Translations under genes and position numbers: made by a program
Shown: positions 1 to 64,000 of the stretch, in pieces
Layout of the letters: the number at the start of each line of letters is the position of its first letter
How positions within the stretch are numbered: the first letter of the stretch is position 1
From: Neodothiora populina
Lineage: Eukaryota
Direction of reading: 5' to 3'
NCBI RefSeq assembly: GCF_041146345.1
Contig: NW_027191402.1
Span: 434,001 to 498,000, forward strand
DNA: 64,000 bases
Notes under the pieces: model-generated
Databases searched by the model: none
The model's input: the letters and a program-made list of their open reading frames with translations, nothing else
Told to the model about the DNA's origin: nothing

Positions 1-276
1 CCAATACGATGACATTCTCGGCCGCTTCCCCAAGAAGAACTGGCACAGCTTCGTAAATTCGGAGAACCAGAGATTCGTGAGCAACGATGCCATAGACTTT
101 CTAGATAAGCTCCTCCGCTACGACCACCAGGTAAGCCCGCGACTGCAAAAGATTCCAGCTTCCGATGGCTAACATAATTTCAGGAGCGTCTGACCGCAAA
201 GGAGGCCATGGCACACCCGTACTTTGCGCCTGTACGCCAGGCAGCTGCACAACAAACAGACGCAGCGCATACCTAA
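1..276 (+). CDS. CKA1: Casein kinase II catalytic (alpha) subunit, 3' end only
   Basis: Translation from nt 2: [43 protein letters not shown], intron 131-183 (GTAAGC..GCTAAC..CAG), then [14 protein letters not shown]..., stop TAA 274-276. [23 protein letters not shown] is the typical CK2 alpha C-terminal motif. Confidence 0.93.
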
Positions 277-703
277 AAGCCAGCAGATGATTGAGCCGAA
301 GGTGGGCAGGCAAGGTGTCTCGACGCGGCTTTGTCGTCATGATGAACACGATGGACATGATGATGGCTTGGTTGGGCCACACGCAGAGGAGCTGTCAAAC
401 GGGAGACAAGGAAAGGTGGTTGTAATTGCACTTGGCACAGATGACTGGTCTCATACCGCATAACATCACGGAACAAGCGACGGCGTACGGGGGTTTGACA
501 GGTACAGTAGGGTAGAGCTCCTTCAGCCTGGAGATGGATTTGCTGCCGGGCTGGACGAAGAGCTGTAGATATCCAATTAACCTTTTTACATGTTTTCTTT
601 TCTGTTACGACGACAACAACTCCTGTGAGCGCATCAAGTATACAGTAATTCGTAACGACGATGGCGCAATAGCGTGTACCCCTCTCACATGGACATGACA
701 ACA

Positions 704-743
704 CGAGTCAAAAGTGAGAATGAGTCAAATCGAATATGAGTCA
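704..743. promoter_or_regulatory. Cluster of Gcn4/CpcA (cross-pathway control)-type elements upstream of ValRS
   Basis: CGAGTCA 704-710, TGAGTCA 721-727 and TGAGTCA 737-743 (consensus TGASTCA), about 300 nt upstream of the ValRS ATG. Confidence 0.7.
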
Positions 744-1035
744 AAACGCAGAATTGCGGGCAGGTCCATAAAATTCAGGGTCCGGGTTTGGAATATTCCA
801 AGTCTCGCAGTCAAGTGCATGACCCATCTTTATCTTCTTTGCGACCAAGCATTATTCCACCGACGCCACTCTCTACAGGCGTTTGACAAGATCCAATCCC
901 AAACAGCTTGTCGCATAGAGCAGCGTGACAAGTCTCAAAATTCTGTCGCGAGCGCTTCACAGGAGCGCATCGGTGCTAAGACGATCACCCGGGATACTTG
1001 GCTTTCACCAGCGTCGGCCTCTGACCTCCAGCAAG

Positions 1036-4000
1036 ATGGCGCTTAACGCAGCCTCCCACAACCCTAGTATGTTCGATCCGATGGCATGAGAAGGGGGAGA
1101 AAGAGGAGGATATAGAGAAATGATGGAGGAGTTGTGCAGAGCTGGGCTGACCGGTACTCATCTGCAGCGGGCGAGAAGACCGGCCCTGTCACCGGACAAG
1201 CACCCCCAGTGTCGTCTGAAGCAGCACAAGACATCCTCGCCGCCTCCGAGAAGGATCCCAAGGGCACTAATGTGCCTGGCCAAGCCGGCGGAGAAGGCAG
1301 TGAGGCCCCGAAGAAGGCCAAGAGCGAGAAAGAGCGTACGTCAACCTATCCGCTTCGAACAGTCATACGCTGGGCACCACCTCGAACGCAGCGCCATCGC
1401 TTGCTTGATGCTCGGCGCTGGTCAGATCTAGAGCTCTGACTGACATTGAACCCTTCACAGTGGCAAAGGAACGTGCCAAAGCCGAGAAAGCCGCCAAATT
1501 CGCCGCCAAGCAGGCAAAGCAACAGGGCAGCGCTGCCGCCGCTTCAACCAAGACCAAGGAGAAGAAGCCCAAGGAGAAGGAGGAGGTCTTGCCCCCATAC
1601 GCTGAAGAGACGCCCCCAGGAGAGAAGAAGAGTAAGATTGGCACTTGTGGAGCGGAGATGCTTGGACTGATCACTCCTTACAGTTCTCAAACCTTTGGAC
1701 GATGCCTACCACAAGGCCTACATTCCCTCCGTCGTCGAGTCCGCCTGGTACGACTGGTGGGAGAAGGAGAAGTTCCACGAGCCCGAGTTTGACGCGGATG
1801 GCAACGTCAAGGCCAAGGGTTACTTTGTCATCTCCGAGCCTCCACCAAACGTTACTGGCGCCCTTCACTGCGGTCACGCTCTCGCCACATCTCTCCAGGA
1901 CACCCTCATCCGCTGGAATCGCATGAGAGGCTTGACCACTCTTTATCTGCCTGGATGCGATCACGCTGGTATTTCCACACAGAGCGTCGTGGAGAACATG
2001 CTCTGGAGAAGACAGGGAAAGACGAGACACGACCTTGGCCGTGAGAAGTTCACGCAGACCGTGTGGGACTGGAAGAACGAATACCACTCCAAGATCAACA
2101 AGGTCTTGAGGAGAATGGGAGGTTCATTCGACTGGACTCGTGAGGCTTTCACCATGGATGCCAACCTGTCCGCTGCCGTGAGCGAGACCTTTGTCCGTCT
2201 GCACGAGGAGGGCTACATCTACCGATCGAACCGTCTTGTGAACTGGTGCACCAAGCTGAACACCGCGCTCTCGAACCTTGAGGTCGACAACAAGGAGCTC
2301 GAAGGTCGCACTATGCTCGACGTCCCCGGATACGATCGAAAGATCGAGTTCGGTGTCATCACTCACTTCAAGTACCCTATCGAGGGCTCGGACGAGACCA
2401 TCGAGGTGGCCACCACCCGTATCGAGACCATGTTCGGTGATACTGGTATCGCAGTCCACCCTGACGACAAGCGCTACACGCATCTCATTGGAAAGAAGGC
2501 GAAGCACCCCTTTGTCGATCGTCTCTTGCCCATCTTCGCAGACGAGTACGTCGACCCGGAGTTCGGAACCGGTGCCGTAAAGATCACCCCTGCCCACGAC
2601 CCTAACGATTTCAACCTCGGTACCAAGCACAAGCTTGAGTTCATCAACGTGCTCAACGACAACGGCACAATGAACAAGAACGCCGGTGCCTTTGAGGGAC
2701 AGAAGCGATTCGAGGCTCGTTACACCGTTACCGAAGAGCTCACCAAGCTCGGCCTCTTCGTCAAGAAGGAGAACAACCCCATGAAGGTCCCGCTCTGCTC
2801 CAAGTCCAAGGATGTCATCGAGCCCATCATGAAGCCCCAATGGTGGATGCGCATGTCGGAGCTTGCACAGACGAGTATTGATGCTGTGCAGAACGGCGAG
2901 ATCAAAATCCGCCCCGAAGGCGCCGAACGAAACTTCTACCACTGGATGCGTAACATCAACGACTGGTGCTTGTCACGTCAGCTATGGTGGGGTCACCAGA
3001 TCCCCGCCTACTTCATCAAGATCGAAGGCGAGTCGAACGAAGACGACGATCAGCGATGGGTCACAGGCAGAACCGAGGAGGAGGCCAAATCCAAGGCCGA
3101 GAAGAAGTACCCTGGCCAAAAGATTGAGCTCGTCCGCGACCCTGACTGTCTGGACACCTGGTTCTCTTCTGGACTGTGGCCTTTCTCCACTCTGGGATGG
3201 CCTAACCAGACCCACGACCTGGAGAAGCTGTACCCAACCTCTGTGTTGGAGACCGGCTGGGATATTTTGTTCTTCTGGGTCGCAAGAATGATCATGATGG
3301 GTCTCAAGCTCACTGGCAAGGTTCCCTTCACTGAAGTGTACTGCCATTCGCTCATCCGTGACTCCGAGGGAAGGAAAATGTCCAAGTCTTTGGGTAACGT
3401 TATCGACCCCGTGGATATCATGGACGGAATCACGTTACAAGAATTGCACGACAAGCTACTGGCCGGTAACCTTGACCCCAAGGAAGTCAAGACTGCCACC
3501 AAGTACCAGAAGGACTCGTTCCCTCAAGGTATCCCAGAGTGCGGAGCTGACGCTCTTCGTTTCTCTCTTGTTCAGTACACCACCGGTGGCGGCGACATTG
3601 CTTTCGATGTCAGAGTCATGGCAGGCTACCGCCGTTTCTGTAACAAGATCTACCAGGCGACCAAGTACGTTCTGGGCAACCTGCCCAAAGACTTTGTCCC
3701 TCAGGCAAAGGGTGGCAAGACTGGCAAGGAATCGCTGGCCGAGCGCTGGATCTTGCACAAGTTCACCATCACTGCCAAGGAGATGAACGAGGCTCTTGTC
3801 GCCCGCGAGTTCTCGCGCTCCACTCAATTCGCTTACCAGTACTGGTACGACAACCTCTGCGATGTCTACATCGAGAACAGCAAGGCCATCATCAGAGACG
3901 GAACCGAGGAGGAGAAGAGGAGTGCGATTGATACCCTCTACACGGCGCTCGAGGGTGCTCTGTGCCTCATCCACCCCTTCATGCCTTTCCTTACCGAGGA

Positions 4001-4655
4001 GCTGTGGCAACGTCTTCCCCGACGCCCCAACGACAAGACCAGATCTATTGTCGTTGCCGAGTATCCCGAATACGACGCCAACCTGGACGACGCGAACAGC
4101 GCTGCCGCCTACGAGCTTCTGCTTGGATGCTCCAAGGGTGTGCGTAGTCTCATGTCCGAGTATGCGATCAAGGACGAGGGCAAAGGTAAGCAACACGCAA
4201 CCCCACTTCCTATTTCTTGCACGATAAGAACTGACCCTCTTCTAGCATTCGTGCACTGCAGCGACGAGACATCATACAAGACCGCCTCCGCCGAGCAAGC
4301 GACCATCAAGTCCCTCTCAGGCAAAGCCCTCACGGGCCTGACTGTCCTATCACCAACCGACGCGCGCCCCACCGGCTGCGCAGTCTTCGCCGTCTCTGCA
4401 TCTGCAGCCGTGTTCCTCGAAGTCGCCGGCCGCGTGGATGTCGAAGCCGAGATCTCAAAGGCGCAGCAGAAGCTGCAGAAGGCGTCCGAGGGCGCCAAGA
4501 AGCAGCGCAAGATCCTCGACGCGGAGGGCTTCGCCGACAAGGTCAGCTACCAGGTTCTCGAGACCGAAAAGACGAAGTTGGATGACCTGTTGGCTGAGCA
4601 GAAGAACTACGAGGAGAGTATTGCGCAGTTTGAGCAGCTCAAGTTGAGCAAGTAG
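1036..4655 (+). CDS. VAS1: Valyl-tRNA synthetase (cytosolic AUG form; possible GTG-initiated mitochondrial form from 925)
   Basis: [13 protein letters not shown] (HIGH-like), [25 protein letters not shown] and KMSKS motifs. ATG 1036; introns 1067-1167, 1336-1460, 1632-1683, 4186-4245; stop 4653-4655. Confidence 0.96.
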
Positions 4656-6590
4656 AGAAAGGAAAAGGAGGGTAGCTAGCCAGTAAAGTTAGGCAAACGA
4701 TAGATGAATACCAAAAAATCGATTGAATCTCCAGCAGCGTCTCTGCGTCCCGTAGGATCCTGTTCAAAACAAGAGCTAATTAGGTAGCTCATTTGACGAA
4801 TCTCTGGACTAGAAGCACACGCATCGATTAGCATCGCGAAACAGTCAGCGTAAGGAACTCATAGTTACTAAAGTCAGTCGCAGCCAGACACTAATTATAC
4901 AGAAGCGAATCTTGTCTGTCTCGACGGAACAAATCATGCGAAATCGCCAGCCTCGAATCGCACGTGTCGCTATCTAAGAGAACGGGACTAGGTCTAGCCT
5001 CTTCGAGTTAGATCTATAACCCTGCGATCATCTTGCAGATGCAATACGTAGTCGCTCTGAAGCACGTGCAGACCACTCTTTCTCTTCTTGCTGTCTGTGA
5101 CGGGGCCGCATGAGGTAAAGCTACAACATGAAAGTCGTTGTGCTGTTTAGTACCCAGTCATCGCTCTCTACGTCCGTGGTAGCTGAAAGTCGAGGACGGA
5201 TGTGTTGGAATCGTCAACTTTGACGCCGATTACTGACTCTCTCAGCATTGTATGGGCCATGGACTGTAAATTCTCGCGAAGAATTATTGAGACGAGTAGA
5301 CTCTTCATCAGACGGATGCTGTGCCAGCCATCGATCTCATCTTATCGACCAGGACCGGAGTCGCTATCTCTAGGCAGACGCGAGTGCAAGCCAACACTAA
5401 ATGCACCATCAAGCTGATATCGTTCCTTCTTCTTGCCCTCAGGCTGTCCGAAAGGTCTTTTAGATCTTTGAAAGTCATTTGACCTCAGTGGACCGAGACC
5501 AAGTTAATAAGTAACACGTAACCATATCCATTCCCATGCTCGACAGCCGTTCCGGATACTGAAGCCTCGACGCGTTCGAGTCGAAATGCCATGAGACATA
5601 GCCTCTCTCAGTTGGACACAAGCTAATTACCTGATCTGATACTGCGCGTTATAGCCCATCAAGCGAGACTGAACCATGTGCGTCCCATCCGACACTCCTC
5701 GCGCACAGCAAGCAAACCTTTTGGTCCATCTCATGTATCACTCATCACTTCCAGTCAATATATCTCTCTACCACGAACCTAGTCTAGTCGACCTAAGCGA
5801 CCTAGCATACCCTGCTTTTACGCGCGCCTTGCGTCGGTCCTGTCTTGAGGAAATATACCTCAATGACTTCATCACTCGAGTACCCACCCCTCGCGAGGGA
5901 GTCTCTTCCGGTGCCCGAGTTGTCTACCTAGGTAGATAAGGTACTCATGGAAGGAAATATAGTGAAACTATCTCTCTGAATTGCTGCAGCGCTGTCTGGA
6001 TGGTTCTATTTGAGTCCCAAATTCTTGAAAGCCCAAGTCAAGGTAGTGATTCACGTATGTTTCGCTCTTCTCCCATCTCTCATGAGAACAATGTCCCTGT
6101 GTCCGTGTCTATGCAAGATCTTGAACAGGAAGGAAACATTATTGCCAATAATTACTATTTGCATATGCGGTCGCGTTATACGAGGGCACTATTCAGACCA
6201 CCTGACGGGGTAGGCAGGCAGCTTTGGTCTGGATTGTAGGACATATACACGATGAGAAGGCGGCAGGACGTCGTTAAATGCAAGTTAAGACAACGTAGTT
6301 TGTTCGGCTTGTTATTTTCTTTTTTGTTTGATGATATGTCACAGCAAACACACGCTGGTGTTGTGCTCTGTCTTAATTCTCTGCCTCTAAAGCAATGATA
6401 ATAGTCTTCTTTGTCTGGGAAGTAGGCAAGGCGACGCCAGAGCTGACTGGTCAGTCGACTGACGGAACCTCGAACCCATAGGAAGAAGAAGAAACAGTCT
6501 TGCATCGGTTCGCCGCACCCATATTTGGTATCTCGCAGGAAACGCCGCAACAATGAATGGTCGGATAGATAAGAAATACAGCGACCAGGA

Positions 6591-7626
6591 TCAGGAAAAC
6601 TTCCACCTGTTGCCGCATACGGTGCACTCGCAGAACGTGGTCATAGGTTCATCGGCAGAGCGTGTCTGGGCCTGGCTGTAGCTGACCTTCTTCTGTCCAC
6701 ACTTTCCGCAGGTCAGACTTGCGCTGATACTTCTCTCCGCTTGCGCGACCATAGCCTTGTCCATGTTCTCCTTGTGCAATCTCTCATCCTCGGCGCGTTG
6801 CTTGTCGCTCTTCAATTCTTCGTGGGTCATGGTAACAAAGCGAGAGGGCGCGATGGTGCCGACTAGGACTTGATGGCGAAGGTTTGGGTTGTTCTTGTTT
6901 TTCAGGTTCTGGAACAAGGAGCGGATGCGGGTTCTGTATTCAGGACTACCCTCGGGTTGGTATGCGTTGAAGGCGGCAAGTTCAACGGAGCGAGCGACGA
7001 CAAGAATGTCGTCCGAAGCTAAGCCAAAAAGTCAGCGATTTGTTTGACATCAGCGAAATAAATGCGCGAGGCCAGAGCCAGATGATTTAGATGTATACAG
7101 GACTGGAGTTTGTCCCGAGACAACGCGCATAACAGAGCGAGAGATAGTACATACGCTCAGAGGACATGAAAGCGAGGCCATCATACATGAGCTTGACGCA
7201 AGCATCCCGTGTCGCGCTACCGGTGACCTTCCAATCGACCTTGTCCGTTATCGTGTTTCGCTTCTCCAGATCTCCCTGGTGAGGCGCCTTGGTCTTCTGT
7301 GCTTGCTGACTCGGAGCAGGAGAAGCAGCGGCACTGTTGGTGGATTTGGCAGGCGCAGGTGAACTGGTCGCACTGTTGGCGGGCGCTTTTTTCACATCCG
7401 TCTTCCATTTGTTGACCAGACTGCTAGCCTGTCGAGCGACGGCAGCATCCGGGTTCTGCCTCAGTTTGTTGACGTGCACTCCTATCTTAGTCTGGCGCAA
7501 CACCTTCTCCGTCGCAGTCCATCCTTTGAGTCCCTCTAGCATTTGCAGGATTGTTGCTGGCGGGTCGCCTCCGGTTGCTGCCTTGGCGAGCTGCTTTGCC
7601 CGCTCCTCTACATCTTTCGGCTCCAT
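6591..7626 (-). CDS. DST1: Transcription elongation factor TFIIS
   Basis: N-terminal domain (LRQTKIGVHVNKLR) and C-terminal Zn ribbon CGKC..QAQTRSADEPMTTFCECTVCGNRWKFS. Intron about 7019-7154. Confidence 0.95.
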
Positions 7627-8214
7627 CTTCCTGGGTGGTATAGTATCTTAGGCGACAGTGATGGGTGAAAGGTTATCCTGCGCGCAGCTTCGGATGACGT
7701 GTGGTGTCACGCTCGGCTGACAGTGAATGTCTTGGGATGCCGCTTCCGTATACGACGGGCTAGCTTTTGTTCAGATCCTCATCAAGCGGGACGAGTGAAT
7801 TGAGGCGGCTATGAACTTGAGACGCGAAGATGGAGTTGAATGTGCTGTCGTTGTAGTGAGACTGAAAGAAAGGGAATAAGAGAGAGCGAGCGTGAACAAG
7901 GCAAGTAAAGTATGCTCACATGCGATTCGGTGCCTTCCCGTTGTGAGGCACTTGTGTTGCTGCATAAGGTATTCACGACCCTGTTTCTGGCTTGGCATCT
8001 CCATGCATGCGGGGAGACTGCAGTAGTGTCTCGGGTACCATTTATTGTATCATTACTGTCAGTCTTGTGAACAACCGTAAGATGTCAAGTGGTGCAATAG
8101 CAGCAGTCATTAGCTATTCGACATTGGGTCGTGCATGTATACCTAGCAGCTACCACCAGTATCCCATGGAAAAGGCAGCAAGCAGCAACACCTGTAGAAA
8201 CACCAAGCAACCTC

Positions 8215-8850
8215 TTACCCTTGCCAATCATATACAAGTTTGATGCGATGCTCCTCCTTTCCCTTCTTCGCAAATACATGCCTGACATATCTTCTTTCAC
8301 CACCGATGACTTCAAAGCCCCACGTCTGATCTGCAGTCCATGTCGAGCTGAGACTCTCCGTATAACTCTCGACCAATTCATTTCCGCCATCATCCAAGAA
8401 CTTCTGGTCCCAGCCTTGCTTGAGATACGGTTCGTCAATGTCTTCGACCTTGATGAATCGCGATCTGCCCTTGACATGCCCAAAGACTCGATCTGTCTTT
8501 TCCTGAAACGCCCAGTCCAGCATGCGTTCTTCCAGGTTGCTCGACCCTGCGCTCGCCACTTGTTCGATGTCGATGTGGGTTTTGTCTTGGTCGTCCACAT
8601 ACTCTTTGACATGCAGTGTAATTGTAGAGTATTTTATTGCCTGGCGGACCAGCCAGCTCACCCCTTGCATAGCGAGCACGGAATCAGAGGAGTCAGATAG
8701 GCTTTTGTTCTTTGGACATGATTAGTAGTCTACCTGCACTGCGGGCTACGCGGAATATAGGCAGATAGTGATCGGGATGCAGTATTAGGAACATACGAGC
8801 ACAAATGTTCCTCCCAGGTTATGCAATGTGACTTTATCTGGAGCCGCCAT
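8215..8850 (-). CDS. Conserved fungal protein (family often annotated 'LCCL domain-containing'; function unknown)
   Basis: Exon 1 MAAPDKVTLHNLGGTFVL (donor GTATGT), then NKSLSDSSDSVLAMQGVSWLVRQAI...WTADQTWGFEVIGGERRYVRHV...KLVYDWQG. Family recalled from these motifs. Confidence 0.72.
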
Positions 8851-9696
8851 TTTGGGTGTATCGATAGCAGCCACGAAGTAGGCAAGGTAGTTGTATCGAA
8901 CACAGAAGAATGTCGGCCTTAAAGAAATATTGCTCTTGCGTTCGAATGAACCAGAGTACTTGATCGTATATTTGGGCCGATTGGCAAGAGGTAAGCAACT
9001 AGGAATGCATACACGTGAGTAAGCATAGGCTTGATATCAGGTGGTCGGCGAATCTATTTATCTAAGGTATCTAAGCTGCGCCCCGCACCGAGGCACTAGG
9101 TTGTAGATCCGTAGGTCGGCGTCTCACCCACATGGTCTAGTCCTTGCGTTCGTCGTCCCTGTTTATAGGTACTCCCTCGCACTCGATTCTTGACAGTATT
9201 ACGAGACATCTGTTATCCTCTGATAGCGCCATTGCTCTACCATCAACTGACCTGTGCAAAACAACTTCTGAGCCTATAAGTCAGTCAGTGGACTTGAACG
9301 CCTCATATTTGGTGAAACCTGGCAAACCAAGGTAATACAAAAGGTAACGTGCTCGCACAAGGCAGGTTCAGAGAGAAGATTAAAGTCTACAGAGGCTCGA
9401 TGAGGGTGCGACAACAGGTTGAGTGCCTTTGCAGGCCAGAACACAGCGCGCACCAAATGGCTCCGACCGAGCCTTCGGTCTAAGGATGATGTCTCATCAC
9501 AATAGGGGCACGGGGTGAAAGGCAGTGTAGCGACTGATATACGTACAGAATGATGTTGGTGACATGAGCTCTGTGCGTTACTTAATTCGAACCGTAAGTA
9601 ACGTTGCAGGTGTGCGATATGACGAGTATGCTCTTGTGGAGCATAGTTGAAGCATCCTTCACGTTGACATGCAAGGCCTTACTTTCAATCATGCCT

Positions 9697-10357
9697 TCAG
9701 ACATTGGTTGTAGTAGTGGCATTCTGACCAAGGGTTGGCCATTGAAAAGGTCGTTGCTTAGGTTTCGACGACAACGATTTCTTCGGTATCTGAACCTCGT
9801 CCTCTCCGTAGGCAAGGTCCACAGAATGATCTTGCAGCTCGTCCAACTCTCGAGCCATTCGGCGATGAGTCAGATTGCCGGGATTTTCTGTTGAATTGTC
9901 GATGAAGTGTTCCCACTTTCGCTTCGATTGCTCCGTCGACGCACTGTCGCTGGGGTTTCCACCCTTGTCGTAAGCAGCGGTGGCAGCTGGCCTGGTCCTC
10001 TCGTCTGTTTGCGCAGGGCGGTCCGGTTCCGAAGTCTCGGCAGCATCCTGAGCACGTCGTTTCTCCCTAAGAATGACTTGCACTTCGGTGTGTCTGAACA
10101 TGGCAATTTGATCGTCGGTCAGAGTGCGCTTCACTCCATCGGGATAGTAGCCGAGCCCGTCATCTTCTTCATATTCTTGTTCAAGTGTCACCGTGGGTGG
10201 TTTTGCAGCGCTACCGAAATGCAGCGAGTGGAAGCTTTGAAGATCATCCTCATTCAAGTGTCAGCATGGTCGCACATGATGCGGTGACAGTCGACTGACT
10301 GACTGTGGTGACAATTGGGACGGGGAACGCGAATGGTTGATCACCACCGCCGGCCAT
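9697..10357 (-). CDS. DUF3807-type conserved fungal protein
   Basis: Motif EEDDGLGYYPDGVKRTLTDDQIAMFRHTE. Exon 1 MAGGGDQPFAFPVPIVTT from ATG 10357; intron 10249-10303. Confidence 0.75.
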
Positions 10358-10703
10358 TCTGACAATGAAAGAAGTGTTTACAGCTCTAGTCACGTCTTGA
10401 AGTGATGAGGTGTAGCTTCCATATCCCGGATCATGACTGTCCCAAGAGGAAGGTTATATGTGAACACATTCATCTGAGCATCTTGAAGCACAATTGTGCA
10501 GCAGACCTGGACTTTATTGCACAACAACTCGCAGAGCCGCATGTCACATGAAGCGCGGAAGATCGCCGCAGTGATGTAAGGCTTGGCACCTGGTAGTCCC
10601 ATCTCTCCACGTGCGGGAACCATCTGCACGTTCACTGCCTGCCTACTACCTTATCTCTGTATCAATCATCTACCACTTTAGCAAACAGATCTGACGAGAA
10701 GCA

Positions 10704-11390
10704 ATGCAAATCCTCATAGCTCTTCTGCTGATAGTGACAACATCTGCGACCCAATTACCACCCTTTTCTCCAACCGCGCCACAAGACATCATGGGTGGAT
10801 CCGACTCGACGTTGACCATCGGAGACGTCATTGGCCTTGAGCGCAGCGTCAACATCTTCGCGGGTCTGACTCGTGAGTTCCCTTTCGCATAACAAGCATA
10901 ACCACAGCAAAGGGATACTGATGCGCACTCGAATCAGGCGACATCAACGCCGTCTCAGACCGCCTAGACAGCGCGTCAGACAACACGACTGTTCTTGCGC
11001 CGCTGGACTCGGCCATCACGAAACTGTCGACCAAGCCGTGGGAGGACGCATCGGATTATTCAGCACTTGGAGAGTCCGCTTACGAAGGAAAGTCTGGCGA
11101 GGATAGAGCACAGCGTAATCTGAGGCGGTTTGTTGAGGCTCATATTGTTCATGAGTCGCCGTGGACGGAGAAGCATAAGATACAGACGCTGGGAGGTAAT
11201 ACGATATGGTGGGAGAGGAAAGAAGGAAAGACATATGTGAGTTCCTGATTCCAAGGAGGTTGATATACTTACGACTTACTGAAACCTTGTCGCTTAGATA
11301 TACCCCGGAGCCATCGAGGTCACCAGCCAGTCGAAGAAAGCCGGTAATGGTGAAATATGGGTTGTCGATGGTGTCGTGAATGCCGCCTAG
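10704..11390 (+). CDS. Secreted FAS1 (fasciclin)-domain protein
   Basis: Signal peptide MQILIALLLIVTTSA; NTTVLAPLDSAI, KPWED, NLRRFVEAHIV and NGEIWVVDGVVN motifs; two GTGAGT introns; TAG 11388-11390. Confidence 0.8.
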
Positions 11391-11523
11391 TGCATCTTGA
11401 AATGACAGAGTACATGATAATATGACGACTTGCAACGAAGAATGGATCGAGCGGCGCTTTATTTACTTTTCCAAGACTCAAAATTGATATCAATATCTTC
11501 TGCCCAGGGCTTCATTTTCATAA

Positions 11524-13022
11524 TCAACCCTGGTGCATCTTCTTCACTCGCTGACCACCCTCGTAGAGTAATCGGTCGATTGCAGAGGCTGTCACAAGCA
11601 CTCCTCCGACGACGCCACATACGCCGACCAGGAATGCGGAGAAGCTTCTGCTACGAGCTTCGCGGTTGATAACCTTCATAGGCGATATGTCCTGATCAGG
11701 GGGTCAGTTACGTTTGTCAATATCATTCGTGATCACAGAACTTACGTAGGAGAAGAAAACTCCAGGTATACCACCTCTTGCGTGCAGTCGCTCTGCGTGG
11801 CCTTCTGCTTTGTCGTCTCCGCCGTTCAAACTTCGCTTGTGGCTAGTAACGCTGTACTGATGCGTCTCAACGCTGCCAGCTTCGCCGTGTCCATAGTTTC
11901 CAAGCTCCACAGAGTCGCTGGGCAAGTCAAGAACGTTCTTCTTGCTCTCCCATCCGAGTGGTAGGTATGCCGTAGACACAACCTTGACAAAGTACATGTA
12001 GTTGTAGGCCTTCTCGTCAGTCTTCTGTTCAGTGTTGTCAAGCGGGTTCAGATGGTGGTTGCTCCAGCCCATGCCCTTCTTTCCGATCTTGGCCACGATG
12101 TTATCTGGCAGTTGAGGACCGAAGCGAAGATGGTGGATCTTGTGGGTGAAAGTGTGTTCGACACCATTGCCTCCAGCGAAGTAGTTCTCGAGGTCATGGA
12201 CGTGCATGTTGCCATTGCTGAAAGACTTTCCAGGAGCGAAGTGAAAGTTGCCAATAACCTTGTTGACGCGGATTCCTCCCTCGATGCGGCATCCTTCACG
12301 GCGCTGCTGGTCCAGGAACTCGGAGTAGTGTTCGCGCTCGCATTGCTCGACATTCTCGCCTCGACCGAAAGACCAGGACACACTGGCGTAGGCATCACGC
12401 ACTTCGGCGCAAGTGTTGCAGCAGCCAGGCTTCGAAGCGCCAGATGGGGAAGGTGCGCCATAGCACTGACCGCAGTATGAAGGATCGAGATGGGTTGCCG
12501 CTTCATCACCGTGTCTATTGCGTAAGAATGGTAAGTGTCTCGGTTTCGAAACGAGGAGTCTTGCAGACATACAGATTCAAAGCCTTGGACTCGATTGCGC
12601 GGCCACCCTCGAGCTCTGGCGCCAATCTGACCTTGTTGACACCATGCATCACTCCAGTCTGTATCTCGCCGGATACGTCCATCACGTCCAGCGTGAGGAG
12701 CTCGCAGGGCACTCTAGGAAAGGATATGTTCATGTGGATCTCCATCTTCTCTCCTGTACGTGACGGATCATGTTAGAACCACATAAGATCTATCATTCAA
12801 CGTAATAAGAATGAGCAAGGCATATTTACCTCGTCCTTTGTCAACCACCAGCTCCGGATGCACGACGATCCTTCGGTAATCTGCCCATTCTCCCCAAACA
12901 AGCCAAAGAATAAGTAGCAATGAGCCGAGTGTCACGATGCCTCCAGACGTCGTTCTGATCCTGGCATCTTCCACCGTCTTGGTGAAAGCGTCCAGGCGCG
13001 TGAAGCGCGATTTTGCAGGCAT
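11524..13022 (-). CDS. ERV46: ER-Golgi vesicle protein Erv46 (ERGIC3 family)
   Basis: MPAKSRFTRLDAFTKTVEDARIRTTSGG, PCELLTLDVMDVSGE, CCNTCAEVRDAY, GNFHFAPGKSF, GGIPGVFFSY|DISPMKVINRE and a C-terminal TM segment; three introns. Confidence 0.93.
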
Positions 13023-13685
13023 GATGAAGATTGGGAGAGAAGAATGATATCACACGTTACGGGGAGTCCAGCTCGCAGCAACACTTGTGGTCGCAGGTCT
13101 TGAGGTACTGGATGGGAACCGATGATTTTAATGATACATCAGAGCGTGGGACTCCTTCTTCTTTGGACTCAACCGAGTGACTTGGATGATGAGGCGTTCA
13201 AAGGAGTGAACAAGGATTCCAATGGTCACTATGTGGAATCGGACTACCTTAAGGTGATTTAATAAGAGGCCACCTTTACCTCCGCTTGGCTTCGACCTGC
13301 CGCCGCAATGTCGAGCGTGGTCCGCACGCTGCGCCCGCACGTCGTTATCGTGGGGAAGAAACACAATTAATCACCACGCTGACTCTGACATGATACTATT
13401 TGGGTATATCAAAAACCTTTCAGCACGTCGTGTTCCAATGCCTATGAGACAGACATGGAATGCAGTCACGCAAGTGCAACATGATCTGTGGCTCATTGCT
13501 CGCAGTGCTCATTTTGGTTCGATGCATGCGTAGCAGCCGCCACTTTTATATGTGATTTTATCTGATGTTGAGACGCTTGTCATATGTGTAGGCGGAAAAT
13601 ATTTCTGAAAATGTCCAATGGTCGTTCGTGCGCGTACAGGGGGTATCATAAGAATTCCAGTCCATCCCGGAGTTTGCCAACCCTT

Positions 13686-14894
13686 TTATGCTATCTTTCG
13701 TCCGACGTTGCCTACGCCTCTTCCAACAATGCTGACGACCACGTCCCGCTCGCCATCGCCATCTCTCAGTCCCCATCCACTCATGCCGTATATCCTGAGA
13801 TCGCGAGCGAGCTGAATCACCCCATCGGTACCCAGCACGTCCTTTGAAAGAACCAATCTGCCCACGTCTTCGCTGCCCATTGCCATCATGGTAAGCATGG
13901 TCGGTGCTGCAACGACAGACGCGCAGCCGGCTTGTGATATGGACTCCAGAAGCTGATAAGCGCAGGCCTTGCCTATGTCTTCCGGAGCCTCACCACCGGA
14001 CGATGAGCTGGCGACATCAGCAGAGTAGAGCACACCAGTACTGGACTCGGCGACCAAGCTGAGACCAAAACCGATTCCAATCTTTCGCTTTGCCGCCGCG
14101 TTGTTCTTCTCTGGAGCTGCTATCAACGGTGCTGATGAAACATCGGAGAAGATATATGTGTCGGCAACAAAGGTGTTCAGCACTCCACGTGCTGTGTCAA
14201 TCATCCTTGCATTGTTGGCACCAGCAACGCCTGTGGCGTAAGCAACACCTCGTATGCGCTTTACCCGGCCGGGATTCATCAGATGTATGGTTTTAGGCAA
14301 GCGTACTTGATGCCCGAAAACGAGCTGGACTTCTCCACCACCGCCTCGACCACCGGGACCTGGATTTGAGCGCCGAAGTATGCGCAGTTCAATATTGTTC
14401 TCTATTCCAAAACTCTTGTAGAGTGGCAATATGGCTGTTCTCACTGTGTCAACGCTGACATCGCCCTTGTCGGTCGAACTAGTGATGACGCCAGGGCCTG
14501 TGAAAAGGACATTGACTGGCGCTTTTGAAAAGGCTGCCAGCATGCACAGGGGAATCAGAAACCAGCTGACACCTCGAGCACACTCTCTGGGCAGTTCGTG
14601 TTTCACAACACCTCCGCTAGCACCGTACCCAGCGGCACTTCCGATGATGAGACCAGGTTTGTAGACGAGCGTCGTTCCTGTCATTGAAAATTCGATTCCA
14701 CTGCCATTGGTGATGGTGTCGAGCAATCGTAAGAACGATACTTCGTGAGGACTGAGTCCAGTATTTGTGTGAGAAGAGGATCGAATCTGGGAGATGCGGA
14801 TTGGTCGTCCAGTCAAAGTTGCCAGAACCAGTCGAGACGTGAGCTGAGCTGCACCAGTAAAGCGCAGAGGCGCCGGCGGCGGCGCTGTTGCCAT
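13686..14894 (-). CDS. RCL1: RNA 3'-terminal phosphate cyclase-like protein (18S rRNA biogenesis)
   Basis: Intronless ORF with LVLATLTGRPIRISQIR, HEVSFLRLLDTITNGS, GRVKRIRGVAY, GFGLSLVAESSTG and C-terminal GRGVGNVGRKIA. First ATG at 14894. Confidence 0.92.
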   Translation of the reverse strand: MATAPPPAPLRFTGAAQLTSRLVLATLTGRPIRISQIRSSSHTNTGLSPHEVSFLRLLDTITNGSGIEFSMTGTTLVYKPGLIIGSAAGYGASGGVVKHELPRECARGVSWFLIPLCMLAAFSKAPVNVLFTGPGVITSSTDKGDVSVDTVRTAILPLYKSFGIENNIELRILRRSNPGPGGRGGGGEVQLVFGHQVRLPKTIHLMNPGRVKRIRGVAYATGVAGANNARMIDTARGVLNTFVADTYIFSDVSSAPLIAAPEKNNAAAKRKIGIGFGLSLVAESSTGVLYSADVASSSSGGEAPEDIGKACAYQLLESISQAGCASVVAAPTMLTMMAMGSEDVGRLVLSKDVLGTDGVIQLARDLRIYGMSGWGLRDGDGERDVVVSIVGRGVGNVGRKIA

Positions 14895-15747
14895 ATTCTT
14901 CTGTCGTTCAGTCCCTCGTCTTCCCAATGTCACAGTCGTACTTGGTCTGAGAATAAAGATTGCTGGCGAAGATTGTATTGTAGGAAACTGATGATTTGGT
15001 TCGATGATGCAGATTTATCTTCCACAGAAAGCAGGAAAGGAAAAAGATGGACCGCATCGGCGCTAAATTTGGCTAAACTCCGAAGCCAAGCCTGCTTTGG
15101 AACATCGAGTAAGTCACCTCGTACTGTATTTCCATCAAGGTACGCGCATTTGCTTTGAGACACCAGAGGATACCTTCGACGAGACACAGATAAAGTGCTG
15201 ATGACAACAGTATCTCAGTATTGTGGCATATCAGTGGCAATTCAGAATGAGCCTGTCGAACTTCAGCCCTTACAGCGGCACTCAATCCCTGATCTACAGT
15301 CTTCGAGCTCGTGGAGGCCGATCACTTTCTACTAGTGCTCGACCCTTAGCTCCTCGAATGCTTTATTCGACTTACTCAATGGCGCCGTGTACCATAACGT
15401 GGAGACACGTATTCTACTGATCACACTGCTTCAGTTTCCAGGTGTACGAGTAGTGTGATCGTCTCTTGTCAAGCAAAAGCTGCTCGAATCCGGACACGCG
15501 ATAGTGCTCGTCGCTGTGCTAGCTTCATCATGGTATGTAGAGAAACCTTTCGTCTGATATCATTTGCTATCTGAGGTATCGTGCATGATAAAAGTGCAGC
15601 AAGCATGTTCGAGGTAATGAAAATCTTTCTTCCGGACCAGCCCTTTTCGTTTCACCGTCGCAGCTTACGGAATACTCCATCCTAATGTCATTGAACTACT
15701 ACCCGCACTTCGTAAGGCTTTGTAGCCGCGGATAAGATACGACGTCG

Positions 15748-16599
15748 CTAAGATCGGTATCCACCTCCATTGCTGGGATATCCTCCTTGACCGCCACCGC
15801 TGCCGTAGCCTTGAGGGGAGCGCCAGTTGCCGCCAGGAGGGGCGTTGCCGTAACCTACATCTAGTCAGCAATAGTCATCACCGTATGGCTTTCGCTTTAC
15901 GTACCGCCCTGCTGACCGCCCTGCTGACCACCCTGGCCGCCTTGCTGGCCACCTTGTTGACTGTAGCCGCCGCCGCCTATAGAGAGACTTGTCAACAACA
16001 GATTTACGCCCCGGTTGCAAGAGGGAAATCATACCGTAGCCGCCGTAGCTACCACCTCCACCGCTGCCGCCGCCGTAGCCGCCGCCACGAGGGTTGTTGT
16101 AGCCGCGGTTGGCAAAGCCACCACCACCACCTCCTCCGCTGGCGCGCTCTGAAGCTTTGTCGACACGGATGGTGCGTCCATCGAATCTATCGTCAAGTAT
16201 CAATTTCGAAGGACTGTTGTACTGGCGCATAGCGCGACTTGGCTTTCTCGTCAGGAAATGACAAGACAGATGACGCTTACTCGACTTCGTTCATTCCAGC
16301 GATGGCAGCTTCAGCTTCGCTCTCGTTCTGGAAGCGAACGAAACCAAAACCACGGCTGCGACCGGTGTCACGATCCTTCACAACAACCTGTATGTGTGTG
16401 AATATCCATGATCTCCTGTTCAGAGTCGCTAAGTGACCATATGGGGGGTACACACTGCCTCTTCGACCACGCCGAACTCTTCGAACTTGGCGCGTAGAGT
16501 AACATCATCTGTGTGCCAGGCGAGGCCACTAAAACATGTCAGTGAGAGATCATTGAATGAAGGATGCAGATACAAATACCCAATAAAGAGTTTGGACAT
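15748..16599 (-). CDS. Glycine-rich RNA-binding protein (single RRM plus G/Y/Q-rich tail)
   Basis: Spliced product [15 protein letters not shown]...[26 protein letters not shown] (RNP1)...|[14 protein letters not shown], then GGY/QQGG repeats; five introns; TAG 15748-15750. Confidence 0.88.
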
Positions 16600-18331
16600 G
16601 CTTTCAGCGATAATCGCGATTTCTACGCGATGCTGATCGGACGAGTACTGATCAATGTGTAAGCTACGATTCATCCAGATTGCGACAAGCACTTGAACGT
16701 ACGTGGTAGTACGAAGTAAAATGCTGGGATGTGATCAAACTTACAAGTGGATTATTATTAAATCGCAATGATCAGATCCAGGCCGTCAAGAACAAAGTGA
16801 CTTGAGAAATTGAAACGAACAGACCTCTGAGAGAGAAGGACACGTTTGTAGACTGGAAACGGTGAGTGCGGATGCAGCTCTGTTGGTTTTGTCCAGGGTT
16901 CAGGAGGAGTGCCAGAGCGAGCGAGCAAGAAGGTGGGAGCTGGATTGCCCCTCATGCAGCAAAAGCACGCTACTGTAATCAGCCGTTCAAGCTTGATTCG
17001 CTGCAGACGATGGTTCTGATAGCACGCCATGGAACTTGTTTGTGCGGCGCCAGTGTGCAGTAGCCGGGGCGGGTTGTTTACATACCTAGTCGTAGTGGGT
17101 TGGCTATTGGCGTACTGTACAATATAATAATTGGGACCATGCGGTCCATCACCCGGCCTATCACTACAGATTCACATGGTTGCCGCACATGTCTCACACA
17201 TCGTCTGGCATGCATTTTTCAACAATCGCAAGTCTCAATTTCCCATCCCTCACTAGCGCATATGTTACTGAGCGTTATGCTTTTCGTTCGCAACAGACTA
17301 AACAACGATCCGCCTTTGCCTTTTTGCTTTTATCATCATGGTACTCTGACATGTCGAGCATTAATACCAGGCCCAGGACTGAGCAAGCGTATGTGGAGAA
17401 CAGATCCCCCTAACTCATCTTGCTAGCGCCTGTGCTCAGACCATACCAAATCGATGCCGAACTAGCTTTGCTCCCGAATACGGTCAAGCGCCCGAATGCG
17501 AGCTCAAACTTCCCCGCGAATATGGCTTGCCAATGAATCATGAGTACAGGTTTAAAATACATGATATCGATGTACTGTACACGGGGCAAGTACCTGACTG
17601 TCAGTGTGCCTCGCACGTCTAGGCTACTGTGGCCCACCTCGAGCAAAATGCATCTCCACTCATCAACAAGCAGCTTTGGTCGAAAGTATACTGCACGCCG
17701 GTTTGTGTTACATTGTCAGCAGGCGCGTTCTACTGTTTCAGCTAAGCAGGTGGGCTGTCTGATTCACTCACGACAGAGTGACATGATGATATTCCACAAT
17801 ACTCTACTTCTTGTATCGACCGCAGGCATTGTGATGAGTTCGGTTCTGAAATGCCATCACAATGACTGAGTTAGGTACATAGTTACTGACACGGCTCGAC
17901 CATCAATGATGCATGTGAAAATCCATCACACGCCGCAGGCAGTGGGGCTGCAGGCTTATGCTGTGTACAGGCGAGCAAATGTGTCCCTCAAGATTCGAAC
18001 TTATAGTGTTGCATCCGTTGGCACGCATCTACCTACTCAACGACATCGTGATGAGATGCATATTATAAAGTGGTACAATTGCAAATTATTGCAGGTTTTG
18101 ATTTTAGTGTGCTAGACGCCCCAAGTTCGAGCTACGCTTAAGAATGAAGGAGCTACCAACATGGATTCTTGATCGACATAGCATCACTCGAGCACGACTC
18201 GGTCCTGAGATAATCGGGCTCCCAGTGAGGAAGGCGCTCTACAGATACAGCCTGCCGGTATGCTTCCAGACTGTTTCCGAGTAGATCATGCGCGGTGTGC
18301 TACAACACCAGGTTGAGACTTAGTGCTCAGC

Positions 18332-20213
18332 ATGGATGTCCGTCGATGGCTGCACGATGTTGATGAAATACTGCTTAATGAGTCGTTGCCTATCGCCTTT
18401 CATACTTCCGACAAGATTAATTCTGACGGTCGAGGCGACGCAAAGGTCACAAAAGTCTCTGACGCTGCGAAAATTAAAGAGAATTATCATGTGGAATACT
18501 CACGCTCAAATGAGCTGTCACTGCAATTTTCATCTGCATCATTGTCGTCTCGATTTTTGGCCCACCTCTTGTCATCCAGTCCATCCTCGACAGGTCGAAG
18601 CCAGTGGAATATCGGAGAAGGAAGCGTAACGAAACCAGACCTGACAAGTATGATCCTACAAAAAGGCATTGAGGCAATGGAACGACCAAGGCCCGTGGCG
18701 CAGACGCTCATTCATGTATAAGTATGAAACGAAAGAGAAGCTGTACAAAAAAAAAATCGGACGGAAAAGACTAAATCGAGGAAGAGACGTAACAGACACA
18801 ATGGTGGAGGATTGGTAGAGAACTATCGCGCGACCAACGTATCAAGATCTCGGCTTACAGTAAGTAGGATGCGGTGCGTAGGTCAAGCGAGAGTCTGAGC
18901 TGATGTCAAAGTAGTTGAAACCAAGCAAGAAAGGTGTCTATGTCCAAGGACGTTCCTCCGGGTTGGTACAAAGACCAGGATGTAAGTTATGCTTGAGACC
19001 TACGACGAAAGGCTTGGTTAATGCGTTACAAGTGCCCGACCTGGTCTTTTCAGAGATGCGATTCCTGCAAAAAGAGAAAGATCACGAAGAAGAGCAATAA
19101 CGCCAGCATCATTCTAGCCCAAAAATGCGAGGAAAGAGCACAATTATCGTGAAGCCCGGAGCAGCTGGAGGGACCAAGTCTCACAAAGATGTCGAAGAAG
19201 CAGGCATATCAAGCTATTTCGAGCGAGCCTGCAAGGACAGAGACATCCAACGCCATGAAGAGACGACAAGGCTCAAAGGCCAAATATCTGAAGAAGACCA
19301 GACAGAATCATGTCAGGCTCACAGCGATAAACATCATCACATCCGGTCAGCTATTGGGTTCGAATGCATTAGTCTTCTCGCCGGAAAGCTGCATACATCA
19401 GGAACAACACAAAGCACATGTAGCAACAAATCACGGCATCATTCAGGCTGCAGTCATGCTGATCCACTTGCATGTGTAGATCAACGGCACGTCAATCTTG
19501 AGCAAGGAAACATAGTAGTCAATACAGATTGTGTCTGTCATATCGATAACACCTTTGACTGGTCGAACATGTCAAGTATTCCGGTAGAAGATCGCTGTCT
19601 GGTGCACGACGCGCGACACAGTGCTAACGCTATAGACATGCAAAAAGAGACGGAGATATGCTCTGGACAAACCCCTTCGTCCTCGCCCTTGAAAAGCATC
19701 CTGGCCGAGTGCAGAAATGCAGATAGACGCCAATTGCATCATCGAGCTACATTTACTTGCCAGCCTGCGCATCTTGTGATGACACGAAGCGATCGAGCAG
19801 AAAAAAAGCGTCAGTATGCATATTCAGCATCTCCAGGACCTGGCATCTATCAAGAGCAAATCTCATGCAGACCACCGATCCCAGTATTTGAAGAGACTTA
19901 CCAAGCAGATGCCGACAGTGGTAGCTGGGATGAATATGAAGAGGTAGAGAGAAGACCGATAGATGTCATCGCATCTTGTCAGTCTTACGGCATAGAAGCC
20001 GAGCTTCGCGGATGGGTCGGTGAATTCTGCAGTGGACAAAGCACAGGGAGCCCGAAGGTCGGGCCCATCGGCAGTGAGGACTCTAACAACTCTCAAGAGG
20101 TCGATCAGGGCATTTCATCTTTCTGGAAGAATCATCATGTCGAAGAGCAGCTCCCATTGGACGGTCCTACAGATGGGTTGGCGGGGTTTTGGCAGCCCAA
20201 TAAGCTATATTGA
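18332..20213 (+). pseudogene. Disrupted copy of a conserved fungal hypothetical gene
   Basis: Recognisable blocks (YRRRKRNETRPDKYDP; NVSRSRLT|LKP; QGRSS..RPG|LPDLVFSEMRFL; C-terminal GFWQPNKLY) with intact introns 18860-18914 and 18982-19032. Lesions: frame change near 18600, TGA 18670-18672, frame change at A10 18747-18756, in-frame TAA 19098-19100. Confidence 0.65.
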
Positions 20214-20815
20214 TTAAGAAACATTGGTGTTCAGCACATTTTCCTGTATTTCTATACCACTTCCAGCTGACCCCTGCTTGGTGAGATTGACAAACATGAC
20301 GTTTCATCAACACCACGAATGCACGCTATCTGTATCACACGTATACTACTGTAGCCATGCTGGCATCCGGTCGCGCCAAAGGTGAGGCGAAGTCGGCCGC
20401 ATGGACCCTGGAACATAAGGTACAGCGCCTCGAGAGCGCGCAGCAACAAAGCTCGCCATTTTTGTGAAGCTTCGGTTTCAGCTTCTTCCGAGGTTAGCAC
20501 ATTGGAATTGGCATTACACAATTATATACAGGGGAACAAGACCAGCCTGTTCGTGAGCGGTACGGAGTGAGCCAATAGTCAGGTATGGAGAGCCTCTCTG
20601 TATTACGGACCGGCCTGCATAATGGCGGCAGAGTATGGAAGAGCGTGTCTGGCATTGGTTTCACGTATTGTCCTGTTCGGTGCCTTCGCTCCCCGGCGTT
20701 GGTTCACCGCCGCAGCTTCGACCCCACCGAAACGGGCATTTCCGTTTTTCGAAAGTCCAAGGTCGCTCGTCACTTGTCCGCCTCCTCTGTTCTACATACA
20801 TCAAACAACCCAACC

Positions 20816-21892
20816 ATGGCTCCTCAATACACCACTCGCCACGTTGGCGCTGCCCACACTCTTGACTACCGTATCTTCATTGAGAAGGATGGCGTCCCAG
20901 TCTCGCCCTTCCACGACATCCCCCTCTACGCCAATGAGCAGCAGACCATCCTGAACATGGTTGTCGAGGTGCCCCGCTGGACAAACGCCAAGCAGGAGGT
21001 ATGTCTGCACCATGACCGTCTTGTTCGAGTGCAATGACGGTTTCCGGACGAGAGAAATGATTCCAAACTCACACAATGGCAGATCTCCAAGGAGGAGGCC
21101 CTCAACCCCATCAAGCAGGACACCAAGAAGGGCAAGCTCCGCTTCGTCCGCAACTGCTTCCCCCACAAGGGTTACCTCTGGAACTACGGTGCTTTCCCTC
21201 AGGTACGTTGTGATGCTTGTCGTGTGAACATGGCGAGAGCATCGACTGACATGACACGCAGACCTGGGAGGATCCCAACGTCATGCACCCCGAGACCAAG
21301 GCCAACGGAGACAACGACCCTCTCGATGTTTGCGAGATCGGTGAGCTTGTCGCCAAGCCTGGTGAGGTCAAGCAGGTCAAGGTCCTCGGTGTCATGGCTC
21401 TCCTCGACGAGGGTGAGACTGACTGGAAGATCATTGTCATTGATGTCAACGACCCCTTGGCACCCAAGCTCAACGACATTGAGGATGTCGAGAGACACCT
21501 CCCTGGTCTTCTCCGTGCCTCCAACGAGTGGTTCCGTATCTACAAGATCCCCGACGGAAAGCCCGAGAACCAGTTCGCTTTCAGCGGCGAGTGCAAGAAC
21601 AAGAAGTACGCCATGGACGTTGTCCGTGAGTGCGCCGAGGCCTGGGAGAAGCTCATCACTGGCAAGACCCAGAAGGGAGAGATCTCGCTGTAAGCTTACT
21701 TTTCTACTACAAGATCTTGCATTTTGCGACTTTCAACTAACTTGATTATCTAGCGCCAACACCACCGTCTCTCACTCTGCTGACCGCACCGAGGCCTCCG
21801 CTCTCAACATCCCCCAGGGCGAGAACAAGGCCCCTGCCCCCATTGATCCCAGCATTGACAAGTGGTTCTTCATCTCCGGCGCTGCCGTGTAA
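20816..21892 (+). CDS. IPP1: Inorganic pyrophosphatase (cytosolic start 20816; in-frame upstream ATG 20585)
   Basis: [57 protein letters not shown] and C-terminal [12 protein letters not shown]; three introns. Confidence 0.96.
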
Positions 21893-22162
21893 ATGTTGAA
21901 CTAGGAGAAAATGGAAAAACGTGTAGTAGTGCATTGAGATAGAAGTATAATCCACGGGAAATGCAGAAACTGTCACATCTTGCTCTTGTGAAATATATGC
22001 GAACATGTTCCTGTGTGATCTAGAACCAAAGAATAGCAGTTAACATGACGATGTTCCCAAGGTACTGCCTCTGTAGACAGCACCCGCAAACCTTTTGACT
22101 CCATACGCCTCGCTGTATTGTGAGCGGGTTCTAGCAAAAGACCAAAGGATAAGGAAAATCAT

Positions 22163-22542
22163 CTATCCGTTCAGCTCTTCCTGTCTTCCCAGCATACGCG
22201 AATGTCTATCCACCTCAATCATGATATCCTTGATCTTCAACTGCTCGAGATCCAATTTCATTTCCTTGCCATCTTCTGCGCAGACGAACCAAAGTCAGTA
22301 CATGTATTCCGCCAAATAAGACGTAAAGGACAAAGTCACGGGACAGGAGGAGTCGTACTGAAAGTAAGAGCCAGCACAGCAGGCTTAGCGACCTCAGACC
22401 TGGGCAGCATCTTGACGTTGATAGCCATGCTGCTGCGGGCGTTCGGTGGTAGCATGGCGAGGAAGTTGCGCGCCGTCTTGCCGGACTTTGGGTTGAACGG
22501 CGAGAAGCTCGTCGACACAGAGGTCAGGAATCGTGTGATCAT
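22163..22542 (-). CDS. MRPL44: Mitochondrial large-subunit ribosomal protein L44 (mL53)
   Basis: MITRFLTSVSTSFSPFNPKSGKTARNFLAMLPPNAR...LALTF|KDGKEMKLD...EVDRHSRMLGRQEELNG; one intron. Confidence 0.85.
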
Positions 22543-22625
22543 CTTGATTCAGAAGGTGCAGGATCGCAGTGGTGCTTGTCGAGGTTTTGCCCGGTAGGTG
22601 GTGGGTGGTCGTGTATGGAACGGGG

Positions 22626-22658
<33 letters not shown>
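22626..22658. repeat. (GTT/AAC) trinucleotide microsatellite, about 11 units
   Basis: Perfect tandem run between the divergent MRPL44 and SEC20 starts. Confidence 0.95.
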
Positions 22659-23016
22659 GGGATTACCACTTATTGCACTTCGAGATCTTCGAAACGCTCT
22701 ATGTGATGCCTTATACAGGCAGTCTTCGCGGTGCGTTATTCAGGTCGCGGGTAGATGAGATGGATGGTGTGTTGTGATTCCACTTGCGGCGGACTGGTTC
22801 AGCGAACTTTTGATGCGGCAATATCCGGCCTTGTTTCCATTTTCTGGGGAAGTTGTTTTACGGTAAAGTGTCACTGTACACGGGACTACGTCCAAAGATC
22901 TGTTAACTATTATTGTTCTTGAACACTGACAAGTTACGAGATGATGACAACAGGTCAATAACAAACTACATAGTCGATACAATCATCCCTGCTACCCACA
23001 TCCCATATATTCCTCG

Positions 23017-24410
23017 ATGAGCGCCTCGTCGGTGTCTGCAAACATTGCAGCTCTTTCCGATCAACTCAAAGTCACCTTCCAACTAATAAACCGCCTGTCC
23101 AAGTCCACCAGCCAGACGCCTGCGACTACCCCGCAAGACGAACACGACCAGTTGGCCATCGACCTCGTGCAGGACATCCGCGAACATCTCAAGCAGAACG
23201 AAGATAGCCTAGACCAGGTCAAGCAAGAAGTCGACGATCTCATAAGTCAGTGGTCGAGTGGGACGCACCGAAGACGTGACAGCATCAAGGAGCGAGAGAG
23301 AGCGCGCACAGCAGCTCAAGTTGCCCGTCTAGAAGAAGAAGTGACACAGTACGAGAGGCGCCATCGTTTCCTTTACACTCATGTATTCCCTTCTAACTCC
23401 TGCACAGCGCCCGGAGTCGTTTTCGTAAAGCACAACTCACCTCAAAACACGCATCTGAAGCGGCCAAACAACGAGAACGGGAAGCCCTCCTCGCCGGTTT
23501 ACAACAGCAACCTTCAGCGTCATCATCACCGTCTCCTTCCACAGACTTATTTGCGGGACGGAAGCCTCAGCAGTCCAGGCAGCTTACACAAGACGAGATC
23601 CTGGTCAACGCTTCTGGCGACGTCACATCTGCTCTTCGCCGCACTCACGACCTGCTCACGTCGGAACTGTCTCGTTCTCGCTTCGCCCAGGAGACTTTGG
23701 ACCAGTCTACAGCTGCTCTAGCTGATCTAGGCGAGCGCTACAGTGGTTTGGACTCACTCTTGTCGAGTAGCAAGTCTCTACTGGGCACCCTTGTCCGCAG
23801 TCAGAAGAGCGATACCTGGTACCTGGAAACCGCCTTCTACATACTCGTCGCTACCCTTTGCTGGCTCATCTTCCGAAGGATCATCTACGGACCTGCCTGG
23901 TGGTTCATCTGGTTGCCTCTGAAGTACCTACTTTTCAAGCCTTTTCTCTACATATTCGCCGCGTTCGGTATCACGTCTAGGGCCCAGCCCAGTTCTGACT
24001 CTTTACACACTGCCTTGTCCTCTCGGCCACCCTTGCGTGTTCAGCCGAGTGCATCTGGCGCCATCCCTACTTTCAGAATGAGCCACGAGGACCGTCAAGC
24101 AGCACCAGGAGTGCCCGTGGGTGGTGGCGGTATGGGAGCTAAGAAGGGTCCCGATGGCAAGTATCGCGATCCCAGCCCGCCGGGTAGCTTGTCGCAGAAG
24201 ATTGGTCAGATGGCCGAAGCAGGCAGGGAGGAGATGCGAATAGGTGGAGCGTCCGTTGAAGAAGAAGAAGAACCTGTCGAAGTGGTCCGGAGAGGTGACG
24301 GTACAATCCTGCAGGAAAGAGGCGAGACACCTCGCAATCCGAAGAAGAAACAGTGGGAGGAAGATGTTGAGGCTGCTAACCACCAGCATCGAAAGAGAGA
24401 TGAGCTGTGA
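23017..24410 (+). CDS. SEC20: ER t-SNARE Sec20
   Basis: Coiled-coil N-terminus; intron 23349-23407; SNARE-like DVTSALRRTHDLL..ELSRSRFAQETLDQSTAAL; SQKSDTWYLETAFYIL TM segment; C-terminal RDEL ER-retrieval signal. Confidence 0.88.
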
Positions 24411-25545
24411 TTAATAGTGTAAATTAGGATTTCCATGCAGATTGGCAAATCCAAATGTCACTCTATTTGCCTTTTACCAGCATCGCCGCAGCACGTGTTT
24501 GATAACTCAAAAATGTGGTCTCAATGATTCTTTTGGGCGACTTGACTCGAAGCGGCCAAGGAGATTGCTCGGTCGAGTGACATGCATGACGAATGAGCGA
24601 CACATGTTTATGGTTAAGGTGGTGTAAGCACACGATACTTTATCTCCACTGATCTCGCAGCGGGGATGTCATCGCTTTCAGATGCCGTGGGGTTACCGTA
24701 AAGACAAACCTTCTGAGACACCCTTTGACTAACGCCGTTCGCATTCCCTCCATCCCAAGTCCTTCATGTGTCGTGGAAACCCACGATTTGGTTTCAATGT
24801 GTCAATCCCAGAAGCGGTATTGTCATCATGGACACACCGTTCCTTGTAAGCCGTCGAGTTTAGAGATGCTGCTATCGCTCATTCGGGTGTGGACGGGTGA
24901 TTGTCGTTCTTGATACACAGTGATACATAAACTTGCACGGACTCGAAATCCAGTCCTCGTGAATATAGGTTTCGCTGATTGGGCCGTTTCAATTCCTTAT
25001 CGCAACTCTATTTTCCGTGAGTCGTGCCCACGCGCCTAAAACCTCTTAGCTCGTGGTTTGCACGGCATTAAATGGTTTCGGTTTGTCACCGTGACAAACA
25101 AAAATTGTCGAAGACCCTCTCTCCACGCTTAGATGCTCCGTCCTGTATCTCAACCTTCTGATGCCCGTGACTGATATGAAATGATGGATTCCCCTCTCTG
25201 TAAGGGTGATTAGACAGCCTAATAACACTACCTCATTCTACTCGCCTTTCCACGGTTCCCTTTTTGAGACCGCACATGCACTGATCTTGCCCCAATCTGT
25301 ATCGCCAGAGGGGGATCCTTAAAAAAAAAGCCAATTACCCTTTATCTATACCCTTAGTGCTGTTTGTTTGATAGGCAGGTCGCACGCATCTCCCCGTATA
25401 TCTCTCGTGTGCATTTGCAAATTCGGCCGATATAATAGCTATTACTATTCGACCCTTGTCTCAATCGCCGTCGCCCGCGACAGCCTATCAACCCGCGACG
25501 TCAGGTCGCTACTGTGACATTAAACACGCTTGTCATCCATCCAGA

Positions 25546-27810
25546 ATGGCCACCGCCGTGGCTATACAACCTCTCGCTCCTCGCTCCAACCCAATGGCAA
25601 TCAGTACCGTGAGACCGCGCAGTGGTAAGTTCAATGTCGTCATCCATGTTGTTGTTATGGACCATTAACCACTGACTCTCTTCGTCTTAGTGGGCGCTCC
25701 TCGAAATCGTAGAGAGAGACCTTGTATGTTCGTTCTTGCTTTCCTATATGGGAGCAATAATGTATACATAGTCTAGAAAAACAGATGCTGACGAGAGATC
25801 AATCGATAGGTGACGGCTGCCGTAGACGCAAAAGCAAGTGCGTGTTGCAGGATTCACTTCGCTGTGTTCTCTGTGAATTCCACAAGCAAGACTGCACATT
25901 CGTCGAGGCTGCTCAACCGCGGAAACGTAAGCTAGAGGAATCATCCTACAGCGCAGAGTCTCAGCCATCTAAAAGGTAATGCTTCCGTCGACCTTAGCAT
26001 TTTAGGTCAAGACTGACATTTGGCAGCCCGAGACTCACCTCTGATCAACCCCCCTTGAGCCCAAGGAGCACACAACGTCCCCCAACCTCCGCTCCTTCGA
26101 ATGATGTTTTCCAACTTAACCACACAGCCCATGTTGATCGAAGAGTTCCTCTTGGCGAAACACTAAGTTTGCAAAGGGAGCAGCATTGTCGGCACATCGG
26201 ACGGACTACAGCAATTGATCCTTCTCTTCTTGGCCTTGCTATCCTCGGCGACCAGACCGAGACCAGCGTGGGGTTTGGTAAGATTCGTAAGGTTGCTGGC
26301 AACGACTACTTCACGATGCACAACGACGCATCCTTCTCTACGCACGAGGATGAGATGCAAGCTCTGATGGCCGTGGAGCAAGCAGTCGCTCCGTATGGCC
26401 CTGCTCTCATCGACATTTACTTCCGCAATGTTCACCCCAGCTTCCCGATACTCCAGAAAACCACCTTTTTAAATCGACATCGAGACGGAGATCGTCAGTT
26501 CAGCGCGGCTCTACTGGCCGGAATGTACTTGCTCGCTCTGAAGTGGTGGTCACAGGATCCTGTCCTGTCTCAACACCCCAAGCCTCTAACGTATGTTCTG
26601 GAGGATCTTGCAATGAAATCGTTGAACGTTGCAATGCAACGACCCAAGTTATCAGTGCTACAGGCTGGCCTACTCTTACTACAGCGCCGACAAGCCACCG
26701 ATTGGGGATTGACAGTCCAGCTCGTGGCTCTAGCGCAGGATCTGGGTTTACATCTAGACTGTACCAATTGGTCCGTCCCGATGTGGGAACGAAGGCTCAG
26801 GAGGCGTCTGGCTTGGGCACTATACATGCAGGACAAATGGACTGCTCTTGTGCATGGCCGTCCATCACATATACAAGCCGCTGACTGGGCGGTCACACCT
26901 CTGGTCTCATCAGACTTTAATGAAGAATATTCTACTGCAGATCAAGAGATATTGGCTGATGAAGATGACGAAGAAGACGAGAAGAGTCGACTGGTCTTTG
27001 CGCAAATGATTGAATTGACCGGAATTATGGCCGAGGTCATCGACGTCTTCTATACCCAAAAGGCTGTTGCTGAGTTTGATCGAGGGGGTGCTCACGCTAC
27101 ACAGCTGATCCTCGCCAAGGCGAAACCTGTACAGTTGAAGTTGAAGGAGTGGTTCGCGAGGTTGCCTGCTATTGCACGAATGGATGCTTATTCCAGTGGA
27201 AAGTTGTCATCGAACGGTAAGTGTGATCTGGTCTGTTGAGAGATCTACGGGAACATTTCTGACATTACGAAAAGGCTACCTTCACCTCGCATACTTTGCT
27301 ACCGAGATATCCATCCACCGCCGCATTGTGCAGTCACTTGATCCTGCAGTCGCTGACCCTTACCTGCTCTACATATGTCGTTCGGCAGCAAAGACACGAC
27401 TCATTTCGGCCATGGACTTTGTCAACAGACTCAAACCAGAACATCTCGAATCATTCTGGTATTTTGCTTCAACGACGAACTTTGCACTCATCAGCACCTT
27501 TGGCAACCTTTTGCGTGCTACAGCGCCGGGACATGAAGAGGCAGAGTTCTATCGCAACAGATTGAAGGAGTACAGGTGGGCACTTGGCGTGAGCAGCCGA
27601 CGAGCGGAGTGGCTCGAGGGAGCACTAAGAATTCTCGATGCTACCGAGAGCCTACTCGAAAATATGCCGGAGAAGTCGCACTCGGTCAGGACGAGTCCTG
27701 TGCCGATGCCTGCTCCGGCTTACGCCATCGCCATCTCGCATGACTACGGCGATGGTGATGATGATGACGAAGACATGGAAGAGGACTATGATGAGGAAGA
27801 GTCCGAGTAA
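25546..27810 (+). CDS. DAL81: Zn(II)2Cys6 transcription factor, DAL81/TamA type (nitrogen regulation)
   Basis: Spliced Zn cluster CDGCRRRKSKC..CVLCEFHKQDC; fungal TF domain (YFRNVHPSFPIL, RRRLAWALYMQDKWTALVHGRPSHI); CRSAAKTRLISAMDFVNRL; acidic tail; four introns. Confidence 0.8.
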
Positions 27811-28622
27811 TGAAGGCCATCATTACTTGATGATAGGGAGGAAACCACCAGGGATACAGCGTGACGACTTTTACAGCATGTTTATATGAGCGTTTTCAGC
27901 GGAATGGAGGTGTAGGGAGGATCTTTTTGGATGGACGTAAAACCCGCCCACGATATGGAAGCACAATGAGAGTGTTGAAGTCGGGGGGGCCCCATCAGAG
28001 TCTAGGAGCAGGATGATATACCCATATGTACTTTTATGGAGGCGGCGTCTCAGTGTGAGGCAGCACGCGAAACGCCAGATTATGCAACGTCACGTTTTCA
28101 CTTCACCTACCACGCAATCGAACGCCCAATCACTTGACTTCGCCATGCTTGTCTGTGTATATGAACACAAATCGAGAGCCTTTCAAGACTGATACTGCTA
28201 GTGTACCAGAGGGCATAAGAGAAGTTGCAACATCGTGTATATCTAGTCGACTCACGGAACAGTAGTCCCTTCGTCAATCAGACAAGGGCAGGGTCGCCAG
28301 ACGGAATATCATGTTGAAGAGTGCATGTTCCCGCGTTGCGTGTGGGGAAAAGAGAATACGGAGATACAAGACATTTTGTGTTATCACGATAAGGAGAGAC
28401 AATGAACGCGTCGCATTTGCAGCAATCGCGGCGTTGCGGATTTATGGGACGCGTCTGCCCGAAAGCTGAATCGGCACCTGCTGTACAATTATAGTTATAC
28501 CTGCTTGTCGAGTTCCTATATTTTTCCTACGTGGAAAGATCAGAGGGGACAAGCACTCACTCCTAGCACAGTCCCTTCCGCAGGCTTCTCGCTATACCGC
28601 GCATGCATGTCACGACGTCGTC

Positions 28623-30188
28623 ATGAACGGTTTGACTCGAGCTGCCAAACCGCTTCTTCGCACGGTGAACAATAAACCACACGCCACAGTCAAAGACCAC
28701 GAAGAAAACACCAGACGACCGCTTCACCAGATAAAGAACACGACCCTGACCGAGGACGTCTACCGTGAGCCTGAGTCTGGCGACAACGCAAGTAGCGGCA
28801 GCGGCAGCGGCAGCGGCAGCGAGGACGACCAGAAGAATATCAAGGGATATAATGCCCGCCCGCCGCAGAAACTTATCCGAGCACCGAGGAGCACCGAAAT
28901 ACATGGCAGCACTGGTTCCAAACGCTCCTACGCGTCGCTCGCGAACCCAAAAGTCTCGTCAAGGAGGACCGTCACAGACTCGGGCCGAGCAGAAGTTGAT
29001 GCGGACAGCAAGATAGACGACTACGACGACAATGAGGCCGAGAACATAGTCTTTTCTCAGTCTTCTCAAAAGCGCCAGAGGGTGGGGTATGGTAAGTCTG
29101 CGGCGCTCAAGAGACCCAAAGGTCTGTCGTCACAGGACGGTGGGTCCAAGAGGAATGCTAGTGGTGCTTCTCAAGGTTCGACAACGAGATCCGGCAAATC
29201 GGTGAGCTTCCGGCCACCTTCTGGAGTCATGGAGTCGACGACGGAGCCGTCTGCCCAGCAAGGTGGACCAAAGTTCCGCCGTCCTGTGGGCTATGCTGCT
29301 GGACACCTACCCTCGAGCACGGAATCGCCGCCGCACGGCTCTCGGTCGAGGTCGTCTTCCCTGTCGAGTCTTTCCAGCCACGACGAGCACGAAGTGATCG
29401 AAGTCAAGCCCCCGGCGTCAAGTGCAGAGCACGCTTCCGCGCCGTGTCCAATATGCGGCGAAGAGGTCGACGAAACCTTCAAACAGGACTTCCTGATCGA
29501 GAGATGTGGGACGAAACGCATGAACTTCAGGCTACAAGAGCTCTTCTGCAAGTTGCACAAGGCGCGCGCTGCAAAGAAGACTTGGGAAGAGCGAGAGTAT
29601 CCGGAGATCGATTGGGCCACACTTCCTGCGAGATTGGGAACCCACAATCAAAGGATACACGATGTGCTGTGCGGCACGGCTCATTCGCCATACAGAGACG
29701 AATTGGAGAAGCGACTACGGAGTGGCAAATCCAAGACGCCGGGACAGACACTCGAAAATGAGGCCCATGGAGGATCACAAGTTGGCTACTACGGTAGTAA
29801 AGGAGAGAAAGTCATGTACGTCTCGCCACATTGTCTGCAGATGACATCACTGACCATGAGCAGGACTGCGTACATTCTGCAAACATTCGGGACCGAACTA
29901 CGGCAACGCGCAGGCTCTGACAGGGTCATATCGGCAAAAGGGGTGTCGGGAGGTGTGTCGGGATACCTGCAGTCGGTCCTCGTGCCAGAGATGGCGTTGG
30001 CGCTGGTCATGGAAGACGCGGACTGCAGCGTGGAGAAAGCGAGACAGATCCTGGCGGAGAGCTCAGACATAGGGGACGCACTGAATGAAGCTGAGGAGGA
30101 GACAGTCCCACAATCCATCGACGTTTCTGATGCTGATGACCGCTATGGAGCCGAGGAGCATTATGATGATGACCTTTTGAACATTTGA
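28623..30188 (+). CDS. RTC4-like domain protein (restriction of telomere capping 4 family)
   Basis: Low-complexity N-terminus, CPICGE..FCKLH Zn-like motif, WEEREYPEIDW, GYYGSKG, YLQSVLVPEMALALVMED and ILAESSDIGDALN. Probable intron 29816-29863. Confidence 0.75.
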   Translation: MNGLTRAAKPLLRTVNNKPHATVKDHEENTRRPLHQIKNTTLTEDVYREPESGDNASSGSGSGSGSEDDQKNIKGYNARPPQKLIRAPRSTEIHGSTGSKRSYASLANPKVSSRRTVTDSGRAEVDADSKIDDYDDNEAENIVFSQSSQKRQRVGYGKSAALKRPKGLSSQDGGSKRNASGASQGSTTRSGKSVSFRPPSGVMESTTEPSAQQGGPKFRRPVGYAAGHLPSSTESPPHGSRSRSSSLSSLSSHDEHEVIEVKPPASSAEHASAPCPICGEEVDETFKQDFLIERCGTKRMNFRLQELFCKLHKARAAKKTWEEREYPEIDWATLPARLGTHNQRIHDVLCGTAHSPYRDELEKRLRSGKSKTPGQTLENEAHGGSQVGYYGSKGEKVMYVSPHCLQMTSLTMSRTAYILQTFGTELRQRAGSDRVISAKGVSGGVSGYLQSVLVPEMALALVMEDADCSVEKARQILAESSDIGDALNEAEEETVPQSIDVSDADDRYGAEEHYDDDLLNI

Positions 30189-30439
30189 TTGATACCCACA
30201 TTCGCATCGTCGAGGTAGCGTTTGAGAAAAGTTGGTAGATATGACATACAGACTCTGTTGATATGCACACAGCGCGAGAGAGCACGAGACGAGCAACAAT
30301 CGAAAGAACCGAGTCATTCGAAGGAACAGTCACAATCCGCGCCTCTCCCCTCCACGACTTGATTTCCATCCAGCACACCTTTTGCCATGCACACAACGCC
30401 AAAAGTCCAGAGACCCACCCTAACCCGTCAAAGAACCCC

Positions 30440-30814
30440 TCAAACAACGCGATTCTGCCAGGCGTTTCCAAAAGTGAACAGACCGTAAGCCGCAAGCACA
30501 CTCAGTCCGATAGGCAGGGGCTTGCCAGACTTGATCGCGCGCGGGATACTGCTTCCAGCGAGCAAAATGCTAGCCAGCAGAGCGAGTTCGACGCCGTAAG
30601 TCGCCCGGTTGGCCATGCGGTAGCCTCCGGCCGCGTACAGGGCTCCGACGGTGCATCCGGCTGCCACGCTGGGGATGGATCCTGTGCGCGCGTAGCCAAT
30701 TGTGCCGCCGCCGGCGGTCAGAGAGGCGAGGATGTAGGCGATGGTGCTGGGGATGGTTGTGAGTTGTGAGCAAGAAGAAGATGTCGAGATAGGAGGGACT
30801 CACGCGAGACTCAT
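30440..30814 (-). CDS. TMEM14-family small membrane protein
   Basis: MSLA|TIAYILASLTAGGGTIGYARTGSIPSVAAG...YGVELALLASILLAGSSIPRAIKSGKPLP; one GTGAGT intron. Confidence 0.82.
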
Positions 30815-30951
30815 TTTGTATTGTGGAGTTTTGGGAAGATATTCTTGTGGAGTGTGTATGTTACTATATGTGTAGGGTGTGAATGGTACAGTATAATGGA
30901 ATGTGTAGTGTATAATATATCGATGTCTAGTACTTTCAGTAAATAATTGGG

Positions 30952-30954
<3 letters not shown>

Positions 30955-30996
<42 letters not shown>
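30955..30996. repeat. (CT)21 microsatellite
   Basis: Perfect dinucleotide run upstream of the TMEM14 gene. Confidence 0.95.
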
Positions 30997-30999
<3 letters not shown>

Positions 31000-31394
31000 G
31001 CAAACAGACGCGACCAGCAGAGCGGGGAAAGCTTCCACCCACTGTATTACCGTACAAATAAGGTAGTTGCGCGTTACGGAAGCGCTGGACCGTGCGCGGC
31101 TGTAATGGAGGAAGGTGTGGAAGTTGCTTGTTGGCTACATCTCCATCTCCAAAAGCCGAAGGGGTTTCTACAATAGATCAAACTGCTGCAATACCATTCC
31201 ACGTACACGATAATTAAGAGTATCCGACGACTCCAATCATTCTTGAATTCCCTCGCTGCAAGGGAGCCTAGCTATACATCAGCTCTTTCGTTGTCGATTG
31301 AGAAGCGAAGACGTGTCCAACTGACCCACCAACCTATCGCCGTCTCGAGCAACGACCCGGACTCCTCTCACTCATCCTCTTCCGAACCGCAGCC

Positions 31395-32158
31395 ATGGCA
31401 CCCAAAAGAAACGCCGCAGCAGCCTCTTCCTCCTCAGCGGCAGCACCACCCCCTCGAACATCCCCCCCTCAGTAGCAGCGCCCTCGCACGGCCAAACCAC
31501 AGCGTCCTCACAACCGACCAAACCCAGCACACGATCAGCCACCAAATCATCGTCCTCATCGTCATCAGCAGACGCACAGGATGTGCTCCTGGGCGTATGG
31601 GATCGCTACGTGCAAAAGACTCCTCAGCGCGTCAAGTTGATTGATGTCTTCATGGCGTTTCTGCTCGTTGTTGGTGTGCTGCAGTTTGGGTATTGCGTTA
31701 TTGCTGGAAACTATGTATGTTGCTCTTGGTTCATTTTTCTTCTCCCGACGGGGCCTGGTCTCACGCTTAGCGCTGGATGTCCTACCGCCGCGTGGAGATT
31801 AAGCCAGAGATGAAATGAAAGACATGACATGTAAAGATACACACATGCTGACCTGAATCTTCCAAACCCACAGCCCTTCAACGCCTTCCTGTCCGGCTTC
31901 GCGGCCACGGTCGGCCAATTCGTCCTGACGGCCAGCTTGAGAATCCAGACAAATCCGGAGAACAAGGCCGAGTTTGGCAGTATATCACACGAGAGGTTCG
32001 TTTTTTCCTTTTCCCGCAAAACCATAGACAAACGGGGTTCCCATGAGGGCAAGAGCACGAGAGAGCGAGCTGACGGACTCTTTGGGTATAGAGCTTTCGC
32101 CGATTACGTCTTTGGCAGTCTGATCTTGCATTTCTTCTGCATCAACTTCATCAACTAG
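31395..32158 (+). CDS. OST2: Oligosaccharyltransferase subunit Ost2/DAD1 (frame broken near 31462-31475 as sequenced)
   Basis: Core TPQRVKLIDVFMAFLLVVGVLQFGYCVIAGNY|PFNAFLSGFAATVGQFVLTASLRIQTNPEN..ISHER|AFADYVFGSLILHFFCINFIN. The only plausible ATG (31395, MAPKRN...) is out of frame with this core. Confidence 0.85.
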
Positions 32159-32558
32159 ATTTGGGCTGTTTGGTTGAAGTCAAGCTGTACGTGGAAACGA
32201 CGTTGCGCGGGGGAGAGGGAGAGGGGATATATCATAGATGTAGAGAAACATGTTGTTGCTCATTTCGCCAAAGAAGCACAAGTGAGCGCAAAGTTAGAGA
32301 GGTTGTGGAGTCGGAAAAAGCATAGCCTTTCATACGTAGCAAAAAAATCAATCCATGAAGACCGATCTCTATAATCCTCTATCTAGTGAAAACTCCTTTT
32401 TGTGTTTTCTCGAACCCCAGTCGAGCAACAGCAGAGCAAGCAAGTGAACGTGCTGACGAAATGCAAAAAGTATCAATTACCCAAGCAAAAACAAGCACGA
32501 AACCCCCCCCCTTTTTGGGTTCTGACGAAATCAAAGTACTTTGATATATTCCGTCCCT

Positions 32559-34422
32559 TCAAGCAGCCAATTTGAACTCGTGTCTAACAGCGTCTCCGAG
32601 CCTCTTGATGCCCTCCTTGATCTTATCGAAGGGCGCGGCGGCATAGGTCGTGCGGAAGAACATGGTGTCGTGCTCGGCCTCGTCGTCGGCGTAGAACCAG
32701 GTGCCCTTCATGGCCAGAGCGCCATTGGCAATGTTGGCCAAGAAGATTGACTCCTCGATGTCCTCGATCGACTTGTTGGGGTAATCGGGGTGTTTCTTGT
32801 AGTCGATTTGGAGCCAGTGCTGGAAGAGAAGATGGTCAGTAAATTGGCTTCAATATACATTGAGGGGCGCGAGGGTCGGTATGGACAAGGAAAAAAGACT
32901 TACGAACATGCCCGCCATCGGGGCCTTCCAGCTCATGACTTCCTTGGGCAGGTGCGCGTCACACGCGGCGAGCATGACGTTTCTGCGGCGCGTGTACTCC
33001 ATGCGGATGTGGATCAGCCAGTCGAGGTACCCTTGGTGACCCCACGTCTCATCGAGGAGCTTGTACATGATCAACTGACTCATTCCGCTGGGCGACTGGG
33101 TGCTGACGTCGGCGTGCTTGCCGTATCTGTCCACAATCTGCGCAGGCGCGGTGATCCATCCGATACGCGAGCCGGGCGAGACGACCTTGGAGAAAGAGTC
33201 CATGCGTACGACGCGACCATCAGTGTCGAGAGACAGGAAAGAGGGCACGAGAGCGCTGAGGAACTCCTCGTGAGACTTCGGCGGCGCTGCCTCAGGTGCA
33301 TCTGGACCGGCGTAGGGCGCCATCTGGAGGTAGTAGTATCTGCTTCGTCGTCAGTATGACTCGCATATGAGTTGCATCAAAAAGGGGCACTTACGGCTCG
33401 TCCTCGAGGATAATCACATCGTGCTTCTGTGCGACCTCGTAGACGGCACGTCTTCTGGCCGCGCTCTGAGTCGCACCAGTCGGGTTCTGACCGGTAGGGA
33501 CGGTGTAAAGGAGGGCAGGCTTCTTGCCTCCTCTGGCCTTCTCGTCCCAGTTACTCAAGATCTCGTCCATAGATTCGGCCAGCAATCCCTCGTCGTCCAT
33601 GCCGACGCCAACCATTCTCACGCCCATGGGAGCTGCCGTCTCCACGGCTGCGGAGAAGGTGTACTCCTCGGCTAGCACGAAATCTCCGCGCTGGGTGAAC
33701 ATTCGCAGGCACATGTCAAGAGCGGATGTGGAGCCTATCGTCATGGTGCATTGCCAGTCGCGGTACTTCGGCTGGTGCACAATCTCGGTATGCTCGTAGA
33801 TGAAGCGGAGAAGCTGTGCGCTGCCGCATCCCTGGCCGTAGTTGAAGGCGGTGGCGATGTCGAACAGGCCCTTGTCTTCCGCAAGGTCGTGCTTTCCCGC
33901 AGTGACCATAACTCCATCCTCGTGCACTTCCTTCTCTGTGTAGTGGCCGACCTGGGCCGTCTTGAACGAAAGCTCGTCGAAGGGGAAGTATTCGGAAGAG
34001 GGAAGTCCACCGCCCAGAGAGATCAATCCAGGGGTTTTCAGGTAGACGGCGGCGCCCTTAAGACGGTTACCCTTACGCGCGCGAGCTTCGGGGTTCAGGT
34101 GGTCTTTTGAATACGGTCAGAAATTGGTCGAAGCTACACTCTCACAGGCTGACTCACGATCCCATCTCTTAGCAAAGGGCTTGTGAAGATGCTGGGTCTC
34201 GCCCTTGAATGCTTCAACGTTGCCCAATGCTGCTACTCCGGCGATCAACTTGCCAGCAGCAGTTCTTCTCTTGGAGATTCCATCGAGGGTCAATGGGTTG
34301 GGAATAGTGATGGCCGACTAGTAGTCATGTTAACATCACGGTATAACTGAAATTACGCACGTTTTGTCACGTACGGTATCCGTCTCGGCGACGAGATCCA
34401 CGTCAATTGCTGCTGGAGGCAT
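32559..34422 (-). CDS. ARO8: PLP-dependent aromatic amino acid / 2-aminoadipate aminotransferase
   Basis: LISLGGGLPSSEYFPF, YTVPTGQNPTG, ILEDEP|YYYLQM, RMDSFSKVVSPGSRIGW and FFRTTYAAAP; several introns. Confidence 0.9.
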
Positions 34423-35413
34423 GTTGTGTAACGTTATGGTGACGCGAGTAAATGGGTAGGAAATAAAAGTGAATCAGTAGGAAGCAGACGGAGACGGAGG
34501 GGCAGCAAGGGTGACGTTTGTATAGTCATATGGCAACACCAATTATTTACTAGTCATTCTCGTTGCCCGCCACGCCCTACACATACAAAAAGTTTTTATT
34601 GAGCCTAACTCGATCAGAGCAGTGATAAGATAACAGAGCGGCTTCCAGCGGCTGAAGTCGTCAAAGTCTATATTTCCTTTGTCGAGTATCGCATCGAATG
34701 TGCATATTGAGGTTAGTTGGTCGGCGTTCGGCAGAGGCAAAGCCCTCAGGGAAGCCCGTAGAGTTTGTGCAACTCCGCAGTTGTGTTTGTGTGAGAATTG
34801 ACTGGGAAGACATCATATTGTATCTTTCTCCATTAGATCTGCTTTGCACGAGTCACGTATGATTGATCTGATTCATGAAGTACCTGACATAAATGCAGAC
34901 ATCTTGCGGGGTTCCCAGAAGGTCTTGGACAGGGCGGACCCGATATCGGTGAGGTCCTATCGCCTATTCATACCTGGACATGTTCATCCATGGACCCCGG
35001 GTAAGCGTCCGATGTCGGTTGATGATATGCTAGTAAAGTGTTATAATAGCAATTACCACATAAGCCCCATGTACAGTACAGAATATTGGATCGACGGAAT
35101 TATGTTGAGGATCGTTCCTTGCTCGTTAAGTCACCTTAGGACACCGTGTCACGAATACGAAGGATAAATCGCCGACTATGCATTGCCAAGATCATCATAT
35201 TCAATCAAAGGGCTCCGCTGAACAAAACCCATGTCACTCACAAGGAGCGCGTTGTTGAACGAGTGTTTCCTGACGGCCATTGAGATGTGAATTAAAGAGA
35301 CAAAACAACCGTTCACATAAGCAGAAGCACCATGATGCCCTTTCGAAGACGTACACATACGTCCGTAGTACCCAGACTGGAAGAAAAATCACGTGTATCC
35401 ATGCGTCCATCCT

Positions 35414-36312
35414 TTATGTCCCAAAGCGCCTCGTGAATTCGTCGAATAGTTTTGGAGTGATCTCATCAGAAGAATTGCCCTCAACCTTCCAGAGGACACC
35501 CATGGAGTCGTAATGGTCCAGAAGAGGTTTGCTGGTCTCTTCGAACTTGTGCAGACGAGCCTTCCATGTCTCTGGTTCGTCGTCTGCCCTCTGAACAAGC
35601 GGCTCCCCGGTGATGTCGTCCTTGCCTGCGACCTTCGGAGCATGAAAAGTGGTGTTGTAGACCCGCCCTGACGGGGCGTGTATCCACCGATTACATATGC
35701 GATCCAGAATGACCTCTATCGGGGTTTTGATATGTACAACCAGGTTTATAGGAATGATCTTGTCCAGTTCGTCAGCCTGCGAGGCAGTGCGTGGGAAACC
35801 ATCAAGAATAAACGAGGCATCCGGGCTGTTGCTGTACTCAAACTGCTTTTCGGAAGTAGCAGCCGCAACGCTGGTATTGAGATACTCGTCCCCTCCCTGT
35901 GCAGCTGAAGCATTGAGACCCGCGAAAGCGGTCGAGGCGCAGTTGAGAGTGATGGGCTTGCGAGGCCCGGTAGATCTGATCCACCCACGGGTAGACAACT
36001 CAGACATGATCAGACGCAGCATGGTAGCATCTGGTACAAGAGATCCCGACTTCATGATGGATTCCGCTTGAATGCCTGAAGCGACGGCGTCAGCTCATCT
36101 TCAAGTCGTACAGAACTTGGGACCCTGTCGCCAGAGAAGGCGGCTGATGACTTACCCAGAACAGTCCGGCTGCGGACATTGTCCCTCAGGATATCGCCTG
36201 AACTTATAGAGGCAAGCTGTGGGAAGCGCTCAAGCATACGCTCGGTCTGCGTGCCCTTGCCGACTCCAGGAGCACCGACAAGAATGATACGTGCGGCCTT
36301 TCGCAACTTCAT
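35414..36312 (-). CDS. ADK2: Mitochondrial GTP:AMP phosphotransferase (adenylate kinase 2/AK3 type)
   Basis: ARIILVGAPGVGKGTQ (P-loop), ISSGDILR, FILDGFPRT and LID region RWIHAPSGRVYN..GKDDITGEPLVQRADD; one intron. Confidence 0.92.
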
Positions 36313-37439
36313 ATTGATTTGTGAGGTTCAGGAGAGCCCGGGGTTTTGAGCAGAGGGAATGCGCAGTTCGACGCTTCACACGCGCTTGATTGTACAGACT
36401 GATCTTCGGTCAACTACCCTTGTCCAAGGGCGGCCGAGGTTGTTGAGTGAAGTATGTAATGGTGTTTCTGTCAACGCATATTGGATACCCGATTGATGTT
36501 CACCAATACATACAAAGTTCACAACTTGACTAGCGGACGGTCAGGATGTAAGATGACAGTGCACGAGGTTAGTCAGGCACTGAACGAAGTATGCTGAATA
36601 TAAACTAAAAGCTGAGAGAGGCTGAAACTACTGTATATGGGTCCGTGAGAAATGCGGAGTAAGCTGTACTTTATTTCGCGTGTGCTTACTACTCCGCAGA
36701 GAATCTGGTAAGCCTGATTCGACGTCTTGTCAGTGCTGAAAGTGGTGTCCAGTACTGATCAGTAAAGTAATCAACAACACTAAGGTAATCTTGTATGCGG
36801 ACCCGACCACACTGCGACCGGGCATGCATTCGGCCGAGGCCTCAACGGAGAGACGGAGTTAGCGGGGTAAGGGCGCTTTGCAACCAAGGTGAGGTACTTT
36901 GTATCTTGTGCATGCAGTGCAATGTGGCTGCGCCGGTGTTGATCCCCGTGCCTGAAATAACATCTGTCGGGATACTGCACTCAAATTTTATGAACGTTGC
37001 TCTGGATGCGTGATGCAGGGCAGATTGAGTGGAAGTTCAATGAGTACGACAGTCAGCTAGAACGATCTACGGAACTTGTAACGTGAATCACCTTATGCTC
37101 TTGCGCTGCACATGTCCACGGCATACGTAAGTGCGAGGTACCCATATAAAGTCCGTTCTGCGTCAGGGCTTGGCGTTCCTGAACCTGGAAAGATGTTTCA
37201 TTGTTAGCAATTACTTAATTATACTCCCGCATCTCCATCTCTTCTTACTACATTATTGTCTAGACATAAACCCTCCATTTCATCTCACGTCATCACCGAC
37301 TAACGACACACCGAAGTTCTACGTTCATTCCTTTATCTTCCGGTCATTCCTGTGAACCCCTGAACAGCCTGTATTTTCTCTTCCATCGCCACCCCTCGCA
37401 TCCTGCGAGCGTAAAGAGCCATCACTACCACCACCCAGC

Positions 37440-39145
37440 ATGTCTTTCAACCGCACTGCCTCACACATGGCTCCTCTCTTACTGAGGAGCGGCACAAGGA
37501 CCGCTTTCGCCAGATCTGCCGGACTTAACAGACAATTACCAGCCTTTGCCGCTTTTGTGCCTCGTCGTTCCGTCTCCGGAGAACCCTCGACGTCTTCCGG
37601 ACAGCACACAACCTACCCTCCTCCGGGATTCAATGCTGAGCAGGCCAAGAAGCCCTTGTCACAAGAAGAAGCCAAGTCAAGAATTGCTACGTCTCCAGCA
37701 CAAGCGTCTAGCGATCTTCCGAACGTCAACATTCCCCTTAATAAGCCTTCTGAACATGCGCCTACGAAAGCTCAGGAGCAGCAAGCTTTGACCGAGCTGG
37801 CCGCTGCGAAGACTGCCGAGGATAAGGCCGAGGAGAAAAAGATTGCCAAAAAGAAGGAGGACGAGAAGAAACTCACTCTTCGTCAAAAGATCATGAAAGA
37901 GGTTCACCACTACTGGGATGGAACCAAGCTTCTCGGTACCGAGGTCAGAATCAGTACTAAGCTTGCTCTGAAGATGGCTGCGGGCTATGAATTGACCAGG
38001 AGAGAACATCGTCAGGTCAGTATTTGCTGCGATCGTCCTGATATCAATTTATCCTAACTCATTTTCATCAGCTGCGACGCACTGTTCAAGATCTCAGTCG
38101 TCTTGTTCCCTTTTCTGTCTTCGTGATCGTACCCTTCGCTGAACTTCTCCTACCCGTCGCTCTCAAGCTCTTCCCCAACATGCTTCCTAGCACCTACGAG
38201 GGTCAAAAGTCTCGCGAGGCCAAAGCCTCCAGCCTTCGCTCTACAAGAAAGGACGTCAGCAACTTCCTTCGCCAGACCATGCGTGAGACCGGTCTCCCCG
38301 TAAGTGCAGCCAATGCTCAGAGGGATGAGTTCACAGACTTCTTCCGCAAGGTGCGCACTACTGGTGAGGCTCCCACCAAGGCCGACGTCATCCGCGTCTG
38401 CAAGATTTTCAAGGACGATTTGACCCTCGACAATCTGTCCCGTCCCCAGCTCGTCGGAATCTGCAAATACATGTCTCTCGGTACATTCGGCACAGATGCC
38501 ATGCTCAGATACCAGATCAGACATCGTATGCGCCAGATCAAGCGTGATGACCGGGCCATCTCCTTTGAGGGTGTTGAGTCGCTATCCGTACCCGAGCTTC
38601 AGACAGCATGTGCTGCCAGAGGTCTACGCACACATGGCATGTCTCCCGGTAGACTCAGAGATGACATGAACATGTGGCTCGAGCTTCGTCTCAAGTACGG
38701 TGTCCCGAGCACCCTCCTTGTCTTGTCCAACGCCTTCATGTACGCCCAAGGAAAGGATGTCGAATTTGACTCTCAAATCGATGCCCTACAGGCTGTCTTG
38801 TCCAGCATCCCAGAGGAACTCTTCCACGAGATTGAACTTGAGGTCCACACTGCCGAGGGTGCAGCCACTAACAAGCAGCGTCTCGAGGTCCTCCGTGAGC
38901 AACAAGAACTCATTGAAGAGGAGAACCAGCAAAGCGAGAAGCAGAGAGAGGGAGGCAAGGAAGCGAGAGTGCGTGACATTGAGAACATTGATGAGGCTAC
39001 CGAGGAGGTCAGACAAGAAGAAGCCCTCCGTCGTGAGAACGAAGCAGACATGGGAGCGGACGCCAAGGCCGCGAACGCTCAGCAGGCCGCAACATCCTCC
39101 CCAGCATCAAAAGACGGTGCAAAGACAGAGGAGCAAAAGGCTTAG
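37440..39145 (+). CDS. MDM38: LETM1/Mdm38 mitochondrial inner-membrane protein
   Basis: Mitochondrial presequence; HYWDGTKLL, GYELTRREHRQ|LRRTVQDL, PFAELLLPVALKLFPNMLPSTY and DDLTLDNLSRPQL; one intron. Confidence 0.93.
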
Positions 39146-39931
39146 TTTTACGCTGAAAGGCGCACTGTGTATTATTGTTGCATAAATATGGATTGTCTGG
39201 CGCTACATCAACCAGGATCAAGGAACAAAAGCGAAAAGACCCACCAGAATCGATTATGGGTGGACGTTCAGATGGGGTTGACAGGCGCATGTGCGGCACA
39301 AAGGTCCATCAAAAGAGACGCTATCGGAGGTGTTGCATGCGATATTGGACTCCTTGCTCGGTCTTATGTGCAGCCATAGATGTTAGTTGCATTTCGCGCG
39401 ATAATGCCGAATCACCACTCATAAAGTCCGATACCGCTTCAGACATCAGGTGTGACGTAGAATCACAGGTGGACCATTAATTTCATGATAGTGAATAGTA
39501 CAAGATTACGATCTTATTAATTCTGCTCGTCGACTTATCCATTGTGATGCCTGGTCGAAGCAGCGCCTTGGTAGTCTGAAACAATTAACGTGAGATATAG
39601 TAGATAGTTGAGGGCGGTATGTGAAAAGGCAAGACCCTGGTGGAGGGGGGTCAGCGAAATGCGGCAGAATCGTACTTTGTACGGCGGGGTCCTCCTCTAT
39701 CGCAGTTCTAGTACAGTATGCTGGACAGCGAGACACTCTGTATCTTACGGTTACTATTTTAGGGCTATTTTGGTCGCCAAGCGATGCAGCTGAGGTGGTG
39801 CAGCGCATCTCTCGCATGATTCCTTACTTCAGCATAGCAATGAGTCAACGACAACCCGTCGATAAACTAACTTCCTTGCACATGTAAGGTCAATGGCTCC
39901 GGGCTGGAGAGGCTCGTAAGTCGGCTTCAGC

Positions 39932-41257
39932 ATGCGAGGCATGCTAGCACTCTTATTCCGACACAGGCTCGGCCCCCGCCCTGTAACTATCAGGCTACTA
40001 GATCAGAGCCGTAGCTGTGTCTTTAATCATGGTGGTGAACGCTTTGTATGCCATAGGTCTGAACATGGTCGTGGATTTAGCCATCGCCATGGCGCGGGTG
40101 CCGTTCGCGAGTCTAGGAGGCATTATACGTCCCATCGAAGGTCAAGGGAGCATAGAGAGCCAACGGTTGGGACAATTACGCCAGTGTCAGACGAGTCTTC
40201 GATTATCGTTTCACAGTCGCCATACTATTTCGAAGCTGGATATGCGCTATTTGCCAAACGACCTTCTAGGCCTTTCCCTCCTCCGTTCCTCTCACCACCT
40301 TCTGGCTCATTTTCCGATCCCCTGAGTACTCATGACCGCAGCCGAGATCGAAGACCCTCGGTCAATGGAGAGATGATCCGCGGCATCACGAACGGCGATG
40401 ACTCTGTTCTCGTCAGTGATAACTTTATAGGCGTCAACGATGGTGTCGGAGCCTGGGCGACACGTGAGAGAGGACACGCTGCGTAAGATGTGTCGCTGAT
40501 GTCTATTGATCGCGCATCTTGTGTACTAACGATATACTTATCCAGCTTATGGTCGCGACTGATTTTGCATTTCTGGGCTCTCGAAGCGGAGAAAGACCGC
40601 TACGGCGAATCGTCTGAGCCGGATCCAGTTCGCTATCTCCAGTCGGCATACGAACAAACGAAAGCGGCAACTGCTGACCCCGTATGGTACGGCACATCGA
40701 CAACTTGCGCTGCTTTGATCCATACCAACCCTAGCGACCCCGCCCATCCTATACTGTATGTGACTCAGCTAGGCGACAGCCAAATACTTGTCATCAGGCC
40801 TCAGACGGAACATGTTATATATAAGACCACTGAGAACTGGCACTGGTTCGACTGTCCTAAACAGCTCGGTACCAACTCGCCAGATACTCCCACCAACGAC
40901 GCCGTCATGGACAAGCTTGCTATCGAAGAGGACGACATTGTCCTTGCTATGTCCGATGGCGTCATCGACAACTTGTGGGAGCACGAAGTCGTCGAGAATG
41001 TCTTGACGAGCTGGCGCAAGTGGCAGTCTGTGCCGACTGACAAAAAAGAACCTCACGACGACCCCACTACATATGCAGATGGTATGCGCTTTGTTGCCCA
41101 AGAGCTTGTCAAGGCTGCTCGTACCATAGCTGAAGATCCTTTCGCCGAATCTCCTTATATGGAAAAGGCGATTGACGAAGGTCTCAGTATTGAGGGTGGT
41201 AAACTCGACGACATCAGTGTAGTTGCCGCCCTCTGCACACGCAGAAGGGGAAAGTGA
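39932..41257 (+). CDS. PTC7: PP2C-type phosphatase Ptc7
   Basis: Arg-rich N-terminus; NGDDSVL, GVNDGVGAW, GTSTTC, QLGDS, HWFDCPKQLG, AMSDGVIDNL and GGKLDDISVV; one intron. Confidence 0.88.
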
Positions 41258-41785
41258 TGAGGGATACTTGAACCTCTTACAGTCCAGATGGTGCCGATTT
41301 CATGGCACAGCCTCGAGTAGTTTTAGGTGTCTCCGGCTTTCTCCTCCTTCCTCCAAACAGGCTAGCATAAAAGGAAATACGGTCACGCACTGAAACAATA
41401 CGGATGACCATGGCCGTCATATATAGCGGGAAAATACGCCTGACGGGACAAGATGCATTTCAGCGTCATATACCGTGATGTCGTGGCCATACACCAACAT
41501 CTATATGTCATATATGCAGCTTGTATGACTGTTGGCGTGTTTCGTCACTCATCAAGTGAGAAGACCCCGATGTTAACGAGCACATGGTTCTTAGTTGAAT
41601 CTGGGTTGATTGATAATCCTCGAGAAGCATATGGGCCCGAGTCTCATGATCTCGATCACCGCATCTTGTAGATAGCACACAACGTATCCGTCAACGACAC
41701 GAGTAATCAACGAGTTTCATCTCTTCACTGCGCTCTTCCACCCGACAAGTTGTCGTCAAACTTTCTCACTCTTCGCTCGACCATA

Positions 41786-42438
41786 TCAACACGCAGGCCT
41801 CCGCTTAACAAAATCTTCCAAATCACCACGCGTCGAAACCCCAAGGACAAACTTGCGTTCAGCATCCGTAACAACAGCAAAGTCCTGCCTCTCCGTCGGT
41901 CCATCCTCGAGCGATCCCTCGAAGAAAGCCTCAAGATCCTCAAGGGGCGTATCCATAGTAATAACCCTATACTTCCTGCCCTTGCGCTGAAACCTCGTCA
42001 TGGCCTTCTCCACCGCGTCGTTTTCGTCGATCGCGCCAGAGGTCAACAGCTCCTTGAGGCGTGGTATCGAGAGGTAGCCTAGCAGGGCGCGGGTTTCGGG
42101 CGATACGACGGTCAGGTGCGTGTAGTCGCGCTCGAAGGCAGTCATCAGAGCGTGCGAGACGGGTGCGGTGGGTGAGGTCGACATTGCCGAGGGCGGGTCC
42201 AGGTCTTCTACTGTTGCCTATTGCTTTCACGGGTTGGTATGCAGTCTAATTTTCTCTTCTCTTTGGGGGTTCATGTTTGTATTTAGAATGGTGGGTAAAA
42301 GAATGCTCTTCTTGTGGGTTGTGGAATGGAATCCAGGCACTCTCGTGATTGCGTGTGTAGGTTTTGAATTTGGAGAAGCTGGTGATCACATACCCCTCTA
42401 TACTTCTTCGCCCGCTCTTCTCTCGTCTTGTCTGCCAT
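41786..42438 (-). CDS. Small CBS-domain protein
   Basis: Exon 1 MADKTREERAKKYRG (donor GTATGT), exon 2 ATVEDLDPPSAMSTSP..AFERDYTHLTVV..LLGYLSIPRL..FAVVTD..FVLGVSTRGDLEDFVKRRP. Confidence 0.78.
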
Positions 42439-43572
42439 GTTTGCTATATCGATTATATTGATTCTTGTATCTGACTCTGTGTGACCGGTTCGATGCAGCA
42501 GAGTCCAACGTATTTCAAACTCTTTTGACACTGCTAAGATGGAATGTGTTCTTGATCAGGAGATACGAAGACGCCCGCCTGTCACTGTAGTGTCTAAGAT
42601 GTGGGGGAGGGGTCGTTTTCCCTTCGGTCTGAACTACAAAAACTCAAAATCGGCGGACCCCACTATGCCATCGCCCTTGCATGAGGTGAGATACAGTCAT
42701 GGATGGTGTGATTTTGTGTATGGCGAAATTAGCAGAGGAGTCATGTAGAAGGACACGACTGTGTTTGGCTTGTGTGTTTATACCAAGCATTGTTTGGAGA
42801 AGGCTGTTGCTGTGTATGTACTGCTGGTTCTGTGTTCATAAATACCTACTTCTCGAAGCATTTGGTGAATTCATGTACTGTAGGAAGATCACTTCTGGTT
42901 TATTTCGATATACCACGTTTGTATGTACGTATCTCATGTAGGCATTATTACAGGGTACGGTCCATTATTCGAGTGATCCCCTACAATAATCCATCATCAA
43001 TCGTGTACTAACAACCCATTCGCAACCCGTGTCCAAAGGAAAAAAAGGAACACTGTATGCTCTAATCATGACCACAAAAGGATCCAACGAATAAGCACAG
43101 CCAGGCTTATCGCCCATAGCCCAAGAGAAAAGCCGCGGACGACGGCCATCTTTCATTGCTTGGCCATGAAGTCACGCTCGTCTTTCGTTTGCTTTCCATG
43201 TACAGTACAATCGCAAAAGTACCATGCCGAGTCTAGAGAAAAGAGGAATGGAATCCACGTGCTGCTGAACCATAAGTCACAGGTAAGGTAAGGTAGGATG
43301 TCTTGTGTTGACCCTGAAGGCATCGGAATGCTCTACTACGTCATCGTGGACGCATGCCCAATCCCCATGAGGGTATCCATGTCACCCTTACCAGTAGATG
43401 TACATATAAGCCAGGTTGGTAGGCGATCAGGTCAGAGACGATTGTTCCGACTGCACACATCTCAACCGTAGTTCTTTTGTTCTTTCTTCGCATTTGTAAA
43501 TCACACACTCCTTCCCTCACGCTGCAAGAACAATTCAACAAGGACTTTATCCGCGAATATAAATTATCCATT

Positions 43573-44140
43573 ATGGCTGAAAACATGCATTCGACCGGCC
43601 GTGGAGGTGTGACATTTCTTATTGCCATACAAAGCAAGGCCGAAGTGAATCACTAACGCAAAACAAAGGAGCTGGCAATATTGGAAAGGATGACTCCACC
43701 CTCTACACCGACGGCGGAATCATTCGCGAAGGCGTCGAGGGAAAGTCCAACAAGCCGGAGTACTCTAGCGGCGTATGCTTTCCCCAAGAGATCCGTAATT
43801 GTGTTTTGGTTGTCAACTAATGCGAGTGCGCAGAGAGGCGGGATGGGCAACATCGTAGATAACCCCGATGTTTCAAGCAAGCCATCGGAGGATGTAGTCC
43901 CAGAACCTGCAATGCGACCTGCGCACCAGGAGAACTTCCACACAGGGGTGAGTTGTGAAATTGTAAAGTCAGACGACGACCTACTGATTCTGTCGGCAGC
44001 GTGGCGGAGAAGGCAATGTCCACAAGGAGAAGTATGGTGGACACAGCCATGCTCATAAGGAAAGCATCGGCGACAAGGTCAAGCATATGCTGCACATGGA
44101 CAAGGAAAAGGAGCATGACGCAGCCGAGAAGACAACTTGA
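43573..44140 (+). CDS. DUF3602/Par32-like protein with GRGGxGNI repeats
   Basis: Spliced product MAENMHSTGRGG|AGNIGKD...YSSG|RGGMGNIV...FHTG|RGGEGNVHKE...AEKTT; three introns. Confidence 0.78.
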
Positions 44141-44413
44141 TAGGAGAGCGGATCAGGTTCAATGGAGTAGATATACCCAGCTTACCACGAAGAGGAAGCG
44201 TCTGATGGACGATATGCGGGTTTAATGCCACTTTTGCTGGACTTATATTTCTATTTTATTTTGTTCTATGACGCTGATCATAGTTTTCCCATAATCGATG
44301 TTGATCCGTTTTATGTGGCTAGGGTCTGTCCAGGTACTGATTATGGATCGTTCTCCGGTAATCTTACTTTTACAGCGCGATTGCCTACGGCGCAGCGCCT
44401 GTACGCCGCGCAA

Positions 44414-47400
44414 TCACTGACCACTCAGGGATTCCAGAGCATTGAGGGCTTCAGCAGCAACCTCGACTGCCTTCGGGGGAAGTCCTGGACCATGTTAGCC
44501 CTGCCATTTCTCTTTTATTGAGGACTACTCACCTGCAAGTTTCGCAACCTTCAAAGCATGCGAATCCCGGTTCACTCCTTCACGGAGTTTGTGAACATAG
44601 ACCCAAGTACCATCTGCTTGCTCGGCGATGGATGTACAATAACGCGCCAACTTCTGAAAATCTGCAGTCATTTCCACCAATTTGTGAAAGTGCGTGGCAA
44701 ATAATGCCCTACACTTGTTTTCGTTATGCAGGTGGTGGAGGCATGCATAGCCCACAGCCGTCCCATCCTCTGGTGTAGTTCCACGTCCTACCTCGTCCAT
44801 GATGACCTGCAATGAGTTAGCTTGTAGTCGTAGCATACCAGCGATACCGTATACACACAAATGAGCGCTCCGTGGCTTGATTCAGGATATCCGCAACCTC
44901 GAGCATCTCGACCATGAAGGTCGACTGATGATTGTACACATCGTCCGCAGAGCCAATCCTGCTGAATAGCTTGTCCACTAATCCGATCTCGGCGTACGCA
45001 GCAGGTACGAAGCACCCCGTCTGCGCAAGAATTGTTATCAATGCATTTTGACGAAGAAAAGTGCTCTTCCCAGCCATGTTGGGCCCGGTTATGAGCAGAA
45101 TGGTGTTCTTCTCTCCCACTGTACAATCGTTTGCGGTAAAGCGTCTCCCATGCTCCTGTAGTCCGATATCCACCATCGGGTGTCTGCCCCCTATGATATT
45201 GTGTTCCGTCCCTGAGTTTAGTATAGGTCTCACTAAGTTCCTTTCCTCGGCTAAAATCGCAGACGAGCATGCAACATCGAGTTCATCCAGTCCAGCAGCA
45301 TTGCGGCGAAGTTTAGTCAGATTAGTTATGACCTCTTTGCGTAGCGCAAGAAATATCCGCTGCTCTTCGGTCCTGATCCTTGATCTCAAGTCATCCAGCT
45401 TCAGCCCAAGTGTGGTCCAGTCTTGCAAGTAAAACGTTCTTGTGCTTTTTGTCGAGCTTATGTGCCTAGCACCATCAACAGCTGTGCGGGCATCTTTGCC
45501 TTTGACATGACAGAAATGTCCCAATTGTGGCGTCCATTTGAGCATAAGACTATTGCTTCCGAGTTCTTTGCGTAGACGAAGAGTGAGTGAAGTTCGTTGA
45601 TCGTCAATTTCGGCCAGTTGGGCATGCGCCTGACGCAGAAACGTACTCGCACTTCATTCGTCAGCTTTGGCCCCTTGGTCTGCTAATTCTTGCTACACAC
45701 CTTTTTCGCATGATCCATATTTCGCCATCATGCTCTTGCGACACGTCTGCAGGTACCCCTTTCGCTGGCTTTTTGACACCCTTGGCTGTGTGTAGCCCTT
45801 CCTCAGCGGTCCGTTCTTCTGCCATGCTTGCAAAAGTAGCAGCCTCAGTATCTTCTGCAAGATGCTGTCGTGATAGCCCATCTTCGTCGATTGCGTTGCC
45901 GATGCGCGTGGCAAGGCGAGAGGGACCCTCGAAGTCGAATCTCGCGAGCAGACCGGAAAGGCTTGACAGATGGAGGTCAGTCATGCCTGTTGTATCAAGA
46001 CCTGCTACATGCTGCTCGATAAGTAGATATATATTGTGTGTTACTGTGATGGTCTTGCATAACGCAAGCAGATCATCTGCGTCGCCTCTACCTATAGAAA
46101 ACTTCTGCAAAAGACGCAAGCTGTCCGATGAGCGTCGTAGAAGTGAGACGATATTACTTCGGAGGAGAGGATTAGCGACGAGATGTTCCACCAGATCTAA
46201 ACGACCATTGATAATATCCAGCGACATGGAAGGTGATACTGCATTCATATCAGTTTAGAAATTGTAACAAATAAGGCGTGAGGCTATATGATACCCAGTC
46301 GCTGGTTGAGAAGCCTGGCACCGCTTTTGGTCACAGTCCTCCTCACTGCATGTAACAGACTTCCCTGAAATGCACCTTCACGTAAAGTCGTACGTATCTC
46401 AAGGCCACGCAAAGTGTGTCTGTCGATGCTCATATTTTCCTTCTCTATCCTCCGGACAGGGCACTGCAGCGATAACTCCATGTCCATGATTTTGTCTTTG
46501 ACATAATCTAACAACAAAGAAGCTGCTGATATCTCGTTGATACTGAACGCAGGGCGAGATTCTGCCGGTATGGGTTTGTCTAGCAGCGAAGACCAGTCAT
46601 CGATGGTGGAAAGCGGTTGGACAGGAGAATGCAATGCTATGACATGGCTACCCTCACCGAAGAGTGTACTTAAGTCGACGTTAAGAGTGTGCTTTAGCTT
46701 GGTGTCGAGGATTATTTCTTTAGGTCGTATGCGTGCCACAACCGACTTCAAGGACGCCAATTGTGTCGATTGAGTGTAAAATTCACCACTTGACAGATCT
46801 ACCCATGCTAAACCAATGGAGGCCAGTTGGCAATGTGACAAGATGTTGGTGTCCATATTCACATTATCGATGGAGGTCGTTGAGGGTTCATCGTCAATGT
46901 GGACACTTAGTACATAGTTGTCCTCGAAGGGATCAACGAAATTCTCGTCTATGAGTGTACCTGGCGTGATGACACGGGAAATTCGCCGAGTATATAGAGT
47001 GCCACCAGTCCTGACCTGTTCTGCGGCAGAATTACGAAATTCCTCACTTATGGCCACATGCAGCTGTAGACCCTGCACAAGGACTTTGAGATAACGGTCC
47101 AGGTAGATATATTGGAAACCAGCCATTGCGACTGGGCCGAGACTGGTTTTCCTCTGAGCGACTTTGAGATTTAGAAGTGGAGCATACTGCTCAGCCTGTT
47201 CGGCATACAACTCGTAGAAGTTTCCAACTCGAGTGAGTACGACGCAGTCGCTAAATTGCTTGACATGGTTGAGGTGTTGCTGTATTACCGGTGGGTAAGC
47301 AGGAAAGTTTTCTTCATCCTGGCTGCTAGACAGTGGTGAAACCAATGCGCCCTGGGGGAGGGGCGTGAAATCAATGGAAGTCTTTGTCTTCGCACCTCGC

Positions 47401-47528
47401 CTTGAGCCTGAGAGACGTAGGGCAGGCAAGGCGAAACGTTCACTTGGTCCATGAGCATGCAGAGGGGCGTTGCAAGCGACCCTTACCAATCTCCTCCATG
47501 AGCTGGGACAAAAGTGCTTGATGGTCAT
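44414..47528 (-). CDS. MSH1: Mitochondrial MutS homologue Msh1
   Basis: Presequence; LTRVGNFYELY, ITGPNMAGKSTFLRQNAL (Walker A), STFMVEM, IMDEVGRGT, ATHFH and SHALKVAKLAG|LPPKAV; four introns. Confidence 0.92.
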
Positions 47529-48268
47529 TTGTTCATTTGCGCTTACCAGTAAGCACGACGGATCTCCTACCAATCAGGGACATGTTCCTGCAATACGTCA
47601 TTAGCTGGTCCTGGAAGGTAGCGTCCACGAAGGTCCCCTTTGAGCGAACGAAGAATAGGAAATAGTCTTGGGAGATCGGGAGAGACAGATTGTCCTCGAA
47701 AGACTCACAGTCTATCAAGATTCATATGCGTGAATCGAGACTCGAGACTCTGGGTGTAGGGTAACATAAGATCTAATCTATCCCTTCTACTTATACGTAT
47801 TGAGACAATTGCCGTCGAAGTACATTAAAAGAAGAACGATCGAGACGGTCTGAGAAACGAGGAGAGACTGACTCTACTTATTTGTACGGCACCTACTTGT
47901 TGTCTCGATACGTGTCTGGTCGCTGTAGAAAGCATTTCACTCAAGCATGTACAATATTCTGGAAAGTCGGTCCTTTACCAGTTCTAATCAACACAACGTA
48001 GGCACTAAGATCAAAGATGTCAAAGGTCGGTCGGGGTTGCTTCGGATCTCGGTATTTGGATGTTTCTCCAACAGATCGAGCTTAGGGCAACTCCATATCG
48101 ATACTGTGACGCTAGTGCTGTATACCTTACACTTTGATTCGACGAGTGACCAACATACCGGAGCATTTTCGATCAAATATCATACATACTTGATATTCAA
48201 TCGCTATACAATCCACTGTTTAAATTCGATATTGAACAGTGCAACCAGTTTGCACCAAATCTCCCATC

Positions 48269-49546
48269 ATGGCTCACGACTTTCCACCTTTACAAAATGA
48301 CCTGCTTCTTCGGACTGCCCGAGGTACGTGCGATCGCGCAACGAATGGGAAAGGAAGTAGGTCGTGATGTTGACAGTCGTATAGGAGAAAAGGTTGAGCG
48401 ACCACCGATGTGGGTAATGCGTCAAGCAGGCCGCTACCTTCCTGAGTACCACCAAGCCAAAGGCTCCCATGACTTTTTTGAATGCTGCCGCTCGCCTGAA
48501 ATCGCATCTACCCTGACGCTGCAGCCAATCGAGCGCTATGCCGGACTTATAGATGGAGCCATCATCTTCTCCGATATTCTTGTTATCCCACAGGCCATGG
48601 GCATGGAGGTGATCATGGTTGACAAGAAGGGACCTCATTTCCCTGATCCTCTGATGAGCCCTGAGGACCAGCAATACAAGGAGGTCATGGAGCGCAAAGT
48701 TGACGTCAAAGAGGGTCTCGACTATGTCTACAAGGCCATAACACTCACTAGACACAAGCTCGCTGGACGTGTGCCGCTTTACGGCTTCTGTGGCGCGCCT
48801 TGGACTTTGCTGAGCTATATGGTCGAGGGCGGCGGCAGCAAGATCTTCAAACAGGTCAAGACTTGGATCTTCAAGTACCCTAACGAGAGCAAGGCCTTGC
48901 TGCAAAAGATTGCCGAACTGTGTGTCGAGTACTTGGCTTTGCAGGTAGTCGCTGGAGCCCAGGTTCGTGCATATACACTCTGCTATCGTGTCGCTCCAAC
49001 ACTGACATCTGCGTCTATAGATCCTCCAGGTCTTCGACTCCTGGGCTGGTGAACTGTCACCAACCTCTTTCAAGACATTTTCCCTCCCCTACCTCAAATA
49101 CATTGCAGACCACCTTCCCTCAAGACTGAAGGAACTCGGCCAGGAGCAGGTCCCAATGACAGTCTTTGCCAAGGGTGCTTGGTACGCGCTTGATGACCTC
49201 TGTGACACGGCATATAATGTCATTGGACTGGACTGGTTACACGATCCCAAAGAAGCTTATGCCATTGCTCAGGCCAAAGGCAAAGTCCTTCAAGGCAACG
49301 CCGATCCTGGTGTTCTCTACGGTGGCAAGGAAGCCATCACGGCTGTTGTGCAAGAAATGGTGGACGGCTTTGGAGGAGGCAAACAGGGCTGGATAGCCAA
49401 TCTTGGTCATGGTAAGTGCAGAGCTGGATCTACTCTGCCTACATCGTAATCTATCCTAATACTTTTCCACAGGCATAACTCCCTTCGTCAACCCGGACGA
49501 TCTCAAGTTCTACTTCGAGGAGATCCACAGACTTTCAGGTAGATGA
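48269..49546 (+). CDS. HEM12: Uroporphyrinogen decarboxylase
   Basis: [56 protein letters not shown] and IANLGHG|ITP; three introns. Confidence 0.96.
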
Positions 49547-49696
49547 GCATCCACCTTCATGTTGCATAAGTCGCCTGTCGAACAATGACATTAGGGAAAT
49601 CACAAGCCGTGGCCAAGCCCCAAGACGCCAACGCGGAGCAAACGATGCATCATCGCAACCTCACGCACAGTGATTGGTAGATGCGGGAAGCACAAT

Positions 49697-50492
49697 TTAC
49701 TCTTCGCCGATGTCCTCGTACCTGTACATATCTGGTCAGCTCTAGGTTTACACATCGACAATCTTGCGGCAGCTACCAATCCTGAGGGCGCTCCTTGATG
49801 AACTTTGTCATCAGGGCCTCGGCTTCGGCATTCTTGAGGTTGATCACTTCAATTCCTGTTGTATCACGTTAGCAAGATAGCAGCGATGTCTATGTATAGC
49901 ATTCGGGAAACGTCACCTCTTTGCTTCAGGTATTCTTCACCACCAACAAAAGTGTTGTTTTCCCCAAGAACCACACGCTTGACCTTGTAGAGGATGCAGG
50001 ATCCAGTGCACATACTGCAGATGCTTAGTTGGCACTCTACTACTGGCTACATCTGTGAACTTACTCGCAAGGACTGAGCGTCGTGAACATGGTGGCACCT
50101 CTGTAGGCAGAAGCAGGCAATCTGCCGGCGTTCTCGAGAGCGCTAATCTCGGCCTGCCAGTGGTATATCAACATGTGCAGATCATCAAAAGTGGCGAGGC
50201 TCTACATAAGATACGCACATGAATGGTAGGGCTCTTCTTTTGTATTCTCATGTTATGACCACGGCCCAGGATCTTGCCGTCGGCTGCCACAAGACAGGCT
50301 CCAATTGGACTGAATGGTGATGAAGTCAACATTCACCTGCACATACTGGTCTGTACGAAGTCCACGATCTAGCACTCACACTCCGCCTTCTGCGGCACCT
50401 TGTTTCGCCTCTTCAAGTGCAGCCTTCCATCCTGCAGAGTTCTGAAGGTCGCTAGTGTTCTCCATGTCGCCGCTGTTGTACTTGATGACCAT
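49697..50492 (-). CDS. FCY1: Cytosine deaminase (absent from the ORF track because it has six short exons)
   Basis: Spliced product (MVIKYNSGD)MENTSDLQNSAGWKAALEEAKQGAAEGG|VPIGACLV..GRGHNMRIQKKSPTIH|AEISALENAGRL..TTLSPC|DMCTGSCILY..GENNTF..|..RPQDW|YEDIGEE, with HAE and PCxxC zinc motifs. Second in-frame ATG at 50465. Confidence 0.9.
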
Positions 50493-51634
50493 TTTCTACG
50501 AGGTGCAGTGGAGCGTGAAACTAATAGCCTATTTTGAGGTAACTTTTTCCAGTCATTGGTGGTTCCAGAATGTACCCCAGGTATGATGGACTCCGGCAGC
50601 GGCGACAATGCTTGGCTAGTGCTTGGTTGAGATGTAGAAAGTGCAGCAGGGGATAGAAAGCCGACCCATGATATATTCGCAATCTATTGGGCTATTCTAG
50701 CTTTTTACATATTGTAATGTACAAGGGTAATGTCTCAAAGTAAAGATCCGAAAAGATTATTTTTAGTCTTGTAGAGCACATGCAACGTTCGCAGAGACAG
50801 GAGCCATCAAGAGTATTTTATCATATGAAATATGCGCCGAATAACCATTTGGGGAATGTACTTGTATATGGAAGCAGCTACCGTATCTGCTAATTATATA
50901 TTCAAATACATTGACAGCGAGACTGATGGAAAACTCGCGAGCCCGCACTTCGCAAATGACCATGACTTGTTCCATCTCACTACATCTATTCTAGAAATCG
51001 ACAATACAAATAAACTAATAATTGGTTATTCGTACAAGGCGTCACGACAGAAAATGGTGGTGGACTATCTGGGTATAGTGGAAATTGCTGGAAAGTTATC
51101 GAACGCAGGCAAAAATGTCTTGGCGACGTGAAGTTACAGACATAAGGTACATATGTTGCCTGCGCTTACCAACTCTGCTCTGAAAGTGTAGTTGTTTTGT
51201 CCTCATATCCGTAAGAAGATATATATTCTTTCTACGTGTCTTATATCTGTCCAGATAGCAGAAACCACAGTGTTTTTCTCGAGTGATTCATATTGAGAAC
51301 GGATCATCTACGCTCGGTAAGCTCACACAGACAGAAGACCGGGCGAGAAATGTTGCAGAAGCAAGAGTGAAAGCGTTGTGTCCCTCGGCCCTTGGACAGA
51401 AAAGGCGGCCACACGCTTTCTCCTCTTTCCTCCTCTGTCGTACTATCGTGTTCCCGGCCTTCTCGTTTCTCTCATTTTTCCTCCATAGATTCGCTGACCT
51501 TTCACTCTTCGCTCAGCCTGACTTGATCTTGTGTCACCGCGCAAACTCATTGCCTCTTTCGGGCTTATCAGACCTACGACGCCCAACGTCGATCGCCCCA
51601 ATACACAACTCATAGCTACATTCACACCGCAGTC

Positions 51635-53022
51635 ATGGTCAAGGAGACAAAGTACTACGAGACGCTCGGCTGTCCACCTGATGCCACCGAGGCACAACTG
51701 AAGACGGCTTATCGCAAGGGTGCTCTCAAGTGGCATCCCGGTACGTCAATCCCTTATCTGCTCGACTTTCGTACGGGCGCAGGACTAATATGGCGTCTGT
51801 CCAGACAAGAACGCACACAGTGAGGAGGCCGCAGACAAGTTCAAGGAACTCTCGCACGCCTACGAGGTTCTCTCCGATCCTCAAAAACGCCAATTATACG
51901 ATCAATATGGTGAGGAGGGTCTCGAGTCTGGTGGCGCTGGAGGTGGCATGGCTGCCGAAGATCTCTTTTCCCAGTTCTTCGGCGGTGGTGGTGGTTTCGG
52001 TGGCATGTTCGGCGGCGGCATGAGAGAGCAAGGACCGAAGAAGGCTCGCACCATCCACCACGTGCACAAGGTGTCCCTGGAGGACATCTACAAGGGCAAG
52101 GTGTCGAAACTTGCTCTGCAAAAGTCGGTCATCTGTTCCAAGTGCGAGGGTCGTGGAGGCAAGGAGGGTGCTGTCAAGACTTGCACAGGATGCAACGGTG
52201 CCGGTATGAAGACGATGATGCGCCAGATGGGCCCCATGATCCAGCGATTCCAGACTGTCTGCCCCGACTGCAACGGAGAGGGCGAGATCATCCGTGACAA
52301 GGACCGATGCAAGCAGTGCCACGGCAAGAAGACCATTGTCGAGCGCAAGGTCCTGCACGTGCACGTCGACAAGGGTGTCCAGAGCGGCACCAAGATCGAC
52401 TTCAGAGGAGAGGGCGATCAACTTCCTGGCGTCGAACCAGGTGATGTACAATTCGAGATCGAGCAAAAGCCCCATTCTCGCTTCCAGCGTAAGGGTGACG
52501 ATCTTTTCTACCACGCCGAGATCGATCTTCTGACCGCACTCGCCGGCGGCGCCATCTACATTGAGCATCTCGACGACAGATGGCTTACCGTGGAGATCGT
52601 GCCCGGCGAGGTCATTGCTCCAGGTAATTATACATCGATCATTCTGCTTGCGTCTTGTTTCTATAATGCTGACACATCCTTCAGGTGAGATCAAGGTCAT
52701 CAGAGGGCAGGGTATGCCATCGTACAGACACCACGATTTCGGTAACCTCTATGTGCAATTCGACGTCAAGTTCCCCGAGAAGTTGGGTGGTCCAGAGGGC
52801 GAGCCCATGTCAGAGGAGCAACAAAAGGCTCTCGAGAGCGTACTTCCCGCTCGCCAACCACAACACGTCCCTCCTCCAGACGCCATGACCGAAGACTTCT
52901 CACTCGAGAAGGTTGACGAGTCACGCGAGGCTTCGCGCGCACAACGTGCCGCTATGGGCGGTGATGATGACGATGATGAGATGCACGGCGGCGGCGAGAG
53001 AGTGCAATGCGCATCGCAGTAA
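51635..53022 (+). CDS. YDJ1: Class A DnaJ co-chaperone Ydj1/Mas5
   Basis: J domain with HP|D, G/F region, four CxxCxGxG-type repeats and C-terminal CaaX box CASQ; two introns. Confidence 0.96.
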
Positions 53023-53520
53023 AGACAGCCATGGTCTGAAATGCGATTTTGGGGATAGGGCGCAGGGTAGAGGGGATGTGCTGTGCTCTGACAATCAATG
53101 CATACCAAACTTTCTGGAATCGATTCGTGGATGTTTCGCGACTGGCTTCATCTGTGCTGTTCAATCACGATGAGCGGCAGCAGAACTACGTTACGATAGA
53201 ATGCGTTTTATATACGTCGAAATGCTTCTTCGGCAATGCAAAAGGGTTGGGGCGTTCGGCGTGGAAGATTTTGACGGCGATTGGAAGGGATGCATTGCTA
53301 TACAGTAGTGGAGCCAGCCGAATTTCATATTATCATGATACCTTTTGACATGTCAAGATTCTGTCCGTCCCGTTCACCAAAGTCCACGGCTTCGAACCAT
53401 TTCATAGATTTCTTATCTCGGTCCAACTCTATGACTCAGTTAAATAAACAAGACAAGCGCCCCGCCCAACTGTTTCCCCAATTATAGTAGAACTTACCTT
53501 ACAGACTCGCAAAAAGGAAA

Positions 53521-54723
53521 ATGACAATCCACGAGATCCCACTAGACAAAATCCAACATGTCATCGAAGCACTCCGACCTCACGTGCCGACATGCATACC
53601 GCTGTACAGAAGACTGCAGTTCTCGCACTTCACCACAACCTCCCATCTACTTTCTTCCGTGAGCCTCGAAGATCTGCTGCAACGCCAGTCCATCAATAGC
53701 ACCAACAGCCACAGCGAGGCAAAAGAGGAGCCATGGCTAGTGGCGTACGTGGACCGGTCAAAGCGTCCGGAGACGGAAGTCTGGACGTATGGATCTTGGG
53801 AGAACGACGAGATCAACAATAGCGACAAAGAAGATACTGATGATGGCTCCGATGCTATGGAAAAAGCACAGCGTCTCATCCGCGCACTCGTCGCTGAAGT
53901 TCGCGGAATAGGTCTACCCACTGACACGTCTACTACTACTCCTCTCGCCTCCGCCGCTGGTCAGGTTCAGAAGCAGAGTCTGAGCAGAGACAGCGCGACG
54001 AACGTCCAACGAGGCGAGTACGAAGGCCACCTGTCGAATCCGAATATCGTGCTGTTCGGAGCGCTGCACGAGCGGACGGTGCGCTTGATGGGTCAGTTAG
54101 GGATTTTGTCACGCGAGTTCGTGGGCGCGGAGATTCCGTATCGGAAGTATTTTTTCGATGTTGGGTAGGTTGTTTCTCCTTTCTTTGCTCTCTCTCTCTC
54201 TCTCTCTGACTTGTCTACTTTTGGCGGGATGGAGGGGGGTGATCATGACTATGAGGATGTTTCTGCTCACGAGGTGATTTTTAGCCAGATCAAGTCGCGG
54301 GCTGCGGCATTGGCGCTTCCTACTGGATTACATTGGGGTCCTGTGCAGTCTTCTCATTACGCTCTCGTGAGGTCGCGTACGGCGATCCCTCGCCAGGATG
54401 TCACGCTGCGCCAATTGCCCAGTCTCGCTATATTCCCTGCAGATGGGCATGACCCCGTTGCTTGGAGCTTTCTGGGGCCTGATGCCAGTTTGTCTTCGCT
54501 ACATGTTGAGCCGGAGTATCGGGGCAAGGGATTGGCGAAGTTGCTTGCTGACAAACTCTTTGTTGATGAGACGGCCTTCTTTTCCGGTGAGCAGGGTACT
54601 GACGCTGACCGTTGGGCTCATGCGGACGTTGCGAATGATAATGTTCCGAGTAATGGGGTGTGCAAGGCACTGGGTGGACAATGGTCCTTTCACGTTTACT
54701 GGGTGCGAATTGATGTGGGATGA
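53521..54723 (+). CDS. GNAT (FR47-like) acetyltransferase
   Basis: SLSSLHVEPEYRGKGLAKLL acetyl-CoA motif, VRSRTAIPR and ADVANDNVPSNGVCKALGG; one intron containing a (CT)n run. Confidence 0.8.
54188..54207. repeat. (CT)10 microsatellite inside the GNAT intron
   Basis: Perfect dinucleotide run. Confidence 0.9.
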
Positions 54724-55140
54724 ACTTCTTTGATTCAGTAGACACTCGATAGAGCAGCTAGACTAGACTAAGAACGCTTCACGGCACGAGAGGTACAATA
54801 TCATGGCCACGTTACAAGTAAACCTGTTCTTCAAAGACAAAAGTCAGCACGTGAATGTGTCCATGTACGATGAATTGATGATGAGAATGTAAAAGGCAAA
54901 GTCATGAAAAAATTAGAGTGTTGTTGTTGCTTTTAATCTTCATTGAAGATCTCGGGGTTAAAAATGTTTAATCATTCGCGAGGAGATGCAAAGGAAGAGC
55001 AGTGACTGACCTATTGGTTCATGCAGCGAGTCGATTGACATCAACATCACATTGCACACTGGATCAAAGCACATTGTATCGGAAAGGCGTTGGCATCGAA
55101 TTCGAGCACTATATTATAGGCTATATGGTTCGAAGTGCGC

Positions 55141-56207
55141 TTAGTCGAAAAGACCGAAGCCCATGTCATCATCTGTAGGTCAAGTCAGTTATTGGATCCA
55201 ATGCAAAAAGAACATGTCAAAACTTACCCTCTTCCTCCTCCTCTTCCTCCTTCTTCTCCTCGGCGGCAGGGGCGTCAGAAGCACCACCGGCGGCGGCGGC
55301 GCCGGCAGCAGGAGCAGCGGAGGCGTACTTGTCAGGGTTGGCAATACGGTCCTTGAGCTCGGAGATGGCCTCCCACTCGTACTCGGTCTCGATGGCGACA
55401 GAGATGAGGTTCTTGTAGCTGTTGACAACCGAGTGCATGACGGAGGGAAGGGTGGGGTAACCAGTGGCCAGGGAGATGGTGGCAATGGTGGTGATGGCAG
55501 AGCTGAAAGCCTTGAGGAGCTGGCTCTCCTCGATGTCGAGGACATCACTGGCAAAAGTCTGACCCTGATCGTAGATCTGGGTGATGCTCATACCGTAGGT
55601 GAAGGGAGAGATGTTCAACAAGTTGAGCAGGACGGCCTCGGAGGCACCGACCTTGTTACCAGCCTCAATGAGCTTGAGGTCGGTGGTAATTTCAATGGTA
55701 CCACGGGCAATCTTGGTGGGGACACCGAGAGCCTGGAAGAAAGAGGTCTTTCCGGGTTCCATGCCAGTGTTTCCGGCAGGGATGTACACATCGAGAGGAG
55801 CGACGGCACCAGCACGGGCAGGGGCAGCGACACGGTTGGAGAGAATCTTCTCGCGGGTCTCCTTGAGATCGCCGTTGGTGAAGACGAAACCGACGTTGCC
55901 TGGGGGTTGCGCAAGTCAGCATTTTTTTCTTCGGTTCGAAGATGATGATGATTCCCAGCTTACCTCTGACGTGAGGAAGGAGACGCTCGTACTCGGGGTT
56001 CTCGGCAACGAAACCCTTGAGAGCACGGCGGACCATGGTGTTCTTTCCCATCAGGACGACACCATCTCCACGGAGGGAGTGTCTGATCTCGTGCATCTGC
56101 TGAGAAGAGACATTGTCGACACCGACGATGAAGACGGACTTGTACTCCTCAAGGAGAGCCTTGAGCTTGTCGAAGTAGACGGCCTTGGTTGCTGACTTGC
56201 CCCCCAT
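55141..56207 (-). CDS. RPP0: 60S acidic ribosomal protein P0 (uL10)
   Basis: [45 protein letters not shown] and acidic tail ending [10 protein letters not shown]; two introns. Confidence 0.97.
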
Positions 56208-56611
56208 ATCTGCGATCTGTTTGTCGAGCTTAGGGATGTTTCAGGCAAGTTCGAAGTGGATGATGTTGATGGAAGAAGTTGGATGTGCAGAAATCTTTTG
56301 GCCAAAGGTACGGTACAATCAATCCACGTCGCTTAATCCCAGTCCATTTTTGCCTTAATCCGGGGTATTTTGCGACTGTGTGCAGCAGCGGCTGTAAGGC
56401 TTGGCAGCTTTGTGTCCATCCTTCGCTTAGCCAGACTCTAGGGCAGGGCGGATTGTTTCCGAGAGGCTTCGACTGCCCTGACTGCGATTAGGTCATATGT
56501 GTTGGCCATGGACTTTTCTTTAATGCTCTTCCATGGTCACTGAGACATGCTGTCGCATCGATTCCTGTTCTCGCAAACATATCTTTGCAATATATATCGC
56601 CAGTCTGACGA

Positions 56612-58227
56612 ATGGCGCATCCATACCAGATTGTCCGCACCTGCAAGGTCTCCGAGTCCACTGGTTCGGGGTTTCTGCTAGCAGCATGCGGTCCGAAGAT
56701 CATCTCAGTAAAAGTGCAAGATGGCTCTGTGATCTCTCAATGGCCGCTGGAGGATGATTCTAGCGATGTGAGACCAAGTCCAAGGTCCTCTACAGCGTTC
56801 GTTTTGCGGGCTGACTGAGGACCTTTAGCCGTAATCTTGTGAAGTAGGGCTGAGAAAGATACTCCAGATTACAACTCAGCATACCGATGACAACGAGGGT
56901 CCGCCCGGCAAGAAGAGAAAGGTGGAAAAGGCTTCCGATGCCTCTCCCACTATCATCAAGCTAGTCGTCTCCCCTGACCAACATTATGCAGTCGCTGTGA
57001 CCGGAGAGGACAAGTGCATCAGGGTCTTCGCAGTAGCAGAAAACGGCACCCTTGAAGAATTGAGCCAAAGGTACGATGTTCTGAACAATGTGAGGCTACA
57101 GCACCACTAATGCCATTCAGATGTATGCCTAAACGCCCATGTGCTATACTTGTCACACCAGACAATCAGGACATCCTATGTGGCGACAAGTTTGGAGACG
57201 TCTATTCTTTGCCACTCTTACTAGAGCCTTCGGATACAGAGATGATAATTGACGAAGCGCCCAAAGAGGATGGAGAAGCTACCCCTGCGAAGGCCTACGT
57301 TCCCACGGCATCTAATCTCACCGTGCACACAGCCCGTAATCGTCGAGCATTAGAGAATCAGCGCAAACAGAAAGACTTGCGTGCCAAGTCAAAGGAGCCG
57401 CTCAAATTCAAGCATCAATTACTGCTTGGACATGTTTCTATGCTGACAGACGTGCAATATGCCACGCAGGTTCTCAATGGACAGCAACGCAATCACATCA
57501 TTACTGCCGATCGAGATGAACACATCCGGGTCTCAAGAGCAGCACCTCAAGCGCATATCATTGAGCGCTACTGTCTAGGACATACTGAGTTCATCAGTAA
57601 ATTATGTCTGATGCCCGAGTCCGATGTCCTGGTTAGCGGAGGAGGCGACGATTGGCTGGGTATCTGGAATTGGGTCACTGGCGAGCTTCTGGGGAAGTGC
57701 GACATCAAAACGGCACTTCAGAGGTTCTTGAAGCCATCGGATCAAGATGAGAGTGCTAACAACAACATTGCGGTGTCTGGCCTGTGGGCCGTACCTAAAT
57801 CGAGTGACAGGCAGGCGGTGCTTCTTGCTGCGTCCGAAAAGATCCCTGCTATAGCAGTGATTCCAATGGCTACGCTCAACTCTACCTCTCCCGTAGCCAC
57901 TGCTGTTGAGCTTCCGGGAAATGCATTAGACGTGACAGTCGTGGGATCCACCATCATTGTGTCTCTGGATCCATCCGAGGTATTCATACTCTACGTTTGC
58001 TGGCAAGATATTCCACTCACACCTTTCAGACTTCCGGCACGCGATTGCAAGCTTACAACATCCACATCGATGGCGATCAGCCTTTATTGATGGCAGACGA
58101 CGAGATCAGCGCTCGTCTTCAAGCGGTCAACAAGATGGATGCTCCCTTTATACCAGAGGCTCATGTGCTTTACGGTGTCGAGCAAATGCGAAAGCGGGGC
58201 AATGACGAGACGCAAGAAGCGTCTTAG
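56612..58227 (+). CDS. TRM82: tRNA m7G46 methyltransferase non-catalytic WD40 subunit
   Basis: MAHPYQ start; VTGEDKCIRVF, MPKRPC, GDKFGDVY, LLGHVSMLTD, ADRDEHIRVS and CLGHTEFIS; several introns. Confidence 0.9.
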
Positions 58228-58732
58228 ATCATATGTTAATTATGTAGACAATTATTGCGAGGCACTGTGTAGCCCGACCAGTCAACTTCTCCACTACAAT
58301 TGTAGGGAGTCTAGAACTTATGAAACTCGGAGTATACTGTACTTGTGACAAGCAGGATTGGTCATCTTGGCTGTCGTCGTCCCTCGGCCCGCATCTCTAG
58401 TACAAGGACCCCTTGAACCGATATCGTACAGGGATGGCCTCGGCTTCTCAATGTTTTATCGCAAGAAACTGTAGAAGTATTCGTCTTGCATGAAAACAAG
58501 ATTATATTGCACTGCAGCCATTACAAAGCGAAAGCTTGTAGACTAAGTTGCCTAATCATGTATGGGAGTCACAATTTGTCAGTGGGGTACAACCAATCGT
58601 ACAATAAAATAATGAGACGCCTCTTTGTTCGCAACGATTACTTACTTAAGCGTCCACTCGCGTGTTCGAGAAGCGTTAGGCCGACGATAGCAAAACTTCC
58701 ATCGAATTTCTTCGTAATTGACTATACAATAA

Positions 58733-60079
<1,347 letters not shown>

Positions 60080-60671
60080 ATTACGATCGATTAGCATATC
60101 TTGCGCTATATTGCCATAGCTATACATTAGAAGCACGACGAGACGATAGACGCCCCGCCAGCTTGAGTTTTTAGATAGAGGATCCATCAGACTTTGTACA
60201 TAATCCACAACAGCGTTGTCGAAGCATCCCACTCATGGCATTCCTTTCGTGATGCATACATGCTTTGAGAAATAGTAACTTTGTCGTTGTAGCATTCCAT
60301 CCCTGGCCTTCCATTCATAATGTGTACGAACTCTAAGATACAGGAAGTGTATCAGGCACACGTCGAAGGACTACGCGGGAATGTGCTATGCACTTTGTGC
60401 CACCGCCACCGCCAGAGCAGGACCATGACATCGAGTCAGCATTATGACAGTTTCTCCCAGCTAGACACTGTCGGTCTAGTAACAACGGGGTAACCTCGCT
60501 CGTGCTTCACACGCAAGCAGGAAATAGAAGTTGCTGATGCGTAGCACAGTACCTCCTCCGGTCAATTGGCAATTCTACGGCCGTAAGAGAATCCCCTGAG
60601 ACTTCATGTTGTCCGCAATTCTCTGCTCCCAGCATGTCCAGGGTCGGCATGTCTGGGATTCGAAGCACATC

Positions 60672-61401
60672 TCAGGTATCCAGCAATGCCAATGCAGCCT
60701 GGAAGGCACCGACGACTTTGACGTCTGTAAATATAGATTAGCAAAGACTGATTCTCACGAACACGATCTGATGGGGCAATGCTACAATGTGCTCTGCGTT
60801 CTTCCAGAACAGCCTCTTCGTGCTGTACATAGGTAGACTGAGTTTTGATGCTATCGTATGGTTCAGTTCGACCTATTCTAGAGCGGATCACGTGTCTTCC
60901 TTGCATACCGTTTGAAACTACGATCCACTTCGCGAGTACTAGAGGTTTCGGCCCAGATCGTGAAGAACTAGAATTGGCTTAGATTGGTCTTTACAGCAGA
61001 AATAATTCTGGCTTTACCTGGCATAGTGCTTGGAAGTCTGTGGCAAGTTGCTGCTCTTGATCGTTCTTTTCTTTCACCATATCATGGTAAGACTCATCCA
61101 AACGAGCCCAGTCATAAGGGGACAGTGGTTGATCTGGGGCCTCGATTGTACTGCTCTCATCACCTTCTTTCAAATATGAGTCAATCCGTGATGAAGTTGC
61201 AACATTAGATTCTTCGTTATTAATGCTTTCATCATCGGAAATGTGGTTTATAGTTTCTGTAGAAGCCTCTTTCGTTAATCTTCTGGACTCGTGGTTTGCT
61301 TCAAGGTTGTCCTGGGCAAGTTCACTCGATTCACTATGGTCCGACTTGTCGTGCAGATCTTCGGTCATCACACGGCTCCGCTCCTCGGCTTCATTCATCA
61401 T
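60672..61401 (-). CDS. Conserved fungal hypothetical protein (acidic N-terminus, helical C-terminus)
   Basis: Spliced product ...PLSPYDWARLDESYH..FQALCQ|FFTIWAETSSTREVDRSFKR|IKTQSTYVQHEE..RAH|YVKVVGAFQAALALLDT. Three introns keep the frame open; the start codon is uncertain. Confidence 0.7.
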
Positions 61402-61831
61402 TAACCACACGATAACTTGTTGAAAGCAGTCGTTGTCAAGTCCAGGTGGGCTAAAGTGGTGTTGCGGCGCGTACTATTCATGCTTGTCGATAGGCGAGGC
61501 GTTTCAGGCCTTGGCATATGACGACGACTCCTGAATCATGTTTACTTGCCGCCGGTTTCATGCTTCACCTACCATCGACCACCACAATATATTGTATTGC
61601 GTATGACTGACCAGTCTATCAAGTTCGCTGCAGGCAGCATCGCAGACAGACACACCCATCCAGCAAGATCAGCCCATGCACAAATTCTTATATGACGGAC
61701 TAGTTCGGAACAAGCATGCCAGTAGGACCTGTGATCTAGTTACCTGACCAAAGCCGCCTGAGCTGTACCGAAGAGGTCATGATTCATCCGCGTTCTCTTA
61801 TATCTTGTCTGTCTAGAACCCTGCCTCAAAA

Positions 61832-63387
61832 ATGGAGTGCAGTATCTGTTCAACCTCATTCTCCTCGCGTGGGCAGCCGACATGCGCATCTTGTGCCCGA
61901 GCATTCTTATATCAAGCCCGACTGAACCATCTTATCGATCTTGTGGCAAAAGAAGGCTGCGAAAGGGACGTTAGTACTGTCATCAAGCCACCATCTCAGA
62001 TTCCTGCAGAATCCTTGACCGCTCGTTTTGAGCTTGCTGATGGTGCCATCAAACAACAACATGTGAGAATACTCAATGAGATCGATGCGGTCCAAGATCG
62101 GCATGTGAGAATCGAGCATCAGATAAAGCGACTGAAGCACCAGATTGAGGAGGCGCGAACTGAGAGGGAATCTCGTAAATCCGCCCTTGAGAAATCTCGC
62201 TCTGAGCTAGCATCGCAAATGGAGCAATTCGACTCTCGCTGTCCTCAAGTCCTTGGGCCTTTACAGGCCAACATTAAGCATTTGCATAGAAAACTAGACA
62301 AGATCCACTTCAGGACGCGTGAGGGCAGAGTCAAGTTATGTCAAGAGACAGCTCGTCTCGCAGGCCTTCGACAACGCAGACAGAAGACGTCCGGTGGCCA
62401 AGTGATTGAAGAATACTCGATAGGGGGCGTACAGATCCCCGACTTGCGACGTTTACACAGTGAGCAATTCTCAGGGTATTTACTACTGCTATCATCATAT
62501 ATACTGACATTCTCACAGCTGCTAGACCAGAACAAATCACAGCTGCCCTGGCCAATACGTGTCGTCTCCTCAGCACGACATGTCACTATCTCTCTGTGCG
62601 GCTGCCAGCCGAAATCACACAAGCGCACGCAAACTACCCCCATCCAACAATTTTCTCGATACAGTCATCGTACCAGGGCTTCACACTACAATTCCCGGGA
62701 TCCGCCATCGCGCCGCCTGCCAGCAGCAGCGGCGGCAGCCCCACTAACTCACAACTTCTAGAGCATCGCTCACTGCCCAAGCTCCGCCTGCTCCATCTCG
62801 ACAAGCCCCTGATCCGGCTCGCGAGAGAGGACACGACAAGCTACAAGCTCTTCGTCGAGGGCGTCGCTCTCCTCGCATGGGACGTCGCCTGGCTGTGCCG
62901 GACCCAAGGCCTCAGCTCCGTCAACTCATGGGACGAAGTCTGCAACCTGGGCAAGAACCTCTGCCTGCTCTTCCGCTCGCACGCAGCAGCCAGCGATCAG
63001 CGAGCAGCGCAGCGAGCAGCGGGCCCTGACCGCGCCTCATCACTTGTTGCTCCTACGGCATTCGGAGAAATGTCCCATGCCGGCATCGTCGGTAATATAG
63101 AAGGCCCTGCGGGCATCGCCGTCATGCGCAGCTGGAGACTCTCGTCTCCTCACCGTGTCATCGACAAGCTCAAGTCTCATCTTCTTGCCGAGATGTCTGG
63201 CGCCGAGTGGGAATTGATTGCCGAGTCAGAGTGGGATGTTGAACGCGAGGATGAGAGAGCGGTCATGGTCGGTGGTATTCGTCCGGGTGATGTTGATGAC
63301 TCGGGCGCTGCTGTGAGGAGTGATGAGAGCAAGGCTGTCAGTGGCTGGACAAAGTTGAAGAGTCGGGGGACGGATGCAATTTTATGA
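61832..63387 (+). CDS. ATG14: Atg14/Vps38 (UVRAG-like) PI3-kinase complex subunit
   Basis: N-terminal CxxC..CxxC, long coiled coil, YSIGGVQIPDLR, HYLSVRLPAEI and FVEGVALLAWDVAWLCRTQG; one intron near 62460-62518. Confidence 0.78.
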
Positions 63388-63615
63388 CCTATCACGAAAA
63401 CAATATTCATGAAAGAAGCTGTGTGTAGTTCTTAGCTTAGAATACATTGAGACGAAGAGCCTCGACGCTCTCTCGTCGGGGTTCTAGCTACACGCTCTAA
63501 TGGCTTTTTTTAAGCAAGACCAAGTTGCCACATAGATTGGACTGATCATTAAGTCATATGCAACATACATCCCCTGTCTCGCCTACTATAGTTCTCGCAG
63601 TTGTTCTCTCTGCAT

Positions 63616-64000
63616 CTAGAGGAATTTGCTCGCCAAAGACATGAGACCACCGCCAGAGCCTCCACTGCTGCCGCCCATCTCGGACTTCATGAACATCTTC
63701 AGGGCCATCTGAGCCGCAGTGCTGACCGCATCCTGCTTGTTGGCGCCTGACGAGACATTGCCCGATGCGCTCTGCTGGTCGAACAGCTTTGCTGCTTGGG
63801 ACATTGCCATGCCCAAGAACTCGTTCTGGGATGAGCCGCCCGATGAGCCGCCTGATGAGCCACCCTTGCCTCCGGTGAACATCTTCAAGGCCTGCATGGC
63901 GGCGGCACTATTTGATGGTGGGAGTAGTTAGTATAGCTGTTAAAGTTGCACTTTCGCTTAGAAGTGGTAGAGGGGTAATGGCTTACCTTCCCATGTCACC
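63616..64000 (-). CDS. Gly/Ser-rich conserved fungal protein ('beta-flanking protein'-like), 3' part only
   Basis: AAAMQALKMFTGG..QNEFLGMAMSQAAKLFDQQ..AAQMALKMFMKS..LMSLASKFL. An intron and more coding sequence run off the window edge. Confidence 0.7.

Follow-up and report, generated by a model that had tools for sequence, protein, structure and literature searches.

The valyl-tRNA synthetase gene and its leader

The window analysed here is a stretch of 64,000 nucleotides from the Dothideales fungus Neodothiora populina (assembly GCF_041146345.1, contig NW_027191402.1, positions 434,001 to 498,000 of the forward strand), and all positions are numbered within it. Near its beginning lies the gene of a valyl-tRNA synthetase (ValRS), which is annotated from the ATG at 1036 and encodes a product of 1093 amino acids that is 100% identical to record P0001. 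The precomputed Pfam domains of P0001 (PF00133, PF08264, PF09334, and PF13603) indicated a eukaryotic class I ValRS with the catalytic core and the anticodon-binding domain, and the protein contains a HIGH-type motif and a KMSKS motif (KMSKSLGN), which we take to be signatures of class I aminoacyl-tRNA synthetases (aaRS). The features of the gene and its leader are listed in Table 1.

Table 1. Positions of the ValRS gene and of the features of its leader in the window
Feature	Position	Strand	Remarks
Upstream ATG, out of frame	819..1046	+	75-codon ORF overlapping the main ATG; only in transcripts beginning upstream of 819
AUG-free 5' leader before the proposed start	850..939	+	Covered by contigs; no ATG in 850-1035
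In-frame TAG closing the frame upstream	916..918	+	6 other loci have TGA at this codon of the alignment (-8)
GTG, first in-frame near-cognate codon, originally predicted start	925..927	+	Context AGCAGC-GTG-A, A at -3
CAAA-ATT-CTG, Kozak-like context and conserved Ile codon	936..945	+	ATT 940-942, proposed main start; CTG 943-945
Putative presequence-coding stretch	940..1035	+	32 codons from ATT 940; 37 from GTG 925; net charge of the translation +7
R-P-L-T, possible R-3-type processing motif	1015..1026	+	Predicted cut after Leu 1021-1023
AUG of the cytosolic form (annotated)	1036..1038	+	Strong context AGCAAG-ATG-G
ValRS gene body	1036..4655	+	Exons 1036-1066, 1168-1335, 1461-1631, 1684-4185, 4246-4655; joined translation equals P0001 exactly

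The original prediction had placed a GTG-initiated mitochondrial presequence directly in front of the annotated start, and its description of the sequence was confirmed. The frame is open from the TAG to the ATG at 1036, ATG is absent from every frame of 919-1035, and the encoded peptide contains 6 Arg and 2 Lys with no Asp or Glu (net charge +7 to +8); the position of the GTG and the A at its -3 position were also as described. The other in-frame near-cognate codons between the TAG and the ATG are ATT 940, CTG 943, GTG 973, ATA 994, and CTG 1021, among which ATT 940 is preceded by CTCAAA and followed by C at +4. When the region 919-1035 was shuffled by mononucleotides, about 23% of the shuffles kept the frame open and 22% had no ATG. 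The open, AUG-less frame of N. populina, taken alone, is thus weak evidence that does not go beyond chance, and its significance comes from the comparison of orthologues and not from the single sequence.

Transcript cover of the leader was obtained from run X2 of the same sample, which is logged as 'DNA?' yet contains spliced joints and therefore cDNA; as contigs, these data do not locate the 5' end exactly. One contig (record 3, depth 8.7) covered 850-1066 colinearly with 0 differences and a loose end of 20 letters before 850, and a weaker contig (depth 2.9) covered 739-879. GT..AG joints were found for introns 1 to 3 (1066/1168, 1335/1461, and 1631/1684), and no splice into 916-918 or elsewhere in the leader was present in the X2 contigs. 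By the cover of 850-1066 and 739-879 and the joint of 1066 to 1168, the ValRS mRNA includes the candidate upstream starts. The two observations that had been named as contrary to an upstream start, namely transcription beginning only downstream of about 945 and an upstream exon using the TAG as its acceptor, were both contradicted by these contigs. Runs X3 and X4 yielded two short identical pieces each and run X6 only short pieces of low identity, which carried no information on the leaders of relatives.

Conservation and coding character of the upstream frame

A metagenome scan gave 105 loci; tblastn confirmed 62 of them as ValRS, and these comprise 49 distinct loci. An open, basic, acid-free extension without an in-frame ATG was found in 40 of the 49. 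Of the 49, 36 combined the motif I-L-(S/R)-(R/K)-A-L with the absence of an in-frame ATG within 45 codons, and the remainder comprised 4 loci with the motif and an ATG, 3 with an ATG and no motif, 4 with neither, and 2 whose frame closed within 15 codons. For alignment, 45 loci were selected and combined with the N. populina window into a set of 46; 7 of the 45 lack tblastn confirmation as ValRS, and the verified set together with the window comprises 39. Because these loci were chosen by an in-frame peptide motif, the selection itself accounts in part for their open frame and for A-T in the conserved codon. This bias is countered by the count over the 49 loci and by searching the 150 nt before the main ATG for A[AC]N-AT[ATC]-[CT]T without regard to frame, which gave 39 in-frame matches vs 4 and 3 in the other two frames. 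The lineages covered were Dothideales, Myriangiales-like, Cladosporium, Mycosphaerellales-like, and several others, amounting to 23 sequence clusters. As the original prediction implies, the open frame with a near-cognate codon was kept in relatives.

Annotated proteins rarely include an extension: by our own pattern, 76 of the best 120 protein matches begin at MA(L)N and only 3 carry one. A search with a 47-residue extension against longer proteins gave no match, which is weak evidence. In the extended protein models, an initial M is no proof of an ATG; P0059 (M-H-A-A-T-I-L) is the same as P0125 (V-H-A-A-T-I-L), with GTG at that place in the loci, and the initial M of P0052 and of P0138 is equally uncertain.

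The substitutions between the loci were of the coding type. In 38 pairs of the same length, which share phylogeny and are not independent of one another, the substitutions at the three codon positions numbered 129/93/208 in the extension vs 222/231/225 in the 45 nt upstream. From the Ile codon to the main ATG, the 46 loci contained 2 ATG in any frame, compared with 35.4 expected. Stops and acidic residues were missing in frame 0 only, where the pooled extensions held 2 D+E and 257 K+R in 1117 residues, and the other frames held 103 and 58 D+E. The pooled composition (R 20.4%, L 14.6%, D 0, E 0.2%), which is rich in Arg, Leu, Ser, and Ala, acid-free, and positively charged, fits a matrix-targeting presequence. 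As a measure of an amphipathic helix, the maximal hydrophobic moment of the N. populina extension was 0.70 (z 0.98), but the 46 extensions together did not surpass shuffles (mean z -0.24, with 22 of 46 above 0). R-3-type motifs mark MPP cleavage, and the R-x-L-T that had been proposed as an MPP-like site agrees with this type; a loose pattern, R/K-x-[FLYIV]-[STAVKN], was present in 25 of the 46 extensions within their final 9 residues.

Start codon and competing explanations

The alignment of the 46 loci revealed a conserved Ile codon, which is ATT 940 in N. populina. It reads ATA in 35 loci, ATT in 9 (N. populina included), and ATC in 2; in the verified set with the window (n=39), the counts are 29, 9, and 1, and by clusters at 80% identity (n=23) they are 17, 5, and 1. 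ATA is enriched at this position, as the Ile codons in the ValRS coding parts of the same loci comprise 385 ATC, 240 ATT, and 110 ATA (15%), and the large ValRS exon of N. populina uses ATA in 0 of 44 Ile codons. The context preceding the codon was conserved as well, with C at -4 in 34, A at -3 in 45, and A at -2 in 38 of the 46 loci. Pairwise identity stayed at the random level (about 0.25-0.35) from -45 to -5 and rose abruptly at the C-A-A-N context. In 5 loci (L012, L024, L045, L070, and L071), the Ile codon is the first near-cognate after the in-frame stop. From the alignment, AUU 940 of N. populina, homologous to the AUA of most relatives, is the most likely conserved start. ATT 940 had been named in the original prediction as an alternative only. 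The orthologues and the transcript cover strongly support its idea of a hidden near-cognate presequence with leaky scanning to the AUG, but the GTG 925 that it chose differs from the conserved codon.

In N. populina, GUG 925 may serve as a further start. That it acts as the main start of a real presequence, with AUU 940 contributing little, is nevertheless unlikely in our estimation. A scanning ribosome would reach GUG 925 before AUU 940, and GTG 925, with A at -3, is the first in-frame near-cognate after the stop; GUG is usually a better start codon than AUU, and in reporter studies AUU is a weaker start than either GUG or CUG. Moreover, the Cladosporium-like loci hold GCC-ACC-GTG at the same aligned codon. 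However, a GTG aligned with GTG 925 was found in 7 of the 46 loci, namely N. populina and 6 Cladosporium-like ones, and was absent from 39, the nearest relatives (L086, L061, L077, and the L008 group) among them, and GTG 925 lies upstream of -5, in the part where conservation is at the random level. An apparent indel of 5 nt separates N. populina from its close relatives upstream of CTCAA, and a 10-mer common to N. populina and L086 is displaced by 5 nt, so that the frame is not kept around GTG 925.

Three further explanations dispense with a non-AUG start of ValRS, and each is given a far smaller probability. The conserved leader could be a regulatory element of the RNA or DNA from which no extended protein is translated, and the conserved GCGC motifs, which could form a small hairpin in 952-968, suit this idea; it is nonetheless very improbable, given the substitution bias at third positions, the in-frame excess of the motif (39 vs 7), the frame-0 restriction of missing stops and acidic residues, and covariation that gives the hairpin no support. 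The candidate hairpin pairs 952-956 with 964-968 (in most loci, GCGCU followed by GCGC) and was not supported beyond column composition. Single-sequence folds of the region had a mean z of -0.70, and RNAalifold found no consensus structure. In a test blurred by two registers of the 3' arm, the named 5-bp helix was paired in 70.2% of cells vs 68.8% in shuffles, a level reached by 79 of 500 shuffles, and its covariation score was 0.167 vs 0.125 (12 of 500). Equally improbable is that a separate gene or an internal signal supplies the mitochondrial ValRS and that the extension is the decaying relic of an AUG-started presequence. Schizosaccharomyces, as described in PMC7049704, does have a separate mitochondrial ValRS, but a relic would not retain its frame, context, acid-free composition, and ATG depletion over 23 sequence clusters. 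The least probable explanation, which we regard as scarcely tenable, draws the mitochondrial form from another transcript, either through an upstream AUG exon spliced into the leader, for example at the AG of 916-918, or from ATG 819. The low-depth contig does extend to 739 and includes ATG 819; however, this ATG is out of frame in an ORF ending at 1046, the orthologues have no conserved upstream ATG, and X2 shows colinear cover of 850-1066 with no joint into the leader.

A probable non-AUG mitochondrial form of ValRS and its relation to known systems

In summary, a non-AUG mitochondrial presequence on ValRS is well supported by the orthologue comparison and the transcript cover. Since the AUG-less, import-like leader of N. 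populina recurs in many relatives, its mitochondrial ValRS probably comes from a non-AUG start, which annotation passes over. In the mechanism we propose, the ValRS mRNA leader would start at about 850 or earlier and would carry no AUG. A minority of scanning ribosomes may initiate at a near-cognate codon in the strong C-A-A-A context, most likely AUU 940, and GUG 925 would be a possible additional start particular to N. populina. Such initiation would yield a ValRS with an Arg-rich, acid-free presequence of 32 to 37 residues that directs mitochondrial import and is probably cut near R-P-L|T, just ahead of the cytosolic N-terminus. Most ribosomes would pass on to AUG 1036 (A at -3, G at +4) and produce the cytosolic ValRS. 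We infer initiation, import, and cleavage from the sequence features and their conservation, and we consider this model as a whole (a non-AUG presequence, AUU 940 as the main start, and leaky scanning to AUG 1036) to be probable.

According to Table S5 of Wallace et al. 2020 (PMC7049704), the ValRS of yeast, Candida, Cryptococcus, and Neurospora is encoded by one gene with a targeting peptide before the second AUG. Going by these enzymes, a presequence is to be expected here. The gene of N. populina resembles S. cerevisiae VAS1 and Neurospora crassa cyt-20 (NCU01965, the orthologue), in which, as described in PMC7600831 and PMC7049704, one gene serves both compartments and the targeting peptide immediately precedes the cytosolic AUG. 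It differs in that the long forms of VAS1 and cyt-20 are started by an AUG (they are listed as 'DualAUG', with a longer transcript in yeast), whereas N. populina and 40 of the 49 related loci have no upstream in-frame AUG. In its proposed mechanism it matches S. cerevisiae GRS1 (UUG) and ALA1 (ACG), in which PMC7600831 and PMC2909995 describe a presequence added by starting at a near-cognate codon ahead of the AUG of the same mRNA, with leaky scanning giving the cytosolic form. GRS1 and ALA1 encode other enzymes, however, and the proposed codon here is AUA or AUU instead of UUG or ACG, with codon and context conserved over many filamentous-fungal lineages. The single-copy LeuRS (ACG) and ArgRS (AUU) genes of Cryptococcus also have, according to PMC7049704, a near-AUG start before a predicted targeting sequence, but these belong to a basidiomycete and to other amino acids, and the same source gives two AUGs for Cryptococcus ValRS.

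Two cases outside the synthetases are comparable. Like the ValRS leader, cpc-1 of Pezizomycotina has deeply conserved near-cognate codons with A at -3, which lie in a near-optimal context and start an in-frame extension under purifying selection; unlike it, cpc-1 encodes a transcription factor, and its extension of about 180 residues is described in PMC5487733 without a role in organelle targeting. The supplements of PMC5487733 mention neither valyl nor synthetase. Fungal 6-phosphogluconate dehydrogenase likewise has a cryptic targeting signal in its annotated 5' UTR with a non-AUG start, but the signal reported in PMC7214817 is a peroxisomal PTS2 and not a mitochondrial presequence. In the one library of literature searched, no account of a non-AUG isoform of ValRS from filamentous fungi was found. 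The finding extends known biology and overturns nothing, because the principle is established for other aaRS genes.

Mitochondrial translation needs a ValRS, and the annotated proteins of N. populina and most of its relatives start without an import signal. A real AUA/AUU start would explain how both compartments are supplied by one gene in these fungi and would correct a systematic gap in annotation. That a large part of the filamentous ascomycetes makes its mitochondrial ValRS only from a conserved AUA (or AUU) in C-A-A-N context is favoured slightly over its opposite. If this holds broadly, few known AUA-initiated proteins would be as widely conserved as the long form, and annotations would miss the mitochondrial ValRS in most such genomes. 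The conserved GCG...CGC pair a little downstream of the codon might tune how many ribosomes stop there. If the start is real, it would also be of use for studying start-codon stringency in filamentous fungi: AUA initiation is rarely documented, and this naturally conserved site would be available in dozens of natural variants.

ValRS gene structure and transcripts across its leader

The first 4.7 kb of the window comprises, in order, the 3' end of an upstream gene (to near 275), an intergenic stretch and the five-exon gene of valyl-tRNA synthetase (ValRS). The annotated protein starts at ATG 1036 (M-A-L-N-A-A-S-H-N); the database protein P0001 (1093 aa) is named valine--tRNA ligase or hypothetical protein of Neodothiora populina.

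Features of the ValRS region, in window positions
Feature	Position	Strand	Remarks
ValRS gene, five exons	1036-1066, 1168-1335, 1461-1631, 1684-4185, 4246-4655	+	Joined translation identical to P0001
3' end of upstream gene	1-275	+	Apparent intron at about 132-183; translation is a candidate C-terminus of a casein kinase II alpha subunit
ORF from upstream ATG 819	819-1046		75 codons, out of frame, overlapping ATG 1036

The original prediction placed a mitochondrial presequence on ValRS, initiated at GTG 925 (alternatively at ATT 940 or CTG 943), with leaky scanning to ATG 1036. The in-frame TAG (916-918), the GTG and the frame open to 1036 were confirmed exactly, as were the absence of ATG in any frame from 919 to 1035 (and also from 850 to 1035) and the content of the 37-codon peptide from GTG 925 (6 Arg, 2 Lys, no acidic residues). 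An open, ATG-free frame alone is unremarkable, because 23% of shuffles of 919-1035 stayed open and 22% lacked ATG.

Transcript evidence came from sequencing run X2, which shares its sample with the best DNA source; no run is recorded as RNA. The X2 contigs skip 1067-1167, 1336-1460 and 1632-1683, each with GT..AG ends, indicating that X2 contains cDNA. They cover 850-1066 without differences (depth 8.7) and 739-879 (depth 2.9), with zero cover in the bin 622-682. Splicing of an AUG-bearing upstream exon to 916-918 would offer another source for the extension; this reading is unsupported, as no splice joint into the leader occurs among the X2 contigs. The contig starting at 850 has 20 loose letters ahead of that position, presumably the end of a nanopore ligation adapter. 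These letters hint that a molecule ended close to 850, contigs by their nature being unable to prove a start. An mRNA beginning near 850 would have its first AUG at 1036. Transcripts reaching 739 would include ATG 819, which lies only on the weaker, longer contig; since its ORF overlaps the main ATG, such transcripts may be poorly translated for both ValRS isoforms.

Unspliced X2 contigs were also observed across introns 1 and 2 (1037-1197 and 1306-1490) at about one third to one half of exon depth, which suggests intron retention or pre-mRNA. Runs X3 and X4, labelled as another organism and from another study, each yielded two short contigs identical to the window at 990-1166 and 1192-1289; these include intron 1, then continue into unlike sequence, and may be chimeric or contamination.

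Conservation and coding character of the extension

Among the best 120 protein matches, 76 begin at an M-A-x-N motif (our own pattern) and three, P0007, P0052 and P0059, have an in-frame extension, all with (T/K)-I-L-(S/P)-R-A-(L/F). P0138, from the window's own 90% cluster, reads M-L-K-I-L-S-R-A-L-S-R-S-A-P-V-F-R... before M-A-L-N, and its source is a 3494-nt contig, too short for introns. The initial M of extended models needs caution: one protein is recorded both as P0059 (M-H-A-A-T-I-L) and as P0125 (V-H-A-A-T-I-L), and its first codon in the corresponding loci is GTG.

A metagenome scan with back-translated M-A-L-N-[A/H]-A-S-H-N returned 105 loci, of which 62 were confirmed as ValRS by tblastn and 49 were distinct. 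Their nearest named proteins include those of Aureobasidium (87-90%), Elsinoe (87-88%), Cladosporium (97-99%) and Extremus antarcticus (100%); for several loci the best identity to any named protein is just 65-78%. An in-frame I-L-(S/R)-(R/K)-A-L-type motif with no in-frame ATG within 45 codons was present in 36 of the 49 loci, bearing out the expected conservation of the frame in relatives. The others had both motif and ATG (four loci; in three, the ATG lies two codons upstream of the codon before Ile), an ATG-started extension without the motif (three), neither (four), or a frame closed within 15 codons (two). At least 20 open codons upstream of the main ATG were found in 46/49 loci in its own frame, versus 29/49 and 35/49 in the other two. 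A frame-blind search of the 150 nt preceding the main ATG for A[AC]N-AT[ATC]-[CT]T gave 39 occurrences in frame and 7 out of frame, with none in 8 loci; the in-frame occurrences lie 60-87 nt from the main ATG, with a single exception at 18 nt.

A minority of ValRS loci (L029, L052, L065/L067, L066/L079) have no AUA motif in an open frame. In some of them a short basic peptide beginning at an ATG takes its place (M-T-P-L-V-R-S-L-F-L-Q-R..., M-N-R-S-Y-I-R-R-F-A-T), and two are closed within 8 codons, so the start type has changed several times.

Coding tests used 46 distinct motif-bearing sequences (the window and 45 loci, 7 of them not tblastn-verified); this set was chosen by the in-frame motif, the unbiased denominators being the 49-locus classes and the frame-blind search. 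Between the Ile codon heading the motif and the main ATG, 2 ATGs in any frame were observed against 35.4 expected. In frame 0, D+E accounted for 2 of 1117 residues and K+R for 257, versus D+E of 103 and 58, with 14 and 23 stops, in the other two frames. Substitutions at codon positions 1/2/3 of the extension numbered 129/93/208 across 38 same-length, non-independent pairs; in the same pairs, the 45 nt upstream were far more divergent (222/231/225). The pooled composition was R 20%, L 15%, S 9%, A 9%, F 8%, P 8.5%, D 0 and E 0.2%. Such an R/L/S/A-rich, acid-free composition is that of matrix presequences. Hydrophobic moments compared with those of shuffled sequences gave no clear separation. 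The R-x-L-T motif originally likened to a cleavage site is present as R-P-L-T, and stands as part of a loose R-3-type pattern near the extension end in 25/46 sequences.

Proposed position of the translation start

When the 46 sequences were anchored on the Ile codon, pairwise identity from -45 to -5 nt was at the random level (0.24-0.37) and rose abruptly at -4 (C in 34/46), -3 (A in 45/46) and -2 (A in 38/46). The Ile codon was ATA in 35, ATT in 9 and ATC in 2 sequences (29, 9 and 1 in the verified set plus the window, n=39; 17, 5 and 1 by 80%-identity cluster, n=23), whereas in the ValRS coding parts of these loci ATA makes up only 15% of Ile codons, and in the window's large exon 0/44. The following codon was CTG in just 12/46. 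C-A-A-N-AUA resembles the preferred fungal start consensus. The A at -3 is stressed for start context in PMC5487733.

Among the 46, GTG at codon -5, the position of 925, is restricted to the window and six Cladosporium-like loci (L025, L049, L059, L060, L068, L091), where GCC-ACC-GTG lies five codons upstream of ATA/ATT; an additional GUG start may exist in that clade. Prokaryote-style gene callers already begin models at this GTG (P0125, P0059). Several loci have an in-frame stop a short distance before the Ile codon (TGA at codon -8 in six loci, TAG at -4 in L016, TAA at -6 in L042), and L012, L024, L045, L070 and L071 have zero near-cognate codons between stop and Ile codon. The window and L086 share a 10-mer containing TAG 916-918 whose distance to the conserved CTCAA differs by 5 nt, so the frame is not preserved upstream of about 934 among the nearest relatives. 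Given the conserved context and Ile codon, the restricted GTG and the close stops, we take the Ile codon as the putative conserved start; in the window it is ATT 940 (CTCAAA-ATT-C). Of the codons originally proposed, GTG 925 is not conserved outside the Cladosporium-like clade, and the alternative ATT 940 is retained.

A stop at codon -8 recurs at identical distance in 7/46 sequences (TGA in L012, L038, L045, L070, L071 and L085; TAG in the window), which may be a coincidence or belong to an unrecognised element. A possible GC hairpin is unsupported, its covariation test being negative: GCGCU with a following (A/G)GCGC complement lies 13-29 nt past the proposed start in the window (952-968) and most of L002-L092. 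Ala in this region is GCG in 26/46 loci, although the coding parts use GCG least of all Ala codons (206/1127). In the Aureobasidium-like group the 3' arm falls in another reading register.

Comparison with known systems and proposed mechanism

A single ValRS gene serves two compartments in yeast (VAS1) and Neurospora (cyt-20) (PMC7600831, PMC7049704). Table S5 of PMC7049704 lists 'DualAUG' ValRS for S. cerevisiae, C. albicans, two Cryptococcus species and N. crassa, and a cytosolic-only enzyme for S. pombe. Near-cognate mitochondrial starts are described for yeast GRS1 (UUG) and ALA1 (ACG) (PMC7600831, PMC2909995) and proposed for Cryptococcus LeuRS (ACG) and ArgRS (AUU) (PMC7049704); a conserved near-cognate extension is described for cpc-1 in Pezizomycotina (PMC5487733), and a non-AUG peroxisomal isoform for fungal 6-phosphogluconate dehydrogenase (PMC7214817). 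The literature searched contained no account of a ValRS isoform with a non-AUG start in filamentous fungi.

Initiation at ATT 940 would yield a product beginning M-L-S-R-A-L-H-R-S..., and GUG 925, which a scanning ribosome would reach first and which has A at -3, may in this species also give rise to a precursor that is slightly longer. The two precursors would mature into one enzyme; we infer translation, import and cleavage of the extended ValRS. The putative start here is AUA/AUU, in contrast to the UUG and ACG of yeast GRS1 and ALA1. This choice of codon, and the conservation of codon and context across many lineages, would make the extension more than a single-gene curiosity.
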